Shown: positions 1 through 64,000 of the stretch, piece after piece
How positions within the stretch are numbered: the first letter of the stretch is position 1
Layout of the letters: each line of letters opens with the position of its first letter
Assembly: GCA_000004985.1 (NCBI GenBank)
Contig: GG738893.1
Direction: 5' to 3' (one strand)
From: Naegleria gruberi
Taxonomy: Eukaryota
Length of the DNA stretch: 64,000 bases
Notes under the pieces: generated by a model
Told to the model about the DNA's origin: nothing
What the model saw: only the letters and a program-made list of their open reading frames with translations
Databases searched by the model: none
Position numbers and translations under genes: made by a program

Positions 1-751
1 TAAAGATATTTGAAGTTTGGATAGATGATGATGGGTTGTGTGATAAATTGGTGTAGAGGTATTTTTTTTAAATTTTTTGTCATTTCTAAAAATAAAGTTT
101 GACATTTAGATTTTTTTATATTAGAAACTGACACGGTAAAGATAATCGATTACCGTGTTTCAGTAATTATGAGTGTTGAAAATTATGAAGTCAATAAGAA
201 TGCACGAAGTTGTTGCACTTAGAAAACTATTCGAATAGTTCCAGTTTCCAATCATTTAATGTTTCGAATAAAAATATTGGTAAAAAACTTCATGTTGCAA
301 GAATGGTTACGAAACAGCCACCGTGACATGACCAACCAAGAAACCTCGTATCACTTTAGGTTGGATTCCAAAAGAAACTTAATCGAAACCAAAAAGTCAG
401 GTGGCTGAAATAAATGGACGATGTTCGTCAACATTCAAGCCAAAACTCCTTCCTACATTAACACTTTTCATTTAAAAAAAAATTAAAGCACAAACAATCG
501 CCCACACTATACGAAACGCCTCTATTCGAAACAAGTGACACTCTACTAAATTCTTCAAGTAGAAGAATATATCTGCATCACTCCCTAGCGCTAGATCACC
601 ACTCTCTCGATCGCCTTCCCGCAATCCATTCTCCAACACTTGCTTTCGAATAACTTTAATGTACATAATATAACACAATAATCAAAAACAACAACAAATA
701 TATACAAAAAAACAACAATATATAATAACAATACATATAAAAATATAGAAA

Positions 752-2465
752 ATGGCAACTAAAAAACAATCATCCTCCTCATCACCATTAAAAAATGTTT
801 CGGCGCCAAAAGCATCCGTTAAAGATATTCTTCAATATTTTGATATGAAATTCGATTCCTTTATGGAATATCCACCAGCTAGACAGTGTTTCTTTACCTT
901 TTTGGAATCGACACAAAATAGTGGTATGTTTTTTTTTTAAATTTTAATAATTATTAATATTTAACATTTAAAAATTTATTTAATTTACAAAAAATGTTAA
1001 AAAAATAATAGAAATAAGTTTATTTCTAGAACAAGTTGAATTCTTCAAATCCATCAATGAACTACCAAATAGTAGTCGACGTAATAGATCGTTTGATGTT
1101 GATGAATTTTCGGATCAATTTCTTGGAGCTGCTGGAGCTACATTATGCGAATCTGCTTTATTGAAAGCTTGTGAAATTGCTGATAATTTCATTCATGATC
1201 AAGCTCCAAATGAATTGAATTTGAAATCTGATACGAAAAAGAAAATTCTGGACAAGATTGAAAAGAATAGAACGTACTATGGATTGGAATCCAAAAATGA
1301 GTATAATTGGAGTGGGAACTCTGGGAAAGGGAAACATATTTCTATAGTCCCATTCTTGGATTCGACAATATTTGATGATTTGGAGAGTCATATTTTATTG
1401 TCGTTGAAATCGAATCAGTTTGCTCCATTTTTAGAGAGTGAGATTTTCAAAGAATTTATTGAAAATCAGAAAATTGAAACCTTGTTCATGTTGGCAACAC
1501 CAAGAAAGGCAGCTTCACCTTCCTCTGCTATTCAGGCAACATCAGATAACATTGATTTTTTATTCATGTTAAATAATGCAAGTTCCACATCACGATCAAA
1601 CTCTTCAACTTCTACAGATAGTAGAGATGGAAGTTTAGCAAAGAGTTTTGTAAACTCTGAAACATTATCTGTGGGAGAGGTGAAATATCTCAAATCTGCA
1701 CTATTGGAATATGATCAGAATTTGAAGTGGACTCTTCTGACCTATTCGAAAGAGCAGGAAATTTATGTAATGATTGGTGATCACTCGTGTGAACAAAATT
1801 TTGGAAGAAAAGATTTAATGTTCTATAAGAGTGTAACACATTATCAATATTCAAGTGAGAAAGTGTTTAATGCCCTCATCAATTTTGAATTCAGAAAGAA
1901 TTATACTAATGAGCCATTAGTAGAAGGGGATTTTGTAAAATATCATCCAAAACCAAGTAATCAATTGGGTATTTTGGATTCCGAGTTATTGGAAACTGCT
2001 GTTATTTCAGAATCCTATGAAATGAAATGGCCAATCAGGAATAGAGAATTTATTTTGAGTTGTGCAGCTACAAAAAGCTTCACACCAGAAAATCCAAAAT
2101 TGGAAACTTTTTATCTATTCAAAAAATCAACTCAAAATGATGTGAATGAAACCATTCGATCAAAATTGAAAAATGTACGCGGTTGCTGCATATCAGCTCT
2201 CAAAGTTGAGCCAACTTCCCCAACCAGCTGTAAAGCCACCCAAGTTTTATTTCTGGACATGAAAGGACTCTTGACACAAAATTGGGGTCAGAAAATACTG
2301 ACCTTTAAGGGTGGATCTAAAAAGAAGGGAAGTAAAACCACACTCCAATCCACTCCTCAACAACAATTAGCTCAGTGGATTGAGAAGGATTCTCGTCTCT
2401 CACTGAATTCACCACTATCTGATGCAATTTTGAGAACACTTGCTGAAAATCAAAATATTATTTAA
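752..2465 (+). CDS. RGS (regulator of G-protein signalling) domain protein; 2 exons join(752..923,1030..2465), ~536 aa
   Basis: ATG at 752. Exon 1 ends before GTATGT (924) and a 106-nt AT-rich intron ends TCTAG at 1029. The spliced product reads ...ARQCFFTFLESTQNS|EQVEFFKSINELPNSS..., which matches the FxxFLxSExSxENxxFW-type RGS-box signature. Downstream is Ser/Thr-rich and continues the ORF-track frame 1161..2465 (its 'M' is TTG). Confidence 0.6.
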
Positions 2466-2987
2466 ATTGCTATGCACATTTTAAAGAAGAATCAATAAAC
2501 CAGAAAGTTTATTTTCAAATATTAAAATTCATCTTGAAAGTTGTGGTGTGTTTGGGTTTTAAAAAGTTCAAATTGTTTGCGAATTAAAAAAGATATTAGA
2601 CAGGAATCGCTTTTGGTCTTTGTTAGTAAGATTTTGGTTTGGATTGCGGTGTAATTCCTTGAATATATGTTGTGTATCTGCGTTCCTTTAGTCTGGAAGT
2701 TCTCTAAAATTATATTTTATTGTGGTTTATTTTTATAATAGTCCAACAAGTTCATCTGGTAAATAAAAAACAAATCTAATTCAGGAATAGGGTGATATAA
2801 TACCAGAATTGCTTGCTTACTTTCCATTAAGATTTCAATTTATTCTTCATTATAGTGACGAAAAACTGTTAAACACGAAAACGTTCAAATCAATAAAAGA
2901 TTGTCTCTCATTGTGGTAAAAACATTGAGCAATCCAAAATTAAGTGAATGGCTGTTGAATGGATGTGGAAGGAATATCTGAAATAGT

Positions 2988-5939
2988 TTACTCTTCTTCA
3001 CTGCTAGCTTCAGAATCACAATCATGGTCAGTATTGTCGGTTCCTTCGTTTTCGATCATTGACTGGTCGACACAAGCTCTGCAGTGACCACAACCACCAC
3101 AAATTGGAAGATATGGATTCCTCCTTCCTCTTCCACCATAACTTTCATAGGTATCAACATAGGAACCACTGGCAGCAAGGTCTGAAAGCTCTGAAGTTTG
3201 GTTGGCTTGATCTTCAAGCAATCGTTGTTCCAGTTGGAAAAGCTTCTCCAAGAATTGATTAAAATTGTCTGGGAATGAATGGGAAACTGATTCCATAAAC
3301 TTGTGAATTGCTCTCACACAGGTAAAGAATTTTCTCTCAAACAAATTAAAAGGGTCATCGTTCGCGCTGGTCATTGTCGATATTTCATTAGAGGAGAGCA
3401 GATACATATTCTTTTCTCCAGTCTTGATACATTTAAAAAAGTTTTCCACATCACAATATGGAACTAGCTCATTTCCCTGTTGAAAGAGAATGAGTAGTTT
3501 ACCTGGAAAGCAAGATAATTTGTTGTAGACATCAAAGTGGTGAGTGATGCAATTCTTAACTTCCTTTAAATTGTAATACCTTTCATCTCCAACCTTACAA
3601 ACTATTGTTGTTTTAGGGCGAGCATTCTGTTGTTTGGTACTCATAATCTTCTTATTCTTTGGATATGGCATTCGATAATATTTTTCCACTCCAAAGTTGT
3701 ATTTGGTAAACTCGAATCTAATGGTTTCATCCTCAGGTCTTACAATACCTTGTTCAGCTCCCTGAGAAGAAATATACGATAGGACATTCTCAGGTAAATT
3801 TCCTAAAACTACCTTGAGAACATCAAAACAAGGTGATTCCAAGCAAAGTCCACTCACTGTTGGAAAATTTGAAACAAAATGGATAGCACAAGTACTTCCC
3901 AGAAATCCCTTTCCATACACTACCACTTGAGACATTGGTATTTTGAGTCGTGTCGTGAATAAATGATGAACCAACTTGTAGTCAGTCTCTAGAAATCTAT
4001 GCAAGGAAGTTCTTTCATCCTCACCTTTGGCGCACGTGCTATATCCAAAACCTCTATATTCGAAAATAAATATCTGCAAACCCATCGAAATAATAAAATC
4101 TTTGAACTTCCTTAGTGAAGGTTGGAAGAAATACTCAAAAGCTTCCTCACATCCGTCATGGAATAATAGTAAGGTCTTTTTGGAGGTTGTAGAACTGGAA
4201 TCATCTTGTTTTGTGGAGGTACTTGGCTGCTCGTTTTGGCCAACCATCTCAAAATAACATGAAAGAGTAGCTCCATCCTCACAAACAATATCCACTGTTG
4301 GCACATTTGGAACTGAATTTGATTGAGTCTCGGTTTTTCGTCTACGCCATTTGAATTCCTTTACAAACTTTTCATCGAAAAGAAATGGGTTTTGCTCCTC
4401 CTTCTTTGGAGAGGAAGTTCCAACTGTGGAAACAGCAGGGCTTTCTTCTATCAGTTGAGGTAGGACATATGGATTTGTCAAAAATTCCCTTGGCCCAAGA
4501 ACTTCATAATTAAAAGCCTTACAGAAAATTGGTTGTTCCAATATTTTACAATATCGTTTGAAAACTTGATTCTTAAAAACTTGTAAATCATTGAATAAAA
4601 GATCATTTTCAAAAGGAGCTTGTTCTTTTTGTTGTCCTTTTTTCGTAGAGTTACTAGAGGTAGGATGTTGATCGCCAGAAGTTGATAGACTTGTCATGAA
4701 CGTCATCTTTTTCAAGTAAGTTTTGTTTCTTGTTTTTACAGTAGTTTCCACATTTTTAATTCCAGTTTCTTGTCGTTTCTTCTTTGGTTTCTTCTTTTCA
4801 TCCTCAACATTAGCAAACAAATCCATTGAAACTTTTCCTGACAAGAGAGCAGATGGTGTTAATGTCTGCATTGGAGTATTTTTAAAGACAGTATTTTGAG
4901 TGAGAACCTTTTCCTTTTCATTATTATTATCAGTGAATGCGTTAATATCTACAGGTTTCACTGAATTTTTCTTTTTTTGAGCTAATTTCCTCGAAATGAT
5001 ATTATCCATAGAAGGTTCCTCTTCCTGTCTCGACTTTGGGAATATATCCATTATTGCTCTTGTATTATTTCCATTATTATTATTATGAATTTGTTGCTGC
5101 TGCTGATGATTATGATTAATATTTGAGGCTCCAACAGCAAGATTATTCAAATTTCCTCCACTCGTATTATTCGAAGAAAGATCCACTGATGGAGTAGATT
5201 CCACACTCTTCACCGATAACCCATCAAGATCCAACTCTTGATGATTTATACAATTTGTTCCAGCTGGAACATTACCACCATTCATATTGCCACTACCTCC
5301 ATTACTTCTCGAACCTGATACACCATGTTGATTATTTTTTTCAGAAAGTTGTAAATGATTTTGGCGGGAAAGATTTGGCGTCAAGTTTGATAAAAGTCTC
5401 TTAAAAAAAGAAGCAGCACCACCCTGTGTAGGAGAATGAATCGTAGTATTTGCTGTTGTATTGATGTTGTTCATGGTGTTGGTGAAGGTTGGTGAAGGAA
5501 GTGGTGAGGATGATACTAATAATGGTTGGTGTTGTTGGTTTTGATCGTGCGATGATGAAACATGTTGTTCATCATCACCGCTAGCAATGAAATGATTGTT
5601 GGTTGATGAAAATTCGATATTTTGTGATTGTGATGGTGGAACATGTTGGTGATGATTGTTGTGACTTGGTGATAAATCATTGTTTAGAAAGGGTTTAGGA
5701 TTGTGTTTAATTGGAGAGGTAGATGCATCATTTGGTTGTTGCATATTTTCTAATGTATTCGAATAATTGTTTAAATTATTGGAATGTGCAATAGTATCGG
5801 TTGGACTATTATTTGGATTGTTATTATGCTGTTCCGAAGAAATCATGTTGTATGTTTGGGTGGACAGCAATTGTTGGCAGAGTCGCTTATCATGGATTTT
5901 TTTTGATTTATGACAGAAAAAGCATTTAACGTTGGGCAT
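2988..5939 (-). CDS. Asn/Gln-rich protein (983 aa) with C-terminal alpha/beta-hydrolase (ABHD-like) fold, nucleophile elbow degenerate
   Basis: Single ORF with a true ATG at 5939 and long N/Q/S homopolymeric tracts. The C-terminal ~300 aa matches the ABHD-family pattern ...LLLFHDGCEEAFEYF...IFIFEYRGFGYS...VVVYGKGFLGSTCAIHF.... The GxSxG elbow reads GKGFLG, so the Ser is missing. The protein ends in a Cys cluster (GGCGHCRAC). Confidence 0.5.
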   Translation of the reverse strand: MPNVKCFFCHKSKKIHDKRLCQQLLSTQTYNMISSEQHNNNPNNSPTDTIAHSNNLNNYSNTLENMQQPNDASTSPIKHNPKPFLNNDLSPSHNNHHQHVPPSQSQNIEFSSTNNHFIASGDDEQHVSSSHDQNQQHQPLLVSSSPLPSPTFTNTMNNINTTANTTIHSPTQGGAASFFKRLLSNLTPNLSRQNHLQLSEKNNQHGVSGSRSNGGSGNMNGGNVPAGTNCINHQELDLDGLSVKSVESTPSVDLSSNNTSGGNLNNLAVGASNINHNHQQQQQIHNNNNGNNTRAIMDIFPKSRQEEEPSMDNIISRKLAQKKKNSVKPVDINAFTDNNNEKEKVLTQNTVFKNTPMQTLTPSALLSGKVSMDLFANVEDEKKKPKKKRQETGIKNVETTVKTRNKTYLKKMTFMTSLSTSGDQHPTSSNSTKKGQQKEQAPFENDLLFNDLQVFKNQVFKRYCKILEQPIFCKAFNYEVLGPREFLTNPYVLPQLIEESPAVSTVGTSSPKKEEQNPFLFDEKFVKEFKWRRRKTETQSNSVPNVPTVDIVCEDGATLSCYFEMVGQNEQPSTSTKQDDSSSTTSKKTLLLFHDGCEEAFEYFFQPSLRKFKDFIISMGLQIFIFEYRGFGYSTCAKGEDERTSLHRFLETDYKLVHHLFTTRLKIPMSQVVVYGKGFLGSTCAIHFVSNFPTVSGLCLESPCFDVLKVVLGNLPENVLSYISSQGAEQGIVRPEDETIRFEFTKYNFGVEKYYRMPYPKNKKIMSTKQQNARPKTTIVCKVGDERYYNLKEVKNCITHHFDVYNKLSCFPGKLLILFQQGNELVPYCDVENFFKCIKTGEKNMYLLSSNEISTMTSANDDPFNLFERKFFTCVRAIHKFMESVSHSFPDNFNQFLEKLFQLEQRLLEDQANQTSELSDLAASGSYVDTYESYGGRGRRNPYLPICGGCGHCRACVDQSMIENEGTDNTDHDCDSEASSEEE

Positions 5940-6096
5940 CTAAATGTCAAAAAACAAGTTAATAACACAAGATTAATAACAAAGTTTCTAAATATTGAAC
6001 TTGGCTTTAGAACTTGATTCCTTCTCTTATTGAGGATGGAATTGGAAAATTGTAAAAGAAGCACTGTGAAAACAGTAAAACCCATTTTGATGAACT

Positions 6097-7762
6097 ATGC
6101 AAAAAAAAATGCTCAAACACTTTGGTTTTCAGTCACTGATTATGATTTGGCTGTTTTTGAGTGCAATTCAATCAGCCAACACGCTGAGAATCCAAAAAGG
6201 TGAAAAAAGAGAGATGAATTATTCTACAAACGCTACAACCATCGGAACAAATTTCAAGGGTTGTACCAATTTTTCTGCATTTTTTACTGATCCCCAAGTA
6301 TTTCTAGAACAAGTGGTTAGAAACGCTCCAATGGGACCAATGAAATGCAAAAATATTGAAATGTGGAAGAGATTCAAAGTACCCGATCCATATCAAGGAG
6401 CCATGTTTTTTGCTTATGAACAATATACATTTGGCGTGACAGAATCGTTTGATCTTTGTGAAAGCATTCAAATTTGGGAAGAAAAATTACAAACTACTTG
6501 TATTGAACTTTTATTCAATTCTTTAGAAAATGATTTATCCTCGAAAATTCAATTTATTACTCAAAACCAAACAACTGTTTATGATTGGATTAATTATTGT
6601 AATTATTGTAGAAAGGACATTCAATTTTCAAAACAAAATTATTGGAATATTCGAGATGACAATGTGAGAGAAATAATTGAATACTTCCCTAACCAAATAA
6701 GTTTTTGCGGATTTGGAGAAGCTGGTATTCCATTTGTTGTAGGAATGAATCAAATCAAATTACAAGAAACTGGTTATTCATTTATTTGTTTTTGCCCCTA
6801 CCAAAACTATTATGGTTTTAAATGTTTTGGTAATTCCAGAAATTTGACATATGCTATAATTCTTGAGTCTCTATTTACAAGTATATTTGCAATATCGTTT
6901 CTTATAACCTGTTTAACAATACTCTTACCAAGAGCGAAGACATCATTCATTCAAAAACAATATTACAATATTTTAGTACCAATGCTACTGTGCCTCTCGC
7001 AGATTTGTGGAGTTTTGACTCAGATTGCCTCACTTTTTGGGACAGATCTTGCTGTGTCAATTTGTAGTAATTTAACTGTAATATTCTTGGGTATCGCCTT
7101 AGTGTCTTGGGAAATGCACTGGATTAGATTGATTTATTTTGTAATGCAGAAAAAGAGACTTTTTTCATTCATTTCCTATCTGGTTCCTCTAATTTTATTT
7201 ATTTCAACAATTTTGGCAATGTTGACCTGTATTTTCTCTGTTGGGTCGGTTGGAGTAGAGTATTCTTTGCGTATGGCAGATAATCTATCCTATCTATTAT
7301 TGACTTTGGGATGTTTGATTACCGTAGTATTTACTGTTTGCTCGATAGTTATTTATGTTCTTCTGAAAAAAGTGTCAGAAGTGAGCTTGATTAATTCACC
7401 TGTAAGTTTTCACTTGTTATAACGATATTTAACGATCATAGTTCCTTAAATTCTCTATAATTGCATCCATTGCATTATTCTTGGACTCGATTGGAATCAT
7501 AAGTATCTCTGTGACTCAATCCTATATCACATCAGTAGGTGTGACATTTACTGTTGTTCATGCTGCATTTCTGGGTACTATTTCATTGGGATTGACATTT
7601 GTTGAGTTCGACAAAAAGGAATTCTTCGAGTTGTATTCATGTTTGAAACCTGTCAGCAACAATACAGACCCAAAAACTGAACCCTTACTTTCTTCGAGTG
7701 ATTATTCTTCGATAGAGGATTCAAATACAAGCGTGCAAAACAGTATTAATAGTAATAAATAA
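6097..7762 (+). CDS. Seven-transmembrane receptor-like protein with ~260-aa Cys-containing N-terminal ectodomain; 2 exons join(6097..7401,7442..7762)
   Basis: N-terminal signal peptide (MQKKMLKHFGFQSLIMIWLFLSAIQSA) followed by a Cys-rich domain and multiple hydrophobic helices. A 40-nt intron (GTAAGT at 7402 ... ATAG ending 7441) joins ORF 6097..7422 to ORF 7481..7762 in frame (...SLINSP|FLKFSIIASIALFLDSIGIISISV...). Confidence 0.5.
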
Positions 7763-7830
7763 AGTAAGTTGTTGCGAATATTATGAACTCGTTTTTATAT
7801 GTTTCTAAATTGTGAAACAAGCAGATAAGC

Positions 7831-9655
7831 TTATTCTCCTTCATTGAAGGCATTTAGTTTTGCTGAAAAGACCTTGTGATCCAAATTTTCGATACCATCT
7901 TCTTGGTTTTCCTCTTGTTGACCAATATTACAAATTTCTTTAAGGAGAGCATCGTCCTTATTCAAACTGTAGAACAATCCACGGTCGAACTTTTGGTTTT
8001 CAGTGATGAGTCTGGTGGCCAATTTATCAATGGCAACAGTAGCCAAAACAGTTTGAATGAAGGCATCAATAAGGTTATCAACACCAAGTCCGAGTTTTGA
8101 AAAGTCCTTTCTGTCACAAATTATTAATCTCTTTTGATCAGTTGACCACTGTCCATTCACCTTATAAGACAAATTGGTACCCAAAATATCCCATGAATTC
8201 TTACCCTCAATATCATCGGTAAGTGGTGACTTTGCCCTACGAGCATAGAGAGCTATTGGAGAAAATCCTCCTCTTGTGAAGTCATAATGGATCATCATTC
8301 TCAAATCAGCAACATAAATTTGACGTTTGCTGTCTGGAACAGTACCAACGTGGTAAAGAGCTCCGTGTTGTGTTAGAGAAGACCATTTGCTATTACCAAT
8401 CAGAGATTGAACAATATATTGATCATAGTGACTTTGTTGTTCCATAAATTCGTCCAATTCCTTTTGACTTGTAATTGTAAAGACTCCTTGTCCCTGTTAT
8501 ATATTGAAATAATGTGAAATTTAGAATATCATTCCATTGAGTTTCAACTTACAGCATTAGAGTAAGGATTCTTAACAACTGCAAATCCACCAAAACTTTC
8601 AACCCAGATAGGGACAATCTTCTTCTCCACATCTCTGATTGTTCTTGGTGTGTTGAGCTTGATTCCGTGTCCGTTGTATTGACTGTTAAGGAAATCATAA
8701 GCCTTGGCAGCTATTCATTGTTAATATTTGAACTCAAATGTGAAAAAAACTTACCAAGTAGTTTGTTTCTACCACCTGCCAAACAGCAAACAACTGGATT
8801 CAAAATTAAGGTACGAACCTTAGAGATTGGCATTCTATCCCAAGGTGATTGTGTAACATATCTGAAACATCCTCTAATATTAATCCAATTATTTTCTTCG
8901 TCACGAATTTGCATTACTTGACCATTTTCAACAAATCTGACTGGTGGATCTGGATCTTTGGCATGATATTCAACAAGGTATACATTTTCTCCAAATATGT
9001 CACTCAAGACACCAGCATATCCCGAAGTTTCCATCTTGTTTTTATCATAGACTACTGCAAGTTTACCATTTGGTACTCTATTTTCTCCCAATGATTTTTC
9101 GTGTTCTTCAAGCATTGGTTTGAAAGTCTTTTCAATAAGGGTTCTATAACCACCATGATGATCATGGAAAGGCATTGATTTTTGACCGGAAGGGCAAGAG
9201 TTTGTTTCGATCAAAACCATTTTTCTAACACCTTGTGAGTTGGTCACATTGAAAAGATCAGCTCCGGACCAAGTAAAGAATTGTGGCTTGTAATTTAACA
9301 ATTCGATAAGTTGCTTCTCATCAACTTGAGGATTCAAGTGAACATATCTCTTCAAAATACGAGAATTTCCTATTTTCAATTAATTAAATATTTTACAATC
9401 GTGTTGTGATGATCATCACAAATAGGAACACAATGATCAATAAATGTGGAATTTGAATAATAATACAAACCTAAAGACATAAAATCACTAACAATTTCAC
9501 TAAGTTGAGCATTGATTGTCTTTGGATAAAAGTGACTATCATGTTCGAAGGAATCTTTGGTGACTACAACAACTGTATTCTCACTGGAAAAGGCCTTTGA
9601 TGGTGCTTCTCCTTCTCCTGCAACTGTGGTTGTTACAATATTAGCAGATGGCATT
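7831..9655 (-). CDS. Conserved hypothetical protein, possibly ATP-grasp-like ligase fold; 4 exons complement(join(7831..8493,8553..8710,8755..9369,9471..9655))
   Basis: Three short introns (59, 44, 101 nt), all GTAAGT/GTTTGT...AG, restore one frame across ORFs 9376..9762, 8711..9379 and 7831..8457. ATG at 9655 (MPSANIV...). Motifs ...VLIETNSCPSGQ... and ...[27 protein letters not shown]... resemble ATP-grasp Mg-loop and phosphate-loop motifs but appear in reversed order. The family assignment is uncertain. Confidence 0.35.
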
Positions 9656-10516
9656 CTTTTTTGTTGTTGAAATAAAGTACAGCTTTTGGTGGTGGGTTGA
9701 GTTTGATTTGATAGGGAACGAATGTGACGACTTTTTGAAATATAGACTATCTTATCAAGCAAGGCTTATCTATTTGATCAGGTAACAAAATATTCGAAAA
9801 TACAAAATTGATTACTACTCCTACAGTGTTTGTAAATTGAACTGAATCGAAGGCTTTTCTTCTCTGAATCAAGAGTATGGGCGGGGTAGTGAAAGAGGTT
9901 TCAAGGCTTTTTTTGCTGAATTGATGATAATGTTATTTGGCCTCAAAATAGACAAGAACAATTTTACCAAAGAGGTCACCACCAAAGTTTTTCAACAATT
10001 GATGTCTTCTTTGAGAGTAGTGCTATTGTAACAATGTATGATGATGATTTGATTTGCTTTGTTTTTGGTTCACTCAATGTAGAACACTCTTATGAGAGAT
10101 ATCAAGTAGGTACCTTAAATAAATTCATTTCTCTAGAGCTCTTATTGAAATGGTGTAGTTTCAAAAATTGCGTAATAAGTGAATGTGTGGATAATTGGAA
10201 GAAGTATTTCTAAACTTGTACTGTTGTGTGGGAAGTTATCTGGGTAATGATATTTCAAGTGAATTATTGAATCGAATAAGAAGTATTTCGCAGCTTTGAT
10301 TGTAAATTGGATAACAGAATTGAGATTCGTAATGAGAAACTTTACAAAAATATTAATTCCAATTCCTGTTGATCAAAAATCATTTTTTAATAGAACGTTC
10401 TAATAGTTACAGATTTGCGAGAACGAACGCAAATTGAAAATAATTAAGAAGGGAATGAAATACAATACAGATCGAAAAGGTCACACTTAAAGTATTACTA
10501 AAATAAGTTAACTAAA

Positions 10517-11538
<1,022 letters not shown>

Positions 11539-12245
11539 TTTTTTAATGGTCTTGATTCTAATTTGTTGCCTTCTGAGAAGAAGCTAATACAATTGGAAAA
11601 TATTCTCTTCCTATTGGTTTTGATGACGAGTTAGTTGATTTGATTGGACGGATCCGGTTCTGCCTGAGAATAAGAAACACAATATAACTTTGAACAATAG
11701 ATTTAATAATATATCAAGAGGATTGTTTTCTTCTTCTTCGTATTGGTGTCAATTTGAGACGTTGAGTAAAACAACAACGGACAAAGATCTCAGCTAACAA
11801 GGAAAAAAATCTAATCTCCTTTTGTGTGGTTCGGATTTTGTGCCTCTTGAGAGTACTGGAGAAGAAGTTTTTATACAGAGAATAAAACATTGATGTGATA
11901 AGGAGGATTCGAATAAGTAAGGTAGTGAGTATTGAGATGGTGAAGCATGATGGAGGAAGTAAAGTTGACTTCCTTAGTAAGGACTAGAATTGGGTTGAAT
12001 TGGTTCTGGTTTGATTTCTTGATTAGAAACTTACCTATAGAAAGGTTTCAACAAATATAATGATTTTACTTTGTCAATTAAAAGTACATCAATTTCATGA
12101 CCTAATTGGTGGAATCATTTACAACATTTCGATGAATGAGTTGGCTTAACCTCCATTGTGTTGAACTGATTCCCCATTAATACATTCCATCAAAATATCC
12201 TACAAACGCATATGTAGTGAAGTTTCAGAGTTCAATTATTTGAAG

Positions 12246-14493
12246 TTATTTCTTTTTCTTTTTACCTCCTTGATCTTTAAGCTTTCTCTTCTTATTGTTT
12301 TTACAGTTTGCGGAAGTACAATTAGTACAAGCATTATTATATTTGAAACATGGACATCTACTGTTGGCACATTTGACGGTCTTGTTGCATGAGCAACAAG
12401 GTGAAAGAGGTGAGCTTTCCTCTTGTTCAGAAAGATTAACATCTGATTGAATTATTGGTTGATGGTCAAGATTTAGTTCTTTCTTGTCAATGGTTACTAA
12501 GGAATTGTTGTTGTCTTTTGGAAAAAACAAATCTGAAAAGTTGTTTGGAATAAAGGAATCAATATTTGCGCCAAGCATGTGCAAACACTCAAGTGCTGTT
12601 GGTCTTTCTTTTCTATTTGAATTAACCATTTTTTGAAGCATTTCGAATAGATCAGGATGAATTTCATTACAACGGTCTTTAATATTATTAAGATTCATAA
12701 TGGAATCCATTGAACATCTTCCAACAATTATCTCAATAAAAACTTGTCCAAGCGAATAGATATCCGTTTTTGGATGGATACATCCGTCTCCACCATCTAA
12801 TTTTTCAGGTGGATTGTATTGTTGTGTCCCTGCTTTGGATTTAATAATTGCACTTCGAGAAGTATCAAAGGAGAGGAATGTACAATCTCCATTCTCTTTC
12901 ACAAAAAAACGAGCCATTTCAAAATCAATAAAGTTGTAAGTTTTCCTTCCTTGATAATCAAATAAAACAATATTGCTTGGTTTGATATCATTATGAATAA
13001 TATGTTGTGAATGAACTCTATGCAATTCGAACAATAATTGTTTGAAAGTGTCCAGTTTGTTTTCCATCACTTGATTGATATTCAAAACATTTCCATATAA
13101 TGAAACTTCCATTATACAATCCTTAATGGTATCAGTACTTCTCTTCTTTAAAATTGGGTCCAAATATACGGTAGGTAAAAAAATAGATGTTTGGAAGCGA
13201 GGGGAATAGAAAAAGTTCTGTAATTTTGATGTGGGTTGTCTGAATACTTTAACAATCACTGGATATTGATTGTGTTCTAATTTCCCCATAAATATTTGTT
13301 TTTTCATATCTGAAAAACTCTTTTGCTCCTTGTCAATGAAAACAGAAGCTTGTAAGTTTGGTAGTTCATTTGATTCCAGAGTAAATATTAGTGTTTCTCC
13401 CTCCTTAACTTCATAGCTAGATGACTTTGTCTCGCTGGTAAGCCCACGTTCAGTTATGTCAGATGCAGATTTCAAATTTGTAATTATTTCACTTTCGTTG
13501 AAAGAAGAGGCTTGTAGAATAAATGAGATTAACAAATCATGCTTTTCATGTTCTTGAGCAGTGTTTGGAAAAAGAGGATAGACACCATTGCTGACCAGTT
13601 CATAGTGTATATTTTGGTCTACTATTTTGGCATGCATTCCAATAATTTGTACATGGTTTTCATCAAGAAGCAATCCATATGAATACAATTTTTCCAATTC
13701 TGGATCCTTTTTTTTTGAGGATATAAATTGCATTAAGGAGCTATGGGCATATCTGAGAATTGCTACCACTTTTATAAAATTGTCATGAATGGCATTTGAT
13801 ACTATCTTGTCTTCGTGTACAAACTTCATCCTAACGAAATCTTGTCCCAAATATGGATTGTCTGTTTGCAACACTGAAACATTGTCTAGTATTTCACTTT
13901 TTTGCAACAGCTGAAATATCTTTTCGTGAAATGGTGACTCATCAACGTTAATGCAATTGGAAATTGCCAAGTTTCTTATTTATGTAAAGTATTAACAAAA
14001 TGTAGATAACTTACGCATTCTTCTTAAATTTGAAGAGTGTTGGCAACAACAGCAACTTGCTAAACCTTATTTGTGACAAATGAAACTCTGATACCTCTCC
14101 AGTAGGATAAATGTTTGGTGTAACGAAATGACTGAAGAGTACAGAGAATGAATTCGAATCTGTTTCTAAAATTTTAAACTTCTCCTTCAAACTATTAAAC
14201 GCCTTGATTGTATTGGTGAAGGCATTTTCTGTTAATTCATTAATAGACAAACATTCATTTCTAAAGTTTGTAATAGTCTGCCTATTATTCATGGCTAGTT
14301 GTAAAGTTTCGTCTTTTGTACCAGAAAATGATACATTCAAGTGGTTAATTGCATTGAGCTTCTTTTTGCTCAAATGATTTTTCATCAGTTCGGTTGGGAT
14401 TTTTTCCATGTTGGGTTGATTGTTTTTCGACCCTTCCTCTTGTTGAATCATTTCCGATATTTCCAAAAATTCTTCATCAAATGATTTTGTCAT
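12246..14493 (-). CDS. Protein kinase with non-canonical catalytic motifs and a C-terminal Cys-rich CXC-like tail; 2 exons complement(join(12246..13974,14015..14493))
   Basis: A 40-nt intron (GTAAGT ... AATAAG) joins ORF 14011..14607 to ORF 12246..13970 in frame (...KFKKNA|NLAISNCINV...). The kinase core reads ...HNDIKPSNIVL...IDFEMARF...GTQQYNPPE.... This gives HND in place of HRD and DFE in place of DFG. The tail is CCSCNKTVKCANSRCPCFKYNNACTNCTSANCKNNKKRK. The start is probably the ATG at 14493 (MTKSFDEEF); the upstream in-frame extension uses only alternative starts. Confidence 0.6.
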
Positions 14494-15166
14494 TGCCAAG
14501 AAAGAGTAAGACCAAACTGCCCATATATTTTTTTTAAGTGTTTTAAGCGTACAAGAAGGTTGCCAATGTGATGATGAGGTTGAATATTGTTTAATGTTCC
14601 AGCACAATTAAGGGTGCTTAAAGTTGGTTGGTTTCAAGGCGATTTTATTATTGTTTGGTCATGTTGAAAAATCACCTTGAAACCATTTCTATCATTTTGT
14701 AATTTGTTTCGCCATTATAATGGTGTCATTATCAAATCTGAATTTCTTAAGTAGTTAGAAACTGTAAAGCAGTGTAAAGTAATAAGGGCCGTTGGTATTC
14801 TCCCTGTTCGTTTTGAAATTTCAAGATCTAACTCATCTCACCTATCAAAATCATGAGCAATTTTACAAGTTGTTCATTTGAAGAAGGAGTAACTGAGAAA
14901 AAATTATTCCTTTTACTCTTCAACTTCCTCTCTTGGATTTGAGTCCGAGTCTGTGCAATAGTAAATAGTCAAAATTGTCTTTGAAACCATCCAATATTAA
15001 ACCTCAATTAATTCATAGAGAGAAGGTGGATCTCTTCCTGATGCCTCCTATTTGCAATACTTATATTGAGAAAAAAACAAAAAATCTACCATCAACAACT
15101 TCCTTAATTTATAATACTCTGACAATATAGGAGTGAAACAAGAAGAAAACCAATTTCATCATCAAC

Positions 15167-17112
15167 ATGCCTTACGATCCAAAAAAGCCACCTCCTCCGC
15201 CTCCAAGAGTAAGACCACCACAGGTAACCAGTCCTCCAGTGATTATTGAAGAAGTTGTAGCTGCAAAGAATGCTGTGAGTGAGGAAGAACATTCTAAAAG
15301 TCAAACAACAACCACTTCACCACTTAATGTAAAACCACTGCCACCTGTTCCTCCTCAAAAACCATTCCGTCCTCCTCCTAATGTCGAAGAGCCAGTCATT
15401 CAAATCGATCCAGAATTTTATGAGGAAGGTAATGATGTTCCTTATTATGATGGAGAGGGGCAGCCACAGGATCAATACTATGAGGGAGAGGATCAACAAT
15501 ATTATGATGAAAATCAACAAGCTTACTATGACGAACAACAATATTATGACGAACAACAACAAGCATACAATTATGATGACCAGCAACAAGATGGTGCTTA
15601 TGGGTATGAACAACAATATCAAACAGAAGAGCAAACTCAAGAATCTCAACAGGAAGCTTACTATGAAGGAGACGATCAACAAGCATACTATGAAGATCAA
15701 ACTGTAAATAGTTGTGAAGAAGCAATCATTGAGGAGCCAATTGTTGAGACATCACCTGTATCTCAAATAGAGGAACCAAATAGACCTCCTCCACCAATAC
15801 CTGTACATTTGGATATCATTGAAGATTCTCAACCAATAGTTGAAGAAACAGTTGTGGAAGAATCAATAATGGAAGAAGTTGATTCGAAACCTATTGAATC
15901 CGACAATATCAACACTGAACAACCACCAATTGAAGATCAAACCACGCCATGTTCAGAATCATCACCACCTGTATCAGAATCAATATTTTCTGTTTTTGAC
16001 TCCACAACTTTGAATCCACTGCCATCTCTTCCAAAGAAATCCCTGTCTAAGCGTCCACAAAGAAAGGAAAGATCGAGAGAATGTGTTGACCTGGTAAGTC
16101 TCAATTTATTTATATGAAATTCTAAAAGTCTTTTGTAGCTCTTTAAAAAGGCAGACACTTTCTTTGAGCAACATGTGGAAATTGATGTGAAAGAATTCAG
16201 TAAGGAAGAAGAGATCCCAGAAACCAAAACCACACCAATGAAGCCACAACCAATGTTCATGATGAATCAATCCATGTTGGAAGGAATTAAATTGAAGAAA
16301 TCTTCCACTCCTATTGTATTAAAGAAAGCTGTTACTGATGAAGATGAATCCTCGGTGAAGAAGGAAGAAACTCCAAAGAAACCTAGTTGGGCCCTTAGAG
16401 AAAAGACTCCACTTGCTGAAGAAAAAACAACCCCTCAAGCACCTCCTTGGGCTAGTGCTTTAAAGAAGAAGTCAACCAATGAAACAACTTCTGATGTATC
16501 AGCTACTCCAACTAAAACAGAACCTTCAGTTGAAGGAAAGAAGAGTTTATTTGAGAGAAAGTTTAATAGTGATGTAGTTCTCCATCAAGTGGAAAACTTA
16601 AACCAACCATTTTTGGATCACCTCATCATCATAGTGCTACCTTACCTGCTGGATTCTCGATATCTAAATTCAAAAAGTCAGAAGAACGAAAGAAACAAGA
16701 GGAAGAAACTGAAACCAAGAAGGTTGTTGACGAAACCAATACAGAGGCAAAGAATGAAGAATCCCCAAAATGTGAAGAAACTAAATCAGAAAAGACTGAG
16801 GAAAACAAATCCGAAGAAGGTCCATCTGTTGTAGAAAGGGAGAAGGAAGAACCAAAAGATGATCTTTCTCCAGTCATTACTCCAAAGAAGGCAGAAAGTT
16901 TCAGATTTGCAACTCTTGGCTCACCAATTTTGAGACAAACAGAGTCACCATTTGTTACAGCAGTTAAAGATGAAGGTGCCAATGATACTTCCACATCAAA
17001 AGGTTCCCTTAAGGATAAACTAGCCATGCTTGAAAAGAAACAAGTTGCTCAAGCACCTCCTGCTCAAGTTGATTTTAGATCAGTGTTAAAAAAGAGACCA
17101 GCCAATCAATAA
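15167..17112 (+). CDS. Pro-rich/acidic low-complexity protein with WH2-like LKK motifs; exons 15167..16093, 16139..~16575, then frame change, ..17112
   Basis: N-terminus is MPYDPKKPPPPPPRVRPP followed by an unusual Y/Q/D/E-rich tract (YYDGEGQPQDQYYEGEDQQYYDENQQAYYDEQQYYDEQQQAY...). A 45-nt intron runs 16094..16138 (GTAAGT...TTGTAG). Motifs LEGIKLKKSSTP and VDFRSVLKKRP resemble WH2/thymosin LKK actin-binding motifs. Near 16575 the protein-like reading switches frame (A ...LFERKFNSDVVLHQ to B SSPSSGKLKPTIFGSPHHH...KFKKSEERKKQEEE...LKKRPANQ*) with no plausible intron. That indicates an indel or an unrecognised splice. Confidence 0.4.
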
Positions 17113-17365
17113 ATATTACAGTTGTGATGTTTAGGGAATGGTTTACAATGTAATTTCCAAAAAATCTCTAATTGACTCTTGATTATAAAGGAGAATTTGA
17201 AGAGACGATATTCCTAAATGATTACAATTCTTATCATGTTGCAGGGCATAGCAGTTCTTAGAACTAGAACTTTCACTTTCCAGTTCACTTGCTGATTCGA
17301 AATTGAGTGAACCTTTTTTTCCGTGTGTGAAACTGTCGATCATCAAGGAGAAACTATCAAAAAAA

Positions 17366-19308
17366 ATGTGGCTCCACAAACTGACATTCCTTCTTGCCAT
17401 TTCCCTTCTCGCAATCACATGCTTAACTTTAATTAACGGACAAGAGCTCACAGTCCAAACTTTACAAGGAAAAGTTAAAGGTTACATGGCAAATTCCAAC
17501 ACAAAAGCTTTCTTAGGTATTCGTTATGCCGAAACTACGGGTGGTAACAATAGATTTAGACCTCCTGTTGAGTTGGCCGATACTTCATCTAGCACAGTTA
17601 CAAATGCAACCACTTATGGAAATATTTGCATTCAACAAAGTGGTGAAAATGTGTATAGTCAACCAGCAAGTGAAGATTGTTTATTCTTGAATATTTGGAC
17701 TCCAGCTGATGCATCTGCAACTAATCAATATCCAGTCATGTTTTGGATTCATGGTGGTAATTTTATTTACGGTTCTGGAAATATCTATGCTGGAGATTAT
17801 TGGGTCAAGTTGAGTCAGGATAATAATGTTCCAGTTGTTGTGGTTACCATTAATTATAGATTGGGTGTGTTTGGATTTATGACTGATTCATTGTTTGGTT
17901 CTGAAAATGGCAGAACTAATACTAATTTCGGTTTGTTGGATCAATTGACTGCATTGAAATGGGTCAGAAAGAATATTGCAAATTTTGGTGGTAATCCAAA
18001 TAAGATTACCATATCAGGAGAATCAGCTGGTGCTGTTTCAAGTGTTATTATGCTTACTAGTCCTCTCCTTTACAACACATCAAGTTCTTATTATACTGAT
18101 ATTAAGGTAAGTTTGTGAAATTGTCAACAAATTGAATTCGAATTGTTTACAAAATATTTTTTTAGGGAGCTATCGTTCAAAGTGGTACTTCTCTCAGGTG
18201 GAATATGCAAATTCAACAAAGTACTGCCCAAGGATTTGGCTCCAATTTGAAAACATTCTTTGGATGCACCACAGCAGCATGTTTGAGAGGATTGAGTGCC
18301 GATTCTTTGAATATCTATCAACAATACAATACCTCTGACAAATTTTCACCAACAGTTGACAATTATGTTGTCTTGAGGGATATTTTCGATTCGTACGATA
18401 GTGGACTCTATAAGAAGGTCAATCTCTTGATTGGTGTCACAAGAAATGAAATGAACGGTTTCACATGTGGAATTCTATCAAATTCCATTTCAGACACTCA
18501 AATGAAAGGTGTTTTTACTGGCTATTTTGGACTTTCCAAGATGCAACAATTCTATCCTCAACTTGCAAATTATTACACACAGGCCAATTATGCCAATAAT
18601 TTGGCTTACTTGAATGATATCTTGAGTAATTCAAATGTTCAATGTAATACTAGATATTTGGCAGCAACTGTTTCACAACAAGTTTACAATACCTATATGT
18701 ATACTTATGATCATTTCTTTTCATACACTCCTGCTTGTCAGAAGAGTGCCCATGCTATTGAGCTACCATTGCAATTCCCATATCTTTTTGGAATTAGAGG
18801 AGCTGTCAAGGTTTACACAATGAATAGTGATGAAGCTGAGCTCTCCAGACAATTGATTGTTTATTGGTCAAACTTTGTTTCTTCAGGAAGTCCAAATAAG
18901 AATGCAAAGAATTTAGTCAACTTGAATAATCAAACCTACTGGGAACGTTACACAACCTGCAATGATACTCAAATTATTCTTCAAACAGGAGGAAATGTCT
19001 TGAATAATACCATGTATTCGAAAGTTTGCCCATTCTGGAATCCATTCGATGAGGTTCCAACTATTACTTGTAATACCACAAATCCAGGACCTTCTCCACC
19101 AACTCCAGAATCCTCTACACAACCAACTCCTCAAACATCATCAAGCAGTCCATCTAAAAACACAACCAATCCAACAACTTCTGGAAAAACAGTTAATGGA
19201 ACTGTTTCTAATAAGGTCAATGAGGGAATTTCATCACATTCATTCTCTGCTAGTTTATTATTGGCTTGTGTAATGTTCTTCCTATTGTCCTTCATTCAAA
19301 TAAACTAA
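17366..19308 (+). CDS. Type-B carboxylesterase/lipase family protein, secreted, probably GPI-anchored; join(17366..18106,18166..19308), ~627 aa
   Basis: Signal peptide MWLHKLTFLLAISLLAITCLTLING. Carboxylesterase motifs are present: ...EDCLFLNIWTP...FWIHGGNFIYGSG...ITISGESAGA (GESAG active-site Ser). A 59-nt intron runs 18107..18165 (GTAAGT...TTTTAG). The C-terminus is a Ser/Thr-rich stalk followed by a hydrophobic tail (SASLLLACVMFFLLSFIQIN*), typical of a GPI-attachment signal. Confidence 0.8.
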
Positions 19309-19460
19309 GTTGAGCTTTTAATTGTGCTTGTAGTTTTTCCTCTCCATATTTGGGTAGGAAACATTTTCCTCTCTTAATTTGGAGAGGAAACAGAAAATAT
19401 TTAAAATACAAGATTGAAAGCAAAGTCCAACAATTCAAACAGAAAAAAATCAAATCAAAC

Positions 19461-21106
19461 ATGTTTTCTCTCGAAACTCTTTTCGAAATATCACTTTATG
19501 GTTTTATTTTCCTTGCAGTCATTGCAGGACTCATGATTTACAACAATGTCTCCAAAGTTAAACATTTGAAAGGTGTCTGGCAGGTTGCCACTCTTCCAAT
19601 CAAGATTCCATTACTCTCCACCTATGTTTACATGTCAGGTGAGAGAGAGCTATTGAAACATATTGAAGAGAAGGGTGATAAAGAAGCTGGCTATCTTAGA
19701 GTTTCAAGTATGTTCCTCAATGAGCTCTATATCACAAATAGAAACATGTTGAAGGAGTTGTACGTTACAAAGGCTCATAATTTTGAGAAACCAGACTATG
19801 CCTACTCATTGTTCAATATTTTCGGTGAGAATATCTTGTCAGCTCCAAATACAGATAGATGGAAGAAACATCACAATATATGTTATGCTGCATTTTCATC
19901 AAAGAATTTAGATTACATGTCCAAAGTTGCTACCAAAAGTGTGGATATGTTGACTGAACAAAAATGGGATCCTGAAATTACCAAAAATGGAAGTTTTGAT
20001 TTCAATGCTTTTGCTGATTTCACAGATATCACTGTTGATACTTTAGGAAAGGCAGGATTTGGTGTTTCATTCTCCATTTTCAATGAGGAAGGAACAAGTG
20101 AACAAGACATTCAAAAAGGAAGAAAATTGAGAGCTGCCACAGACACTGTCATTTCCTTCGCAACTATTATTAAGAGATTTTTCGAATCCACACCTCAATT
20201 GGAGAAGTTATTATTGAAAGTTACTGGAACACAAGAAGCCGTTGATTATTGTAGTGAAGCTCTTGATACACTCATCAAGCAAAGAAGTGAAATGTGCTTG
20301 CAAAAAAGAGCTAGAATGTTAACAGACGAAACTGATGACGATTCTGAAAGTTTGGGGGATTTACTTAAGCATGTTAGTTGAGGCAAATATCGAAACCAAA
20401 GAATTGACCGATACAGAACTCAAGTCTAATATTATGATCTTTTTGCTTGCTGGAACAGAGACCAGTTCCAATACCTTACAATACGTTGCCTATGAAATGG
20501 CAAAACATAGGGAAATCCAATTCAAGATGAGAGATGAAATTGACAGAGTTTTGAATGGAAGATCACCAACATTTGCCGATTATGAGAAATTCGAATATGT
20601 AAATGCTGTAATAATGGAAACTTTGAGATTGCACAATATTGTGAGAATTGTTTTCAAGCAAGCATGCAAGAGTAATGTAACTATTGGAGGGTTGAAGATT
20701 CCAAAGGGAACTTCTGTCATTCCAATGTTGATTGGTTCCCATTTGAGTGAAAAGAATTGGGAGAAACCAACCGAATTCAAACCAGAAAGATTCTTGTCAA
20801 AGGAAGATAAGGACAAACATCAAACCGATTTCACCTTCACTCCATTCAGCATGGGTAATAGAAAATGTGTAAGTTTTCAATTGATTTTTTCATTAATCTT
20901 ATCAATTATTCCATTAAATTTTCTATTCGAAACAGATTGGATACAAGTTTGCAAGTATTGAAATTTGCATGGTATTAGTCAGGCTCTTACAAAATTATGA
21001 ATTTGAATTGTTGAATAATGAAGCAATTGATCCAGTCTATGACAGCTATGGAATTACTCACAAACCTGAAAATCTCAAGCTTCGTGTCACTAAAAGACAT
21101 GACTAA
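19461..21106 (+). CDS. Cytochrome P450 monooxygenase with an internal frameshift; 19461..~20355 | 20356..20868, 20936..21106
   Basis: ATG at 19461 with an N-terminal TM anchor (MFSLETLFEISLYGFIFLAVIAGLMIY). Helix I reads AGTETS and the heme loop reads FSMGNRKC|IGYKFA, spanning a 67-nt intron at 20869..20935. A frame change falls at a G5 run (20354..20358): ...DDDSESLG(GGGGG)... switches to ...IYLSMLVEANIETKELTD.... Removing one G restores a continuous P450 frame. Confidence 0.7.
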
Positions 21107-21255
21107 ACCCAATTCGAATTCACCAAAACTATTCATATTGTAAATAAAAGAAAATCTTCAATGAACATTAAAAAAACTTGTTTTTTCCATTTAATTCTGG
21201 ATTGCGCGTTTGGATTACAATCAAACTTTGAAAAAATAAACAAAAAAAAATTCAT

Positions 21256-24200
21256 ATGTTGGGCTCATCATCGATCTTCGGATCATCACCAAAGAGAAAG
21301 AGAGAAGAAAATGTGGTAGAGCAACAACAACAAGAACAAGATGCTGGCTCATCAGCATCACAACAAGTGGTTGATTCTATTTCTGCTGGCTTGGATGAAG
21401 AATCTTTGCAAATTGTTGAATATTTCGAGAAGAGAGATGCTGATCAACAAAAGTTAATTGATGAATTGACGAGGGAGATGGAAGAGTTGAATTTGGAAAA
21501 ATCGATGGAAACTTTTATGAGTAAATTGATGGGTAAATTGGTATTGGATGAATCCGATGATAAGAAAGCTTCTGCTGTTGCTGCTGTAGTGGATGACAAG
21601 AGATTAAAGCAAATCAAGCGTATGCAAGCTGATGAAAATATTGTGTTAAAAGTTGGTGGTAGATTATTCTATTCTACAATCAAGACACTTTCCGGAGAGG
21701 GACTTATTCTCGAGAATTCATCAGAAAAGCAACAAAATGATCAACCAGCTGATCTTGACAAGAAGAGTGACAATTTATTCAAAGTCATGTTTTCTTCTAC
21801 TTTTTCAATTCAATATGTAACTACTGAAAATGGTATCAAAGCAATTAATTTTGAAGATAGAAATCCAGATAACTTTGAATATATACTTGAACATTTGAGA
21901 GCGAATGGACGAGTTAAATGTTTAGGCTTGGAAGAATTGAGTTTTGAAAAGTTAACAGGTATCCAAGAGGAATCTCAATTTTTCCTCACTGACAAATTAA
22001 CAAACTATATTGACAAGCTTTTGTTAAAGAAACAAGAAAACCTTATTGCGGAAAGTATGATATCTGTACCACAATCCTCTACTGCTATTTCCCAATCTGC
22101 TAAATCCACTATTGATGCACCAATTCCAATTAAAACCAGTTTACCAGTTGAGTGGTTGGAACAATTCAAAAAGTTTGACCTATCCAACAAGGAAAGAATG
22201 TTCGAATTAATTGATACTACCAAAGCTCAAATTAATTTAACAAAGCAACAAATCATTGACTTTTCCAACTCCCTCAGAGATAAATTGGTGCAGTTTATGG
22301 ATGGTGGTGAAAACAATGAAAGTGATTTGAACATCAAGTTGGATGTTTCAGGTACTTGTTTTAACATTCCATTCAAAATTTTCAAGGTACACAAAGAATT
22401 TATTGTGTACGACTTTATCCTTTCTGAAAACTTTGCATTAACTTCAAAGGGAACAATTTTTATTGATAGAAATCCAGAACTATTCCAAATTATCTATAGT
22501 TATCTCATCAGTGGAAATTTCAACAATTTCCCTTTATTGACACCATCCAATAAGAAGCGTTTGAAACACGAGGCTCAATTCTATAGACTTAACAAGTTTA
22601 TCAATGAATATTTTGACGAATGTAGATACCCTGTTGAAACTATTGGTACTGAAAATATCAAGATTAAAGAGCAAGAAGACTATCTAAGAGAGTTATTCGT
22701 TAAGGATAGAAGTAATCCAATATTGGAAGATAAGTATTTGTTGTTGGCACCTATTTTTGCCCTGAGACATCAAATTGATGGATTAGCCAAAGACAAGTAC
22801 AAAATTCCTAACTGTCCAAAATTACTTAACTTTTGTGAAGCACCAAGCTATTCAAGATATGTCTCAGAGCCTGTTATGGTTAAATCCCTTGAATATTTCA
22901 AATCTTCATGGAAGTTTGCTACATCTGGTTTATTAGAAGGTCTTGATTGGAATAATGTATTTGCTGCAGGTGGTATGGTTCTTGGTTGTTTATTAGAGGG
23001 AAATAATGCTAAATCTTACAAAAAATTTATTTCTACAAGGTATGGTAACCAAAATGATAAATCGAAGCCAACTCTCAGAGAAAAGCAAGACAGTGACGAT
23101 GAGGAAGAAGGTTTTGAAGAACCAACTGTTGCTCAAGTCACTCAAACAATTAAAGACACCATTGAGACACCCTCCTCAAGTGAATATATGAAATTACCGT
23201 ACAATTATCAATATTCAGACTACCAGTTTAATCAACTCAGAAATAGGAGCACAATGCCAACAACCTATCAACATCAACAACATACAAGTTTGTATGGAAC
23301 TCAAAGTATTTTTGGTGCAGTTCAACAAACACCAGCAGCCTTTAGTATTTCAAGTCTTTTGTCAAGTAGCACCACATTGCCTCCAATGACAATGGGAATG
23401 CCACTTGCAATGACTATGCCTACTGCTACATATCCAATGCCTACTTTGGGAATGACTATGCCTACTGCCACACCTCCAATGACAATAGGAATGCCACTTA
23501 CAATGACTATGCCTACTGCAACACCCTCCTCCTCCCTCTTTGGTTCTACAGTTGACTCTCCATCAGCTCCTTTATCTACTCCTCCAACTGAATTCCAAGA
23601 TTCAGATATCGATCTTTTCCTGTATGCATTGACTCCTGAACAAGCTGAAGACAAACTCCGTCATATCTATCAAGTTATTAAGAATAATTCTGGAAAGGAT
23701 ATTCTTGTTGTAAGAACTCAATTTACTGTAACATTCTACGCCCAAAAAATTATTCAAGTTGTTTTAAGGTTGTACAAATCTCCAGCTGAAATATTATTAG
23801 GTTTTGATATTTGTGCTGCTTGGTAAGTATTATATTTTAGTTGTACTAGTTTTTAACTTTTCTAGTGTGGGTTATGATGGTTCTCAAGTATGGTCGAATG
23901 CTAGAGCAAGAAGAGCTTTAGCACAACAAACCAATCTCATAGATCCAGACAGAATGTCCACTTCTTATGAAGCCAGACTTTACAAGGTATGTAACGAATA
24001 TCAAACCAAAATTAATTTTCAAATAGTATGCTCGTCGTGGATTCTCAGTCTCTGTTCCTGGTTATGATCCTGGAAAAATCAAAAATCACTTCCTAATGTT
24101 CCCTAGAACATACAGATCACAACATATTGACGTTCATGGTCTGGCAAAAATATTACTGATGGATTACGCTAACAAATCACCAAAAACATCTTACATCCTC

Positions 24201-24953
24201 TCTGAATTTGAGCGTAATAAGGCATTGGAAAAACAAATTGCAAGAGAAAGGTTATTGAAATATTTCGACAAGGATTTCAAATCAGACTATGATGACATTC
24301 CAGTGTATCGTTTATCTAACATCTTTTTTGGAAACGAAAATCAAGGACAATATTTATTTCAAAGGTTCTCCAGAAGGGTTGAATTGTTCCAAAAAATTTC
24401 CAAAATTCCAAACTGGAAACCATACTATATATTTGCTTTAAATGATGTTGAAACAATTATTAATGATACATCCAACTCTTCTAATTTAAGTGAAAAGATT
24501 CAATGGATACAAATCAACCCAGGTTCCCAAAAAATTGGAAGTTTCAAACCTGTAATGTCAAACTTTTATAGTGACGCCTATAATTATGCTACTACTTTAC
24601 AGCCAAATAAGACAAGAAAAAAGAGAGTGGGTAAACAAACATACACAGCCATCTGGAGTTGGGAAAAGAATATTTCAGCACATACCTATGAAAACTATAG
24701 TATGCTTATTTCTAACAAGATTGAATTAGCCTATAGAAAGTATTGTGATTCCACAAGCTACCTAACATCCTCAACCGCTCCAACAACAGTACCAATTATG
24801 GATAATTATCATATTGACTTTACATGCATGCAACAAATTAATAGTTCTGATCCAACCAGAAGAAGAAAAGTCCAAAGACAAGCTCCAATTACTTATACCT
24901 CAACTTTTGAGGATGTGCCTGTCAGAGAACTTTCAAGCAAAACTTATTATTAA
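21256..24953 (+). CDS. Double BTB/POZ (T1/KCTD-type) domain protein with MTMPTAT-type tandem repeat and conserved C-terminal domain; join(21256..23822,23866..23986,24027..24953), ~1200 aa
   Basis: Two T1-type BTB domains: ...IVLKVGGRLFYSTIKTLS...FEDRNPDNFEYILEHLR... and ...IKLDVSGTCFNIPFKIFK...IFIDRNPELFQIIYSYLISG.... Introns of 43 and 40 nt (GTAAGT...TCTAG and GTATGT...AAATAG) join ...ICAA|CVGYDGSQVWSNARARRALAQQ...EARLYK|YARRGFSVSVPGYDPGK... in frame with ORF 24096..24953. Confidence 0.55.
23378..23525 (+). repeat. In-frame tandem coding repeat (~51-nt unit x ~3) encoding MGMPLAMTMPTATYPMPTLGMTMPTATPPMTIGMPLTMTMPTATP
   Basis: Near-identical units (cctccaatgacaat[ag]ggaatgccactt[ga]caatgactatgcctactgc[ta]aca) are visible directly in the sequence. 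Confidence 0.7.
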
Positions 24954-25039
24954 GTTAGTTTTTCACACACAGCAATAAACCATCTCCAAATTGCATCATT
25001 GTTTACAAAACCAAAAAAAATAGCCAACAAAGGAGTGCC

Positions 25040-26353
25040 ATGCTTTCACCACACAACAACAATAAACCCTTCCAACAAAAAATTATTTCATTCATAGGAG
25101 ATGTACATTCGGGAAAAACAACACTTGTGGGTCGATTTGCTGATCCAGCTGAGAGACAAATTGCAAAGAATATGTTGGCATATCAGACCGATCGATTGGG
25201 AGCTTACAGAGTGTATGCATCTCATGTTTCCTCTCCTGAGCGAGAAGGGAGAATTAAAATTGCAATAACTCATAAACAATATAAAGAGGAAAATCAATTA
25301 ATGTCCCTATTGGATGTATCTACATCACGGAAGAAGAAAATGGACTGTTTGATGAAGGCTATTTGGCTGTCAAATATTTGTGTATTGGTTGTGGATGTAA
25401 CGGATGGAGTATTTGAAAGGGATTTTAATAATCCAATTGGAAATATAAGAACTCACTTACAAATGGCTGGAGCTGTTGGATTGACCAATTTGATTGTTTG
25501 TTTAACAAAATGTGATTTATTGCCAGAGTCTGAATTGAATTCAAGATTGGAGGAAATCAAATCAAAATTGAGTACTTTTTTATTGTGGAAAAATGTTCCT
25601 TTCATTCCAGTTTCATGTGTAAAGAATGAAAATATATTCACACCAATTGGTGATGAGTTTTCACAAGGAAAGTCACTCGAGTCTGTATTGAAAGAAATTA
25701 ATATTGAGCCACGGAAGGAATGGATTGAAAAACCTCTAATGATGGCTATATTGGACAAGTACAAAATTGCTGGCGTTGGAACAGTGGTGGCTGGAAAAAT
25801 AATTACTGGCAGAGTTCAAGTAGATCAACAAGTTTATTACAGAGATGATTATTCAAACCCATTGAGATCTATTGAAATTGCATTCGAGCCACGTAATGAA
25901 GCTATCTGTGGAGAATTTTGTGGAATCAATATCAAACATGTATCTGCGAGAGAGATTGAATCCCATTTCATAGTTCACGATCAGGCATACTTGGAGACTG
26001 AAAAACGAGCTGTGGAATCCTTCAGAGCCCTAATCAAGATTATGAATCAACCAAAGAATGGAATTAAGGTTGGATATACTTTCAAACTTTATCATTCTGT
26101 GACTAATCAATGTATTTGTAAAATAGAAGATATTATAGCCACTGTAAATCCAAAAACCAATAAGAAAATAGAAGCATATCCAAACAAACTCAAAAAAGGA
26201 GACTTTGTAGAAGTAAGATTACGACCAGTCATATCAAAAGAATCCAAAACTTGTTACCTGGAAACATTTGAACGAAATGAAACTCTTGGACGAATCATCT
26301 TAATGAATGGAAAGTTAATAATTGGAGTTGGAAAGGTATTAAAAATAAATTAA
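25040..26353 (+). CDS. EF1A/HBS1/eRF3-family translational GTPase paralogue with degenerate G3/G4 motifs (437 aa, intronless)
   Basis: Three-domain EF-Tu architecture: G1 is GDVHSGKTT; domain II is KPLMMAILDKYKIAGVGTVVAGKIITGRV; domain III is GRIILMNGKLIIGVGKVLKI. The DxxGH switch II reads LLDVSTSRK, so both Gly and the catalytic His are absent. NKxD reads TKCD. Confidence 0.7.
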   Translation: MLSPHNNNKPFQQKIISFIGDVHSGKTTLVGRFADPAERQIAKNMLAYQTDRLGAYRVYASHVSSPEREGRIKIAITHKQYKEENQLMSLLDVSTSRKKKMDCLMKAIWLSNICVLVVDVTDGVFERDFNNPIGNIRTHLQMAGAVGLTNLIVCLTKCDLLPESELNSRLEEIKSKLSTFLLWKNVPFIPVSCVKNENIFTPIGDEFSQGKSLESVLKEINIEPRKEWIEKPLMMAILDKYKIAGVGTVVAGKIITGRVQVDQQVYYRDDYSNPLRSIEIAFEPRNEAICGEFCGINIKHVSAREIESHFIVHDQAYLETEKRAVESFRALIKIMNQPKNGIKVGYTFKLYHSVTNQCICKIEDIIATVNPKTNKKIEAYPNKLKKGDFVEVRLRPVISKESKTCYLETFERNETLGRIILMNGKLIIGVGKVLKIN

Positions 26354-26385
26354 CCAGCTTCCAAAACGATTAATTTTATTCACTC

Positions 26386-27435
26386 TCAATTAGAATTAGG
26401 TGAATGTTCACCCTTTGCTAGTTCCATTAAAAATTGTTGAGATTTGAAATGTTTTGGATCTATTTCTAGAATCTTATTGAGGAAATGTATTGACCTTTCT
26501 CTCAACTCATTTGAACCTGTTTCAGTGTACCTGATATAGTATGCCTGAGCTACTGCATAAATAATATTCACATCGCTATCACATTCAATAAGAGAGTCCT
26601 CTAGATCTTTAAATCCCAATTCAAAATTTTCCAATGCACAATAACAAAGACCTCTATTCATGTAGGCCATAGATCTATTCTCATTATCATTCAAAATACT
26701 ATCTGGATTTGTACCATCTCGATATTCATTGATAAGTCTTGAAAAATCCTGAATGGCTAGCTCAGGTTCATCCAAAGATACATGACTCATTCCTTTGAAA
26801 AAGTAATTGTCGCTTGCATTTAAAATATCAGAATATTCAGTTGTACCTTCTAATTCTTGAATAGATTTCGTATAGTATTGAATGGCCTCTCTATACTTTC
26901 CTTTTTGATAATACAAGCCAGCTATTAAACTATTTCCAAGAATGTGGTTTGGAATGTTTTTAAATTGAGAAGCTTTCCTCCAATATTCCATTGCTTCTTC
27001 GCTATTTAAATAATTATTTCGTCCAGCCCCAATCAATGCCATAACATAACATTCCTGATATGAAGACATTGCTCTTCTCGTTTCATCAAGTGAATTTTCA
27101 TAGAATCGAATAATTATTTGATACTCATGAAAGGCACCCCGCCGATCATTCAAACGTTCATAACAATTGGCAACACGTAATATCACAACCAGTGAAATAC
27201 AAGCTTCTTTTGCTTGTAAAAAGAATTTCAGAGCTTCTTCATAATTCTTGTTGGCAAATGCTAATGCTCCTTTATCGGAAAGTTCAGTGGCTGCTTTCTT
27301 GTCGAAAGTGGAGAAAGATACTTTGGAGATTAATGAAATTCTATTGGAAAATGTCTTGTTCGATTTAATATTCGAACCGAGAAGAGAAAATTTGAAAAAT
27401 TTAACAGAATTTCTGTGAAATACAAGTAAAGACAT
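26386..27435 (-). CDS. TPR repeat protein (349 aa)
   Basis: Single ORF with ATG at 27435 and repeated TPR-like helices (...ALAFANKNYEEALKFFLQAKE..., ...AGLYYQKGKYREAIQYYTKSIQ..., ...GLCYCALENFELGFKDLEDSL...). Confidence 0.6.
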   Translation of the reverse strand: MSLLVFHRNSVKFFKFSLLGSNIKSNKTFSNRISLISKVSFSTFDKKAATELSDKGALAFANKNYEEALKFFLQAKEACISLVVILRVANCYERLNDRRGAFHEYQIIIRFYENSLDETRRAMSSYQECYVMALIGAGRNNYLNSEEAMEYWRKASQFKNIPNHILGNSLIAGLYYQKGKYREAIQYYTKSIQELEGTTEYSDILNASDNYFFKGMSHVSLDEPELAIQDFSRLINEYRDGTNPDSILNDNENRSMAYMNRGLCYCALENFELGFKDLEDSLIECDSDVNIIYAVAQAYYIRYTETGSNELRERSIHFLNKILEIDPKHFKSQQFLMELAKGEHSPNSN

Positions 27436-27563
27436 GTTTTTTTTGATCTGTTGTTATGTTGATTGATTTTCAAATTGATTATTTTGGAGCTTTGCATCAT
27501 TAGGTACCTAGTAAACTTTCTTTATGTTTCAGAAATTGTAGCTTGGCAATAGATATGAATCAG

Positions 27564-28892
27564 TTATTCTTCTAAAACAACAGTTTCATTAGCTGTTTCG
27601 TGATTTTTGCTGTGTTCTTCATTGAATACCATTTGCTTCTCAATAAGAGATTTGTAAATACCGTTTGGTAGTCTAATTAACTCTGAATGGTTACCTTTCT
27701 CTTCCAAAACACCTTTAACCAAAACACAAATGATATCTGAATTGATAATAGTTGTCAGTCTATGAGCAATACATATAGTAGTACGACCTTTCATCAGAAC
27801 ATCCAATGCTTGCTGAACCAATCTTTCAGATTCACTATCCAATGCAGAAGTTGCCTCATCTAATAAGAGAACTTTTGGGTTTTGCAAAAGAGCACGTGCA
27901 ATGGCAATACGTTGCTTTTGTCCACCAGATAAGGAAACACGCATAAACTTGGAATACTGATCCCATGGTGGCCTTTCCCTCAGCAACAGTTGTGCCACCA
28001 TACAGGAAACCCAATGTTACTGTTGCCCATGTAAGTCCAGCAGTAAAGGCAAGAAAAGGTCCATGAACAGACCCCTTAAAAACACCCTGCCTGTTAATCT
28101 TGTCCAAATCTTTTTGGAATCGATTCAATTCTGAATATTCTTGTGCCATGGAGCGAATAGTTTTCATTGAAGAAATGATTTCATTGGATACAGCAGAAGA
28201 ATTTTCAGTCAACTTGTTAATCCTCTTTGTAATAATTGTAGAGATTGTGGACATTACCATATGGGAAATAAAGGTCAAGGGTATCGTTGAGACTAGAATC
28301 AAAGACATCGTCCAATTAATGGTCAAAGAAATAACAAACCCAATCACAAACTGACTCAAGTCCTGGCAAAATATAGAGAGGTCTGTAGTGTAGACTTCTT
28401 GAATTTTTCCAATATCCTCAGAAAGAATGGATGTGATAGCTCCAATCTTTTTAATGTCAAAGAAACTCATCTCCTGTTTGGAGAGGGCATGCATGTATGC
28501 TTTTCTGAGAGATGTTCCTATTCTTGCATGTGATATTTGCAAGAAGAAATCCTGTAACAAGAATGCAACAGCACTACATGCTGATAGAATTCCCAACTTG
28601 ATGCAAACCTGTGAAACAACAAACTTGCCTTCCTCCACAGATTTGGCTCCAGCCAAGCTGTCAATTAATTCACCTAACATAACAATTAACATTCACATGT
28701 AAATGTAACCAACATACCTATGAAGACATTACACAGAATGGGGATTACACCATACCCAACAGCCCCAAGAATTCCAAACAACAGCAACAACAAGTTTCCA
28801 CCAAAAATTTGTAAAATTTTAAAGTGTGATAATGGAGAAACCTGTGGCTCTCGTTCATCCTTAAATTCAAATTCGTCTTCTTTTGGAGGCAT
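27564..28892 (-). pseudogene. ABC transporter B-family half-transporter (TMD-NBD) with internal deletion removing TM6 end, Walker A and Q-loop; complement(join(27564..28673,28718..28892))
   Basis: N-terminus MPPKEDEFEF...ILQIFGG...VFIG|ELIDSLAGAK..., spliced across a 44-nt intron (28674..28717, GTATGT...TTAG). The TMD runs through ...[34 protein letters not shown]. The frame that then gives ...[35 protein letters not shown]...TICIAHRL... (signature, Walker B, H-loop) overlaps this within ~10 nt. No Walker A (GxxGxGKS/T) is encoded anywhere between 27564 and 28892. Confidence 0.5.
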
Positions 28893-29123
28893 TGTTTTTT
28901 TGATTCTGGTAAAATGATTTTCTTCCTCATTCACAATTAATTGGTTTACAACAATGAATCGATTCTGAAATTGAGGGTAGTAGTATTAAATACAATTCAA
29001 GAATGTCCGTTTGGTTCTTGTGCGAATAGTTAAACTTGAAATTGAAGAATTCAACCCTCACATTGAATCGAGAATCCTCTTCACCATTAAAAATGAAGTA
29101 TATTAGAGTTACTAATGATTATC

Positions 29124-30536
29124 CTATTCCTCATCAGGTCCCAATTCTTCTTCAGCATTAAGTTCTTGGTAGCCCTCAACAAGACTTTCGAAATTTTCTG
29201 TCAATTCTGTTATCTCATCAAGTTCCATACCCTCAGAATGAAAATGATGTAACAATGATTTCATTGTTAATATTTCATTGGCTCCATGTTTGATGCGTTC
29301 GAGGGATGATTTTAGTCTAGTTGAATTGGATAACATGAATGCTGTAATGTGCATATTGAGTAAATTTGAATTACAAGAGTAGAGAGGTCTATGAAACACA
29401 GCCCCAACTTTAAGACCACTCGGATTCCAACTACAAAATTTAAGTGCCCTTTCGTCTTTCAATTTTCTTACTACCGTATTAATTGTTCGCGGTTCTACAT
29501 AACCTCTGTACAGTAGTGAACTGCACATGGTATAACCTTCAGAAGATTCAATAAAGGGACTGGCCAAGCAATCATATGTGAACATTTCTGTTCCATAGCC
29601 ATGTGGAACAGTTTTCATTGAGGAATGAATTGGCCCAAATGACGGATACAGAATGTTCATAACTGGATACGGAAAATTGTGTGTAAGATTTTGTAAATCC
29701 GTAGAAAGGGGTCCTTCAAATCTATTACAGGCTGTAACATTTGAAATAACCAAGGAAATGAGCTCATTCACACTATCCATTGATGAATAATGAAATTCTT
29801 TCTTGCACAAGTTCTCAATAGCTTTGTTTTCCATAAATATTTTTGCATCCCAACCATTAGTTGAATTTCCCATGTAGAGAAATGAATTCAAAGCCTCAAT
29901 TGGACCATTATCTCCTGCGTTTTCGAAGTCTGGGGAAATAGAAATAGCACATTTGTATGTCTTTGAATAAGATGTATAGATACTATCCATTAACAAGCTC
30001 ACAAAACCAGATCCTAATCCACCCCCAATTGAGCTAACTATCATGAAGGAAAATGGAGATTCACACTTTTCCACTAGGGACCTAATCCTTTCCATTGCAA
30101 TCTCCAATAATTTCTTTGAACGAGAAGAGTGTCTTCCATTTGCATAAGTATAAGAGGAAGAATCCAATACAGAGGAAGTTTCACTCACAAACAATGAATT
30201 ACTTTCCGAGCATTCACTTTCATGGTCTTGAATTAATTTCAATAAATTCTCTCCAGTTGAATCCGATAGTTCTGATATTGTCAAAATAGGTCTTTCCAAA
30301 TCAATAAACAATGTTCTAGGAACAAATTTTCCATCCTCCTTCTCTCTAAATACATTTAAATATTTCTCATCCTTATCTTGATCATTTTGATAATCCGAAT
30401 TAAATCGACGCCTCTTCTCTTCCTCTGTAAACTTATCAGGAAAAATACAATGCTCATGCTCTCTTAATAATTGTTCCCAAGCACTTAATCCAATTCTATT
30501 TCCAGCACCTCCAACCTGAATACAAATTACACTCAT
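29124..30536 (-). CDS. Divergent tubulin-superfamily protein (470 aa; not alpha/beta/gamma)
   Basis: N-terminus CIQVGGAGNRIGLSAWEQLLREHE corresponds to the tubulin GQCGNQIG loop. ...FVPRTLFIDLE... and ...IVSSIGGGLGSGFVSLLMDSI... are tubulin-signature-like. Length and spacing fit delta/epsilon-type tubulins. Confidence 0.6.
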   Translation of the reverse strand: MSVICIQVGGAGNRIGLSAWEQLLREHEHCIFPDKFTEEEKRRRFNSDYQNDQDKDEKYLNVFREKEDGKFVPRTLFIDLERPILTISELSDSTGENLLKLIQDHESECSESNSLFVSETSSVLDSSSYTYANGRHSSRSKKLLEIAMERIRSLVEKCESPFSFMIVSSIGGGLGSGFVSLLMDSIYTSYSKTYKCAISISPDFENAGDNGPIEALNSFLYMGNSTNGWDAKIFMENKAIENLCKKEFHYSSMDSVNELISLVISNVTACNRFEGPLSTDLQNLTHNFPYPVMNILYPSFGPIHSSMKTVPHGYGTEMFTYDCLASPFIESSEGYTMCSSLLYRGYVEPRTINTVVRKLKDERALKFCSWNPSGLKVGAVFHRPLYSCNSNLLNMHITAFMLSNSTRLKSSLERIKHGANEILTMKSLLHHFHSEGMELDEITELTENFESLVEGYQELNAEEELGPDEE

Positions 30537-30798
30537 TTTTTTTAATAAATAAAAAATAATATTAATTAATTCATCTACAGTAGAATTACAATTTCATATC
30601 GTCAGCAAAATCATCAGATCCACTATTGAGCAGAACTCTAGAATGTATTTTTACATTCTCCATTTGAGAATCATAGAGTTTCAATTTTAAATTTTCATCA
30701 CCCAAATGATGATCATCACAACGTCATGCGAATGAACTTAAAAAATTTTCATCACCCGAAAAAAAAATTAATTAAAACTTTCCTTCACAGTGAACGCT

Positions 30799-32052
30799 AT
30801 GATGTCGGATGAACAATTTATTCAAACTCAAGACTACAAGTCAGTTTTGAAAAAGATCAAAGATAGTCCATATTATAGAAATGCTGCTCAGGGAGATGAA
30901 GTATTGATGAGCAAATTGGCTCTCGTTCTCTCCGATAAACAAAAACTGAAGAATTTCTATTTGACTACTGATTGGGCACAAACGGTCATTAATGCTATTT
31001 CAACCTATTCGGAAACTTCTCAATCTACAGGGTTGGGAATTTCATCAACTTCTGGAGAGCCATCGTCAGGTAAAAAGGGAATTTTCGATGGAATTTCATC
31101 AAAGAGCGAACAAGGTGATATTGCAATTAAAGGTGTTACAACAGCACCAATTGATGTTACGGAAGATGATTCTGATGATGAAGAATTGGATGTGGATTAT
31201 TTAAATTCTCCAGAACATTTAGAAATTCAAAAATCTCTCATGAATCAAGATCGATTGAGAGTTAAAATTATTGTTTCAGAAATTTGTGAAAGCAAAGGAA
31301 AGAAGGCATTCAGACAAATTATGAGTCCTTTACTTGCAAAATCAAGCTTTTTACCAGAATTGGGAATGTTTCACTCGGCTATTTTGATTGGACCTTGGAA
31401 ATTTGAGTGGATTGATGCCAGTTTGTGTGTTCCTAAAAAGTTGGTAGCTTCTGCTGCCCTTGTTGCATGTGATTTAACAGATGAACTTTCAGTTACTAAT
31501 TGTGGCATTAATGCTATGGTTGATAATATTGCAGAAGTAATTATCAAGTGGAATACCACTATGGAATACAAGAATAGAGGAGGAGATGGAAAGAAGAGTG
31601 GAAATTGTCAAGATTTTGTGGACGATATTTTGGATGCTATTGGAGTGGATAAGAAGGTTATTTATCAAGGAGCTATGGGTGCTTATTTCTCAAGATTGAA
31701 GTTGAAAGGAAAGGGTGGTATGAAATTCTTCTTGGAAGATGGTTTCCGTAAAAAGTTTAACATTCCTTCAAATCAAAAGCATGTCAAATTTACAAATCAC
31801 ATTCAATTAGATCAATTTGTACAACAATTATATGATATTGATCCATTATTTGATGAGAATTACCCAAGTGAATTCAAGTTGCTCAAGTCATTTGATCGTG
31901 CCTTTTGGTTAAGACATTTGGCAAAGCCATCCATTTCCAAATGGGAACCTCTCAGAGAAGAAACACAAGGATTTGATGGAGTTGAATTCCATTTGAAATG
32001 TCCTTTTGGTGATCCAAGAGAAAGTTACTCATTCAGAGAATCATCTGATTAA
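30799..32052 (+). CDS. LRAT/NlpC-P60-like (H-box / NCxxF) domain protein, ~418 aa
   Basis: ...GMFHSAILIGPWKFEWID... (His motif) and, ~70 aa downstream, ...KSGNCQDFVDDIL... (NCEHF-like Cys motif). The spacing and context resemble LRAT/HRASLS acyltransferases. ATG at 30799; 30790 is a GTG. Confidence 0.4.
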   Translation: MMSDEQFIQTQDYKSVLKKIKDSPYYRNAAQGDEVLMSKLALVLSDKQKLKNFYLTTDWAQTVINAISTYSETSQSTGLGISSTSGEPSSGKKGIFDGISSKSEQGDIAIKGVTTAPIDVTEDDSDDEELDVDYLNSPEHLEIQKSLMNQDRLRVKIIVSEICESKGKKAFRQIMSPLLAKSSFLPELGMFHSAILIGPWKFEWIDASLCVPKKLVASAALVACDLTDELSVTNCGINAMVDNIAEVIIKWNTTMEYKNRGGDGKKSGNCQDFVDDILDAIGVDKKVIYQGAMGAYFSRLKLKGKGGMKFFLEDGFRKKFNIPSNQKHVKFTNHIQLDQFVQQLYDIDPLFDENYPSEFKLLKSFDRAFWLRHLAKPSISKWEPLREETQGFDGVEFHLKCPFGDPRESYSFRESSD

Positions 32053-32189
32053 CCTTGTATAGTAAAATTTGTATTATATTCACTGTTATGGAGTTTTCAT
32101 GCTGTTAAGAAATTGAAAAAAAATTGATAAGTCACAACTAGTTAATCAGCAGTAGATGTTTAGACGCAGTCATCAGAACACCAAAATAT

Positions 32190-34622
32190 TTATTCAAAGA
32201 CAACATCTTTGGAGATGAGCTCAAACATTGGATCAACACATCTAAGGGTAACAGATTGGTTGGTGAGTAAAGAAACTGCTGGATAAAGAACGCCTGTGAT
32301 ATTTCTAAAGCATTCACCAATGCATTTACCATTCAGATACCAAGAGAGGGTTGCACCAATATTATTCTTTGGATCGACAGCATCTTCAAAAGCTTTCAAG
32401 TAGTACTTGACACGAGCCTTGACAATATCTCCCTCATTGAATGGAACGTTATTCCACTGTACGACAGGGTCACATGTGAAGGCTTGCTTATGTTTGAGAT
32501 GAGTATTGGAATAAAAGTGTAAATTATCACCATTTCCGCCTGCATATCCAAAACCTCCATGTCTATCATATCCTACAAGATTGGTTGGTGTGGATTCCTT
32601 GTAAGGGAAGGTTTCGGTTTCCAATCCAATTACAATCCACCAACCATTAGCGTTAGTCTTGTCGAATTTTTCAATCTTAATTTCCACTTCTAAAATTGCA
32701 ACATCATCAGTGATAATATCCACATCTCCATTTTCAAGATCCAATGGTGAAATGAGAGGAAGTGTCATGTATCCATTCTTTCTCTTTTCAATTTCTGTTG
32801 GAATTCTGATTGGAAGGTTAGTTCTCACAGTTTGCCAATGATATGTAATATTATCCTCTCTGTAGACAGTGGCATTGTTATTCTTGAACTTGATATTGTT
32901 ACCTCTTTCACATGTATCCCAACACAATTTCAAGGCCCAATTAATAAAGAATCTATAATAGGTCTTCCATGACTTGTAATAACATGGTGGTTTTTCACAA
33001 ACAGTCATGAATCGTTTTTTAATCTCGTTAAGAGGAGTCTGAGAAAAGAATCTTGGACACTTGTCTAATGATTTAGAATTAGTAACATTTTGATATTTTC
33101 TCTTGACATAGTAGCTGTATACGTTCATACAAATCTCTTTCCAAAGCATTTCATTCTTTGCGAATTCTCTTTCAAATTCTTTACAAACCAATCCAATACC
33201 CAAAGCTAATTCCTTGTGAGTTAGGAATGAGAAAATTTGATAGTACAATTCTGGAATTAGTCTGATAACTTGTTTCTTTGTTCTTGGAGGAGTGCTAGTG
33301 TAGTGAGATGGGGAAGCAAAATGTATTGGATTACCTGCAAATGGTAATGAATCAACCATAGTAGTAACTTGATAAGAATGTGGTCTATGTACAGAAACAA
33401 TTTGGGAGCGAGGTGTTCTAATGATTGGAGAAGAAGTGTTGGAAAATTTGTTATTGTTACTCTTTTTGGTTGGAGTGAGAATAGTTTCAGTATTATTGCC
33501 AACTGGTTGTACAGATTCATTGGCCAATTCAATATTTGATCTCTCCAAAGATGCTAATGATGAAGCAACTGGTTGTTGTGGAGGACCAACGAGAATTTCT
33601 TCTGCATTCTTTTGAACTTTCTGATTGAGAATTGTTCTAGATGGAATTGCAGTGGCAGGAGGGGTATAGACTTGGTAGGCTCGTTGTTGAGAAGAATCAA
33701 TATTACTCAAAATAACTCTCTCAATGCTAATAGGTGGTCTGAATGGTTCGTTCGGTGGAACGAAGCAAAATGTATCATTATTGACAATTTGATCAATGCC
33801 ATCTACTTCTGTTCCTCTTAATGAAATTAATTTTGGCAAAATGTCAGAATTATCACTTCTTCCAATATCATTGAAAGGAGTGTATCTAAACTTGGAGCAA
33901 ACCATCATTATTAAATCTTCAAAAGAAGTACCAGTTGGATCGAAGGAAACAATCTTTCCATGTTGCAAACTACCATTAGGAAAGATGTGAATCCTCATCA
34001 TTGGTCTCGAGTACAAGGAAGGATAGTGGTTTTGTTCTATACTGGCATGTTCCATGAAACCATCTCTCTTTGCTGCATAAATTGGTTGTCCTGTGGTCAT
34101 ATTTGCAGCAACAGTGTGAGAGGATGACATGAATGGATGTTGCACATATTGATAGTGTTGATGATCATGATGAGATCTGTGATGTTGTTGAAGAAATTCA
34201 AAATCATCCTCATTTTGTTCATACATATCATATTGATCGGAGCATGATGGTTCTGCTAATTGTTGTTGTGATGAATAATTATTAAAGGAAAAGTTTTCAT
34301 ACAAATGTTGTGAAGATGAGTCGGAATATGTATGATCATCTTCCACAGAATTATTACTACTATTGTATCTGACAACGTTATCGAGTGAGGATTTTTTAAT
34401 CATATTGTTATTATTATTAATAGTTTCTTGAATGTCGGTATTGGAGTTGCTATTCGAATTACAACTCATACTTGATAGAGGCGGAGAGGATGAAAGGTTA
34501 GAATAGGAATTCACTTCTCCGAAATATGTATTAGAAATGGATTGAAATTGTTGTTGCTGTTGTCTGGTTAGATGATGAAGGGAGGAGAAATAGTGATTGT
34601 TAGCAGCAGCAGAATGAGACAT
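32190..34622 (-). CDS. F-box / SPRY (B30.2) domain protein (FBXO45/FSN-1-like architecture), 810 aa with N/Q-rich N-terminus
   Basis: F-box at ...VIRLIPELYYQIFSFLTHKELALGIGLVCKEFEREFAKNEMLWKEIC.... C-terminal SPRY features are ...NGWWIVIGLETETFPYKES...GYDRHGGFGYAGGNGDNLHFYSN.... Confidence 0.65.
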   Translation of the reverse strand: MSHSAAANNHYFSSLHHLTRQQQQQFQSISNTYFGEVNSYSNLSSSPPLSSMSCNSNSNSNTDIQETINNNNNMIKKSSLDNVVRYNSSNNSVEDDHTYSDSSSQHLYENFSFNNYSSQQQLAEPSCSDQYDMYEQNEDDFEFLQQHHRSHHDHQHYQYVQHPFMSSSHTVAANMTTGQPIYAAKRDGFMEHASIEQNHYPSLYSRPMMRIHIFPNGSLQHGKIVSFDPTGTSFEDLIMMVCSKFRYTPFNDIGRSDNSDILPKLISLRGTEVDGIDQIVNNDTFCFVPPNEPFRPPISIERVILSNIDSSQQRAYQVYTPPATAIPSRTILNQKVQKNAEEILVGPPQQPVASSLASLERSNIELANESVQPVGNNTETILTPTKKSNNNKFSNTSSPIIRTPRSQIVSVHRPHSYQVTTMVDSLPFAGNPIHFASPSHYTSTPPRTKKQVIRLIPELYYQIFSFLTHKELALGIGLVCKEFEREFAKNEMLWKEICMNVYSYYVKRKYQNVTNSKSLDKCPRFFSQTPLNEIKKRFMTVCEKPPCYYKSWKTYYRFFINWALKLCWDTCERGNNIKFKNNNATVYREDNITYHWQTVRTNLPIRIPTEIEKRKNGYMTLPLISPLDLENGDVDIITDDVAILEVEIKIEKFDKTNANGWWIVIGLETETFPYKESTPTNLVGYDRHGGFGYAGGNGDNLHFYSNTHLKHKQAFTCDPVVQWNNVPFNEGDIVKARVKYYLKAFEDAVDPKNNIGATLSWYLNGKCIGECFRNITGVLYPAVSLLTNQSVTLRCVDPMFELISKDVVFE

Positions 34623-35223
34623 ATTTAAAAATCAAACGTGATTACCTTTCTTCTTTTAATAAAAAGTAGAGAAGGAATGTATAATATAAATATATAAATA
34701 ATACTATCTAGATAGAAAGGAGGAGAACAACATCAATATATATTTACAACAAATAACGTGTGCTGTTCCGTATAGTCTCTATGAGTATACAACAACAACA
34801 ACAACAAACAACAAAATAACACTCCTAATATCGCGATAGATACGATTCAACAATGTGTATGTTGAGGTGTAGAGTATTAGTAAATGTACAAGGGATTGTG
34901 TGGTTTTATTTTTTTGCTGCTTGGAACAAAATACATGGAAAAGGCGAAACGGTCTTTGCAAATTCATTCCTTATTGGATCTTGAGACAGACAAATTTGTG
35001 GAGTGAGCATTTTACGTAAAGCTTTACTGTCGAATACATTTGAAGACATTTAACGTTGTTGCTTGTAAGATTATAATGAATGAACGGTTGAGTATTATTC
35101 TAAATGTGTTGAAATTGTTACCTTAATAAAAAATTCAAATGATCTATCATGTTTGAGAATTGAAAAACAAGAGAAAGAAGAATCATGACCTATTACAATG
35201 TAGAAACACAATGTTCTCTATCT

Positions 35224-36339
35224 TTATTTTCTTGGGAATGCAAACATGTATTGAGGAGGAACAGCGACTGGGTAATCCAAATCTTGAGCAGCTCTAATTG
35301 GCCAGTAAGGATCATTCAAATCTTGTCTTCCAATTAATACTAAATCTGCCTTTCCATCCTTCACTAAATCATTAGCAAATTTAGCTTCCACTATTTTACC
35401 AACTGCACCAGTGGCCAATCCATCAACTGATTTCTTGACGCCCTCAGAGAATGGAACTTGATAACCTTGCACAATTCCAATTGGTGAAATTTTGGCTTTG
35501 GCATTATTACCACCAGATGAACAGTCCAACAAGTCAACTCCAGAATCACGTAAAACCTTTGCTAGCTCTGTAGTGTCTTTCATGGTCCAGCCCTCTTCAC
35601 CAACGTATTCATCAGCTGAAACTCTGACAAATAATGGCATTTCAGTTGGAATATTCTCTCTAATTCTTTGAACAATTTCAATCAAGAATCTAATACGATT
35701 TTCGAATGATCCACCATAAGCATCAGTTCTTTGATTTGAAGTTGGTGAAAGGAATGAGGAAATTAAATATCCGTGAGCTCCATGAATTTCAATAACATCA
35801 AATCCTGCCTTAACAGCTCTCTTAGCAGCATCCACAAATTGTTGAATCACTTCTTGAATTTGTTCAATGGACAATTCTGCAGGAACTTTGTGATTATCAT
35901 CAAATGCAATTGGAGATGGACCAACAACGTCCCATCCTCCTTCTTCATTTGTCAATGCTTTTCTTCCTAGAGCTTCCCACAATCTTCCAGTTGATGCCTT
36001 TCTACCAGCATGACCTATTTGTATTCCGATATGTCCACCCTGTTCGTGTGTAAATTGACAAATTTTAGACAACATGTCAACATGTTCATCTTTGTAAATT
36101 CCTAAACATCCTGGTGAAATTCTACCAATATCCGAAACACCAGTGGCTTCTACAATAAATAAACCAGCTCCACCTACAATTCTACTGCCAATATGTTGAA
36201 CATGCCAGAAATTAGCAAATCCATCAACCGATGAGTACTGACACATTGGGGAGACTACAATACGATTCTTTAAAGTCAATCCTCTAATTTTGAATGGTTG
36301 AAAGAGTGGAGGAACAGATGAGATATCTTGTGCTGACAT
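35224..36339 (-). CDS. NADH:flavin oxidoreductase, Old Yellow Enzyme family (YqjM/NamA-like), 371 aa
   Basis: Full-length collinear match to OYE: ...LFQPFKIRGLTLKNRIVVSPMCQYS...HIGSRIVGGAGLFIVEATGV...GIQIGHAGRKAS...VIEIHGAHGYLISSFLSPTSNQRTDAYGGSFENR.... Confidence 0.85.
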   Translation of the reverse strand: MSAQDISSVPPLFQPFKIRGLTLKNRIVVSPMCQYSSVDGFANFWHVQHIGSRIVGGAGLFIVEATGVSDIGRISPGCLGIYKDEHVDMLSKICQFTHEQGGHIGIQIGHAGRKASTGRLWEALGRKALTNEEGGWDVVGPSPIAFDDNHKVPAELSIEQIQEVIQQFVDAAKRAVKAGFDVIEIHGAHGYLISSFLSPTSNQRTDAYGGSFENRIRFLIEIVQRIRENIPTEMPLFVRVSADEYVGEEGWTMKDTTELAKVLRDSGVDLLDCSSGGNNAKAKISPIGIVQGYQVPFSEGVKKSVDGLATGAVGKIVEAKFANDLVKDGKADLVLIGRQDLNDPYWPIRAAQDLDYPVAVPPQYMFAFPRK

Positions 36340-36799
36340 TTTTTTAATGTTTGTTGAATGAATTGAGTGCGACAGAGATTATTGTTGAAAACTATTTATT
36401 TCATAGAGAGTTAATGTAAATGCGTCCTTTCTTGTTGTGAAGTTCCAAACTATTAGCAGAGGAAGCATAAATCATCTGATGAGGTTGCACAATTATTATC
36501 TTACGACTTTGTGCGTTTCAACAAAGTTTCCGAGACTTTCCGACTAGGTTGAAGATAACAAACTTCCGATACTAAATTATTTATACAAACAATTGCAATT
36601 TTACTCAATCATCATGTTGAATATCATGCAAAGATCACACCCCAATCAAAACCTCATTATTCCCTCATCAATTCCATCAACAAAACATTCAATCTTAATA
36701 CATATTGCAACAAATATTAAATAAATTGAAAAAAATGAAAAACCACAAACACCCATTTATTTTTTGTTGGTAAAATTTGCAGAGCATGAAGGATTTGTT

Positions 36800-36976
36800 A
36801 GTAGATAGACATGTGTTCAGACCACAATCCCGAAATCTCTAACATACCGTAATGGGCAAGTTTCTGGCTTCTGGTGTGGTCTGATATAGTAAGCCGTCTT
36901 CAGATTAACGTGATGCTGTCAAGATTTGCATTGCAGGGTCCGTTCTGGTTTCGTTACATCCAACCTTTTGTTTTTT
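36800..36976 (+). ncRNA. Candidate small structured ncRNA (unclassified) with upstream CCACAA (DUSE-like) box and 3' T-run
   Basis: A GC-enriched ~175-nt island in an AT-rich spacer. AACCACAAACACCCATTTA lies at 36741..36759, ~60 nt upstream. A long imperfect inverted repeat is present (CAGACCACAA 36819.. / TTGTGGTCTG ..36893). The island ends in GTTTTTTGG (T6 at 36971..36976). C/D-like GTGATGC and GTCTGA boxes are present but in non-canonical order. No protein-coding frame. Confidence 0.25.
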
Positions 36977-37031
36977 GGATTTAAAATAATTAAAGATGGA
37001 TTTTAATTATTATTTAATTATTTAAATAAAA

Positions 37032-37748
37032 ATGATTCAACAAGATTTAATTGCTTCGGAACAAGAAAATAACCAAGACAAGATTGAACACGAAGCACCA
37101 TCTAATAATTCGGTCACAAATTTTGGATTGGAATGTCTGGGAAGGGATTATTACATTTCGGAAAAGTATTGCAAAATCAATGAAGCAAACAATAATTCGG
37201 AGAAGAAGATTATCGATTGGAAATCCATTCCTAAATTCGAGAAGAAACCCAAACTCGACTACTTTTACATTCTAAAGGAAATGGAAGATTTTGTAGAGGA
37301 ATTAGATGAAAAGTGTTCGTTAGAATTCAGCTGCAAATTGGAACAATTTTCAACTCACATCAACATGATTCAAAAAGGACTTGAACGAATCATTCGAACA
37401 ATGAATGATTTCTTCTCTTTGCATTCCAATTATAAGAGGGGAGATTTGGAAAAGACTTTTAATAATTTAATTCTCATTCTCACTTCACTCACTGACCTCA
37501 CCAAGGACTATATGAGTGAGAGAATGAAGAGTGATCTGATTGTTTCAAAATATGGTGAGATGGCTTCTAGAAACACTGTAGATTCTGAACAATTACAAGA
37601 ATCCACTCACTTTCAATTAATTTCCAACATTTTACAAGAACAAGTATTATCTCTTCAATCGAAAATTATGCAATATGGTGAGATTAAAAAGACTCAATTT
37701 GAAGTCAATGTTAAGCAATTGCAACGTGTGGACAAGTTGAGATTGTAA
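37032..37748 (+). CDS. Hypothetical coiled-coil protein, 238 aa
   Basis: Intact ATG ORF with a TAA stop and heptad-like helical content. No family recognised. Confidence 0.35.
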   Translation: MIQQDLIASEQENNQDKIEHEAPSNNSVTNFGLECLGRDYYISEKYCKINEANNNSEKKIIDWKSIPKFEKKPKLDYFYILKEMEDFVEELDEKCSLEFSCKLEQFSTHINMIQKGLERIIRTMNDFFSLHSNYKRGDLEKTFNNLILILTSLTDLTKDYMSERMKSDLIVSKYGEMASRNTVDSEQLQESTHFQLISNILQEQVLSLQSKIMQYGEIKKTQFEVNVKQLQRVDKLRL

Positions 37749-37834
37749 ATTATTTCTACTGGAACAAATCAAAATCGGAATGTGATGATTGTAATTTTAA
37801 ATCATTTAATTATATTTAAATCAATTAAAAAAAT

Positions 37835-39930
37835 ATGAAGAGAATCATTCCATCATTTAAGAAGGGATTGGAGAAATCTTTTCAATGTGAGCAGTATCGA
37901 TCATTCCGATTGCAAAATTGTAAATTAAAACCAATAACAACGATAAATTCATTGATGAGGAATGGAAATTACAATTCAATGATGAAGGCTAAATATTTCG
38001 GAAGAAGAAATTTTGGAACTGATTCTTCTTCAAGAAGGTTATTGTCTTGGAATAGTTTTAAATTGTGGAGTGCTTGGATATTGCTAGGATTTGGTGTTTT
38101 TGTTGGTGTTGATTCGATTTATAGTACATACAAGGTTCAATTTGATAGATTGATGAGGTTTTTTACTTCGGAAGAGATTTTACCTGATGAGAGTTGGGAT
38201 TCTTCATGTTTTGTTGATAAAAAGACTTTGGAAATGCTCAAATACTTGTTTAACAAGTATTCACATGGAAAGGATGTCATGTCTATTGAAGAGTTGAGAG
38301 AATTCTTCAGTCAAGAGCAACAGGATGAATTGCCCAATAATATTAATCGAGATTCCATTGATTTTCAACAATTTATATCAATTTTACTGACCACTTCATT
38401 CATGAAACTGGAAGAGTTTGAAGATGACTTACCGTTGTCAGATTATTTAATTTCCTCCTCTCACAATACCTATCTGGAGGGAAATCAGCTTACTAGTGAA
38501 AGTTCTAAAAAGGCCTATATTGATTGCCTTAAAGCTAATTGTAGATGTATCGAAAGTAAGTAATATTCATCAATGGAAATAATTTAACTGATCATGTGCG
38601 AATAGTTGATTGTTGGGATGGTCCTAATGGAGAACCAATAGTCTATCATGGTTGGACTCTCACCTCAAAGATTACACTCAAGGAAGCACTTGAAGGAATC
38701 AAACAATATTCATTCCACACAACTGACTATCCTCTCATCATCTCATTGGAAATTCATTGTAATTTTGATCAACAGAAAAAAATTGCACAACATTTGAAAG
38801 ATGCATTTGGTGAGAAGATTATTGCTCCATCAGAATTGAGTAATACTGAGCAACTTCCAAAACTTTCTGAATGTAGAGGAAAGGTCTTACTTCAGGGAGA
38901 GTTGGCAAAGTTGGAAAACAAATTGAGACAAGTTGAGGTGGATATTGTTTCTGATATATTTTTCGAAAAGAATATTTCACACAATGAATTTGATCCTCCA
39001 GAACTTGTATGGGCCAGAAATGTCATTCCAAACATTAATATAGATGAAAAGTTTGTTGTGGAAAAGATGGACGAATCAATGAAGACTCTCGACACAACAT
39101 TTCCAACCATGCAACCTGATAAGGACAAAATAGGACAGTGGACTAAGGAGCTGTATGACCTCTTATTTTTTAAATCTGTGGTCGATGTACATCATGAATA
39201 TCCAGAGGAAACTTCTCAAATTCACAAAATGATTAATCTCTCAGAAGGAATGGGACTGACTCATATTATCAAGAAGGGTTCCCATTTTTTCAAACACAAT
39301 GAAACTCTAATGACTAGAATTTATCCAAAAGCTACAAGAGTATTCTCCACTAACTTTAGTCCAGTAATGTATTGGGCTGCAGGTTGTCAGATTGTATCTC
39401 TCAATTATCAATTTTGTGATCAATTTTTGAGAATTAATAATGCTCTCTTCTCATCCAATCCAAGTGGATACGTACCAAAAGCCAAGCTAGACGAAACAAC
39501 ACCATTCAAAAATGTTAAAATTGAAGTAATTGATTTCATTCCAGCCAAGTCAACTCTTCAAAAGGTCAACCAACTTTCCATTGGAGTTATTGAAACAGGT
39601 TCTTTATCTGTTTCGAATAAGAAAATATACTCGAACCTTGTCAAGGTATTGAAAGATTCATTGAATGGGGAGACAGCACTCACTTCCAAGCAAACTATTA
39701 ATGCACCACTGGATGATAAGAAATCTATCATTTCATTTGGACTTTTTAAAAAGAAGAATCCTCTTATTAGACCATTCTCTACATTGTTTAGATTGGGTAA
39801 TTTTGAATGTGTTGGATATTCATCTCTACTCACTCATCAACTTTTGCCAGGATTCAGATTCCTTCCTATGAGAAATTATGAAGGTCAAATCGTTGGTGGA
39901 TTTCTTGTACACATTACAAAGCAATCATGA
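37835..39930 (+). CDS. Phosphoinositide-specific phospholipase C-like protein (X and Y catalytic boxes) with N-terminal TM segment; join(37835..38555,38606..39930)
   Basis: X box spans a 50-nt intron (38556..38605, GTAAGT...AATAG): ...[36 protein letters not shown]|[37 protein letters not shown]...[16 protein letters not shown].... Y box reads ...[46 protein letters not shown]...GYVPK. The N-terminus has a hydrophobic span ([16 protein letters not shown]) and EF-hand-like acidic helices. Confidence 0.7.
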
Positions 39931-40515
39931 ATTTCATAGATTTGAGAGTATTTACTAACCGATCTACAAGTTTTAACCATCATAATGGAAGAGATAACAC
40001 ACAATTGGGAATGTTATTTCATAATTATTTTATGAAAATTATTCGAAAGTAAAGGAAATGAATTCATTTTCCCTTATCATCCATTTAAGGATTTTGGGAG
40101 TCGTCATGAGGATTCGAAAATGAAAATCACCATGATTTGGCTGTCATACGAAAGGATGGATTCTATCCACTTGTCACTAATCATTTTTAAAAAAAATGTC
40201 GACACTATCAACCGAGTCTTTTTACACAACTCTTGAACAAAAATTCTCTACAGTCTTTTTCTTTCTGAATGGGGTTGTTGCTAACTCATCCAATCCATTC
40301 CGAATTTTGATTAATGATGAGGTAAATAATTGCTCTCTGAAAATTTATTTTACCATTTATCCGAAAGTGTGTTTTAAAGCTTGAATCCAACTGTAATAGT
40401 GTTGTCTATGCAACACAAGTCGAAGAACCAAGAGTTGGTGGCCATCACTTTATTAGAGTGAAAGCTGATTGGTAAGTTTCTCAAAGTTTAGTTTTCTTTA
40501 AACCAAAGAAGTCCA

Positions 40516-42775
40516 TTGTTGAGATCAGGATCAGGTTTATCGAGCCAATACGAAAGATATAATTTGAGTATTAATGGATTCTTTATTTTGATTGATTGTA
40601 CTGAAGAAATTGGAGGTTCAGATACTGGAATTCGTATCATTCAACAAAAACATGACAATTTTGGACCAAATTATAAGAATTACAAGTTTGGAAATAAGGA
40701 GACTGAGAATGCAATTTTAAAAGGTTTATCATCTACCAGAAATTTAATCAAATCCAATTTACCACCTAAACAACTTGAAGAACAATTGAAAAAACTTGAA
40801 CAATTGTTTAGAAAGGACATTTTGACAAGAGAAGAATTTGAATCTAAATGGAAAATGGTTTACAATCCAGCAAATAGTGGATCAGAAATGACCTATGCCA
40901 CCACTTCTAATAATCAACAAACTAATACACAGAGTAGTGGCAATATGGATGGCCTCACACAAGATCAATTAGATTTACTTTCCAAGTTGAGAGGGTAAGT
41001 ATTGTGAAATTCACTTTCTAAATTGTAACATTTGTAATAGATTGATTGGAAGAGGCATTATCACACAGGAAGAGTACAATGCCAAGCTCAATAAGCTGAA
41101 AGAAGAAAATCAAAAATCCTCCCCTCCAAAACAACCATCTCTTACTCCAGAACAGAAGCAAATGATTGAAAAATTGGAAAGCCTTTTATCAAAGGGAATT
41201 CTCACACAGGAAGAATTCGAAATGAAAAAGAAACAAATTGTTGGAAATAATTCTCAAATCAGCAGCTCTACATCTGGTCAGAAATCTCCAACTGCAGTAG
41301 AAACAATTTCATTTGAAAAGTATGCACAACAATATGAAGATTTAAAGTGCATGATGAATGAATCTCAAAAACACCAAATGAGAACTCTTGAAAGATTTGT
41401 CAACGATGGAATAATTACACAAGACGAATATGAAATGAAAAAGAAAAAAGTTTTGGGAAATCTTTACACTCCAACAAATTGGATTTATCAAAAGCAACTT
41501 TCTGAAAGAGAACAAACCAGTAGCTCTCCATCTTCTCCTTCTACTCCTTCCTCTACAGAATCTCTATCCGAAAGTCAAAAAGAAAGAATTGAAAAATTGA
41601 AAATATCAAAGGAGAAGGGAATTTTAACCAATGAAATGTTCGAATCGAGAATGCAACAAATTTTGGATGAAAACAAGCCAGTTCAAGACACTGAAGATTA
41701 TTCACATCTCACCTCTGATCAACAAAATTATATTGCCAAACTGAAATATTTCAAAAAGATGGGAATTCTTACACCATCCGAATTTGACATTCAAATGGAA
41801 AAAATCATTTCAGACCCTGATAGTGTCAAGACCGGTGCTCTAGTTTCTTCACCTCAAACACCTACAAGTAGTTCATCAAATTCCTCTCCAAAAACCCCAA
41901 CAGACTCCAAGCCATCCACTCCAACCATTATTTCTAACAAGTCAAGTAAGCCATCTACTCCTACTCCTGTCTTTACTTCAGAAGAAGTGGAAACTCCAGT
42001 CACTCCAACTGATAGCTCTCAAAAGAATCAACAAACCAATACAGTTCCAAAATTGGAAGAAAAGAAGCCAACCACACCAGTACCTATCGTTGAAACCAAG
42101 AAAAAACCATCTTCAGAAAAGATTGTTAAGGAAAGTCCAAAAGAAACAACTCCTAAACAATCATCAACACCAATCAGTAGTGGTGCAGAGCAAGATGAAG
42201 AAATTCAAGATCAACTGGAAAGACTCAGATCACTTGTCGATATGGGAATCATCTCAGAGGAAGATTACAAACAAAAGGAAGAAAAGCTCTTGAAGGGAAC
42301 ACCAACCCCTGCATCTCCAGCTGCTACACCAGAAGAATCCAAACCTGTAGTCAATCAACAAGCAACCAATAATCAAGTCAAACAATTGGAAAAGCTCTAC
42401 AATTCTGGAATTATTTCAAAGGAAGATTTTGAGCAAAAAGTCAACAAAATTCTTGGAAAACCTCAAAATGAGACAACCACCACAAAGGTTGAAAGTCCAT
42501 CCTCTCCAAGAAACACCTCAAATGTCAAAGATCAAAATGTTAAAGTAGAATTGGCCAAATTGAAGAAACTTTTGGAGAATGGAATCATTGCACAAGAACA
42601 ATTCGAAATGAAACAATCTAAATTATTGGGCACTTCTCCATCAAGTACCACCACTGAAACTGAATTATCATCAGAACAAGAGGAGCAAATTGCCAAATTG
42701 AAATCCTTCCTTGATGAGGGTCTCATAGATCAGGACGATTATCAAGAAGAGTTGAATAAAATCTTGAATAAATAA
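40516..42775 (+). CDS. Protein with 10 tandem SHOCT-like (~30-aa) repeats separated by S/T/P linkers; join(..40994,41041..42775); possible extra 5' exons at 40196..40320 and ~40368..40471
   Basis: Repeat units include IEKLESLLSKGILTQEEFEMKKKQIVG, LERFVNDGIITQDEYEMKKKKVLG, LERLRSLVDMGIISEEDYKQKEEKLL, LEKLYNSGIISKEDFEQKVNKILG, LKKLLENGIIAQEQFEMKQSKLLG and LKSFLDEGLIDQDDYQEELNKILNK*. A 46-nt intron (GTAAGT at 40995 ... TAATAG ending 41040) joins ORFs 40516..40998 and 41042..42775. Upstream ORF 40196..40384 can be spliced in frame through two ~47-nt GT..AG introns. That 5' structure is tentative. Confidence 0.5.
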
Positions 42776-42895
42776 TAACATTATTGAATAAAGAAATATA
42801 ATATATGATTTATTCCTATTTAAATATCAAAGATTATTGAAAACCTATTAATGTTTGGAACTATGCATTGAAATCGAACATATGAACTCAGTTCC

Positions 42896-44181
42896 TTGAA
42901 CTTTTTGTTCAAACCAAAAAAAATGGCTCCACATGCAACTTTATTCTCATCACTTCCCTATGAAATATTCCAACATATTTTATCGTTTGGAGCTGATAGC
43001 GAATTGAAAAATCCATCAAGTAGAAATTCAGATATCCGAATGGTTGCCAAATTTCAATCAATTAATAAGAAAATTTCGAATATGAAGGAAATGCAAGATT
43101 ATTTCAATGCCTTTTGGTGGAAAGTATTCGAAAAGAATTTTGGAATTGGTCAATTATTTGGAAATGATTTGGAGAAACTTCGATTACGAATGATTAAACG
43201 AGACGAAATGAAGAGGAAAATTTTATTAGCAAGTTATATCAAATTTAAACTTTACAAACGACCAAAATATGATCCTAATGCACAACAACAACAAGAGGAA
43301 GTTAAAATAATAGTGCTTGGGGAAGGAGGAGTGGGTGAGTAATAATAATTCTATTATTCGATTCTAATAGAATTTTATTATGGACCTATTTATTTCACAT
43401 TTACCATAATTATGAAAATAAGGAAAATCTGCAATAACCATTTTCTTTATTCAGCATATTTTTATTACTGAATACGATCCGACAATTGAGGATACATACA
43501 GAAAGTATTTTAGGGTTGATGAAGAGCCAGCCATGGTAGAAATTCTCGATACTGCAGGTGAGTTTTTGTAATGTTTGGCAATAATTATGATTAACTAATT
43601 TTGATGATAACTATTAGGACCTGAGGAGTTTTCTAGTAAGTAAATTTAATTAGAAACTCGACTAATATTATGTTAGCATGGAGAGGTAAGAGATTTTATT
43701 TGGGATTGTAATATAATTCAATTAATAATACCTCTTAATAGATCAATATATGAGAGTTGGAGATGCATTTGTAATTGTATGTTCTTCAAGTGATGAAAAC
43801 TCTGTATCAGATATGCGTAGACACGTAGAGAACATGTTACGTTGCAAAGATGTTGAAGTTAATGATAGGCCTGTGGTGTTTGTTTTAAACAAGATGGATT
43901 TATTGGTTAGTGCCAATAGAAATGAAACAATTGATCGTTTTAGACAAGAAGTTAATTCAATTGTTTCAGATAATTCATTATTGAACTATTCCATTATTGA
44001 ATGTAGCGCCAAAAATGGAGAAAACATCGATGCCATATTTGAGGAAACTGTTAGAAAGCAAAGACTTGGTGGAATTGATAATCTTACTTTATTGAAAGGA
44101 TGCATTGAACAAGACATCTCATACATTGAGGAATGTAAAAAGAGGGTACAAGTCAAAAAGAAGAAATGCTCAATAATGTAA
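42896..44181 (+). CDS. Ras-family small GTPase (CAAX: CSIM) with ~140-aa N-terminal F-box-like extension; 5 exons join(42896..43334,43423..43557,43618..43635,43677..43685,43742..44181)
   Basis: Spliced core reads ...[11 protein letters not shown]|[45 protein letters not shown]|GPEEFS|TWR|[17 protein letters not shown]...[10 protein letters not shown]...[12 protein letters not shown]...KKKKCSIM*. It has G1, DTAG, NKMD, SAK and CAAX motifs. Introns are 88, 60, 41 and 56 nt with GTGAGT/GTAAGT donors, and there is a 9-nt micro-exon. The N-terminal extension contains [12 protein letters not shown] (F-box-like). Confidence 0.65.
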
Positions 44182-44245
44182 AGAATTAATAATAAATAAT
44201 TTTTAATTTGGACCTAGTTCATAAACCTTTATTTAATATTTTAGA

Positions 44246-44364
44246 TGGCTACGGCCATATCACGATGAATGCACCTCATCCCGTCCGATTTGAGAAGTTA
44301 AGCATCGTCGAGCCACATCAGTACTGAGGTTGGAGACAACTTGGGAACCTGTGGCGCTGTAGTC
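44246..44364 (+). rRNA. 5S ribosomal RNA gene (~119 nt) followed by TTTT Pol III terminator
   Basis: GGCTACGGCCATATCACGATGAATGCACCTCATCCCGTCCGATTTGAGAAGTTAAGCATCGTCGAGCCACATCAGTACTGAGGTTGGAGACAACTTGGGAACCTGTGGCGCTGTAGTC + TTTT. The 5' TACGGCCATA, central CCGATCTG/AAGTTAAGC-type loops and 3' GTTGGAGACAAC..GGGAAC..GCTGTA segment match eukaryotic, Dictyostelium-like 5S. It lies in a GC-rich island of an AT-rich spacer. Coordinates are +-2. Confidence 0.8.
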
Positions 44365-44372
44365 TTTTGCTC

Positions 44373-45117
44373 TTATTTGGTTTGCTTACAAGGAATATGA
44401 TTCCTAAGATGCGTACTTAATCTACTATTTATTACTTTTACATTAGAGAAACAATCCCGATCATTCTTATTAAAAGTGAAATAGATGGATTGTAATTGAA
44501 TGAACATCTGATCCACAAACACTGAAAATCCAAGTTCGAATGCCTTCCTCACAGCATCGTTCAAACTAACTTTCTTCAAGATAGTGAGAAATCTGTAGTA
44601 TTGAGTCCAACAATTATTCCAAGAGTATCTCTAATAATTGAAAACCAATCTCCTACTGCATGAAATGTCATCTCATAATTCATTGAAAAACATGGAAGAA
44701 TATACATGCTCTTATCATTTTTTTTGTATCTTTGGATAAGATCTTGTTTCGAATAGAACTTTCAGATCCACCTGGTATCCAAATTTCCTGTTGCCATTCA
44801 ATCGTTTGGAATTGTAAATTTTTTGTAAAAGGATTCAAATCCAGAACGCAAACCATGTGGCTTGTTTCCACACCGAACAAATTCACAAAAGTAACACGTT
44901 CCAACTCCAGCCTCTCCCACCACACAATAAGTGGAAATTTAAATTCAGTAAAGACAGATCGATAGAAATTTAACAATTTCAATTCTGAACTATTCAAAAT
45001 ATGTGAAATTACATTGAGATCTCCCTTCTCAGGATGATCCTGATTTCCTAATTTTAAGGATAATTTTAACAAGTATAATCGGATGAAATATTTTACATTC
45101 CCATATTGGAACATCAT
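44373..45117 (-). CDS. Hypothetical protein; probable 2 exons (ORF 44680..45117 spliced via ~61-nt GTTTTT..TTAG intron to ORF 44373..44579)
   Basis: Two open frames on the minus strand. ...KMIRACIFFH|RYSWNNCWTQYYRFLTILKKVSLNDAVRKAFELGF... join in frame if a weak GT donor is used. No family recognised. Confidence 0.25.
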
Positions 45118-45646
45118 GATTTTGATGACAATTAAATGAAATTTTCAACTCAGAACAACAACCAGTTGTAAATTCGGAAATTCTATCAAAAGTAACAATA
45201 CACAATTTTTTAATTAAATTGTGAAGGCTAAAACATCAATCGGTTGCAAAAATGGAATAATTTCAGCCCAACAATCTTGATGCATTTTTTTTGTAAAGTT
45301 TAATTATTGAATTCCAATAATAAATTGGATGTAATTTGATAGACAACTTCTTCCACTACTAGCACCTCCTTGAACCAGATGGTGAAGATGATCTTCCACC
45401 ACCACTACTTCCAGCTCCACCTCTAGAACCTCCTCCAGAAGATGATCCACCAGCTCCTCTTGAACCTCCACCACCACGTCCTAAAGTGTTGATGTTATTG
45501 TTATCCTCAATTAATTCTAATCTTTAGCAATTAAGACAGTGTCATTATTCAAAATGAGACTAATTGACAAGTTCAATGTCTTTTGAGAATAAATATAAAA
45601 AAATATTATATAATAAATTAAATTTTATCCGCAATAATTATCACAA

Positions 45647-45913
45647 TTATTTCTTTTCCTTTCCACATAAATTTTTGTGATTTGACCAATCCTGCAATTG
45701 GTGTTCTCTGGAACAGTAATATACAGATCTGCATTTAGAGCATTGTTTTAAATTTTGTGTACTATCACAAATAGCACATGCTTTAACTGGTGCCTTGGAA
45801 AGCATTTTTGTTTCTTCAAAGGTTCCAAGTTTTGATGTGCCTGTTTGGAAATTATAAGAATAGAAATTAGAATCATCCATCTTGGAAACATTACTACGAA
45901 GGGCATTTTGCAC
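45647..45913 (-). CDS. MYND-type zinc-finger ORF; separated from upstream PRiA4_ORF3-like ORF by a single in-frame TAA
   Basis: ...CAICDSTQNLKQCSKCRSVYYCSREHQLQDWSNHKNLC... is a canonical zf-MYND (C-x2-C...C-x2-C...YC-x3-H...HK-x3-C). The frame is identical to ORF 45932..46234, with only TAA (45932..45934) between them. The first ATG after the stop gives MDDSNFYSYNFQ... (77 aa). Confidence 0.5.
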   Translation of the reverse strand: MQNALRSNVSKMDDSNFYSYNFQTGTSKLGTFEETKMLSKAPVKACAICDSTQNLKQCSKCRSVYYCSREHQLQDWSNHKNLCGKEKK

Positions 45914-45931
45914 ACGACGTTTTGCATCTAC

Positions 45932-47317
45932 TTATGAAAAACTGGTTGGATTAAATGATCCTTTTCTTTCAAGGTAATTAGCTGCCTTATTCAAGTGAGA
46001 CATTATTTCAGAATGGCTATCCTTATCTTTGGCAAATGAGGGATTGTTCTTGAAGAGAGTTCCGTAGTAATATATTTGAATGGCATCAGCATATCGATGA
46101 ATAGATCCACAATCTTCTGCTGGGCAACAGTTTTCACCATCTTCAACTGTAATAGTTTGATCATTTGAATCCTCAATATTTTCAACTGTGATTTTGTGTC
46201 TGAATGAATCTCCCAAATCATACATGTAAAACATTTCATCTCCAGTCTAATTACATTGTAGTAAAAAGTAAAAAACACATACCTTTTCAAGTAAATGGAA
46301 TAGTTCAACCTTTGTATCATCTGCAGTGTAAATGTTGTGACTAAACTCGTGCATTTTGTCTACAGCTTGACTGTAAATTGGACCAAATACTAGGTCTGGT
46401 TGTGGCATTCTTTGATTTTTAGAGTCTTTCTTTTCGAATGGGATTTTTCTAAAATAGTAGGCATGATAGTTTCGGCACCATCCAAGAACAGGTGAAATAA
46501 CACGATCTTGCAAACTTTGTAGAGTAATAGAACCAGGTAATTTGACTCTTCTCCAAATGTGTGGTCTAAAGTTCAAAACTTGAATTCTCAACTGGTACAT
46601 TTTGCTTCTGAGATGAGTATTTGGTGAGGCAGTGACTTTCTCCACGAGTTCGTCTGCCTTCCTTTCCAGAACGTCCATTCCACCACTGAACATTAAATTT
46701 TGTCTTGCAAACATGAGCTGTTGAACCTGTTCAATACTCAATTCACTCTGATCTTCTCCTTCCACATAATCATCAACTGAACAGAAAATAGATTCCAAAC
46801 ATTTAGCAATTTGGTTGTGAATTTCACCTTTTTGTGCTTTGGAAATTTCTCCAATATCCAATGCAGATTTTAGTGTCTGCACAACAATTTCTCTAATATT
46901 CTTGATTAATTCTCTTTCCTGCTTATCATCAAACACCTTGTCGTGATCACCCAATTTTGCAAAACTAACAAAAGCTTCACCATACAAAACATATCCAGGA
47001 GCAAAACTTGGTTGATTAATAACACATTCTTGTCCACTATTCAGGGCTTTCAATATAGCCAACCTCTTTTCTTCCTTCTCCGAGAGTTGATCAGCCCTTA
47101 TCAATGAAGCCTTGCATCTAGCTTCAAGCAGGAAGGCAAGGTCATCCTTGCTGATGGCAGAATACTTTTCTACATTGCTGTTGGAAAATACCTCATCTAA
47201 CAAAGCTAGCAGGGAATCAACTTGTTCTGGTTTATCCAGTAGAGAAAGTACCTCCTTCTTCTTTTCCAATACATCGGATGAACTTTGTGGTTTGATCGTA
47301 ACTTTGTATTTGGACAT
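45932..47317 (-). CDS. PRiA4_ORF3-like (IWRR-motif) domain protein; 2 exons complement(join(45932..~46246,~46282..47317))
   Basis: ATG at 47317. Core reads ...MYQLRIQVLNFRPHIWRRVKLPGSITLQSLQDRVISPVLGWCRNYHAYYFRK...ELFHLLEK|TGDEMFYMYDLGDSFRHKITVENIED.... This matches the pRiA4b ORF-3-like domain (YxLRV.L.d..P.IWRR..VP...TL..LH..iq.amGW...HLh.F ... YDFGD.W.H.I.lE). A 35-nt GTATGT..AATTAG intron joins the two ORF-track frames. Confidence 0.55.
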
Positions 47318-47589
47318 TTTGTTGATTGATAAAAATGATTGAATAATAAACCAAAAAGTTTAGCCTAGTGATGAATCATCAAGCAAAGGTCCTAAAGAAG
47401 CTTGTGTTGAAATTGATGAAACAGATATGTCCTGTTAGAAATCCTCCACTTGAAATTTACCAGAGAGCGAATCAATGCATGTTGTTTTTTCGTTTTTTTT
47501 TAGAAATTAAATAACGGTTACTATTGGCGTTTGACCTAATTTTCACTTTACAATTAGTTAATACTGAAGAGATTTATAGACAAGGAAGG

Positions 47590-47800
47590 TAATCCAATGA
47601 TTGGATTTGCACCTAACAGTATTAATGTAGATGGATGTAATAATTTTACAAAATGTGGATATTGTTGAATGTGAATTGAAAGATGGGACGTTAATTATGG
47701 AGTTGTCTTACCACAAAATCAACCTGAGCTATTTCCTGCCTTTGATGTCAGTGATGCAAATTGTATCTTTGAACTAACAACAAAATGGATTGTATAGTTG
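47590..47800 (+). pseudogene. Frameshifted fragment of the SPRY-like C-terminal domain of the local coiled-coil/SPRY gene family
   Basis: ...MIGFAPNSINVDGCNNFTKCGYC* then, in another frame, ...GVVLPQNQPELFPAFDVSDANCIFEL.... This is homologous to the post-gap segment at 49146..49367 (...SLMIGFAPKSINVNETNNNTKCGYYLYTTTGTIYSQNGE...). Confidence 0.3.
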
Positions 47801-47939
47801 TTTATGAAATATTTACATGATAATTTTTCATGTATACGAAAAACAAACTGTGTATTATTTTGATGAAAATATTCCAATAATGAATATGACATTGTGAGTT
47901 TACTGTTGGAAGTCTGATTTGTTATTGTGATGAGTTGTC

Positions 47940-48219
47940 ATTTACCAATCAAAAAAAAAACAAGAACAACAAATGACCAAGAAGAAAACAGGAATCATGA
48001 CCAACAACGCACCACCATCATCATCACAAATCAAACAACAAGTGCAAGACACAAAAAACCAAACAAGCCTCCTCAAAAAGCAACTCGACTCTATCGTACA
48101 ACAATATGAACAACAATTGGCAAATTTGGAAAAGTTAGAAACTGCCTTGAATGAGAAGGATGAACAAGTCAAAAGTAGAGAAATTCAAGTCGCTCAAAGG
48201 GAACAATCTGTAAAAGATA
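47940..48219 (+). repeat. Segmental duplicate copy 1 (pairs with 52440..52723)
   Basis: Around 250-280 nt are >90% identical between the two sites, including poly-A and the CAAGAACAA...ATGACCAAGAAGAAAACAGGAATCATGACCAACAACGCACC stretch. Both copies are immediately followed by N-runs. Confidence 0.7.
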
Positions 48220-49367
48220 NNNNNNNNNNNNNNNNNNNNNNNNNNNNNNNNNNNNNNNNNNNNNNNNNNNNNNNNNNNNNNNNNNNNNNNNNNNNNNNNN
48301 NNNNNNNNNNNNNNNNNNNNNNNNNNNNNNNNNNNNNNNNNNNNNNNNNNNNNNNNNNNNNNNNNNNNNNNNNNNNNNNNNNNNNNNNNNNNNNNNNNNN
48401 NNNNNNNNNNNNNNNNNNNNNNNNNNNNNNNNNNNNNNNNNNNNNNNNNNNNNNNNNNNNNNNNNNNNNNNNNNNNNNNNNNNNNNNNNNNNNNNNNNNN
48501 NNNNNNNNNNNNNNNNNNNNNNNNNNNNNNNNNNNNNNNNNNNNNNNNNNNNNNNNNNNNNNNNNNNNNNNNNNNNNNNNNNNNNNNNNNNNNNNNNNNN
48601 NNNNNNNNNNNNNNNNNNNNNNNNNNNNNNNNNNNNNNNNNNNNNNNNNNNNNNNNNNNNNNNNNNNNNNNNNNNNNNNNNNNNNNNNNNNNNNNNNNNN
48701 NNNNNNNNNNNNNNNNNNNNNNNNNNNNNNNNNNNNNNNNNNNNNNNNNNNNNNNNNNNNNNNNNNNNNNNNNNNNNNNNNNNNNNNNNNNNNNNNNNNN
48801 NNNNNNNNNNNNNNNNNNNNNNNNNNNNNNNNNNNNNNNNNNNNNNNNNNNNNNNNNNNNNNNNNNNNNNNNNNNNNNNNNNNNNNNNNNNNNNNNNNNN
48901 NNNNNNNNNNNNNNNNNNNNNNNNNNNNNNNNNNNNNNNNNNNNNNNNNNNNNNNNNNNNNNNNNNNNNNNNNNNNNNNNNNNNNNNNNNNNNNNNNNNN
49001 NNNNNNNNNNNNNNNNNNNNNNNNNNNNNNNNNNNNNNNNNNNNNNNNNNNNNNNNNNNNNNNNNNNNNNNNNNNNNNNNNNNNNNNNNNNNNNNNNNNN
49101 NNNNNNNNNNNNNNNNNNNNNNNNNNNNNNNNNNNNNNNNNNNNNACTAAGAAAACAAACACTTCTGATTTGAATTCAAATGTTTTAGGAACAAAATCAA
49201 ATCATTTCAAAGTTAAACTCATATCTAATTGTAATAGTTTAATGATTGGATTTGCACCTAAAAGTATTAATGTGAACGAAACAAATAATAATACAAAATG
49301 TGGATATTATTTATATACTACTACTGGAACCATTTATTCTCAGAATGGAGAATCAAACAAAAGCTAA
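47973..49367 (+). CDS. Coiled-coil / SPRY(B30.2)-like protein gene interrupted by assembly gap (5' part 47973..48219, 3' part 49146..49367)
   Basis: 5' part: MTKKKTGIMTNNAPPSSSQIKQQVQDTKNQTSLLKKQLDSIVQQYEQQLANLEKLETALNEKDEQVKSREIQVAQREQSVKD (coiled coil) runs into the N-run. After the gap an open frame gives ...FKVKLISNCNSLMIGFAPKSINVNETNNNTKCGYYLYTTTGTIYSQNGESNKS* (SPRY-like). Whether both parts belong to one gene is an inference. Confidence 0.35.
   Translation: MTKKKTGIMTNNAPPSSSQIKQQVQDTKNQTSLLKKQLDSIVQQYEQQLANLEKLETALNEKDEQVKSREIQVAQREQSVKDXXXXXXXXXXXXXXXXXXXXXXXXXXXXXXXXXXXXXXXXXXXXXXXXXXXXXXXXXXXXXXXXXXXXXXXXXXXXXXXXXXXXXXXXXXXXXXXXXXXXXXXXXXXXXXXXXXXXXXXXXXXXXXXXXXXXXXXXXXXXXXXXXXXXXXXXXXXXXXXXXXXXXXXXXXXXXXXXXXXXXXXXXXXXXXXXXXXXXXXXXXXXXXXXXXXXXXXXXXXXXXXXXXXXXXXXXXXXXXXXXXXXXXXXXXXXXXXXXXXXXXXXXXXXXXXXXXXXXXXXXXXXXXXXXXXXXXXXXXXXXXXXXXXXXTKKTNTSDLNSNVLGTKSNHFKVKLISNCNSLMIGFAPKSINVNETNNNTKCGYYLYTTTGTIYSQNGESNKS
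48220..49145. other. Assembly gap (926 N)
   Basis: Run of n. Confidence 1.
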
Positions 49368-49479
49368 TCAATGAATAATAAAAATTTGTTTATGAATATG
49401 ACTGTAAACTTCTTGAAATAACATTATTGAATAACATGATTTATTCTTATTTTGGCTATCGAGATTAAGTTTATTTCTT

Positions 49480-50973
49480 TTACAGGTCATAAATATCTAC
49501 ATGATCTGCTAAATTCATTTCTCGAATGTATTTTTCACCCTCATCGCTTATATTGTTGTCAACTGCGTTAAGTCTTGTTAATTGCTTCATTCCACTTAGG
49601 GCTTTAACGCCTTCGTCACCAATTTCATTGTAACCTATATCTAGAAAAGTTAATTGTTCCATTTCACTTATAAATTTGGCTCCCTCATCTCCAACAGCAT
49701 TGTGATAGATAGAAAGCTGTGCTAGGTGCTTCATTTCACTGATTTGGTTTGCACTTTTCTCTCCAATATTATTATGAGCAATTATTAGATACGTTAAATT
49801 ATCCATTTTACAGATATATTGTATACCTATTGGTGTAATATCAATACTAGAAACATTAAGTTCAGTTAATTGGTTCATTTCACTTATAGATTGGACTCCG
49901 TTATCCCTAATTCGATTATCAGAAATGTCAAGCTTAATTAAATTTTTCATTTGGCTAATGTGAATAGCCCCGTACGGTGTAATCAAATTTTCAGCTATAG
50001 AAAGATGAGTTAATTGATTAAATGATGAAATGTATTTTGTTCCATCCAATCCAATACAACAACTGTTCACATTAAGATCTGTTAATTGTTTCATTTCTCC
50101 AAAACACTTAACACCGTCATTAATAGAATTAAACCCAATATCGAGTTTCCGTATATTCATCATTTCACTAACATACTTGGCACCGTTCTCGCCTATATTA
50201 TTACTAGCAATATCAAGATTAGTTAATTGTTTCATTCCACTAATAAATTTGGCTCCTTCGTCACAAATATTGTTGCCAACAATTTTAAGACCAGTCAACT
50301 GTTTCATTTCACTAATAAATTTTGCTCCATCCATAGTAATTTCATTGGCACGGATATTAAGAAAAGTCAACTGTTCAAGGCCACTAATATACTTGGCTCC
50401 TTCTGGGCCAATATTATTATTAGCAATATGAAGTTGTTTCAATTGCTTCATTTCACCAATATACTTGGCTCCTTCTACACCAATATAATTACCCGTAATA
50501 AGAAGATAAGTTAGTGATTTCAATGATGGTAAATGTTTAGCAATATCAAATCCAAAATAACAGAAAGTCATATAAAGATCAGTCAATTGTTCCAATGAAC
50601 ATATATACTTGAATCCACTTGGATCAATCTTAGAATTAAATTCTATATTGAGTTTTTTCAATTCTTTCATCGAATCCAATATCTCACAATTAAATCCACC
50701 TTCATTCTCTATCACTCTTAGATTTGCAACATTTTCCAAAAACGGCAATTGACCAACCATTTCCAAATCACTACTACGTGTTATCGAGAGGTGTTTACAT
50801 GAATTTTTAATGACATGAAACCACTGTTTGGAAACCAATGCACACCTCTGTACAATAAATTTAAAATCATCGTGAAAAGATAAAATTTCAAAGAGTGAAT
50901 CGTCAGAGAATAGATTATTTTCTTGTATTTTCGAAAATGAAGAAGTGATGGAATGTTTTGGTTGTGTGATCAT
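49480..50973 (-). CDS. F-box / leucine-rich-repeat protein (RNI-like 24-aa LRRs x ~16), 497 aa
   Basis: N-terminal F-box ...LFEILSFHDDFKFIVQRCALVSKQWFHVI.... Then repeated units of the form KQLTxLxIxxNxIGDEGAKYISEM (for example MKQLKQLHIANNNIGPEGAKYISG, MKQLTGLKIVGNNICDEGAKFISG). ATG at 50973. Confidence 0.7.
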   Translation of the reverse strand: MITQPKHSITSSFSKIQENNLFSDDSLFEILSFHDDFKFIVQRCALVSKQWFHVIKNSCKHLSITRSSDLEMVGQLPFLENVANLRVIENEGGFNCEILDSMKELKKLNIEFNSKIDPSGFKYICSLEQLTDLYMTFCYFGFDIAKHLPSLKSLTYLLITGNYIGVEGAKYIGEMKQLKQLHIANNNIGPEGAKYISGLEQLTFLNIRANEITMDGAKFISEMKQLTGLKIVGNNICDEGAKFISGMKQLTNLDIASNNIGENGAKYVSEMMNIRKLDIGFNSINDGVKCFGEMKQLTDLNVNSCCIGLDGTKYISSFNQLTHLSIAENLITPYGAIHISQMKNLIKLDISDNRIRDNGVQSISEMNQLTELNVSSIDITPIGIQYICKMDNLTYLIIAHNNIGEKSANQISEMKHLAQLSIYHNAVGDEGAKFISEMEQLTFLDIGYNEIGDEGVKALSGMKQLTRLNAVDNNISDEGEKYIREMNLADHVDIYDL

Positions 50974-51099
50974 TTTTTTTAAATATTAATTTTAATATTT
51001 AAATTAAGCCACATAAAAAATATTCGGAATATTTTTCGGAACCACAAGCGAAGAAAGATGTAAAGCATAACAGTGATTGAATAAATAGAGCAGGTTGTA

Positions 51100-51257
51100 G
51101 CAAGTTTTTCAAAACAACAAACTTACTGAACCAACAATCAATAGATTCGTTGCCTTCACCGTTCATACAGTCAAAGACTGTAGCGGGACAGTCGCCATAT
51201 TCCTGGCAGGCTTCCCGTCTAAATTATTAAATGAAACAAATAATGGCGCCTTTTTTT
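51100..51257 (+). ncRNA. Candidate small ncRNA (unclassified) with upstream CCACAA box and 3' GGCGCC-T7 terminator
   Basis: A GC-rich ~90-nt core (GTTGCCTTCACCGTTCATACAGTCAAAGACTGTAGCGGGACAGTCGCCATATTCCTGGCAGGCTTCCCGTC) with a GACTGT..ACAGTC hairpin lies in an AT-rich spacer. AACCACAAG is at 51039..51047. The unit ends ...TAATGGCGCC followed by TTTTTTT (51251..51257). An internal T5 at 51115..51119 argues against a Pol III start upstream of 51120. Confidence 0.25.
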
Positions 51258-51419
51258 GTAGCTACGTTTTCATTTGCATAGTTTCTGATTCTTGAATCAC
51301 AATTCTAAGGAATTCAAATAATATTAAAATTTAATTTTTAAAAGAAAAAACAATATTAATTTACTCATTGCCTGTAAAATAATCATGAAAATATCTAAAT
51401 AATACAAAATGTCTGAGCA

Positions 51420-51469
51420 NNNNNNNNNNNNNNNNNNNNNNNNNNNNNNNNNNNNNNNNNNNNNNNNNN
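51420..51469. other. Assembly gap (50 N)
   Basis: Run of n. Confidence 1.
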
Positions 51470-51591
51470 GTCAAAGTTTCATTCACATTACTGTGTATAT
51501 ATTTGTTAAATAATAATTCAATATTCACTGATTCAATAATGTGTAAAGATCTATTTGGGATTTGGGTCCACTATACACAAATAGCACCTTC

Positions 51592-52182
51592 ATGATGGAA
51601 GATGCCATTGGAACCATCATTTCAACCATCAAGAACGGTAAAGTCAATATGGATCACAAAGCTTTAGAGGCGTGGGCAATTCATAAAATGATTGAACTTC
51701 GAAAGGTTCGTTCCAATCTATTTCAGTTAGAGAAGGGTAAGTTTTTGGTAAATCTAATTAGTACTATAATAATATTATTATTATTACTAATATTAATTAA
51801 TATTAATACTACAAAATGATGATGTTGATATTGATGAATGTGATGAATAATCATGATGAATGAAATTTTTGAAATTATTGGATAAATTTATAACAGGAGA
51901 TGCAATTCAATGGAATGGAAAGAATTACATGATTACCAAAAAGTAAGTGTTTGTCCAATTCATTAATGATTAACAACAACAAATTGATACCTTTCAATAT
52001 GAATACCATTATTATTATTACTAATATTAACAAGACATTCTGATGGAGGTGGATTTAACATTTTGGATGTGGAATCTCAATTAATATTACAAAGAGCACT
52101 CTTGGATGAAAGTGTAGTGCCTTGCTTTGTTGTAAAGGGTGAATTCGTTCCAATTCATGACAATGATAGATACTTGTTGTAA
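51592..52182 (+). CDS. Small conserved-looking protein (~111 aa), 3 exons join(51592..51736,51897..51942,52035..52182)
   Basis: ATG at 51592 (MMEDAIGTIISTIKNGKVNMDHKALEAWAIHKMIELRKVRSNLFQLEK|GDAIQWNGKNYMITKK|HSDGGGFNILDVESQLILQRALLDESVVPCFVVKGEFVPIHDNDRYLL*). Two AT-rich introns (160 and 92 nt), both GTAAGT...AG with a poly-T/A tract. No family assigned. Confidence 0.45.
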
Positions 52183-52461
52183 CCATTACAATAAAATGTA
52201 ATACTATTTAATATTTAATTTATTTAATTTATTTAATTTTTTTTATAATTAAATCCCAAGCTCACTCCAGAAATGATCTTTTTTTCTTTTTTCTTTTTTT
52301 CTTTTTCTACAACTTTATCATTCTTAACAAGTGAGCCATAGGAAAAACATGAGTGCTCCATCACTCACATTCATTGTGAGAGCTTGGCTGATCCCGAAGA
52401 TCACTTTAAAAAAAAGCTCGTACGGGATTACCAATCAAAAAAAAAACAATAAAGAACAAAT

Positions 52462-52723
52462 GACCAAGAAGAAAACAGGAATCATGACCAACAACGCACC
52501 ACCATCATCATCACAAATCAAACAACAAGTGCAAGAAACAAAAAACCAAACAAGCCTCCTCAAAAAGCAACTCGACTCTATCGTACAACAATATGAACAA
52601 CAATTGGCAAATTTGGAAAAGTTAGAAACAGCCTGAATGAGAAGGATGAACAAGTCAAAAGTAGAGAAATTCAAGTCGCTCAAAGGGAACAATCTGTAAA
52701 AGATGAAGAAAATCAAATGAGAA
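52462..52723 (+). pseudogene. Second copy of the coiled-coil gene 5' end (cf. 47973..48219), frameshifted by 1-nt deletion, abutting an assembly gap
   Basis: ~95% identical to 47973..48219 (MTKKKTGIMTNNAPPSSSQIKQQVQETKNQTSLLKKQLDSIVQQYEQQLANLEKLETA). Copy 1 has GAAACTGCCTTGAATGAG; this copy has GAAACAGCCTGAATGAG, which gives a premature TGA. Followed by N-run 52724..52961. Confidence 0.4.
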
Positions 52724-52961
52724 NNNNNNNNNNNNNNNNNNNNNNNNNNNNNNNNNNNNNNNNNNNNNNNNNNNNNNNNNNNNNNNNNNNNNNNNNNNNN
52801 NNNNNNNNNNNNNNNNNNNNNNNNNNNNNNNNNNNNNNNNNNNNNNNNNNNNNNNNNNNNNNNNNNNNNNNNNNNNNNNNNNNNNNNNNNNNNNNNNNNN
52901 NNNNNNNNNNNNNNNNNNNNNNNNNNNNNNNNNNNNNNNNNNNNNNNNNNNNNNNNNNNNN
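52724..52961. other. Assembly gap (238 N)
   Basis: Run of n. Confidence 1.
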
Positions 52962-53014
52962 CAAATCTACTCCCTTCTACTTGTACCTACTGTACAAATG
53001 AATATTGTACCCAG

Positions 53015-54241
53015 ATGAGCTTTGTTCCATCTGATTATTGGATCATTCCAGTTAGCGTACTTGTCATTATATATTATGTAATTTTATTTGCTACTAAATC
53101 ATTTCAGTTACCAGCCATTAAGAGAAGATTGTTAACTCCTTACACACCAATTGTATGTGTCTACTTTGAGACTCAGGAAATGTACGCACTCGATAGTTAT
53201 TGTGCCAAAGTAAGATTAACGATTTTAGGAACTGTTATGAATTGGGTAATTTTGATTTGCATATTCACTGTTATAAGATTCTACTATCTCAGAAATCTGT
53301 ATCATGCTATGGCACAATCGAATACATCTGTAAAGATCGACAGTATTAGAAGGAGAAAAGTACTTTCTAGTGTATGGTTTGGTATTGTTTTTACAGGACT
53401 GATTTCTCTCATTGTTTCATTATTTGTTTCATTACCATACTTGGCTCAAATATTTATTGTGTTTCACAATGACGATTTTGATGAGTTTGCTTTGCATAAC
53501 ATGTTAATAGCCATTTATATCTTGATTGGTTGCATTATTGGAGTTGTGACAGTTCTTGTTGATATGAGTTTAAATTGGAAAAAGATCAAACAAAGAGGAA
53601 TTAGACATTTTTTGATCTTTGACGATCCATTCATGTTCAGAGTTGACATGGCACTATTCATAGTAATTATTATATTGATTATTATTGCTTCAATTCCTAA
53701 AAATCAAGTTCATGTAGATTTATTTTTCAGATTCTTAATCTATTTTACATTTACTTTTGTTGCAGGAGGTGTAGTAATTATCAAATCAATGATTGAAAAG
53801 TGGATGGTGAAAGGGAAAGACTATGAGTCAAATTTCATTCAATACCTTAAAAATCCAGAATTTCAAGAATTACTCAAAAATTACTGCCTTAAAGAAATGT
53901 CCTCTGAAAACTTTGCAATTTATATGGACCTTATGAAGTTAGATAAGGAGGGAAAGAATTCAACAATGGACCTTGAAACTTTACAAACTCTAGAGAAGGA
54001 TTATTTTCTTGCTAATTCAATGTATGAAATCAATATTTCACATGCTGCAAAAATGAATTTCTATAAATTGTTGAATAGTGCCAAACAGAATGAACCTCCA
54101 ACTGTTGGTGAATTGATTGAAGCTCTACTCACTGATGTTGTTAGAAATTTGTATGATACATTCTCAAGACTCGAAAGAACTAAAGAGTTCAAAGTTTGGC
54201 TTGAAATTTATGATATTCAAATAAAAAATCTATTACTCTAA
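53015..54241 (+). CDS. Seven-transmembrane protein with C-terminal RGS domain (7TM-RGS fusion), 408 aa
   Basis: ATG at 53015. About 7 hydrophobic helices (...IIPVSVLVIIYYVILFA..., ...VMNWVILICIFTVIRFYYL..., ...VWFGIVFTGLISLIVSLFVSL..., ...LIAIYILIGCIIGVVTVLV..., ...ALFIVIIILIIIASI..., ...FRFLIYFTFTFVAGGVVII...). A cytosolic RGS box follows: ...FIQYLKNPEFQELLKNYCLKEMSSENFAIYMDLMKL...YEINISHAAKMNFYKLL... Confidence 0.65.
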   Translation: MSFVPSDYWIIPVSVLVIIYYVILFATKSFQLPAIKRRLLTPYTPIVCVYFETQEMYALDSYCAKVRLTILGTVMNWVILICIFTVIRFYYLRNLYHAMAQSNTSVKIDSIRRRKVLSSVWFGIVFTGLISLIVSLFVSLPYLAQIFIVFHNDDFDEFALHNMLIAIYILIGCIIGVVTVLVDMSLNWKKIKQRGIRHFLIFDDPFMFRVDMALFIVIIILIIIASIPKNQVHVDLFFRFLIYFTFTFVAGGVVIIKSMIEKWMVKGKDYESNFIQYLKNPEFQELLKNYCLKEMSSENFAIYMDLMKLDKEGKNSTMDLETLQTLEKDYFLANSMYEINISHAAKMNFYKLLNSAKQNEPPTVGELIEALLTDVVRNLYDTFSRLERTKEFKVWLEIYDIQIKNLLL

Positions 54242-54281
54242 ATTGGAAAAGAGTAATAACAAAGAAAACCAATTATAAAAA

Positions 54282-55335
54282 TTATCTGAATTGTATTTTG
54301 TAAACTTTTTGAAAGTAAATCAATAATAATCCATACAATAATACCTTATCTACTTGCTTTCCTTCATTCGATGAATCCATTTCCACATATAAGGTTCCAT
54401 TCAAATTGAATGACATCCGATCCAGAGTTTCGTATTGTATCCGTTGACTACTTCCTGTTGAATTGATTCCAATAACTATAACTGGTCTATATAAATAATG
54501 ACTATTGTTACTACTTGTATCCATATTCCTATATCCAATATCAGAAACATCATTTCTAATTTTAGCTTCTCTAATTTCATTCATTAAGCGACCATGGAAT
54601 TTAATGTTTTGATTATTACTTGTGTCAATAATTGGGATTAATAAAGATGAATTTTCCATAATTTCTGGATCACATAAGAATTCATGTGTATGCCACCATG
54701 AATAATTAGATTTCAGTTTTTGGTCGCTTAGATTAGGAAGTGGAATTTTTTCTCCAAAAATTGAAAAAGAACCAACATAGGGCTTTTCAACCAGTTTTTT
54801 GAAAGGGTGTCCACTCTTTTCATTCTCCAACATGACAAGGAATTCTAAAGATACAAAATTATTAAACTATTCAAAACTAAACTTACTCGAATCTTCAACA
54901 TTTCCACTTTTACAAAGATTTTTCTTAATTATTGCTTTAAACACAACCAAATTCATATTGAAAACTTACAAAAAACTTCCTATTCTTATAATTATTCAAC
55001 AATGTCATTTCCATCTTTAACCAACTGAAATTAACATTCATCACTTTCATCAAGTTTCCATGTCGTTCCACAATCATGCTAGCCCACTGATAAATAGATT
55101 TCTTGATAGATCGCAACATGAATAACTGTCCCTTCTCTGTACTAAATATTTGCTCAAAATTCCGAAGAGCTGGATTGCTACGATTATTAGTTTGAATTTT
55201 GTCAAATTCCTTTTGAATTAATTCAAAACAAAGAATTCTCCACAGAGAGGAAACTCTCGATAATGTCAATACCCACTCAAGAGAATGCAAAAATCGAAAA
55301 ATATCCATCAAATTATCATCAGCCAATTGATTCAT
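54282..55335 (-). CDS. F-box-like protein; 3 exons complement(join(54282..54844,54887..54923,54970..55335))
   Basis: ATG at 55335. N-terminal F-box-like motif NLMDIFRFLHSLEWVLTLSRVSSLWRI. Introns of 46 and 42 nt (GTAAGT donors, TTAAG/CTTTAG acceptors) join ...NYKNRKFF|KNLCKSGNVEDS|KFLVMLENEKSGHPFKK... in frame. The first intron's position is from splice signals and a 37-nt exon. Confidence 0.5.
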
Positions 55336-55436
55336 TTTTTTTTAATTAATTTTTAAAATTAAATTTCTTCATCTTCCAAATTTGATGCATCTTCCAAATA
55401 AATCCAAGAATTACGATTAAAAAAAATGAACAGAAA
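55336..55436. promoter_or_regulatory. ~100-bp bidirectional intergenic region between two divergently transcribed F-box-like genes
   Basis: ATG codons at 55335 (minus) and 55437 (plus), separated by AT-rich sequence with A/T homopolymers. Confidence 0.3.
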
Positions 55437-57239
55437 ATGATGCACGCAGATACTCTATTTTGTATTATTGAATTTCTTTCGATTCGTGATGGAGTTTCCC
55501 TCCTGTCTGCCTGTAAGGCTTGGAATGAATTGGATCGATATGAAATTGTTTGGAAAACATTGCTGAGCAACTTTTTAAAAACCAAGATGAGTTTGTTTAT
55601 TGGTAAATTATCATCATCGGAGCAGAAAAGAGGAAAATCAAGAAGCACCAAGAAGGGAATTAATCATTACAAGGGTATATTGGATAAATTGAAGAGGTTT
55701 TATCAAACACAGATTTTAAAGGAGGAATCGGTACAAAAGCCTAGTTTTCAAAAGTATATGGATGATGATGAGGGAGAAAAATCAACTGCTTTCGGGATGA
55801 GATTTAAAAAGTTGAGTGAATCAGCTGTTTTCATGTATTATAAATTGATGATGGTGGGAGGATTGGATGAAATTAAGAATGAATTTGATTTGACAGTTAT
55901 TAATTATGAACCTGATGGTTTTTTGGCGCAATATTTTCTTAATCATGTTGAAAAATTCACTCTCAATGGAAGAAATAATGATTCTGTTTTTGCTAATGAG
56001 TATTGGAAACAATATTCTTTTGAAATTGTTGAAAATATGTTCTCGGTTGATTTTGACAGAGAGCTTAGCTCAGAACAATTAACTTCATTTTTAGAAAGGT
56101 TTAAACCTGTTCTTAAAGAAAATAGTTTAGAAAATATTTTGCGTTGTTATGTAGTTCGAGATGTAGATGAAAATGGAGTGGACAAATTTTTAGAATTTTT
56201 ACTGAGCTACATCTCTGTAGAAGGAAATTACCAAAGAGCAAGTGATCCATTTATCACTTTCAGAACATTTATTAACAAAGACAATATGGTGATATTGAAA
56301 TATTTGAAGAAAATCATTAATGTTATTTATCCAAATAGATTCCTGGAAATCTTCAAGAATTGCATAAACCATGCTGGAACCGCCTTCCACTGTTTAGAAT
56401 ATTTCAATCCTAGACTATTTGATAATCCAACAATACTTGTGGACAGTCTTTGTCAGCTTTTGGAAATTATCGAAGAAAAATCTATTCACTATTCGAATAT
56501 TGCAGAGCGCAATATTTTTTTACAGAAAGAGGAACAAGTCATAATAGAGTTATTAGAAAAAAGAGGATTGATTGGAAAGGAAGATTACAAAATAATATTT
56601 CACAAATTCAATTATTCCTCCAAGATTCCAGATTTGCTTCCCAAAATTGAAAATTTTGACCCCTATGAAATAATTGAAACTTCAGAAGGAAATTACAATT
56701 TTATTTACTCAGTATTTAAAAGCTACTCTTTCTGTTCGATCAACACCTCCCTCAAGCCATTCTTTGAAATCTATCCTGAAAAGTTAGATTTAAATATTCT
56801 AACGACAAGATTGAAAATAAGCATGCAATCATTCAAAGAATTAATCAATCATTATATTGTGTGCCATTTTTTGGACTATCATCAAGTGGACGATCTTACA
56901 GAATCAATAGAAATAATGACGAACTATTTTACACCAACAATTTTGGATGTTTCATGTATTGAACGAATTGTAAACTATTTCAAAGTAGTTCTTATGAGTA
57001 GAATGGCTTATCCAGGTATCACAAGTGTTACCCTGCTTGATGGATTTAAGTATATTCTTGAACATATTCAACATGAAGGAGTTCCATTTGACCAATACTG
57101 CAAAGGTATTCGAAACAAATACAGTACAGATACTCTAGTGTTCCATGATTTTGATGGAGAGGAAAGAATGGCCTATCTCTACAAAAGTTGCCTGACCATT
57201 ATCGAAGAGATGCCAAAATTTTATGCAATTAATGATTAG
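55437..57239 (+). CDS. F-box-like domain protein, 600 aa
   Basis: N-terminus ...LFCIIEFLSIRDGVSLLSACKAWNELDRYEIVWKTLL... fits F-box. The remainder is alpha-helical without a recognised domain. Confidence 0.5.
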   Translation: MMHADTLFCIIEFLSIRDGVSLLSACKAWNELDRYEIVWKTLLSNFLKTKMSLFIGKLSSSEQKRGKSRSTKKGINHYKGILDKLKRFYQTQILKEESVQKPSFQKYMDDDEGEKSTAFGMRFKKLSESAVFMYYKLMMVGGLDEIKNEFDLTVINYEPDGFLAQYFLNHVEKFTLNGRNNDSVFANEYWKQYSFEIVENMFSVDFDRELSSEQLTSFLERFKPVLKENSLENILRCYVVRDVDENGVDKFLEFLLSYISVEGNYQRASDPFITFRTFINKDNMVILKYLKKIINVIYPNRFLEIFKNCINHAGTAFHCLEYFNPRLFDNPTILVDSLCQLLEIIEEKSIHYSNIAERNIFLQKEEQVIIELLEKRGLIGKEDYKIIFHKFNYSSKIPDLLPKIENFDPYEIIETSEGNYNFIYSVFKSYSFCSINTSLKPFFEIYPEKLDLNILTTRLKISMQSFKELINHYIVCHFLDYHQVDDLTESIEIMTNYFTPTILDVSCIERIVNYFKVVLMSRMAYPGITSVTLLDGFKYILEHIQHEGVPFDQYCKGIRNKYSTDTLVFHDFDGEERMAYLYKSCLTIIEEMPKFYAIND

Positions 57240-57445
57240 TCATCAGATTCATTACAGGAATCCTGTAATGAGATCCCATCATTCTAACAACAATAGATTT
57301 ATTTCTATTAACAAAAACGAAATAAAGGTAAAGGGGTCTTCCTTATCACCAAGACATACATTCATTCAGTGAAATTGTAATACTGAGTGAAAGCCAACAA
57401 AATTGTGAAGGTTACAATTGGAGTAGATCAACATTAAAATAAAAA

Positions 57446-58423
57446 ATGGCAGAAACTGAACCCACACAATGTATTCTTGTTGAGAATCTTGCTGAAATGC
57501 AAACTATTCTCTATTCTAAACTTCAAGAGCAATTCAACCCGAAAACAAAAAACAAGATTGGTTTCTCCTTGAATTTTACTCCTGTCCACACATTCGGCAA
57601 TGGGAAAATCAAGGAGAAAGACAACTTTGTACATCCATTGGATGTAAAAATTTCACATCAATTTCACTGTGTCATAATAACTGACAGAGACAGAATTCAA
57701 GTGTTTGATTTGCATTCAAGAAAATTTAAAAAATCAATTCAATTTCAAAACTATAGAATTAATTATTTAAATATTGAAAAGATTAATCAAAAGGAATATT
57801 TATATGTCACTTCAATGTCTCCTTCAGTCTTGTTTAAATTTGATCTTGAACAATTGCTACTTTCAAATAATGAGCCAATAGAAAATCTCTGTATTTGGAA
57901 GGTAGAAAATCTTAATCATCCTTCAACTGTTGAAATATTGTACAGAGATTATCATGAAAATCAAATTTTAGTCTCTGATATGTCAATAGGAAGAATTCAC
58001 GTATTGGATTCAATTACTGGAATGAAAGTACAAGATATTTTAGCTTCAACACCTTATGGAATTGCCTCTCTCAATTCAAATTCCTTCCTTGTTGGAGATG
58101 CTTGTAATGACAATATCCATATTTATGAAAGAAATGAAAATCAAGAATTTCAAAAAAGTTCAAGTTTTGATTTTAGTGATAAATCAAGACCCTCGACAGG
58201 AATAATAGGTTTTGATAGTGGTGGTCTTCTTTTCGATCCAATTGAGAAGAATATTCTGATTGTTAATATTAGAAAGTCACAAATATGTGCTTTCAAGCAA
58301 GAGAATCGATCATTAATTAAGACTTTCAAATCTGGAATGTTTTCTTATGGAATGTGTTTGGATCAATATACTGGAGAACTTTATGTTTGTACCAATGATA
58401 AGAAGGTGATTGTTTACAAATAA
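57446..58423 (+). CDS. NHL-repeat (six-bladed beta-propeller) protein, 325 aa
   Basis: Repeated ...FxxPxGIAxxxxGxxxVxDxxNxRIxxFD-like blades (PLDVKISHQFHCVIITDRDRIQVFD; PSTVEILYRDYHENQILVSDMSIGRIHVLD; PYGIASLNSNSFLVGDACNDNIHIYE; STGIIGFDSGGLLFDPIEKNILIVN; SYGMCLDQYTGELYVCTNDKKVIVY). Confidence 0.55.
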   Translation: MAETEPTQCILVENLAEMQTILYSKLQEQFNPKTKNKIGFSLNFTPVHTFGNGKIKEKDNFVHPLDVKISHQFHCVIITDRDRIQVFDLHSRKFKKSIQFQNYRINYLNIEKINQKEYLYVTSMSPSVLFKFDLEQLLLSNNEPIENLCIWKVENLNHPSTVEILYRDYHENQILVSDMSIGRIHVLDSITGMKVQDILASTPYGIASLNSNSFLVGDACNDNIHIYERNENQEFQKSSSFDFSDKSRPSTGIIGFDSGGLLFDPIEKNILIVNIRKSQICAFKQENRSLIKTFKSGMFSYGMCLDQYTGELYVCTNDKKVIVYK

Positions 58424-58440
58424 AATTATTGTGTCCAGTA

Positions 58441-58488
58441 ATTCAAATTGGTGATGAAGGTGCCAAATCAATAAGTGAAATGAAATAA
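58441..58488 (+). pseudogene. Orphan fragment of an LRR unit of the F-box/LRR family (IQIGDEGAKSISEMK*)
   Basis: A 48-nt open frame immediately after the NHL gene stop. It matches the ..NxIGDEGAKYISEM.. repeat of the gene at 49480..50973. No start codon and no flanking exons. Confidence 0.3.
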
Positions 58489-59414
58489 TTTCATTCGAAA
58501 GTGCACCACTACTAAAGAGTGATGTCATTATCAATGCTTAACTGTACTGGCACAATTTTCCAATCTTAATCAGTAATAAACAATCCAAATATAACCAACT
58601 GATCCCGTACAAGAATTGTTACAAATCCCATAAATGAATTTGTTCATTTCAGGTCAAAAATATTTAAGGCAACAATTTAGACCACCTCAATATAAATTAC
58701 AAAAATACCTTCATTCTATCAATCTACAGTAGATTAATCAACAATCAAATCATAATCATGTCAAATCATCTCTCTTTCCTCAATGCCTTTTATGGCAATA
58801 TTTATGCAAGTTGCAAAAATCCAAATTGCATTACGCCAATTTTTCAAAAAACGCGCGAGCAATTAATAGGCCCTTTCTAGGAGCCAAAAGCAAAATTCAG
58901 TCAAAAACGAAAACATTCTTGTTTACCAATCACGATAAGTTTCAACAGCCTGTTGCAGGCAAACACACAAATCATTACGGATGCCTACACAACATGATGA
59001 TCCTTTGTGTATCTCAGACTCCCTGAGATGATTCGCAGAGTAGGGCGGCCATTGAGCATCATCATGTGCGTGTAGAAACTCAGAGAGAAAAAATAACTCT
59101 ACAGAGTACTTTGGTGTTATTGGAACGTTGAATTATTAGACACACAATAGCAACACACAACAAGAAGAAGTGATTGCTGTTAATAATCAAATTGGATTAC
59201 GTAAATTTCTAGCAGTGAAAATAACATTAAAAGCATTGGAGTACTGGTTTGATTTAAAACTTAATCTACTAGTACTTTAGTATTATTGATTGTGAAAAAA
59301 CAGCAATTTTAGTAGTAGTTTATATTTATATATTATACGACAAACGAGTCAATTCTCTAATACCTTATAGAAATTGACTATTTTACTTTTTGTTTTAATT
59401 CGAGTATCTAATTT

Positions 59415-60362
59415 ATGTGTACCTCAGTAACTCCAACCAACAATTTCCTTTCCCATCAAGATATTAATTGTTGTACCTCCTGTTCTTGCAACCCGTATTC
59501 GTTTATCTATAATTGCTCTTCTTTAACATTGGACAAATCGAGAACAGCAACATCATCACCTTGTAGTAAAATTCCACAGATGAATACTCAATCATCTGCT
59601 TGTAAGAGTGGAAAAACTTGTTGTAGTTGTTCATCAAATGAAGCGAATAGTAATGGAGCAAAAGCCCTTAATATTCCATCATCAACAAGTTTACCTCCAA
59701 GCAACAATTCCTCAACTCCTAGTTTTGACAACAAACAATCTTCCCACCATCACTGCAACCAACCTTGCTGTTTATCAAAAACAAATCAAGAATCCCCTTC
59801 TTCTCAGCAAACCTCCATTTCAACTAATTTATTAACAACCCAAAACCCTAATTCTTATTCGACTGTAACTTCACCTTCCTACCACCATTCCTTTACTCAA
59901 AGCCATCTTCATTCAGAAGAACATATAGAACCATCAGATTTAAACGAGATTAAACCTGTAGATGAGACAAATAAGCAAGCCTCAGAGGCTACTTCTAATT
60001 ATTTCAAGATTGTTTTTGGGAGCTCAATCAATGAACCAGCTTGTGGCACATCCAAAGGATCTTGTGAATGTAGTGGATGCAACTATAGTGTTGGACAAAG
60101 TAACAGAGGTGCTGCTATCGTAGCAATTCAAGCTCATTTACCACCAACACCAAGAGGAAGCAGTAACACCTCCAAAAGAGGAGGTGGTTGCAAAGGATCT
60201 TCATCATCAGGAAGTGTAAAGATTCAGAAAAAGTCTGTCATGCAAAACAAGTTAAAGAATCAACTCACAAGAATGAGGGATTCTACTGTTGATGTGACTA
60301 TGCATGAATCGGATAAAGTAGCAGCACATGATGATTCTGGTATCATAGTTTCAACTAATTAA
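59415..60362 (+). CDS. Ser/Thr/Cys-rich low-complexity protein, 315 aa
   Basis: ATG ORF with Cys clusters (CCTSCSCNPYSFIYNCSS..., ...NEPACGTSKGSCECSGCNYSV...). No catalytic domain recognised; possibly a metal-binding or regulatory protein. Confidence 0.35.
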   Translation: MCTSVTPTNNFLSHQDINCCTSCSCNPYSFIYNCSSLTLDKSRTATSSPCSKIPQMNTQSSACKSGKTCCSCSSNEANSNGAKALNIPSSTSLPPSNNSSTPSFDNKQSSHHHCNQPCCLSKTNQESPSSQQTSISTNLLTTQNPNSYSTVTSPSYHHSFTQSHLHSEEHIEPSDLNEIKPVDETNKQASEATSNYFKIVFGSSINEPACGTSKGSCECSGCNYSVGQSNRGAAIVAIQAHLPPTPRGSSNTSKRGGGCKGSSSSGSVKIQKKSVMQNKLKNQLTRMRDSTVDVTMHESDKVAAHDDSGIIVSTN

Positions 60363-60542
60363 AAATATTAAAATTTTGAATTAATTTCTAGATAAATAAT
60401 TGATATCTAAATAGATATCATTTGTGACTAAATTTATTGTACATTATTCACAATGTGGGAAAAGAATTATAGGGAGGGAAATAACTTAGTAAAAAGAGAT
60501 AAACGGTTAGGAAACTTGGCAAGAATTGACACCTGTCAAGGG

Positions 60543-60989
60543 TTAGTTGGATGATGAAACTATTAAAACACCTTTGGGTATCTCCTTTTGTTGTAAAAGT
60601 GTTTTAGAGAGATCATTGTTAGCTTCAGGTTTTCCCTGATAAATAACATGATATGAGTTTCCTCTACCAGTCTCGAGGTCTTTGCAGACTGCTCTATAAG
60701 GATCAATAAAAACAACGCAATTTCTTGGTAGACAATTTTCAAAATCGTTGAGATTAATGCCCAACCTAGAGGCAATATCCATCAATAGAGGATCAGTTTG
60801 AACTCCATCAATTAAAATTGATCGGAAAGCTTGGCCTCTTTGTGGATCGGAAGGATACCAATGTCCTTTGAAGCGAACCAATAATTCGCTTTCCAAGGCA
60901 TTCTTAAATTCATTCACTACCTTTTGGTCAAACTTGTCGCTTAACCATTTTGAAAAGAAAGCAGTAACGGACTTGATTTCTTCCAGCAT
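60543..60989 (-). CDS. BTG/Tob anti-proliferative family protein, 148 aa
   Basis: Box A ...FKGHWYPSDPQRGQAFRSI... (HWYPEKPxKGSGYRCI-like) and box B ...LPRNCVVFIDPYRAVC... (LPxELTLWVDPxEVSYR-like). ATG at 60989. Confidence 0.7.
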   Translation of the reverse strand: MLEEIKSVTAFFSKWLSDKFDQKVVNEFKNALESELLVRFKGHWYPSDPQRGQAFRSILIDGVQTDPLLMDIASRLGINLNDFENCLPRNCVVFIDPYRAVCKDLETGRGNSYHVIYQGKPEANNDLSKTLLQQKEIPKGVLIVSSSN

Positions 60990-61829
60990 GATGAAATATT
61001 ATGATGATGAGTGTGTGTATGTACAAAAAAAGTTGAAAAGGGATTATAATAGTACTATGGAAAAGTTACTAGAGTAATACCGCGAGTAATATTGTTGCTG
61101 CTGCTGTTGTTGTTGCTGGCAAGGCAAGGAAAGTCGAGTATTGTTGAGAGGGAAAATTTTGTCGGTTGGTTTCAAAAGAGAAAATTGTATGATGCTGTTG
61201 TAGAGAGTGTTGTATAAAAACGGCTTCTAGAATGTTCAAACAATTTTTTTTTTAAATTGATTTACCAAGGATGATAAGTAACGTTCGTTGTTGTTCGATC
61301 GAAATAATAATAATATCGATAGGGAGAGAAAAATACAACACTTGGAAAATTACGCTGTATGATAAGGATAGTAATATGATTGCAAAATCTCTTGTTCTGG
61401 AAAAGGACCACTATCGATGGGTTCAGATAACACAAACGGAGAGATTTTGTTGCCGATCAAAACACACTGAAGGAAAAACACAATGAGCAAGGCAAAGTGT
61501 TGATCGTGGTTTTTTTTGTATGAAGCCTACAGAGGTGTGTTGAATGTGAGTGAACATGAAGGCTTGGATTGCAACGTTCAATTCTTCTCTGGTTTGGTGA
61601 TCGCGAAATTTTGTGTGGCATCATGACAGCGCTCATTGTGTCATCTATTTTTAACTTTTTGTAAAGTGTTGGCAAGTTTTGTAATCATAGTTCCTTTTGT
61701 AGTTTATGGAAGGTGTTAAAAAAGAGCATTGTATTATGGCTTTGAGAAGTGGTAGTATTAAATTGACAGGAATTGATTTTCTCTAATTCAACTCGTTGGT
61801 GTAAAAATCAAAATTTTCTAAAATCATTT

Positions 61830-62988
61830 TCAAACTCTTCTTAAATTGATGGTTGTATTCACATAGGGTTTCACAAATTGATAGAGAAATATTGATTCTG
61901 ATGGGTTCTTAATCTCAAAATTGTATTCCCTCTTAAAAAGTCGCATAATTACATTCTCACTTCCATAATTTCCCAATGGAATGGTTTTCAATTTGGAAAT
62001 GATATTTCTAGAGAATGGAATGGTTGTTCTGAATACTAGTGCATCGTGAGTGTCCTATTTTCATTAGTTATTATAAATGTGAAACATTACAAAACCAATA
62101 TAAATGAATTGAAATAATGAAGCTTCTTACCTTCATGGCTGCAAGACAATTATCTTTATCCTCACATTGTGCCTTCTCGACACTGAAAAGTTGCCTCCTA
62201 GAAAGCATTAGAGGAGTGTTAAATCCAATCTTAGTGGCATGGACAATGGTGTGATCAAAATAAATATTTGGAGTAATTAGAATTACAATTCTATCTTTCA
62301 AATTCTTATTAGAATATTCCATAAAATCAGAAACCATCAATTTACGTCCCAAATTTACAATTTTAATCTTTTCTGAATGGATCATTTGTTTCAAATCAGA
62401 ATTGTAAATTTCACTTTCTTGCAACATGTGAATTTCTGAAATGAAAGGATTCAACAAATTCATTTGAATACTTGCCAACATTTCCTGATACGTTTGCTGT
62501 TCTCTATTTCTTCCAATCAATTGAGTTACAATAGTGAGTTGTGGATTTTCACTCAGTAAATTCCTCTCCAAAACATTTAATGTAAATTTACGCATTGAAT
62601 TTGAATTATCGAAAAAGTAATCCACAGAAAATGGCCTTAAAAGTGAGGTTTTCAATTGGTAATTGTAGAAATTTAATTGATGACCCGATTGTTTAAATTG
62701 TCTGAAATAGGTAAGAATATTTCTACCAGTACTTGAATTATTTGGAGTCATCATTTTAGTTTCGAATAAATTTGAATATTTACTTTTCCACCCCGATAGT
62801 AATGAAGATGATGAATCAAATCGTATTGTTGTAGAATTATTATTGTTGGTAATTTTCCTCCAACGACCGAAAATAAATAGATACGGAATTATCATGACTA
62901 CAATTATTAGAATGGTGATGGAAATTAAAATTCGTTTCCTGGTCATTAGACACATTGAAAGATTTAATGATGTCTTAGAGTTGACCAT
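61830..62988 (-). CDS. Type II membrane (signal-anchor) protein of a local two-member family; complement(join(61830..62054,62131..62988))
   Basis: N-terminal anchor ILISITILIIVVMIIPYLFIF. A 76-nt intron runs 62055..62130 (GTAAGA...AAATAG). Conserved block ...LASIQMNLLNPFISEIHMLQ...IKIVNLGRKL...IVILITPNIYFDHTIVHATKIG... is shared with the gene at 63069. Confidence 0.5.
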
Positions 62989-63068
62989 TTTTTAAATTCT
63001 TGTTGTATTATCCATTATGATGACACCTTTCGGATAGGATTTCAAAGGTCCAACAGACAACAAAAAAA
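62989..63068. promoter_or_regulatory. 80-bp bidirectional spacer between head-to-head paralogues
   Basis: ATG at 62988 (minus) and at 63069 (plus). Confidence 0.3.
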
Positions 63069-64000
63069 ATGTTCTCAAATAGGGGATTAGCCATCACGTT
63101 TTCTGTAGTTGTTTTAGTTGTTGTGATAATTTCCTTCTTGTTCATATTGAGAGGAGACAATAGCCAAACAAATAATATTCGAAAGGAATCGGTAGTTTCG
63201 GTTTTCATACCACATTCGCGAGGAATTAAATATAATTTACAAGATTATGGTGATTATATGAAGACATCACAGAAACAAATATTGGAAATTGCCCAAGAAA
63301 TTAGAAAGAATGAAATTAAACTTCCGGAAACAGTACTTGTTTCACAGTTAATTGTTGGAATTTCGGCAAGAGATAAAGTTTATTATCTTGATTTGCTGAC
63401 AAGCATTCAAATGAATTTATTGAATCCATCAGTTTCTGAATATCATTTACTTCAAATTGACGAAACTTACAATTCTGAAATCATGTCATTGATGTTTGCT
63501 GATAAGAAGATTAAAATTCATTACATTCGTGAACAGTTGAATAGAGAAATATTTGTGAAATATTGCAATGAGCATTTGAAGGACAAACTCATTGTCTATT
63601 TGAATCAACCTGACATTTATTTTGATCATTCATTGATGCATGCTTCTAAATTAAAGAATGGAGAATTTGTGAAAATTCACAAGAGGATTAGTTTGGCAAA
63701 ACCATACGATTGTGAGGTAAGTTTAGGAACAATTTATAAATATTTATCAAGAGAATTATAGAATGGACAAGGAACTATTCCTGATGGTGCAATTTTCAGA
63801 ACCAGTGCTGATAAACCATTAGAATTGGGAACTGAACCAGATTGGAATGGACAATCAGTTATTTCAATGATTTTCAATGCATTCAGTGTTCATAATTGTG
63901 AAGTGTCAACAGCAATTACTGGATGGTTCTTGCACGATCCAACAAACATTGATAAGAAGGCAGAAAAGGAGGCAGAACTCAGAGAATTGGAACGTAAAAA
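63069..64000 (+). CDS. Paralogue of 61830..62988 (type II membrane protein), 3'-partial at window end; join(63069..63716,63762..>64000)
   Basis: Anchor LAITFSVVVLVVVIISFLFIL. Shared block ...LTSIQMNLLNPSVSEYHLLQ...IKIHYIREQL...LIVYLNQPDIYFDHSLMHASKL.... A 45-nt intron (GTAAGT at 63717 ... TTATAG) is followed by an exon open to the window end (NGQGTIPDGAIFRTSADKPLE...). Confidence 0.5.

Follow-up and report, generated by a model that had tools for sequence, protein, structure and literature searches.

An intact and selectively maintained EF1A relative of Naegleria with a dead GTPase switch

The open reading frame (ORF) at 25040–26353 (+) of the Naegleria gruberi sequence analyzed here, a 64,000-nucleotide stretch called the window below, is an intact and selectively maintained gene for a genus-specific "dead-switch" relative of EF1A. 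The ORF probably encodes a functional Naegleria-specific EF1A paralogue that has turned into a pseudo-GTPase, which is nucleotide-binding, non-hydrolysing, and non-switching. Translational GTPases rank among the most conserved proteins. To our knowledge, clear cases of an EF1A fold under selection after the whole loss of the switch and catalytic elements are rare, and Ski7, the main studied one, has kept its switches. In the clade described here, the P-loop has been retained together with the guanine-specificity motif and both gamma-phosphate sensors have been dropped, which makes the clade a natural experiment on an EF1A body without a GTPase cycle.

The coding sequence is complete and intron-less, running from ATG to TAA over 437 amino acids plus the stop codon, and in-frame stops lie upstream. 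The gene corresponds to NAEGRDRAFT_71823 (D2VS60). Its public model is cut short at the N-terminus, beginning only at Met101 and missing the P-loop. Public models in the DVST-type family are fragmentary, with lengths of 337, 393, and 312 aa and one fusion of 898 aa. For N. fowleri, the gene is modelled as a fusion with a glycosyltransferase. Four of them are wrong, either truncated or fused, and the P-loop was hidden in this way. No second copy of the EF1A-like gene was present within the 64-kb window. Compared with the locus of an N. gruberi paralogue, similarity was limited to the coding sequence and began at nt 25073/25074 (codon 12). The upstream WWE and BTB genes and the downstream TPR gene were absent from the three other loci compared; therefore, no functional linkage was drawn from the context. 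Searches by locus tag or accession in literature full text and Naegleria omics supplements found no expression, proteome, or biochemical data for NAEGRDRAFT_71823.

The protein contains a G domain, a beta-barrel domain 2, and a domain 3 in the order of the EF1A/EF-Tu superfamily (trGTPase EF1 family). Pfam GTP_EFTU matched residues 15–200 (E = 9e-18) and GTP-eEF1A_C matched residues 327–433 (E = 1.4e-17), and GTP_EFTU_D2 matched residues 247–305 at 28.6 bits, slightly below its cut-off of 30.3 bits. Based on Pfam and the AF2 model, the G domain was placed at about aa 12–225 (25073–25714, +), domain 2, which contains GVGTVVAGKIITG, at about aa 231–325 (25730–26014, +), and domain 3 at about aa 327–437 (26018–26350, +). 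The NCBIfam EF-1 alpha matches spanned residues 16–436 (E = 1e-45 to 1e-47) with 156–163 bits, compared to equivalog cut-offs of 502–540 bits, and the protein is thus not a canonical eEF1A by this measure. The top PDB sequence match was archaeal aEF1A over the full length (E = 8e-36), followed by eEF1A (1e-26), eRF3a (5e-21), and Hbs1L (4e-20). The AF2 model of the 437-aa protein showed a pLDDT of 87 and a pTM of 0.88, with low confidence for aa 48–71. It superposed on aEF1A-GTP with a Foldseek TM of 0.84, and the identity to solved a/eEF1A structures in the Foldseek alignments was 23–28%. The model was compact and "GTP-like" (TM 0.84 versus 0.44 for GDP forms), a conformation that may reflect model bias alone. 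The full three-domain fold named in the original prediction was borne out by the Pfam order, the full-length PDB and NCBIfam alignments, and the pTM of the AF2 model.

The G motifs were read from the sequence and from a HMMER alignment to 3wy9. The P-loop (G1) is intact, and GDVHSGKT (aa 20–27; 25097–25120, +) fits GxxxxGK[ST]. The switch I remnant is GRIKI (aa 70–74; 25247–25261, +) where RGITI is expected, and the Thr that binds gamma-phosphate and Mg is replaced by Lys72. This loss had not been described in the original prediction. The G3/switch II remnant is DVSTS (aa 92–96; 25313–25327, +) where DAPGH is expected, followed by the clade-specific basic stretch RKKKMDC. Both the sequence and the alignment to 3wy9 confirmed the earlier reading of DxxGH as DVSTS, without the Gly and the catalytic His. 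G4 is TKCD (aa 156–159; 25505–25516, +) where NKxD is expected. These letters had been read correctly, but the description of G4 as degenerate does not hold: both its Lys and its Asp are still in place, NKCD is found in the orthologues, and TKMD occurs in relatives that are canonical in other respects. The G5 equivalent is VSC (aa 191–193; 25610–25618, +) inside FIPVSC, with SC where SA or SG is expected. The "GxGTVxxGK/R" motif of domain 2 is also present.

The window gene shares its Naegleria clade with an N. gruberi paralogue (73% identity) and with genes of N. lovaniensis (two) and N. fowleri (one). The clade was monophyletic in 189 of 200 neighbor-joining (NJ) bootstraps. GxxxxGK[ST] and the G4 Asp are present in all five members (5/5 each), and the switch I Thr, the DxxG Gly, and the catalytic His are found in none (0/5 each). 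The G3 regions read DVSTS, DVSTT, YVS-S, NVS-T, and DVS-TR, and the degenerate switch II is conserved as a signature of the clade, [DNY]VS(T)x-KKK-x-[DN]C. Gly20, Gly25, and Lys26 are invariant across the four aligned members, and the fifth member (P0186), read directly, also has all three. Lys157, Cys158, and Asp159 do not vary among the four aligned sequences either, and one N. lovaniensis gene has NMCD. The DxxG Asp, which helps to hold Mg2+, varies in the clade (D/D/Y/N/D). Both the NMCD and this variable Asp count against the prediction of nucleotide binding. In domain 2, the Asp of the putative aminoacyl pocket also differs among the aligned members (D/Q/N/D), so a tRNA-like cargo is unsupported.

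The aligned clade members were compared to a reference set of 35 canonical a/eEF1A, eRF3, and Hbs1 sequences, in which 53 G-domain columns are at least 90% conserved. Of these columns, 24 are lost in all four aligned members and only 12 are kept in all four, including the P-loop G/G/K/T and the Lys and Asp of NKxD. When the clade alignment was used for a word-indexed profile search, no further members outside Naegleria emerged. A canonical DxxGH in orthologues, which the original prediction had named as a sign of sequencing error, was absent, and the degenerate motifs are shared by the paralogue and the orthologues. Since the switch and catalytic losses are common to paralogues and orthologues, they are real and selected.

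The EF1A-like gene is under purifying selection, which is strongest on domain 3. The dN/dS value was 0.26 (95% CI 0.19–0.36) between the N. gruberi paralogues and 0.18 (CI 0.13–0.24) between the N. fowleri and N. lovaniensis orthologues, the latter at an NG86 dS of 1.2, which is near saturation. By region, dN/dS was 0.42 for aa 12–100, 0.37 for aa 101–225, 0.25 for domain 2, and 0.11 (95% CI 0.05–0.21) for domain 3. The fragmentary public models could suggest poor loci, and with them a decaying duplicate (pseudogene) or motif changes that are sequencing or assembly errors. However, this reading is highly improbable and effectively refuted. The 437-codon ORF is uninterrupted, the same motif states occur in the second N. 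gruberi paralogue, which came from an independent metagenome assembly, and in three genes of two other species, and the confidence intervals of both dN/dS values exclude 1, which argues against a pseudogene as well as an error. Furthermore, the first 100 codons, which are missing from the public model, are also constrained (0.42, CI 0.21–0.76). The earlier assignment to the EF1A superfamily and to the pseudo-GTPase category thus stands, with the catalytic His and the DxxG Gly lost, the loss conserved, and the gene under purifying selection.

The elements predicted to hold the nucleotide are conserved clade-wide, namely GxxxxGK[ST], the Asp in [NT][KM]CD, and a G5 that contains Ser. All elements assigned by alignment to gamma-phosphate sensing and catalysis (the switch I Thr, the DxxG Gly, and the catalytic His) are missing in every member. 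Gamma-phosphate sensing in the G-domain switch is described as the universal task of the switch I Thr and the DxxG Gly (Wittinghofer and Vetter 2011, as cited in PMC4509514), and EF-Tu His84 is described as essential for ribosome-stimulated GTP hydrolysis (Daviter 2003, as cited in PMC4509514). GTP binding by the window protein is predicted solely from the conservation of G1 and G4. GTP hydrolysis by an alternative route is still found in some GTPases in which the canonical catalytic residue is absent (HAS-GTPases). In the pseudo-GTPase reading, a guanine nucleotide would be bound as a structural cofactor, and ribosome-activated hydrolysis and the GTP/GDP domain rearrangement would be impossible for the protein. 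With the nucleotide kept in this way, the protein would thus be a static EF1A-shaped module that grips its partner through domains 2 and 3 and the remodelled, Lys-rich switch II face. Candidate partners would be RNA, a protein of the tRNA-like or eRF1/Pelota-like kind, or a partner from the moonlighting repertoire of eEF1A, cytoskeletal or otherwise. The protein would not work as a decoding factor, which brings in cargo and lets it go.

It is also conceivable, with a clearly lower probability, that the protein is a nucleotide-free scaffold (class I pseudo-GTPase) in which the P-loop and NKxD residues are kept for structure only. Ligands for Mg2+ and the gamma-phosphate have been lost, since no member has the switch I Thr and two of the five lack the DxxG Asp, and 24 of the 53 universally conserved G-domain positions are lost as well. 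Furthermore, the sister N. gruberi paralogue D2VHV7 lacks even the P-loop, so the wider family does drift toward nucleotide-free forms. However, the retention of GxxxxGK[ST] and of the guanine-specifying G4 Asp in all five members, despite only 32–36% overall identity, is hard to explain without a ligand.

The family placement was analyzed by domain-wise profiles and an NJ tree. Small and crude profiles of domains 2–3 scored 117 bits for aEF1A, 78 for eRF3, and 67 for Hbs1 (ranges of 75–117 for aEF1A and 62–67 for Hbs1). Whole-protein profiles discriminated poorly (135–148 bits for Hbs1 and 144–181 for aEF1A), and the scores became informative only once the domains were treated separately. The P-loop starts at residue 20 and the homology to the paralogue at codon 12; therefore, an N-terminal extension of the Hbs1/Ski7 type is absent. 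The N-terminal region of Hbs1 and Ski7 bears the contacts to the ribosome, Ski complex, and exosome. In the NJ tree, which is crude, the sister group of the clade consisted of other degenerate EF1A-like sequences, including another N. gruberi paralogue, and the clade lay outside Hbs1 and eRF3. An eRF3 identity was rejected: there is no extension, LGRIILMNG stands where eRF3 has GRFTLRD, and for domains 2–3 eRF3 scored below a/eEF1A.

This placement bears on the original prediction of a decoding-factor paralogue of the Hbs1/Ski7 type. Several observations would fit a functional analogue or orthologue of Hbs1/Ski7. The G-domain-only profiles put eRF3/Hbs1 marginally above a/eEF1A, the AF2 model superposes on the aEF1A-GTP-Pelota and Hbs1L-Pelota complexes (TM 0.82–0.84), and the position of the catalytic His is occupied by Ser, as in Ski7 of S. 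cerevisiae (Ser360; PMC4509514). However, such an identity is improbable. The window protein has no N-terminal extension, its domains 2–3 are clearly a/eEF1A by profile score, and the tree sets the clade apart from Hbs1 and eRF3. In Ski7, switch I and switch II are ordered in an active conformation (PMC4509514), whereas both gamma-phosphate sensors are lost in the Naegleria clade. Moreover, N. gruberi is on record with an Hbs1 and an eRF3 of its own: Atkinson 2015 (PMC4342817) recorded 12 eEF1A-class sequences, 1 aEF1A-class sequence, a single eRF3, and a single Hbs1 in this species. Canonical factors thus coexist with the window gene, and the Hbs1/Ski7 assignment was abandoned.

Among known systems, canonical a/eEF1A shares with the window protein the three-domain layout, the length, the absence of extensions, the P-loop, the NKxD-type G4, and the domain 2 "GxGTVxxGK/R" motif, and it provides the best sequence, profile, and structure matches. 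In contrast to it, the window clade lacks the switch I Thr, the DxxG Gly, the catalytic His, the P-loop His/Asp, and "GQTREH", and the place of the P-loop Asp is taken by His, Lys, or Arg. Other nucleotide-bound pseudo-GTPases (PMC10731463) are comparable to the Naegleria clade. Among them, the SEPT6-group septins have kept the nucleotide pocket and lost the catalytic Thr, and their nucleotide serves a structural purpose, as is predicted for the window protein. However, they belong to an unrelated GTPase family with another fold context and function. The C-terminal domain of S. cerevisiae Ski7 resembles the clade in its EF1A/Hbs1-family origin, in the Ser that replaces the catalytic His, and in being a proposed non-cycling GTP binder, but its switches I and II are functional and adopt the active conformation around GTP (PMC4509514). 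Ski7 and the Naegleria clade arose independently and are not orthologous.

The EF-1alpha proteins that co-occur with EFL are likewise fast-evolving and were proposed to have left elongation and to have auxiliary roles only (Kamikawa et al. 2013, PMC3699394). However, in those organisms EFL is the main elongation factor and each has one remodelled EF-1alpha, whereas Naegleria shows a multi-gene EF1A expansion that includes motif-dead copies, and no EFL is listed for it by Atkinson 2015 (PMC4342817). The same survey noted that the N. gruberi versions of eEF1A are frequently highly divergent in sequence. The window gene is very probably among its 12 "eEF1A" sequences or is its one "aEF1A" sequence, and the accessions of the window gene were not individually listed in its supplements. 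Unlike the present analysis, the survey described no individual genes, motif states, orthologues, or selection.

In Naegleria, divergent EF1A-like genes would have expanded strongly in a lineage-specific manner, with the DVST-type clade as one branch, and N. gruberi contains 13 EF1A-like and 9 EF2-like genes. The size of this EF1A-like expansion would also suit a fast-evolving family in genetic conflict, for example as an eEF1A decoy for bacterial or viral effectors in a bacterivorous amoeba. N. gruberi paralogue 2 and the N. lovaniensis gene at the same position (C9374_011189) share about 32% identity, whereas the adjacent WD40 gene shares 86–90%, and the top matches include many divergent EF1A-like proteins, among them those of Anaeramoeba and the ciliate Halteria. 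However, the pairwise dN/dS values are far under 1, and the analysis yielded no direct sign of positive selection. The WD40 neighbor is intrinsically slow-evolving, so the identity contrast overstates the rate. The window residue aligned with eEF1A Ser53, the target of Legionella Lgt, appears to be Ala, and the sequence gives no support to an Lgt decoy. Conflict is thus quite improbable as the main explanation compared to the pseudo-GTPase reading.

On a wider scale, there is a slim chance that the DVST-type proteins are an arm of Naegleria-specific "dead" translation-factor mimics. Such mimics would be permanently nucleotide-loaded and would control translation by occupying ribosomes or partners of the tRNA-like or Pelota-like kind, for instance in the amoeba–flagellate–cyst transitions, or would serve as anti-effector eEF1A decoys. 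If true, this dead-mimic system would put the EF1A fold to a new regulatory use without any GTPase cycle. The analysis also flags a large and unstudied expansion of EF1A-like and EF2-like genes in the genus of the pathogen N. fowleri.

The EF1A-like gene occupied one ORF of 437 codons with no interruption (25040-26353, + strand, ATG to TAA), and in-frame stops lay immediately 5' of its start. Its product contained the three EF1A domains in order in Pfam: GTP_EFTU at residues 15-200 (E 9e-18), GTP_EFTU_D2 at residues 247-305 (28.6 bits, slightly below the 30.3 cut-off), and GTP-eEF1A_C at residues 327-433 (E 1.4e-17). Residues 16-436 aligned to the NCBIfam EF-1alpha models (E about 1e-46), scoring 156-163 bits, far short of the 502-540 bits set as equivalog cut-offs. 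The top PDB sequence match was archaeal aEF1A (8e-36), followed by yeast and mammalian eEF1A (about 1e-26), eRF3a (5e-21) and Hbs1L (4e-20); yeast Hbs1 came next (about 1e-16 to 1e-18), then EF-Tu (1e-14). An AlphaFold2 model from an input alignment of 66 sequences had high confidence (pLDDT 87, pTM 0.88) outside the switch I region (residues 48-71). It matched aEF1A-GTP-Pelota and ribosome-bound eEF1A at TM 0.83-0.84 and the open GDP forms at TM 0.44; the compact GTP-like conformation of this model is only weak evidence on mechanism. The domain hits, PDB matches and model superposition thus bore out the predicted three-domain EF1A fold.

The motifs were taken from the sequence and from a HMMER alignment to 3wy9. 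The P-loop (G1, aa 20-27) was intact, with GDVHSGKT for canonical GxxxxGK[ST]. G3 (aa 92-96) was DVSTS instead of DAPGH, G4 (aa 156-159) was TKCD for NKxD, and G5 (aa 192-193) was SC for SA/SG. The DVSTS and TKCD readings of the original prediction were correct; its list of lost motifs held for DxxGH and was incomplete, since the Thr of switch I (aa 70-74, GRIKI for RGITI) was also replaced, by Lys72. To call G4 degenerate was an overstatement, as the Lys and Asp were intact, orthologues carried NKCD, and otherwise canonical relatives (e.g., P0003) carried TKMD. The G4 of Rac1 is TKLD.

To collect relatives, HMMER was run exhaustively over 1.84 billion representatives; together with cluster look-ups and a further search, this yielded a small clade found in Naegleria only. 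The N. gruberi paralogue D2VSA7 (NAEGRDRAFT_71873) was 73% identical and located on the same 337-kb scaffold; its full-length version, P0008, came from L001, an independently assembled metagenome contig. N. lovaniensis C9374_011189 (P0011) was about 32% identical, and N. fowleri FDP41_000494 (P0158) 36%. N. lovaniensis C9374_001949 (P0186, locus L005) was the orthologue of FDP41_000494, with 68% identity across all three domains and a common glycosyltransferase/EF1A-like/SCAR synteny. The clade was monophyletic in 189/200 bootstraps of an NJ tree.

G3 was degenerate in all five members, therefore the search for orthologues with canonical DxxGH was negative. The window gene carried DVSTS-RKKKMDC at G3. 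The second N. gruberi gene showed GAEKSGKT at G1, DVSTT-QKKKIDC at G3 and TKCD at G4. The corresponding motifs were GSARVGKS, YVS-S-KKKKINC and NKCD in P0011, GSEESGKS, NVS-T-KKRKLDC and NKCD in P0158, and GSPNSGKS, DVS-T-RKKKIDC and NMCD in P0186. Sequencing error as the source of the motif changes was excluded by these same degenerate states in the paralogue and orthologues. Within a set of 35 canonical a/eEF1A, eRF3 and Hbs1 sequences, with group labels checked against PDB, 53 G-domain columns were at least 90% conserved. All four aligned clade members had lost 24 of these 53, including the switch I Gly and Thr, the switch II A-P-G-H and Asn, the P-loop His and Asp, and GQTREH. Only 12/53 were retained in all four, among them G/G/K/T of the P-loop and the NKxD Lys and Asp. 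The aminoacyl-pocket Asp position of domain 2 was D/Q/N/D across the clade, and this lack of conservation argues against a role in aa-tRNA delivery.

In the Nei-Gojobori comparison of the window gene with its paralogue, dN/dS was 0.26 (CI 0.19-0.36; dS 0.60), with regional values of 0.42 and 0.37 in the G-domain halves and 0.25 in domain 2; domain 3, at 0.11, was the most strongly constrained part of the protein. For the orthologue pair of N. fowleri and N. lovaniensis the value was 0.18 (CI 0.13-0.24), at a dS of about 1.2, near saturation. A pseudogene was rejected by both comparisons. The feature is real, selected and correctly observed.

The window ORF was 100% identical over 337 aa to N. 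gruberi D2VS60/XP_002673029.1 (NAEGRDRAFT_71823), a public model that begins at Met101 and leaves out the P-loop. The absent N-terminal part is genuinely coding: it aligned with the paralogue and orthologues, and codons 12-100 gave a dN/dS of 0.42 (CI 0.21-0.76). Public models of the clade genes were defective at window 25040-25339, L001 462-1832, L005 6001-7420 and L003 6508-9486 (L003 being another Naegleria locus). Both N. gruberi models, D2VS60 (337 aa) and D2VSA7 (393 aa), lacked the P-loop-bearing N-terminus. The C9374_001949 model (312 aa) ended within domain 2, with domains 2-3 encoded further downstream, and the FDP41_000494 model (898 aa) fused an upstream glycosyltransferase to the EF1A-like gene.

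Whole-protein subfamily profiles discriminated poorly (aEF1A 144-181 bits, eRF3 130-160, Hbs1 135-148, eEF1A 104-150); the profiles were small, and that of eEF1A held mostly plant-like sequences. Per-domain scoring separated the subfamilies better. Window domains 2-3 scored 117 (aEF1A), 84 (eEF1A), 78 (eRF3) and 67 (Hbs1) bits, a clearly a/eEF1A-like pattern, and the eroded G domain was weak against every profile (41-70 bits; 39-74 across the clade). The protein also lacked an N-terminal extension of the type defining eRF3, Hbs1 and Ski7. Among 37 trGTPases in N. gruberi, Atkinson (2015, PMC4342817) listed one 'aEF1A', twelve 'eEF1A', nine eEF2 and one each of eRF3 and Hbs1, and called the N. 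gruberi versions 'often highly divergent'; divergent EF1A paralogues were thus already catalogued there, not analysed. An Hbs1, Ski7 or eRF3 orthologue was rejected on the missing extension, the domain 2-3 scores and the separately listed Hbs1 and eRF3, which left the proposed 'Hbs1/Ski7 type' unsupported. We concluded that the gene is an EF1A-derived, genus-specific paralogue.

Across the clade, the nucleotide-holding elements were conserved, and the elements that sense the gamma-phosphate or catalyse hydrolysis were absent. According to references cited in PMC4509514, the equivalent of EF-Tu His84 is needed for ribosome-activated hydrolysis, and the switch I Thr and DxxG Gly are universal 'loaded-spring' sensors. 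The protein probably binds guanine nucleotide as a fixed cofactor, without hydrolysis or switching, and would then be a static EF1A-shaped binding module. The suggestion of a pseudo-GTPase was supported by the loss of sensing and catalytic elements, its conservation in the clade, and selection on the gene. Literature searches by locus tag and accession found no published expression or biochemical data for it. The nearest studied analogue is Ski7, put forward as a possible pseudo-trGTPase, which likewise carries Ser in place of the catalytic His; unlike the window protein, Ski7 has switches that stay ordered and a long adaptor region at its N-terminus (PMC4509514). A looser parallel is offered by the 'remodelled' divergent EF-1alpha genes found in eukaryotes with EFL (PMC3699394). 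The window gene belongs, as a variant, with pseudo-trGTPases and divergent EF1A paralogues.

The sister group of the clade comprised three other degenerate EF1A-like sequences, P0132 (N. gruberi D2VHV7, NAEGRDRAFT_49665) and the metagenomic P0025 and P0042. They were more degenerate than the clade, with the P-loop absent (lost in D2VHV7) or GKG and G4 as IVNISE or WENEN. This indicates a graded series of motif loss in a Naegleria or amoeba expansion. Many best matches were divergent EF1A-like proteins of other protists that kept the Gly and replaced the catalytic His (DxPGR, DxPGA, DxPGL and similar). One 1198-aa metagenomic protein joined a long unrelated N-terminal region to a canonical C-terminal EF1A. 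Examples among these matches are P0013, P0023, P0029, P0036 (Anaeramoeba flamelloides), P0038 (Halteria) and P0012 (metagenome).

The duplication behind the window gene was limited to the CDS (nt 25073/25074 to 26353). C9374_011189 was syntenic with N. gruberi paralogue 2, sharing a downstream WD40 (G-beta-like) gene (L001 1953-3261; 9876-11629 in the Naegleria locus L002). This gene was 86-90% identical against about 32% for the adjacent EF1A-like genes, so the latter evolve fast relative to their neighbour. A UDP-glycosyltransferase-like gene (EryCIII-like_C) directly preceded the EF1A-like gene on the same strand, about 35-100 bp away and in conserved synteny, in both N. fowleri and N. lovaniensis (L003 6508-9486, L005 4361-7420); the two genes may be truly fused, co-transcribed or simply adjacent.

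Around the window gene were a WWE-domain ORF 87 bp 5' (24096-24953, +), a BTB-domain ORF with a repetitive Met/Pro/Thr-rich tract (21256-23826, +) and, on the opposite strand, a TPR-repeat ORF (26386-27435, -), none of them common to L001, L002 or L003. At 27564-28692 (-), an ORF for the transmembrane part of an ABC transporter overlaps another for the ATPase part; the two are probably one gene with an intron. N runs, i.e., assembly gaps, at 48220-49145 (926 bases), 51420-51469 (50) and 52724-52961 (238) accounted for apparent dips in GC along the composition profile. An imperfect tandem repeat at 50160-50493 (4.6 copies, 68% matches) may encode a protein repeat, since its 72-bp period is a multiple of three.

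What the first reader, a model, noticed from the sequence alone, without database searches (positions are those of the whole stretch)
40516..42775. Eukaryotic protein built from ten SHOCT-like repeats
The ~30-aa unit ([LI]xKLxxLxxxGI[IL]TxEE[FY]ExKKxK[IL]) recurs 10 times. Each copy is separated by Ser/Thr/Pro linkers. The unit matches the SHOCT (short C-terminal) domain (PF09851 as I recall) found as single C-terminal copies on bacterial and archaeal membrane and stress proteins. A long tandem array of it in a eukaryotic, intron-containing gene is unusual; it could reflect an old transfer that was later expanded, or convergence. The N-terminal part (40196..40994) may add a separate small domain.
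Basis: partly seen in the sequence, partly recalled or inferred. Interest (0 to 1): 0.6.

Follow-up and report, generated by a model that had tools for sequence, protein, structure and literature searches.

The report
Known Naegleria ten-repeat SHOCT protein
This is the Naegleria gruberi gene for a protein already published in 2013 as a multi-SHOCT-repeat protein, so the repeat array is real but not new; the checks here correct its gene model and show it also carries a small uncatalogued beta-sandwich domain.

Summary
A four-exon gene on the + strand (40196-42775, 815 aa) encodes ten roughly 36-aa helix-turn-helix units separated by Ser/Thr/Pro-rich linkers. It matches Pfam SHOCT (PF09851) at E=1.1e-47, and shuffled or reversed controls give no SHOCT hit.

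The organism is not a dictyostelid. Apart from gene-model differences, the product is identical to Naegleria gruberi NAEGRDRAFT_59074 (XP_002673032.1, UniProt D2VS68). Eberhardt et al. 2013, the paper that defined SHOCT, singled out this protein as having eight SHOCT repeats. The finding is therefore already known.

New here:
- There are ten units, not eight. Two are too divergent for Pfam but are significant against a profile of the other eight.
- The deposited model lacks the first 76 aa and four residues at intron 3.
- Those N-terminal residues complete a confidently predicted beta-sandwich (pLDDT 88) with no Pfam match and no close PDB relative. It defines a small family (about 40 representatives among 1.8 billion) that mostly co-occurs with SHOCT; its named members are all heterolobosean.
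- N. lovaniensis and Willaertia magna orthologues also carry ten units, mostly in the same order, so the array is old.

Function is untested. The most likely reading is a cytosolic, beads-on-a-string, multivalent binding scaffold.

The parts
40196..42775 (+). Whole gene (start codon to stop codon): Naegleria gruberi NAEGRDRAFT_59074 / D2VS68, corrected model of 815 aa, 91.7 kDa, pI 5.6
   Evidence: Spliced translation. It is 100% identical to P0007 = XP_002673032.1 over all shared residues. The start 'MSTLSTESFY' matches the orthologue starts 'MSSTYSTESFY' and 'MSSYSTESFY'.
40196..40321 (+). Exon 1 (aa 1-42); absent from the deposited model apart from its last 5 nt
   Evidence: Homology to N. 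lovaniensis P0002 and W. magna P0003.
40322..40367 (+). Intron 1 (46 nt, GT..AG)
   Evidence: The acceptor at 40367 keeps 'CVLK', as in N. lovaniensis 'NDECVLK'.
40368..40471 (+). Exon 2; skipped in the deposited model
40472..40511 (+). Intron 2 (40 nt, GTAAGT..AG, phase 2)
   Evidence: The alternative acceptor at 40508, which the deposited model uses with a different donor, would give a TGA stop in this frame (read from the sequence).
40512..40994 (+). Exon 3
40995..41040 (+). Intron 3 (46 nt, GTAAGT..AG), inside SHOCT unit 2
   Evidence: The acceptor at 41040 keeps 'LIGR', matching 'LRGLVERGIVTQ' in N. lovaniensis. The deposited model uses the AG at 41051-41052 and loses these four residues.
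41041..42775 (+). Exon 4, including the stop codon at 42773-42775
40196..40686 (+). N-terminal beta-sandwich domain (aa 1 to about 135, spanning exons 1-3); not matched by any Pfam model
40762..40869 (+). SHOCT unit 1 (aa 161-196)
   Evidence: (E=4.5e-5).
40954..41110 (+). SHOCT unit 2 (aa 225-261), interrupted by intron 3
   Evidence: (E=5.7e-6).
41141..41251 (+). SHOCT unit 3 (aa 272-308)
   Evidence: (E=1.7e-9).
41312..41515 (+). Conserved four-helix module (aa 329-396) holding SHOCT unit 4 (aa 343-378, 41354-41461) plus one extra helix on each side
   Evidence: E=1.2e-7; helices 91-104, 107-121, 127-141 and 147-158 of the exon-4 model. The segment is strongly conserved in the three orthologues.
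41564..41674 (+). SHOCT-like unit 5 (aa 413-449), divergent
   Evidence: No Pfam hit on its own. It scores 20.6 bits against an HMM of the other eight units, above 2000 shuffles, and is predicted as a helix-turn-helix.
41708..41818 (+). SHOCT-like unit 6 (aa 461-497), divergent
   Evidence: No Pfam hit on its own. It scores 22.3 bits against an HMM of the other eight units and is predicted as a helix-turn-helix.
41819..42190 (+). Long linker (aa 498-621, 52% Ser/Thr/Pro), predicted disordered
   Evidence: Composition. pLDDT is below 50 over residues 264-382 of the exon-4 model.
42191..42298 (+). SHOCT unit 7 (aa 622-657)
   Evidence: (E=2.6e-8).
42359..42463 (+). SHOCT unit 8 (aa 678-712)
   Evidence: (E=3.9e-8).
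42530..42634 (+). SHOCT unit 9 (aa 735-769)
   Evidence: (E=7.9e-7).
42665..42772 (+). SHOCT unit 10 (aa 780-815), at the exact C-terminus
   Evidence: (E=1.4e-6).

Best explanation
Shown. This is the Naegleria gruberi nuclear gene NAEGRDRAFT_59074 (UniProt D2VS68), the multi-SHOCT protein already described by Eberhardt et al. 2013. With the gene model corrected, it encodes a 92-kDa soluble protein with no signal peptide and no transmembrane segment. The protein consists of an N-terminal beta-sandwich of about 135 aa followed by ten SHOCT helix-turn-helix hairpins. The hairpins are strung on predicted-disordered Ser/Thr/Pro-rich linkers of 10-124 aa, and the last one sits at the exact C-terminus. 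The ten-unit array is ancient and each unit is individually conserved: all ten N. gruberi units pair best with the same-numbered unit of N. lovaniensis, and seven of ten do so with Willaertia magna.

Inferred. A 28-aa amphipathic hairpin is too small to have a stable core of its own, so each SHOCT unit most likely works as a docking module. It would pack its hydrophobic face against a partner: another SHOCT unit, another protein, or the cytoplasmic face of a membrane as Ravi et al. 2024 proposed for bacterial SHOCT-like domains. Ten non-identical, separately conserved units on flexible spacers would then make a multivalent cytosolic scaffold or tether, with the beta-sandwich supplying a further family-specific binding specificity. 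Confidence is about 0.95 or higher for the identity and architecture, and about 0.35 for the scaffold mechanism.
For: Identity:
- The cluster of P0001 contains XP_002673032.1 / EFC40288.1 / UniRef100_D2VS68.
- That protein is identical to the window product apart from the missing N-terminus and 'LIGR'.
- D2VS68 is named in PMC3581485 as having eight SHOCT repeats.

SHOCT membership:
-.

Architecture:
- AlphaFold2 of exon 4 gives a helix of about 15 residues, a 5-residue turn and a helix of about 13 residues at each unit, with pLDDT 80-95.
- All linkers between units have pLDDT below 50, and pTM is 0.20, meaning no fixed overall shape.
- The beta-sandwich has pLDDT 88.

Soluble and cytosolic:
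- The highest Kyte-Doolittle 19-residue mean is 1.02, and the N-terminus is hydrophilic.

Old array with unit-specific constraint:
- Ten units are present in each of three genera.
- The unit-by-unit score matrix is dominated by its diagonal.
- Units share only 65-80% DNA identity over 54 nt, at irregular spacing.

Link between the beta-sandwich and SHOCT:
- All but one (P0043, a zinc-finger protein I take to be a false positive) of the 40 family representatives carry the beta-domain, often in 2-4 copies; most of the longer ones also carry SHOCT units, and several short ones have none.
Against: No experiment bears on the function of this protein. The one direct test of SHOCT self-association, a single bacterial unit fused to rat CD4 domains 3 and 4, found no oligomerisation (PMC3581485). 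No solved structure contains a significant SHOCT match, so the hairpin is only predicted. The structure tool returns no coordinates or PAE, so contacts between units could not be examined. The units are near neutral overall (net charge -6 to +2), which does not favour simple electrostatic binding to membranes. Ser/Thr/Pro-rich linkers are also typical of secreted mucin-like proteins.
Confidence: 0.6

Rival explanations
1. The SHOCT resemblance is convergent or compositional. On this view the units are generic amphipathic or coiled-coil helices rich in Lys, Glu and Leu that happen to score against a short profile.
For: The profile is only 28 positions long. Two of the ten units fail it on their own. 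Weak overlapping hits to other short helical families (GvpG, XkdX, DUF1707, EAD11) show that the region is promiscuous.
Against: Eight units each match the profile, seven of them over nearly its full length (positions 1-3 to 27-28 of 28), at E=4.5e-5 to 1.7e-9. Shuffling residues within each unit, or reversing the protein, removes every SHOCT hit at E<=1. The predicted structure is a helix-turn-helix hairpin with a Gly at the turn, not a continuous coiled coil. The overlapping families are themselves SHOCT-like: DUF1707 is described by Pfam as a 'SHOCT-like domain', and the GvpG hits cover only the short C-terminal part of that profile (positions 30-63 of 67).
Confidence: 0.05
2. The SHOCT module, or a whole gene, entered an ancestor of the Heterolobosea from bacteria and was then amplified inside the gene.
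For: SHOCT is overwhelmingly bacterial (790 bacterial and 53 archaeal species against 19 eukaryotic species) and patchy among eukaryotes (PMC3581485). The units match a profile built mainly from bacterial sequences.
Against: Nothing in the locus looks recently transferred. It has three spliceosomal introns, its GC content (33-34%) matches the rest of the window, and its neighbours are eukaryotic genes (PI-PLC, Ras-like GTPase). Orthologues exist in three genera. The fused beta-sandwich has only eukaryote-like relatives. A 28-aa module carries too little signal for a phylogeny, so direction and timing cannot be tested with these tools.
Confidence: 0.3
3. It is a secreted or cell-surface mucin-like glycoprotein. 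The Ser/Thr/Pro linkers would be O-glycosylated stalks and the helical units would be displayed outside the cell.
For: Most linkers are 27-80% Ser/Thr/Pro, including one of 124 aa. A different 69-kDa Naegleria fowleri 'SHOCT domain-containing protein' (A0A6A5CCE5) is among the abundant proteins of extracellular vesicles and conditioned medium (PMC9312180 and PMC12089049).
Against: There is no signal peptide or hydrophobic segment anywhere: the highest KD19 value is 1.02, and the conserved N-terminus 'MSTLSTESFYTTLEQK' is hydrophilic. The N. fowleri lists are dominated by cytosolic proteins (actin, EF-1alpha, Hsp70, aldolase), so presence there does not indicate classical secretion. No relationship between A0A6A5CCE5 and this gene was established.
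Confidence: 0.07
4. The N-terminal exons belong to a separate upstream gene, and the SHOCT protein starts in exon 3 as in the deposited model.
For: The deposited RefSeq/JGI model (737 aa) starts 'MRSPLLRSG...' and omits exons 1-2.
Against: Both orthologues carry the same N-terminal domain joined to the SHOCT array, at 62% and 52% identity over aa 1-164. The predicted beta-sandwich needs strands from exons 1, 2 and 3, whereas the deposited start would leave a roughly 60-aa fragment of it. All three introns have GT..AG ends and keep the reading frame.
Confidence: 0.05

Closest known systems
Naegleria gruberi NAEGRDRAFT_59074 (XP_002673032.1 / EFC40288.1 / UniProt D2VS68), described in Eberhardt et al. 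2013, PLoS One 8:e57848
   Same: It is the same locus. The residues are identical over the whole shared length, and the protein was published as the eight-SHOCT-repeat protein of N. gruberi.
   Different: The deposited model is 737 aa. It lacks aa 1-76 (exons 1-2), which truncates the beta-sandwich, and it lacks 'LIGR' in unit 2 because it uses an acceptor 12 nt further downstream. The publication counts 8 units; 10 are found here.
Orthologues: N. lovaniensis C9374_005055 (XP_044548154.1, 1000 aa) and Willaertia magna ABK040_001632 (914 aa)
   Same: Both have the same N-terminal beta-sandwich, ten SHOCT units and a C-terminal unit ending the protein. Unit order is conserved: 10 of 10 units correspond in N. 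lovaniensis and 7 of 10 in W. magna.
   Different: The linkers differ greatly in length and sequence. W. magna has no counterpart of unit 9 and instead has two copies resembling unit 10.
Bacterial and archaeal SHOCT domain proteins (Pfam PF09851), typically with a single C-terminal copy on membrane or stress proteins such as band-7, PLD-nuclease N-terminal domain, bacterial PH and Toastrack proteins
   Same: The same 28-aa helix-turn-helix module scores above the Pfam threshold, and one copy lies at the extreme C-terminus.
   Different: This protein has ten copies, nine of them internal, on long disordered spacers. It is eukaryotic and its gene has introns. It is fused to a beta-sandwich that was not found outside eukaryote-like proteins. 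The units carry an extra conserved N-terminal 'L-[ST]-x-[ED]-Q' extension of helix 1.
Heterolobosean paralogues with 2-4 copies of the same beta-sandwich plus SHOCT units: N. fowleri FDP41_005133 (A0A6A5BLN9), W. magna KAL9642838.1 and KAL9642511.1, and unnamed environmental proteins P0004 and P0009-P0045
   Same: They use the same two building blocks, the uncatalogued beta-sandwich and SHOCT hairpins, joined by low-complexity linkers.
   Different: In the paralogues the beta-domains are tandem and usually near the C-terminus, with 1-10 SHOCT units. The window protein has a single N-terminal beta-domain.
Gas vesicle protein G (Pfam PF05120 GvpG)
   Same: The whole protein scores 47.9 bits against a 30.6-bit cut-off. 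The match is to the SHOCT-like helical segment of GvpG.
   Different: Only profile positions 30-63 of 67 are matched, and always under a stronger SHOCT hit. It is not a GvpG.

Membership tests
SHOCT (Pfam PF09851) | The score against the family profile exceeds the curated gathering threshold of 27 bits | tested here: met
   The whole protein scores 159 bits, E=1.1e-47. Six single units exceed 27 bits on their own, two reach 23.5 and 26.3 bits, and two give no hit.
SHOCT (Pfam PF09851) | The match is specific to the order of residues, not to composition or generic coiled coil | tested here: met
   Four within-unit shuffles and the reversed sequence give no SHOCT hit at E<=1. Units 5 and 6 score above all 2000 shuffles against the profile of the other units.
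SHOCT (Pfam PF09851) | Two short amphipathic helices joined by a tight turn, with the signature G-[ILV]-[ILV]-[ST]-x-[ED]-E-[FY] | tested here: met
   The signature is visible in the unit alignment, where Gly is nearly invariant. AlphaFold2 predicts helix, 5-residue turn, helix at each unit of exon 4, with pLDDT 80-95. This is a prediction only; no solved SHOCT structure was found.
SHOCT (Pfam PF09851) | A single copy at the C-terminus, the predominant architecture that gave the domain its name | tested here: not met
   Unit 10 ends the protein, but nine further copies are internal. This is not a strict membership criterion: the defining paper itself reports N-terminal and multi-copy cases, including this protein.
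SHOCT (Pfam PF09851) | A shared molecular function (oligomerisation, partner binding or membrane anchoring) | not testable with these tools
   The function of SHOCT is unknown. The only experiment reported no oligomerisation (PMC3581485), and membrane anchoring is a prediction (PMC11237479).
Any catalogued domain family for the N-terminal beta-sandwich | A significant sequence-profile match | tested here: not met
   The N-terminal region has no Pfam hit. Across 56 domain instances, no Pfam family is matched by more than one member at E<=1. NCBIfam gives nothing either.
GvpG (Pfam PF05120) | A match along the whole 67-position profile | tested here: not met
   Only positions 30-63 are matched, overlapping SHOCT units.
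Secreted mucin-like glycoproteins | An N-terminal signal peptide or a membrane anchor | tested here: not met
   The highest 19-residue Kyte-Doolittle mean is 1.02 and the N-terminus is hydrophilic. This is a simple hydropathy test, not a dedicated predictor.

The most novel reading that the evidence does not exclude
The uncatalogued beta-sandwich and the SHOCT hairpin may together form a protist-specific toolkit, so far seen in Heterolobosea and in unnamed environmental eukaryotes. It would build multivalent 'sticker-and-spacer' scaffolds, with the ten individually conserved SHOCT units of this protein each recruiting a distinct partner or tethering membranes or condensates. If so, Naegleria would be the first tractable system in which the function of the widespread but uncharacterised SHOCT domain could be worked out.
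Probability: 0.2. Interest if true: 0.5.

Novelty: already known. Interest (0 to 1): 0.25.

Why it matters
SHOCT is one of the commonest protein modules with no known function or solved structure, and it is absent from the usual model organisms. A soluble eukaryotic protein with ten separately conserved copies is a convenient handle for biochemistry, for example to test whether the units bind lipids, each other or specific partners. That opportunity has been in the literature since 2013.

The practical gains from this check are threefold:
- The public gene model for D2VS68 is truncated and should be corrected.
- The missing residues reveal a beta-sandwich domain family that Pfam does not yet hold and that travels with SHOCT.
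- The repeat number and order are stable across heterolobosean genera, which argues that the units are not interchangeable.

Tried and rejected
- Dictyostelid origin was rejected. The exact match is to N. gruberi and the orthologues are in Naegleria and Willaertia.
- A first gene model with the exon-2 acceptor at 40379 (811 aa) was replaced by the acceptor at 40367 (815 aa) after comparison with N. lovaniensis 'NDECVLK'.
- A regular-expression search for the units found nothing because the spacing was written wrongly. HMMs replaced it.
It was rerun with orthologue and exon-3 rows.
- A search of the PDB by sequence, with two units and with a 22-unit profile, found nothing significant.
- Two further homologue searches (N-terminal profile; conserved unit 4-6 region) added only two fragments and nothing, respectively. 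These calls also did not list the proteins the query rows came from, so 'none' means 'no further relatives'. No N. fowleri orthologue was found, and the link to the vesicle and secretome protein A0A6A5CCE5 remains unestablished.
- A literature search for the locus tag and accessions returned only the 2013 paper. A broad 'SHOCT' search returned mostly shOCT4 knock-down papers.
- A DNA-level repeat search found only 65-80% identity over 54 nt, so this is not a recent tandem duplication or an assembly artefact.
Full report
**1. What is in the sequence**

The two long + strand ORFs at 40516..40998 and 41042..42775 are separated by a 46-nt GTAAGT...AG intron. Two more short exons lie upstream. The model that keeps an open frame from the ATG at 40196 and agrees with homologues has four exons: 40196-40321, 40368-40471, 40512-40994 and 41041-42775. 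Its introns are 46, 40 and 46 nt. The product is 815 aa, 91.7 kDa, pI 5.6. The window has about 33% GC throughout, and the gene does not stand out.

**2. The repeat is real and is SHOCT**

- An HMM built from the units finds exactly ten copies, at aa 161-196, 225-261, 272-308, 343-378, 413-449, 461-497, 622-657, 678-712, 735-769 and 780-815. No copy occurs elsewhere in any frame of the window.
- Scanned separately, eight units hit SHOCT at E=4.5e-5 to 1.7e-9, most over nearly the full 28-position profile.
- Units 5 and 6 fail Pfam alone. They score 20.6 and 22.3 bits against an HMM of the other eight, above every one of 2000 composition-preserving shuffles (maximum 16.9).
- Shuffling residues inside each unit (four versions) or reversing the protein removes all SHOCT hits at E<=1.
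- The other Pfam hits (GvpG, SHOCT_2, DUF1707, XkdX) lie under the SHOCT hits and cover only short helical parts of those profiles.

**3. Whose gene it is, and what was already known**

- The best database match (98% identity) belongs to a cluster that contains XP_002673032.1 / EFC40288.1 / UniRef100_D2VS68, 'NAEGRDRAFT_59074 [Naegleria gruberi], SHOCT domain-containing protein'.
- That 737-aa protein is identical to the window product over every shared residue. It differs only in starting 'MRS' inside exon 3 and in lacking 'LIGR' at intron 3.
- The window is therefore N. gruberi, a heterolobosean, and not a dictyostelid. Runs of N at 48220-49145, 51420-51469 and 52724-52961 fit a draft scaffold.
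- The paper that defined SHOCT (Eberhardt et al. 2013, PMC3581485) has a section on N. gruberi. [quoted passage not shown] It also lists 19 eukaryotic species with the domain.
- The central claim of the finding is thus published. No other paper in the library mentions the locus.

**4. Corrections to the public model**

- N. lovaniensis (P0002, 1000 aa) and Willaertia magna (P0003, 914 aa) orthologues begin 'MSSTYSTESFY...' and 'MSSYSTESFY...'. They align with the window's exons 1-3 at 62% and 52% identity.
- Reading the sequence, the deposited model starts at the ATG at 40317, uses the same donor at 40322 but an acceptor at 40508, and so skips exon 2.
- At intron 3 the deposited model uses the AG at 41051-41052 instead of the one at 41039-41040. 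This removes 'LIGR' from unit 2, whereas the orthologues have 'LRGLVERGIVTQ' and 'LQSLVDKGIISE'.
- The corrected model restores a complete unit 2 and a complete N-terminal domain.

**5. The N-terminal domain**

- AlphaFold2 on the N. lovaniensis N-terminus, with a 56-sequence alignment of domain instances, gives an eight-strand all-beta model with mean pLDDT 88 and pTM 0.78.
- It has no Pfam or NCBIfam match. Across 56 instances, no Pfam family is hit by more than one member.
- An exhaustive HMMER profile search of 1.84 billion representative proteins finds 40 proteins.
- All but one of these (P0043, a zinc-finger protein I take to be a false positive) carry the domain, often in 2-4 tandem copies. 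Most of the longer ones also carry SHOCT units, several short ones have none, and one has a C2 domain.
- All members that carry a name are heterolobosean: W. magna KAL9642838.1 and KAL9642511.1, and N. fowleri XP_044560519.1. One unnamed member sits on a 57-kb contig next to dynamin and CFAP77 genes, that is, in a flagellated eukaryote.

**6. Architecture and age of the array**

- AlphaFold2 of the exon-4 product predicts a helix of about 15 residues, a five-residue turn and a helix of about 13 residues at each unit, with pLDDT 80-95. Every linker between units falls below pLDDT 50, and pTM is 0.20. This is beads on a string.
- Unit 4 is flanked by one extra helix on each side, forming a conserved four-helix module at aa 329-396.
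- Seven of the nine inter-unit linkers are 32-80% Ser/Thr/Pro; the short one before unit 6 is 27%. The longest is 124 aa.
- There is no hydrophobic segment (highest KD19 value 1.02), so a signal peptide or transmembrane helix is unlikely.
- At the DNA level the units share only 65-80% identity over 54 nt, at irregular spacing.
- All three orthologues have ten units.
- Each N. gruberi unit scores best against the same-numbered N. lovaniensis unit: 92-128 on the diagonal against 32-94 off it. Seven of ten do so against W. magna, which lacks a counterpart of unit 9 and has two copies resembling unit 10.
- The array therefore predates the split of these genera, and the units are individually constrained, not interchangeable.

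**7. How it most likely works**

- Shown: the protein is soluble and modular, with one beta-sandwich and ten distinct, conserved SHOCT hairpins on flexible spacers.
- Inferred: each hairpin is too small to be a self-sufficient domain and probably buries its hydrophobic face against a partner.
- The literature offers two ideas. Oligomerisation was tested once on a bacterial unit, with a negative result (PMC3581485). Anchoring of diverse domains to the inner face of the membrane is a prediction from bacterial gene contexts (PMC11237479).
- Ten different units on long linkers fit a multivalent scaffold or tether better than a simple oligomerisation tag. I put about 0.35 on that mechanism.
- The near-neutral charge of the units and the absence of any solved SHOCT structure are reasons for caution.

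**8. Rival readings**

- Convergence or composition is effectively excluded.
- An ancient bacterial origin of the module followed by amplification inside the gene is plausible from the domain's distribution. It cannot be tested on 28 residues. Nothing in the locus suggests a recent transfer: it has introns, host-like GC, eukaryotic neighbours and orthologues in three genera.
- A secreted mucin-like role is unlikely without a signal peptide. A different N. fowleri SHOCT protein (A0A6A5CCE5, 69 kDa) is abundant in vesicle and conditioned-medium proteomes, but so are actin and EF-1alpha, and I could not link it to this gene.

**9. Verdict**

The modest additions are:
- the unit count (10, not 8);
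- a corrected gene model;
- evidence that the array is ancient and ordered;
- an uncatalogued beta-sandwich domain that co-occurs with SHOCT in heterolobosean and related environmental proteins.

Interest is 0.25.

Noticed in passing
window 40196-40511 and 41041-41052: The public model of NAEGRDRAFT_59074 (XP_002673032.1, 737 aa) appears mis-annotated. It omits exons 1-2 (76 aa), which truncates a beta-sandwich domain. It also uses an intron-3 acceptor 12 nt too far downstream, deleting 'LIGR' from SHOCT unit 2.
   Followed up: yes
window 40196-40686; proteins P0004, P0009-P0045: The N-terminal beta-sandwich belongs to a small family (40 representatives among 1.84 billion proteins) with no Pfam model. 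It is often present in 2-4 tandem copies, mostly together with SHOCT units and once with a C2 domain. All named members are heterolobosean.
   Followed up: partly
window 41312-41515: SHOCT unit 4 sits inside a larger, strongly conserved four-helix module ('ISFEKYAQQYEDLK...LYTPTNW...'), with one extra predicted helix on each side. It is the best-conserved part of the protein outside the beta-sandwich.
   Followed up: partly
window 48220-49145, 51420-51469, 52724-52961: Runs of N (926, 50 and 238 bases) are assembly gaps. They explain the apparent GC dips in the composition profile.
   Followed up: yes
window 37835-39930 (+): The upstream neighbour is a phosphoinositide-specific phospholipase C. 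Its PI-PLC-X domain is split between two ORFs, presumably by a short intron near 38560-38600, and is followed by PI-PLC-Y.
   Followed up: partly
window 42896-44181 (+): The downstream neighbour looks like a Ras-family small GTPase with an N-terminal extension of about 130 aa that has no Pfam hit. The P-loop 'LGEGGVGE' ends one ORF, and the rest of the G domain resumes at 43750. The stretch '[12 protein letters not shown]' looks F-box-like to the eye but was not detected by Pfam.
   Followed up: partly
window 46247-47317 (-): This ORF of 356 aa has a C-terminal match to PRiA4_ORF3 (PF07929, E=8.9e-11), a family named after a bacterial plasmid protein. That is unusual in a eukaryotic genome.
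   Followed up: no
window 32190-34622 (-) and 35224-36339 (-): The first ORF is an F-box-like protein with a weak, below-threshold SPRY match (25.3 bits against a 26.3-bit cut-off). The second is an Old-Yellow-Enzyme-type NADH:flavin oxidoreductase (PF00724, E=6e-80). Both look like ordinary genes.
   Followed up: no
literature: PMC9312180, PMC12089049: A Naegleria fowleri 'SHOCT domain-containing protein' (A0A6A5CCE5, 69 kDa) is among the most abundant proteins in extracellular vesicles and conditioned medium of clinical isolates. Whether it is related to this gene or to the paralogues with two beta-domains could not be established.
   Followed up: partly
tool behaviour: The profile-based homologue searches did not list the proteins from which the query rows were taken. 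Their short or empty hit lists therefore mean 'no additional relatives', not 'no relatives'.
   Followed up: no

Follow-up and report, generated by a model that had tools for sequence, protein, structure and literature searches.

A Naegleria gruberi Ras-family GTPase gene with two switch II micro-exons and a conserved, F-box-like N-terminal extension

We describe a five-exon gene of Naegleria gruberi that, as judged from its sequence, is functional and encodes an atypical Ras-family small GTPase composed of three modules. A helical domain of ~115 aa that starts with an F-box helix-1 motif is followed by a Ras G-domain, a helical tail, and a polybasic-CaaX terminus. The explanation that best accounts for the whole, to which we assign a probability of about 0.55, is that of an atypical Ras GTPase carrying a divergent, Skp1-binding F-box at the membrane. 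The F-box-GTPase theme itself has already been described for Naegleria, and the gene and its exon structure are already public, so the gain in these respects is incremental. What is new is a subfamily of Ras proper that combines a conserved N-terminal domain, probably derived from an F-box, with a switch II lacking Gln61 and an anchor resembling that of K-Ras4B.

Gene model and exon structure

The coding sequence extends from 42923 to 44181 on the plus strand of the window (the whole 64,000-nt stretch of DNA that was analyzed), and splicing of the window sequence yields a 1014-nt open reading frame specifying 337 aa plus the stop codon (Table 1). The four introns range from 41 to 88 nt in length, and all four have GT...AG boundaries and are in phase 1. 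The spliced protein is identical over 337/337 residues to GenBank XP_002673033.1 / EFC40289.1, annotated as "ras family small GTPase" in Naegleria gruberi NEG-M, and the DNA of the window is therefore nuclear DNA of this species. This public model already includes both the 18-nt and the 9-nt exons, and the latter is therefore no discovery of ours. A first-pass annotation of this DNA placed the start of the gene at 42896, which is the first TTG of the open reading frame; the first ATG is found at 42923. Its estimate of ~140 aa for exon 1, with an LPxEIxxxIL start ahead of the P-loop, agrees with the 137 aa encoded and with the position of this motif at aa 11-22. Exon 1 accounts for the entire N-terminal extension and ends midway through the P-loop. 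As the extension and the start of the G-domain are located in the same exon, the fusion is physical rather than an artifact of annotation, and the erroneous joining of two genes can be ruled out. The position of intron 1 is also found in two relatives, L003 and L006.

Table 1. Coordinates of the features of the Ras-family gene and of two neighboring open reading frames in the window.
Feature	Position	Strand	Description
N-terminal extension	42923-43303	+	aa 1-127; all-helical domain
F-box helix-1-like motif	42953-42988	+	aa 11-22; fits LPxE[IL]xxxI[LF]xxL consensus
Exon 1	42923-43334	+	412 nt; Met1 to first base of Gly138; first ATG of ORF 42896-43342
Intron 1	43335-43422	+	88 nt, GT-AG, phase 1; within P-loop Gly138 codon
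Exon 2	43423-43557	+	135 nt; (G)KS, switch I, through DTA(G)
Intron 2	43558-43617	+	60 nt, GT-AG, phase 1; in DTAG Gly codon
Exon 3	43618-43635	+	18-nt micro-exon; (G)PEEFS(T)
Pro184 codon CCT	43620-43622	+	at H-Ras catalytic Gln61 position; opposite Q of M-Ras DTAGQEEFS
Intron 3	43636-43676	+	41 nt, GTAAGT...TTAG, phase 1; identical in allele L007
Exon 4	43677-43685	+	9-nt micro-exon CATGGAGAG; (T)WR(D) of switch II
Intron 4	43686-43741	+	56 nt, GTAAGA...ATAG, phase 1
Exon 5	43742-44181	+	440 nt; DQYMR..., NKMD (G4), CSAK (G5), conserved C-terminal helical tail
Polybasic KKKK	44155-44166	+	read from sequence
CaaX box CSIM	44167-44178	+	read from sequence; stop codon directly after
Stop codon TAA	44179-44181	+	end of exon 5
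F-box-like + SPRY ORF	32190-34622	-	22.2 bits, just below 24.3-bit cut-off
LRR ORF	49480-50973	-	N-terminus F-box-looking by eye; undetected by Pfam

GTPase domain and C-terminus

The gene product was taken in the first-pass annotation to be a Ras-like GTPase, to be checked by a Ras profile search, and the G-domain bears this out. Pfam Ras (PF00071) matches aa 128-297 at E=2e-32, scoring 112.4 bits against a gathering cut-off of 21.6 bits. All of the nucleotide-binding motifs are intact, including G1 (GEGGVGKS), a Thr35-type switch I, G3 (DTAG), G4 (NKMD), and G5 (CSAK), and these align to M-Ras and Rap1b. Comparison to the PDB identified M-Ras, Rap1, and K/H-Ras as the best solved relatives (E 1e-34 to 1e-36), with R-Ras also recovered. 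M-Ras, Rap1, and K-Ras4B are 36-44% identical to the Naegleria protein over the G-domain and likewise have G1 and G3-G5 intact, and the switch I core of the Naegleria protein is nearly identical to the YDPTIEDSYRK of classical Ras GTPases. Unlike these proteins, the Naegleria protein possesses a 127-aa N-terminal domain, the replacements Gln61 to Pro and Ala11 to Glu, inserted residues ahead of α4/β6, and a further, conserved helical segment of ~35 aa between the G-domain and the KKKKCSIM terminus.

The catalytic Gln61 is missing, as Pro184 is found opposite the Gln of DTAGQEEFS. Loss of Gln61 in Ras slows GTP hydrolysis; with Pro at this position, the protein is therefore an atypical member of the Ras family that is probably hydrolysis-deficient. 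Position 61 in the relatives is occupied by Pro, Leu, or a more divergent sequence, and one N. gruberi paralog in the published GTPase table retains Gln.

The C-terminal CSIM prenylation box reported at first pass is present and is preceded by KKKK, and the relatives share a (K)KKCxxM ending. A CaaX box in which X is Met predicts farnesylation, and the protein described here shares with K-Ras4B a polybasic stretch followed by CxxM, a combination that in K-Ras4B forms the farnesylated membrane anchor.

The N-terminal extension and its family

Relatives from N. fowleri and N. lovaniensis, environmental relatives, and several N. gruberi paralogs share the extension, and further N. gruberi paralogs that carry it appear in the published GTPase table, where all are labeled simply "Ras". 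Conservation of the extension had been proposed as a check by alignment of orthologs, and the family alignment confirms it among the relatives. Those from N. fowleri and N. lovaniensis lie among different neighboring genes and show no synteny with the present locus, and we therefore refer to these proteins as closest relatives rather than as orthologs. A word-indexed homolog search using the extension profile returned five proteins, and an exhaustive search was needed to reveal the family: HMMER with a seven-sequence profile against 1.84 billion representative proteins retrieved only 23 at E<=1e-3. The retrieved members share one block structure, consisting in order of LPxE[IL]xxxILxF, a variable insert, xQSLxxx, YFNEFWWxxF, and ELxxLKxxMIKKxxMKRxxLL, followed by a Ras-like G-domain where the sequence continues and often by a KKCxxM end.

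Helices are predicted at aa 13-23, 34-47, 49-53, 55-73, 77-92, and 96-112, and an AF2 model of aa 1-127 based on the 23-sequence alignment is all-helical, with a pLDDT of 86.7 and a pTM of 0.78. A Foldseek search of the PDB with this model returned nothing at E<=0.001. The model replaced one built on eight sequences (pLDDT 58.7), whose Foldseek matches were designed helical bundles and were discarded as meaningless.

Is the extension an F-box?

Two readings of this domain have to be weighed. We put the chance that it is a divergent F-box at a little better than even. The other reading, which we consider a serious possibility although the less probable of the two, sees in the extension a lineage-specific helical domain other than an F-box, its LPxEIxxxIL resemblance being either convergent or a remnant without Skp1 binding. 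Such a domain would act on the GTPase itself, by autoinhibition, dimerization, or the scaffolding of effectors, and would have nothing to do with ubiquitination.

Individual Pfam scores are more in keeping with the latter reading. The F-box profile search suggested at first pass (PF00646) found no match at threshold, and neither did those for PF12937 and PF15966; the F-box-like model matches aa 8-22 at E=0.24 with 11.7 bits against a required 24.3, and F-box_4 scores 12.9 against 32. The distribution of these sub-threshold matches across the family favors an F-box. F-box-like is the most recurrent non-GTPase match, found at E<=1 in 11 of the 23 members (best E=2.6e-4, 0/23 above threshold), and it matched 4/4 members of the first family set (best E=0.0067). 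The only non-GTPase Pfam families to recur at all were F-box-like, F-box_4, F-box, and PRANC.

Profile-profile comparison by hhalign likewise speaks to both readings. The family was aligned to ten F-box sequences, of which only Skp2 was checked against the PDB; the others comprised six further F-box sequences and three Naegleria sequences from the window or the GTPase table. The alignment scored 37.8 (93%), compared to 8.9±1.7 and a maximum of 15.2 for 200 column shuffles. A deeper family alignment scored 34.4 (91%) against a shuffle null of 8.4±2.0, and the null maxima of the two runs were 15-18. All of this signal derives from helix 1, which alone scores 27.6 over 13 columns at 95% probability, far beyond the shuffle null, which counts against the reading as a non-F-box domain. 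The extension without helix 1 scores 8.3 against F-box helices 2-3, which is at the null level (7.6±1.5), and helices 2-3 give only a gapped, low-confidence alignment in which FWWKVF is placed opposite SLWQTL. This absence of similarity beyond helix 1 is what a non-F-box helical domain would predict, as is the fact that the most conserved blocks of the family, YFNEFWW and MIKKxxMKR, are missing from the ten aligned F-box sequences.

Searches for F-box proteins with the family profile point in the same direction, as a search of all PDB chain sequences returned two chance-level matches and no F-box protein, and ordinary F-box proteins, of which a much larger number would be expected, are evidently absent from the 23 matches among 1.84e9 proteins. 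Genuine F-boxes are themselves barely alike in our calibration, with Skp2 matching Cdc4 at E=0.44 and FBXO31 at E=0.73; because their mutual similarity is so weak, weak scores do not exclude homology. The divergent F-box reading also gains from the presence of recognizable F-boxes at the same N-terminal position in other Naegleria GTPase families. The first-pass description "F-box-like" is thus apt for helix 1 and, weakly, at the level of the fold, but it does not extend to helices 2 and 3, which are at null, or to any Pfam match above threshold. Domain annotation that relies on Pfam thresholds overlooks the extension of this Ras subfamily.

Comparison to known F-box-GTPase fusions and analogous systems

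Both Naegleria species have been reported to possess numerous novel domain combinations centered on a Ras-superfamily domain (PMC8296547 supplement, Herman et al. 2021, BMC Biol). No other domain is added to Naegleria Ras-superfamily GTPases as often as the F-box, which that supplement records on Rab, Rho, Ran, and Gα; Ras is not among the F-box-fused families that it lists. The first-pass annotation regarded an F-box-like segment fused to Ras as an atypical architecture, which is true of eukaryotes in general but does not hold in Naegleria, where this is the commonest addition to Ras-superfamily GTPases. The published Naegleria fusions resemble the protein described here in coming from the same genus and in that their G-domain is immediately preceded by an N-terminal extension that is an F-box or F-box-like. 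They differ in being Rab, Rho, Ran, and Gα family members rather than Ras, and the putative F-box of the Ras protein is too divergent for Pfam thresholds. The present gene and its paralogs are tabulated simply as "Ras", and no additional domain is assigned to them (PMC8296547, Table S8). Certain Rab-like subgroups have conserved N-terminal extensions in which an F-box is recognizable in some members only, and one such subgroup possesses a CaaX box (PMC8296547). The authors of that study propose a "GTPase-dependent ubiquitination" for the Naegleria F-box-GTPase fusions (PMC8296547).

A comparable arrangement occurs in the sister group Euglenozoa, another lineage of Discoba, whose FYVE-F-box-GTPase protein TbFRP likewise has its F-box N-terminal to the small-GTPase domain (PMC3593210). 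A link to turnover has been suggested for TbFRP, and its authors found no ortholog in N. gruberi (PMC3593210). TbFRP differs in being targeted to membranes by PI3P binding rather than by prenylation, and the Naegleria Ras protein has no FYVE match in Pfam at E<=10.

RhoBTB proteins are similar in that a GTPase domain is fused to a cullin-adaptor module, here a BTB domain, which pairs with Cul3 as an F-box would with Cul1. They fall into the class of GTPases in which GTP hydrolysis is not normal and control is exerted through protein level. RhoBTB differs from the Naegleria protein in its adaptor fold, in its cullin, in the reversed order of its domains (the GTPase is N-terminal in RhoBTB), and in belonging to the Rho rather than the Ras family. 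RhoBTB also occurs in Naegleria (PMC8296547 supplement).

The Legionella pneumophila effector AnkB is a farnesylated CaaX F-box protein that recruits Skp1/SCF to the membrane (PMC4322725), and thus offers a precedent for an F-box protein with a C-terminal CaaX membrane anchor. AnkB differs in being a bacterial effector that uses ankyrin repeats as its substrate-binding module, with no homology beyond the F-box. A full-text literature search returned nothing specific on F-box-GTPase fusions elsewhere.

Proposed mechanism

If the extension is a divergent F-box, the modules can be arranged into a working scheme. The cysteine of CSIM would be farnesylated and, together with KKKK, would tether the protein to a membrane. 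Without Gln61, GTP hydrolysis would be slow, such that the protein would be mostly GTP-bound. The N-terminal domain would comprise a divergent F-box plus a helical linker, as in Cdc4/Fbw7, and would bind Skp1 via the LPxEI helix. Docking on Skp1 would make the Ras effector-binding surface part of a membrane-located SCF (Skp1-Cul1-F-box) ubiquitin ligase. The outcome could be ubiquitination of proteins that bind the GTP-loaded Ras domain; alternatively, SCF-dependent turnover, and not a GAP, could determine the level of the protein itself.

We offer only tentatively the more specific proposal that this Ras subfamily serves as a farnesylated, membrane-resident, GTP-locked SCF substrate receptor in which the Ras effector surface is the substrate-recognition module. 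If this were so, proteins with Ras-binding domains would be ubiquitinated at the membrane, and Ras signaling would be wired directly into ubiquitin ligation. Should the extension be a working F-box, Ras proper would join Rab, Rho, Ran, and Gα among the SCF-adaptor fusions of Naegleria, which would strengthen the idea that GTPase state is coupled to ubiquitination on a large scale in this lineage. The protein would also provide a compact model, at 337 aa, for the use of a GTPase domain as an E3 substrate receptor.

The nine-nucleotide exon

There is a strong comparative case that the 9-nt exon is real. Three in-frame AG...GT segments are present in the interval 43636-43741, and only CATGGAGAG has consensus splice sites (ttag before it, gtaag after it) together with Ras-like residues. 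An AG-N9-GTAAG arrangement is expected ~0.004 times in this interval given the intron base composition, a figure that does not yet require the encoded residues to be Ras-like. When the residues TWR are included, switch II aligns to that of M-Ras without a gap (ildtagPeefsTWRdqymr versus vldtagQeefsAMReqymr), with TWR opposite AMR. The first-pass annotation had proposed that switch II is assembled as DTAG-PEEFS-TWR-DQYMR from an 18-nt and a 9-nt exon, and the splice sites, the M-Ras alignment, and the allele all agree with this. Switch II is thus interrupted by three introns lying close together, and, judged by these alignments, both micro-exons must be included to obtain a switch II of Ras length.

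A contig that is 98% identical and represents an allele or another strain (L007) retains the 9-nt exon and both flanking splice sites unchanged. Intron 4 of this copy carries a 5-nt deletion and one substitution, and the indel is consistent with intron 4 being non-coding. In GenBank, the allelic copy is represented by XP_002668509.1 (333 aa), a model that omits the 9-nt exon, producing EEFS-N-QYMR in place of the complete switch II. Skipping was expected at first pass to break the reading frame, but the frame is kept, as in XP_002668509.1, so that disruption of the frame cannot serve as a test of this exon.

It is accordingly conceivable that the 9-nt exon is unused or only alternatively used and that the main product is a 334-aa form in which 43635 is joined to 43742, as in XP_002668509.1. 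The preserved frame, the existence of a model of this kind, and the difficulty that the spliceosome has in defining nine-nucleotide exons would all fit such a product. We nevertheless consider it improbable, as skipping removes three switch II residues that have counterparts in every relative, alters a conserved Asp, and lowers the Pfam Ras score by 10.6 bits (114.1 with the 9-nt exon, 103.5 without). The exon also has a consensus acceptor and donor that are unchanged in the allele, whereas the next intron has an indel. The two public models of this gene thus disagree on the 9-nt exon, and XP_002668509.1 should include it. A full-text literature search returned nothing specific on micro-exons in Naegleria.

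The arrangement of introns around switch II varies among the relatives, although every relative encodes three residues at the TWR position, and in the relatives these lie within ordinary exons. In the relatives from N. fowleri and N. lovaniensis, two introns enclose a 19-nt micro-exon encoding (G)LEEYYA or (G)PEDYYA; the first of these has the same site and phase as intron 2 of the present gene, and the second is shifted by one base. In L003, a contig of close paralog type, switch II is left undivided and the only intron falls in the Ala59 codon, and in L006 a lone intron follows EEYS. Intron 4, to which the 9-nt exon owes its existence, occurs in this gene and L007 but in none of the five related loci examined for exon structure (L001, L002, L003, L005, and L006).

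Selection

The sequences of the two alleles indicate that purifying selection acts on the gene: they differ by eight synonymous and four non-synonymous changes, giving a pN/pS of ~0.12. It has to be asked whether the locus could be a decaying paralog or pseudogene within a birth-and-death expansion of Ras genes, with Q61P, A11E, and the many introns reflecting relaxed constraint. Pseudogenes do occur in the Ras and Rab-like expansions of Naegleria (PMC8296547 supplement), the environmental relative L005 appears to carry an in-frame stop, and the catalytic Gln is absent, but we regard decay as very improbable in view of an intact 337-codon reading frame across five exons with canonical splice sites, the low allelic pN/pS, the full set of nucleotide-binding motifs, and the sharing of Pro or Leu at position 61 by several family members, which marks this replacement as a conserved trait rather than a sign of decay.

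Genomic neighborhood

The first-pass annotation also placed several other F-box genes in the neighborhood. This is only partly true: one open reading frame with F-box-like and SPRY segments scores just under the Pfam threshold, and an LRR open reading frame has an N-terminus that resembles an F-box by eye but is not detected by Pfam (Table 1). A functional cluster of F-box genes was rejected, as only one neighbor approaches the threshold and the intervening genes, encoding a SHOCT-repeat protein, a PI-PLC, and an OYE-type reductase, are unrelated. The G+C content of the window is 33%. A strict scan of the 64-kb window for LPxE[ILVM] gave three matches, two of them in frames of 31 and 40 codons; the match in the Ras gene is the only one in a long open reading frame (156 codons).

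Switch II exons

The public model of the allelic or haplotig copy of the Ras gene, XP_002668509.1 (333 aa), lacks the 9-nt exon found at 43677-43685 of the window and reads EEFS-N-QYMR across the corresponding part of switch II. The 9-nt exon and its splice sites are nevertheless unchanged in L007, the allelic contig that carries the variants of the XP_002668509.1 allele, and XP_002668509.1 was probably misannotated at this point. Switch II is also split in the closest relatives in N. fowleri (L001) and N. lovaniensis (L002), both of which have a micro-exon of 19 nt between introns that measure 50-51 nt and 57-63 nt. At its 3' end this micro-exon is displaced by one base from the N. gruberi 18-nt exon, a shift that looks like intron sliding.

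In L005, an environmental relative of the family, an apparent in-frame TAA is present at about 880-900, soon after switch II (…GTGAATGATAAATATTAATTG…), reflecting either a pseudogene or a further unrecognised intron.

Genomic neighbourhood of the Ras gene

A complete 5S rRNA gene follows the Ras stop codon after only 65 nt, in the same orientation as the Ras gene, and this position is kept in L007. The upstream neighbour is a Ser/Thr/Pro-rich, low-complexity ORF of 577 aa with at least seven SHOCT repeats of the motif GIITQEEYxxKKxKLL; the second SHOCT ORF, directly 5' of it, possibly represents an upstream exon belonging to this gene. SHOCT is a short C-terminal domain that is mainly bacterial, and a eukaryotic protein with multiple SHOCT repeats is therefore unusual. 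The PRiA4_ORF3 domain family takes its name from a bacterial plasmid ORF, and the match on the minus strand could represent either lateral transfer or a widely spread domain. In the 810-aa ORF, the near-threshold F-box-like match is followed by a SPRY match at the C-terminus, a layout resembling that of FBXO45-like or SPSB-like substrate receptors.

Features of the window and of related loci
Feature	Position	Strand	Details
Split switch II, N. fowleri	L001 3676-3807		19-nt micro-exon
Split switch II, N. lovaniensis	L002 3649-3775		19-nt micro-exon
F-box-like and SPRY ORF	32190-34622	-	810 aa; near-threshold F-box-like, 22.2 bits, aa 457-499
Second SHOCT ORF	40516-40998	+	one match
SHOCT-repeat ORF	41042-42775	+	577 aa; PF09851, E=8e-46
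5S rRNA gene	44247-44365	+	Rfam RF00001, 103 bits, E=1.8e-21
PRiA4_ORF3-matching ORF	46247-47317	-	356 aa; PF07929, E=9e-11
Assembly gaps	48220-49145, 51420-51469, 52724-52961		three N runs

The ORFs starting at 47973 and 52331 share a near-identical coiled-coil N-terminus (MTKKKTGIMTNNAPPSSSQIKQQVQ[DE]TKNQTSLLKKQLDSIVQQYEQQLANLEKLETA) and both continue into an N run; together they look like tandem duplicates left unresolved in the assembly.

Follow-up and report, generated by a model that had tools for sequence, protein, structure and literature searches.

The minus strand of the 64,000-nucleotide stretch of Naegleria gruberi DNA analysed here (the window) carries a single PRiA4_ORF3-MYND gene of 544 codons, built from two exons and one 36-nt intron, whose frame is interrupted by one premature TAA. 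We found the cause of the interruption to be a non-programmed one-base disruption, with no recoding, no hidden intron and no true splitting of the gene. To the reading that the stop is a real and young nonsense allele we give about an even chance; preferring it over an error in the consensus relies on a rough prior that sets the chance of a nonsense allele, in a genome that is heterozygous and clonal, against that of a substitution error in a Sanger draft. An earlier note on this DNA had described a PRiA4_ORF3 domain and a MYND finger lying in one frame and split only by the TAA at 45932..45934, and both the sequence and the Pfam matches agree with this description.

Table 1. Features of the PRiA4_ORF3-MYND locus, in positions of the window
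Feature	Positions	Strand	Description
Exon 1	46283..47317	-	ATG at 47317; 345 codons; N-terminal helical region (aa 1-238, without Pfam match) and start of PRiA4_ORF3 with IWRR
Intron	46247..46282	-	36 nt, phase-0 spliceosomal, GTATGTGTTTTTTACTTTTTACTACAATGTAATTAG, GTATGT...TTAG; in-frame TAG at 46249..46247
Exon 2 up to premature stop	45935..46246	-	104 codons, ends '...GSFNPTSFS'; YMYDLGD core of PRiA4_ORF3 and helical insert
Premature stop TAA	45934..45932	-	In-frame; in place of a conserved Leu/Ile/Val codon, motif DPxxF[DS]-L
Post-stop open frame	45931..45650	-	94 codons: helix VDAKRRVQNAL, linker with SKMDDSNF, MYND finger
MYND zinc finger	45665..45778	-	CAIC...CSKC...YYCSREHQLQDWSNHKNLC; all eight ligand positions intact (C4-C-H-H-C); PF01753
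Terminal stop TAA	45649..45647	-	Ancestral; followed by TTG and then by TGA at 45643..45641

The gene model in Table 1 differs from the earlier description in two details. The intron, previously put at 35 nt, measures 36 nt (46282..46247), and as this length is a multiple of 3 and the intron contains an in-frame TAG, all three open reading frame pieces come to lie in one frame. The position 45913, previously taken as the start of the MYND reading frame, is merely the GTG start given in the open reading frame list, while the frame itself opens at 45931, directly after the TAA. With stops making up 5.9% of the triplets in the window, 94 open codons would arise by chance with P ~0.003, and nowhere else in the 64 kb did we observe a lone stop between two open frames that each run for 80 codons or more, the intron TAG of the same gene aside. 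The base composition runs evenly through the junction, with a G+C content of 34.6% before the premature TAA and 34.4% after it, and it drops to 22% only beyond 45647, the real flanks of the gene having 22-30%. The window as a whole has 33.5% G+C and stems from a draft assembly, with three N gaps within the window. The N-terminal region of about 238 aa is shared with only one homologue (P0001, at 59% identity).

We accepted the 36-nt intron because it has a GTATGT donor, because introns occur at the same position in two other contigs, and because homologues align gap-free once it is removed. At this position, the related genomic contig L001 has an intron of 41 nt and the metagenome contig L004 has one of 36 nt, both unrelated to the present intron in sequence. 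About eleven other candidate introns of 36-59 nt in the window have donors of the form GTA[AT]GT. The gene model from Acrasis is without the 36-nt intron.

Profile searches placed both domains with high significance, in keeping with the earlier description of a pRiA4b-ORF3-like domain with an IWRR motif and a textbook MYND finger. In the spliced 449-aa product, PRiA4_ORF3 (PF07929) matched aa 239-404 with an E-value of 1.6e-30 and 106.6 bits (cut-off 26.6), covering profile positions 1-145 of 173, the IWRR motif included. In the open reading frame after the stop, zf-MYND (PF01753) matched over the full length of its profile (positions 1-39 of 39) with an E-value of 1.2e-11 and 44.8 bits against a cut-off of 22.7, and all eight zinc ligands are present in the order C,C,C,C,C,H,H,C. 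His takes the sixth ligand position (YCSREHQ), as it does in 7 of the 12 aligned homologues. In their full profile match and their ligands, the MYND fingers of ZMYND10, DEAF1, AML1-ETO and SMYD1-3 resemble the finger of the window, whereas they differ from it in having Cys rather than His as the sixth ligand; unlike the known MYND fingers, moreover, the one in the window lies, as assembled, downstream of a stop codon.

The stop had been thought to lie between the two domains, yet it falls inside the last conserved motif of PRiA4_ORF3 and not in the linker. Placed through the homologues, the TAA aligns at about position 171 of the 173 positions of PF07929, and in two of these homologues (P0010 and P0012) the PRiA4_ORF3 match extends through DPxxF[DS]-L up to profile position 172. 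In the window, which reads FNPTSFS-TAA, the C-terminal motif DPxxF[DS]-[LIV] (profile positions ~165-172) is incomplete, with the stop replacing the hydrophobic residue. By these alignments, the TAA sits at the C-terminal boundary of PRiA4_ORF3.

Structure prediction places a further conserved element beyond the stop. We built an AlphaFold2 model from a 13-sequence alignment with X at the stop position and with the downstream residues included, and obtained a mean pLDDT of 80.7, with a mean of 90 for residues 211-220. A helix spanning residues 214-224 directly follows the stop position (residue 212). Foldseek matched the model to PDB 2i1s_B with an E-value of 1.9e-11 and a target-normalised TM of 0.75, indicating an MM3350-like fold, and the MYND part superposed on PDB MYND domains with an rmsd of 1.0-1.5 Å. 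At the level of sequence, 2I1S was likewise the top PDB match (phmmer against 2i1s_A, E 3.8e-07), with MYND domains coming next. Both sequence and model thus assign the window protein the same PRiA4_ORF3 fold as 2I1S, the Methanosarcina mazei protein MM3350 of unknown function. Compared to 2I1S, the protein of the window is a eukaryotic version that contains inserts (an FEKKDSKNQ loop and, at ~aa 405-440, a helical one) and a fused MYND finger, and the stop precedes its last conserved helix.

The earlier note proposed to check whether orthologues encode a fused protein. The check was run, and homologues were found to be continuous, the closest relative included, rather than consisting of two separate genes. 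A word-indexed search found PF07929 and PF01753 in one chain in P0002 (Acrasis kona AKO1_001793) and in P0003 (a metagenomic TPR protein); this type of search missed the closest relative (P0008) and many other true homologues that an exhaustive search found. The exhaustive HMMER search, run over 1.84 billion representatives, returned 5708 matches at E <=0.001, 28 of them at E <=1e-30, and many of the matches cover query residues ~235-541 in one stretch. Both motifs occur in the correct order in at least 66 of the top 150 homologues, as counted by regular expressions and pairwise alignments, a method that under-counts domains. Named members with the fusion include Planoprotostelium fungivorum, Arcella intermedia (from a transcriptome), Rozella allomycis and Gloeochaete wittrockiana (from a transcriptome), and in every homologue that we examined the two domains are uninterrupted. 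As continuous PRiA4_ORF3-MYND homologues occur in diverse organisms, some of them known from transcriptomes, the fusion is ancient, and other organisms carry it on single transcripts.

The likeness to these fusions extends over the whole C-terminal part of the gene. The proteins of Acrasis kona (AKO1_001793), Planoprotostelium (PROFUN_10925) and Rozella (EPZ33199) have the same order as the window: first PRiA4_ORF3, then ~50 residues of linker, and at the C-terminus the MYND finger. They share with it the motifs IWRR, GWCRNYHAYYF, YxYDLGD, DPxxFDL and SxxDxSN and show 36-44% identity to it over about 300 aa. Unlike these relatives, the window has TAA instead of Leu in DPxxF[DS]L, and where some relatives (P0003 and P0012) carry TPR repeats, the window has an N-terminal region of its own. 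The locus clearly belongs to the PRiA4_ORF3-MYND family by descent, although, as assembled, it is without the uninterrupted frame that defines the family.

The best match of the exhaustive search, P0008, has 195 aa and 72% identity, and its coding sequence is identical on two independent metagenome contigs, L004 (ENA) and L005 (JGI). Its open reading frame is continuous, beginning just downstream of the conserved intron and extending through the whole MYND finger. The window and L004 align gap-free from the first codon of exon 2 through to the final sense codon, and in the pairwise alignment L004 stops at the codon homologous to the terminal TAA of the window. At the premature stop, L004 reads TTT TCA CTA GTA GAA, with a Leu codon, where the window reads TTT TCA TAA GTA GAT. 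Across 124 aligned homologues, the residue at this position is Leu in 58, Ile in 22 and Val in 21 (together 101/124). TTA accounts for 24% of the Leu codons in the long open reading frames of the window, and a change from TTA to TAA takes a single transversion. The ancestral codon at this position was probably Leu and, as far as codon usage and a one-base path can tell, presumably TTA. As the downstream neighbour of L004 differs from that of the window, we regard L004 as a close homologue, though not necessarily a strict orthologue, whose source is a related organism resembling Naegleria.

Purifying selection is equally strong before and after the stop. In the comparison of the window with L004, exon 2 gave a dN of 0.192 and a dS of 1.62 (dN/dS ~0.12) over its 104 codons upstream of the stop, and a dN of 0.166 and a dS of 1.60 (dN/dS ~0.10) over the 94 codons downstream of it; the part after the stop has 74.5% amino acid identity to L004 and no gaps. 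The locus does not resemble an old, decayed pseudogene, in that it has one lesion only and a dN/dS downstream of the lesion that is the same as upstream. Because dN/dS is equal on the two sides, the MYND ligands are intact, the G+C content remains coding-like and no further lesion is present, the stop must have arisen very recently in evolution if it is real at all.

The same comparison bears on whether the gene has truly split, with the PRiA4 and MYND parts expressed separately and the MYND part translated from an ATG at 45881 or by reinitiation. We consider this highly unlikely, even though an in-frame ATG is available 17 codons after the stop (MDDSNF...) and MYND-only proteins exist in other organisms. 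The junction has no intergenic spacer and no room for a promoter, its 34% G+C is kept throughout as against 22-30% in the real flanks, and the MYND piece lacks a separate start context. The 17 codons from the stop to the ATG are conserved as coding in L004, and no homologue shows such an arrangement. As to reinitiation, it is inefficient in eukaryotes after an open reading frame of 449 codons.

Removal of the stop by splicing, through a mini-intron of 12 or 15 nt (GTTTTTCATAAG / GTTTTTCATAAGTAG), or its decoding as a sense codon in a variant code has, in our estimate, a close to negligible chance. Excision of the 15-nt candidate would bring the linker to the length found in Acrasis P0002 and in P0003, yet its five codons are matched by conserved coding sequence in the closest relative (SFS*V versus YFSLV). 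Both candidates have a GTTTTT donor, which contrasts with the GTA[AT]GT donors of the introns of 36-59 nt in the window, and both are well short of the 30 bp that was set as the minimum intron length for read mapping on the basis of predicted Naegleria fowleri genes (PMC8296547). We thus rejected the 15-nt mini-intron on the gap-free alignment to the closest relative, the conserved codons, and the donor and length statistics. The earlier statement that GT..AG candidates of 12 and 15 nt were the only ones available was too narrow, as in-frame pairs of at least 102 nt exist as well, but it was right in that no usable intron is at hand: these longer pairs start with poor donors (GTTTTT, GTCTCA, GTGGAT and similar), and splicing at them would remove conserved residues.

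A ciliate-type code, with TAA read as Gln, was hinted at by the gene end TAA-TTG-TGA, by the AT-rich sequence and by the tiny intron. We rejected it on the presence of open reading frames of up to 983 codons in the standard code. Two open reading frames of the window, translated in the standard code, are identical to the N. gruberi proteins EFC40373 and EFC40371 (337-kb contig), and the 64 kb contain no other case of an in-frame stop. N. gruberi uses the standard code. Some of the window's open reading frames that seemingly end in TAA do so at GTAAGT intron donors, and counts of such frames are not clean evidence on stop usage. The G+C content and gene density of the window are in line with the figures reported for the N. 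gruberi NEG-M genome, which has 41 Mb, 33% G+C and 1.7 exons per gene (PMC8296547).

Decoding of the TAA could alternatively be partial. If the stop were real but leaky, near-cognate decoding would yield a short PRiA4-only and a long PRiA4-MYND isoform and the downstream part would stay under selection; we hold this to be improbable. The variant in which the TAA is real, homozygous and partly read through, so that both the PRiA4-only and the PRiA4-MYND protein come from one mRNA, is somewhat less probable still. The fully intact downstream frame, with purifying selection against L004, is what readthrough would predict, and a very young stop explains it equally well. The stop is not conserved, being CTA (Leu) in L004 and L005 and a sense codon in all other homologues. 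Known readthrough contexts are UGA-CUAG and UAG-CARYYA (TMV); the context here is UAA GUA GAU, and to our knowledge UAA-G is not among them. The 120 nt downstream of the stop fold worse than shuffled sequence, with a minimum free energy of -13.5 kcal/mol compared to a shuffle mean of -18.1 (z = +1.48), and we found no match to an Rfam element. The case is a single one, with no other in-frame stop in the 64 kb, and no tRNA gene was found in the window.

Programmed readthrough (as in TMV with UAG-CARYYA or in the UGA-CUAG genes) and codon reassignment (as in ciliates) have in common with the window that a stop is followed by a conserved, intact extension. They differ from it in the points that matter for decoding: the stop of the window is shared by none of the relatives, it stands in a UAA-G context, the downstream sequence is unstructured, the case is unique within 64 kb, and the code is standard. 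If a partly read-through TAA did turn out to be true, it would make the locus a readthrough gene of recent origin, specific to one heterolobosean lineage. The three readings offered earlier (a recent split of a fusion gene, an error at one base, or readthrough or suppression of the stop) are narrowed by these results, in that one ancestral fusion with a single stop, due to a very recent change or a base error, was borne out, while a functional split was not, and neither was readthrough or suppression, given the non-conserved stop, its UAA-G context, the lack of downstream structure and the absence of other in-frame stops in the window.

An error in the consensus or base calling of the draft, with TTA (Leu) as the true codon and an intact gene of 544 codons, is a tentative reading that we take seriously; the site would then have no biological significance. 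The TAA is one base away from a Leu codon at a position where 101/124 homologues have Leu, Ile or Val; the gene has no other defect, its dN/dS is equal across the stop and all its MYND ligands are intact; a perfectly intact downstream frame is equally expected from an error; and the assembly is a draft with gaps. The site itself is not of an error-prone kind, as it lies outside homopolymers and not beside a gap, the nearest run of N being 2.3 kb away, and stop-creating substitution errors are generally rare in a multi-fold Sanger consensus.

For the nonsense allele, we propose that a one-base substitution turned the conserved Leu codon (presumably TTA) into TAA at 45934..45932, and that the sequenced DNA itself would carry this change, which would be of very recent origin. 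The TAA would then most likely be a loss-of-function allele carried by NEG-M, a heterozygous lab strain that is propagated clonally, and the other haplotype may be intact. Translation under the standard code would stop at the TAA and give the 449-aa product, which is predicted to keep the N-terminal helical region and nearly the whole PRiA4_ORF3 (MM3350-like) fold and to lose the last conserved helix of the fold, the linker and the MYND finger. MYND fingers are protein-interaction fingers that bind peptides. A heterozygous allele is plausible because a gene 9 kb away occurs a second time in the assembly, on a contig of its own of 7.9 kb, with 2/371 residues differing (99.5% identity), and because Naegleria has been described as a diploid that is mostly heterozygous and reproduces by mitosis (PMC9928731).

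Searches for independent sequence of the locus covered proteins and metagenomes. Exact look-up of the truncated open reading frame and of six hypothetical fusions carrying L, Q, K, E, S or Y in place of the stop returned no protein from the locus, and word-indexed homology searches returned no protein model from it, which is weak evidence given that such searches miss true homologues. A DNA pattern scan of the JGI metagenomes with 26 nt, as well as a protein-guided metagenome scan, returned no N. gruberi sequence that covers the site. The locus is a conserved gene that is apparently without a protein model in the collections searched.

We suggest annotating the locus as a single PRiA4_ORF3-MYND gene that contains a 36-nt intron, with a flag for a premature stop or possible base error. 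The disruption is an ordinary one-base event, with no sign of a new mechanism of decoding or splicing. The PRiA4_ORF3-MYND family to which the gene belongs is old and widespread, occurring in Heterolobosea, Amoebozoa, Rozella and a glaucophyte, and it is completely uncharacterised; in the literature library searched, no paper names both PRiA4 and MYND, and none of the papers listed mentions PRiA4. If the nonsense allele is real, NEG-M would be a natural truncation mutant without the MYND finger, which could be used to probe the function of the finger.

We searched protein collections for the product of the PRiA4_ORF3-MYND gene at 45647..47317 (-), truncated or fused, and found no model of it in these collections, in which the neighbouring genes are represented. 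The in-frame TAA that interrupts the gene may be the cause of its absence from the annotation. Directly downstream of the 3' end of the gene, reading the sequence by eye revealed a coding-like, low-complexity stretch rich in Gly, Ser and Arg (GGGSRGAGGSSSGGGSRGG...), which may represent one exon of a protein of the RGG type.

On the metagenome contig that encodes the closest relative (L004), the sequence upstream of the relative's exon lacked homology to the N-terminal 180 aa of the window gene, and the G+C content was 46% in the first 330 nt (1..330) versus 36% in the remainder. The relative may have an extra intron or a different N-terminus, or it may be a paralogue. Its downstream neighbour is a membrane protein, and for this neighbour synteny with the window is absent. 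In Acrasis kona (contig L002), the PRiA4_ORF3-MYND gene is preceded on its own strand, at a distance of 66 bp, by a zf-MYND gene of 451 aa. This zf-MYND gene could have arisen as a tandem relative or, alternatively, be the N-terminal part of one larger gene that was mis-split.

Across the window, long ORFs are linked by many candidate introns, which measure 40-59 nt and have either a GTAAGT or a GTATGT donor (examples in the table). A simple count of TAA terminators comes out too high, as the GTAAGT donors themselves make ORFs end at an in-frame TAA. One such likely intron, of 46 nt at 40995 (+), belongs to an ORF with at least six SHOCT repeats separated by Ser/Thr/Pro-rich linkers. Because the SHOCT domain is chiefly bacterial, so long an array in a nuclear gene of Naegleria is unusual.

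The assembly contains three gaps (N runs) within the window. Furthermore, the Old-Yellow-Enzyme-like gene has a second N. gruberi entry, EFC35632, which is located on a 7.9-kb contig and differs from EFC40373 by two V/I changes. This copy is probably an uncollapsed second haplotype, which would make this chromosomal region heterozygous in the assembly.

Coordinates of features in the window and on the relatives' contigs
Feature	Position	Strand	Remark
Old-Yellow-Enzyme-like gene	35224..36378	-	identical to EFC40373
SHOCT repeat ORF	40991..42775	+	594 codons; PF09851, E 1e-45
Gly/Ser/Arg-rich stretch	45350..45480	-	
N run, 926 nt	48220..49145		assembly gap; breaks gene starting at 47973 (+)
N run, 50 nt	51420..51469		assembly gap
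N run, 238 nt	52724..52961		assembly gap
Candidate introns, examples	7402, 16094, 18107, 23823, 23987, 38556, 40995, 63717	+	GTAAGT or GTATGT donor; 40-59 nt
Candidate introns, examples	28717, 14014	-	GTAAGT or GTATGT donor; 40-59 nt
L004, membrane protein	1544..3094		
L002, zf-MYND then PRiA4_ORF3-MYND	1503..2934 and 3001..4071	same strand	gene pair
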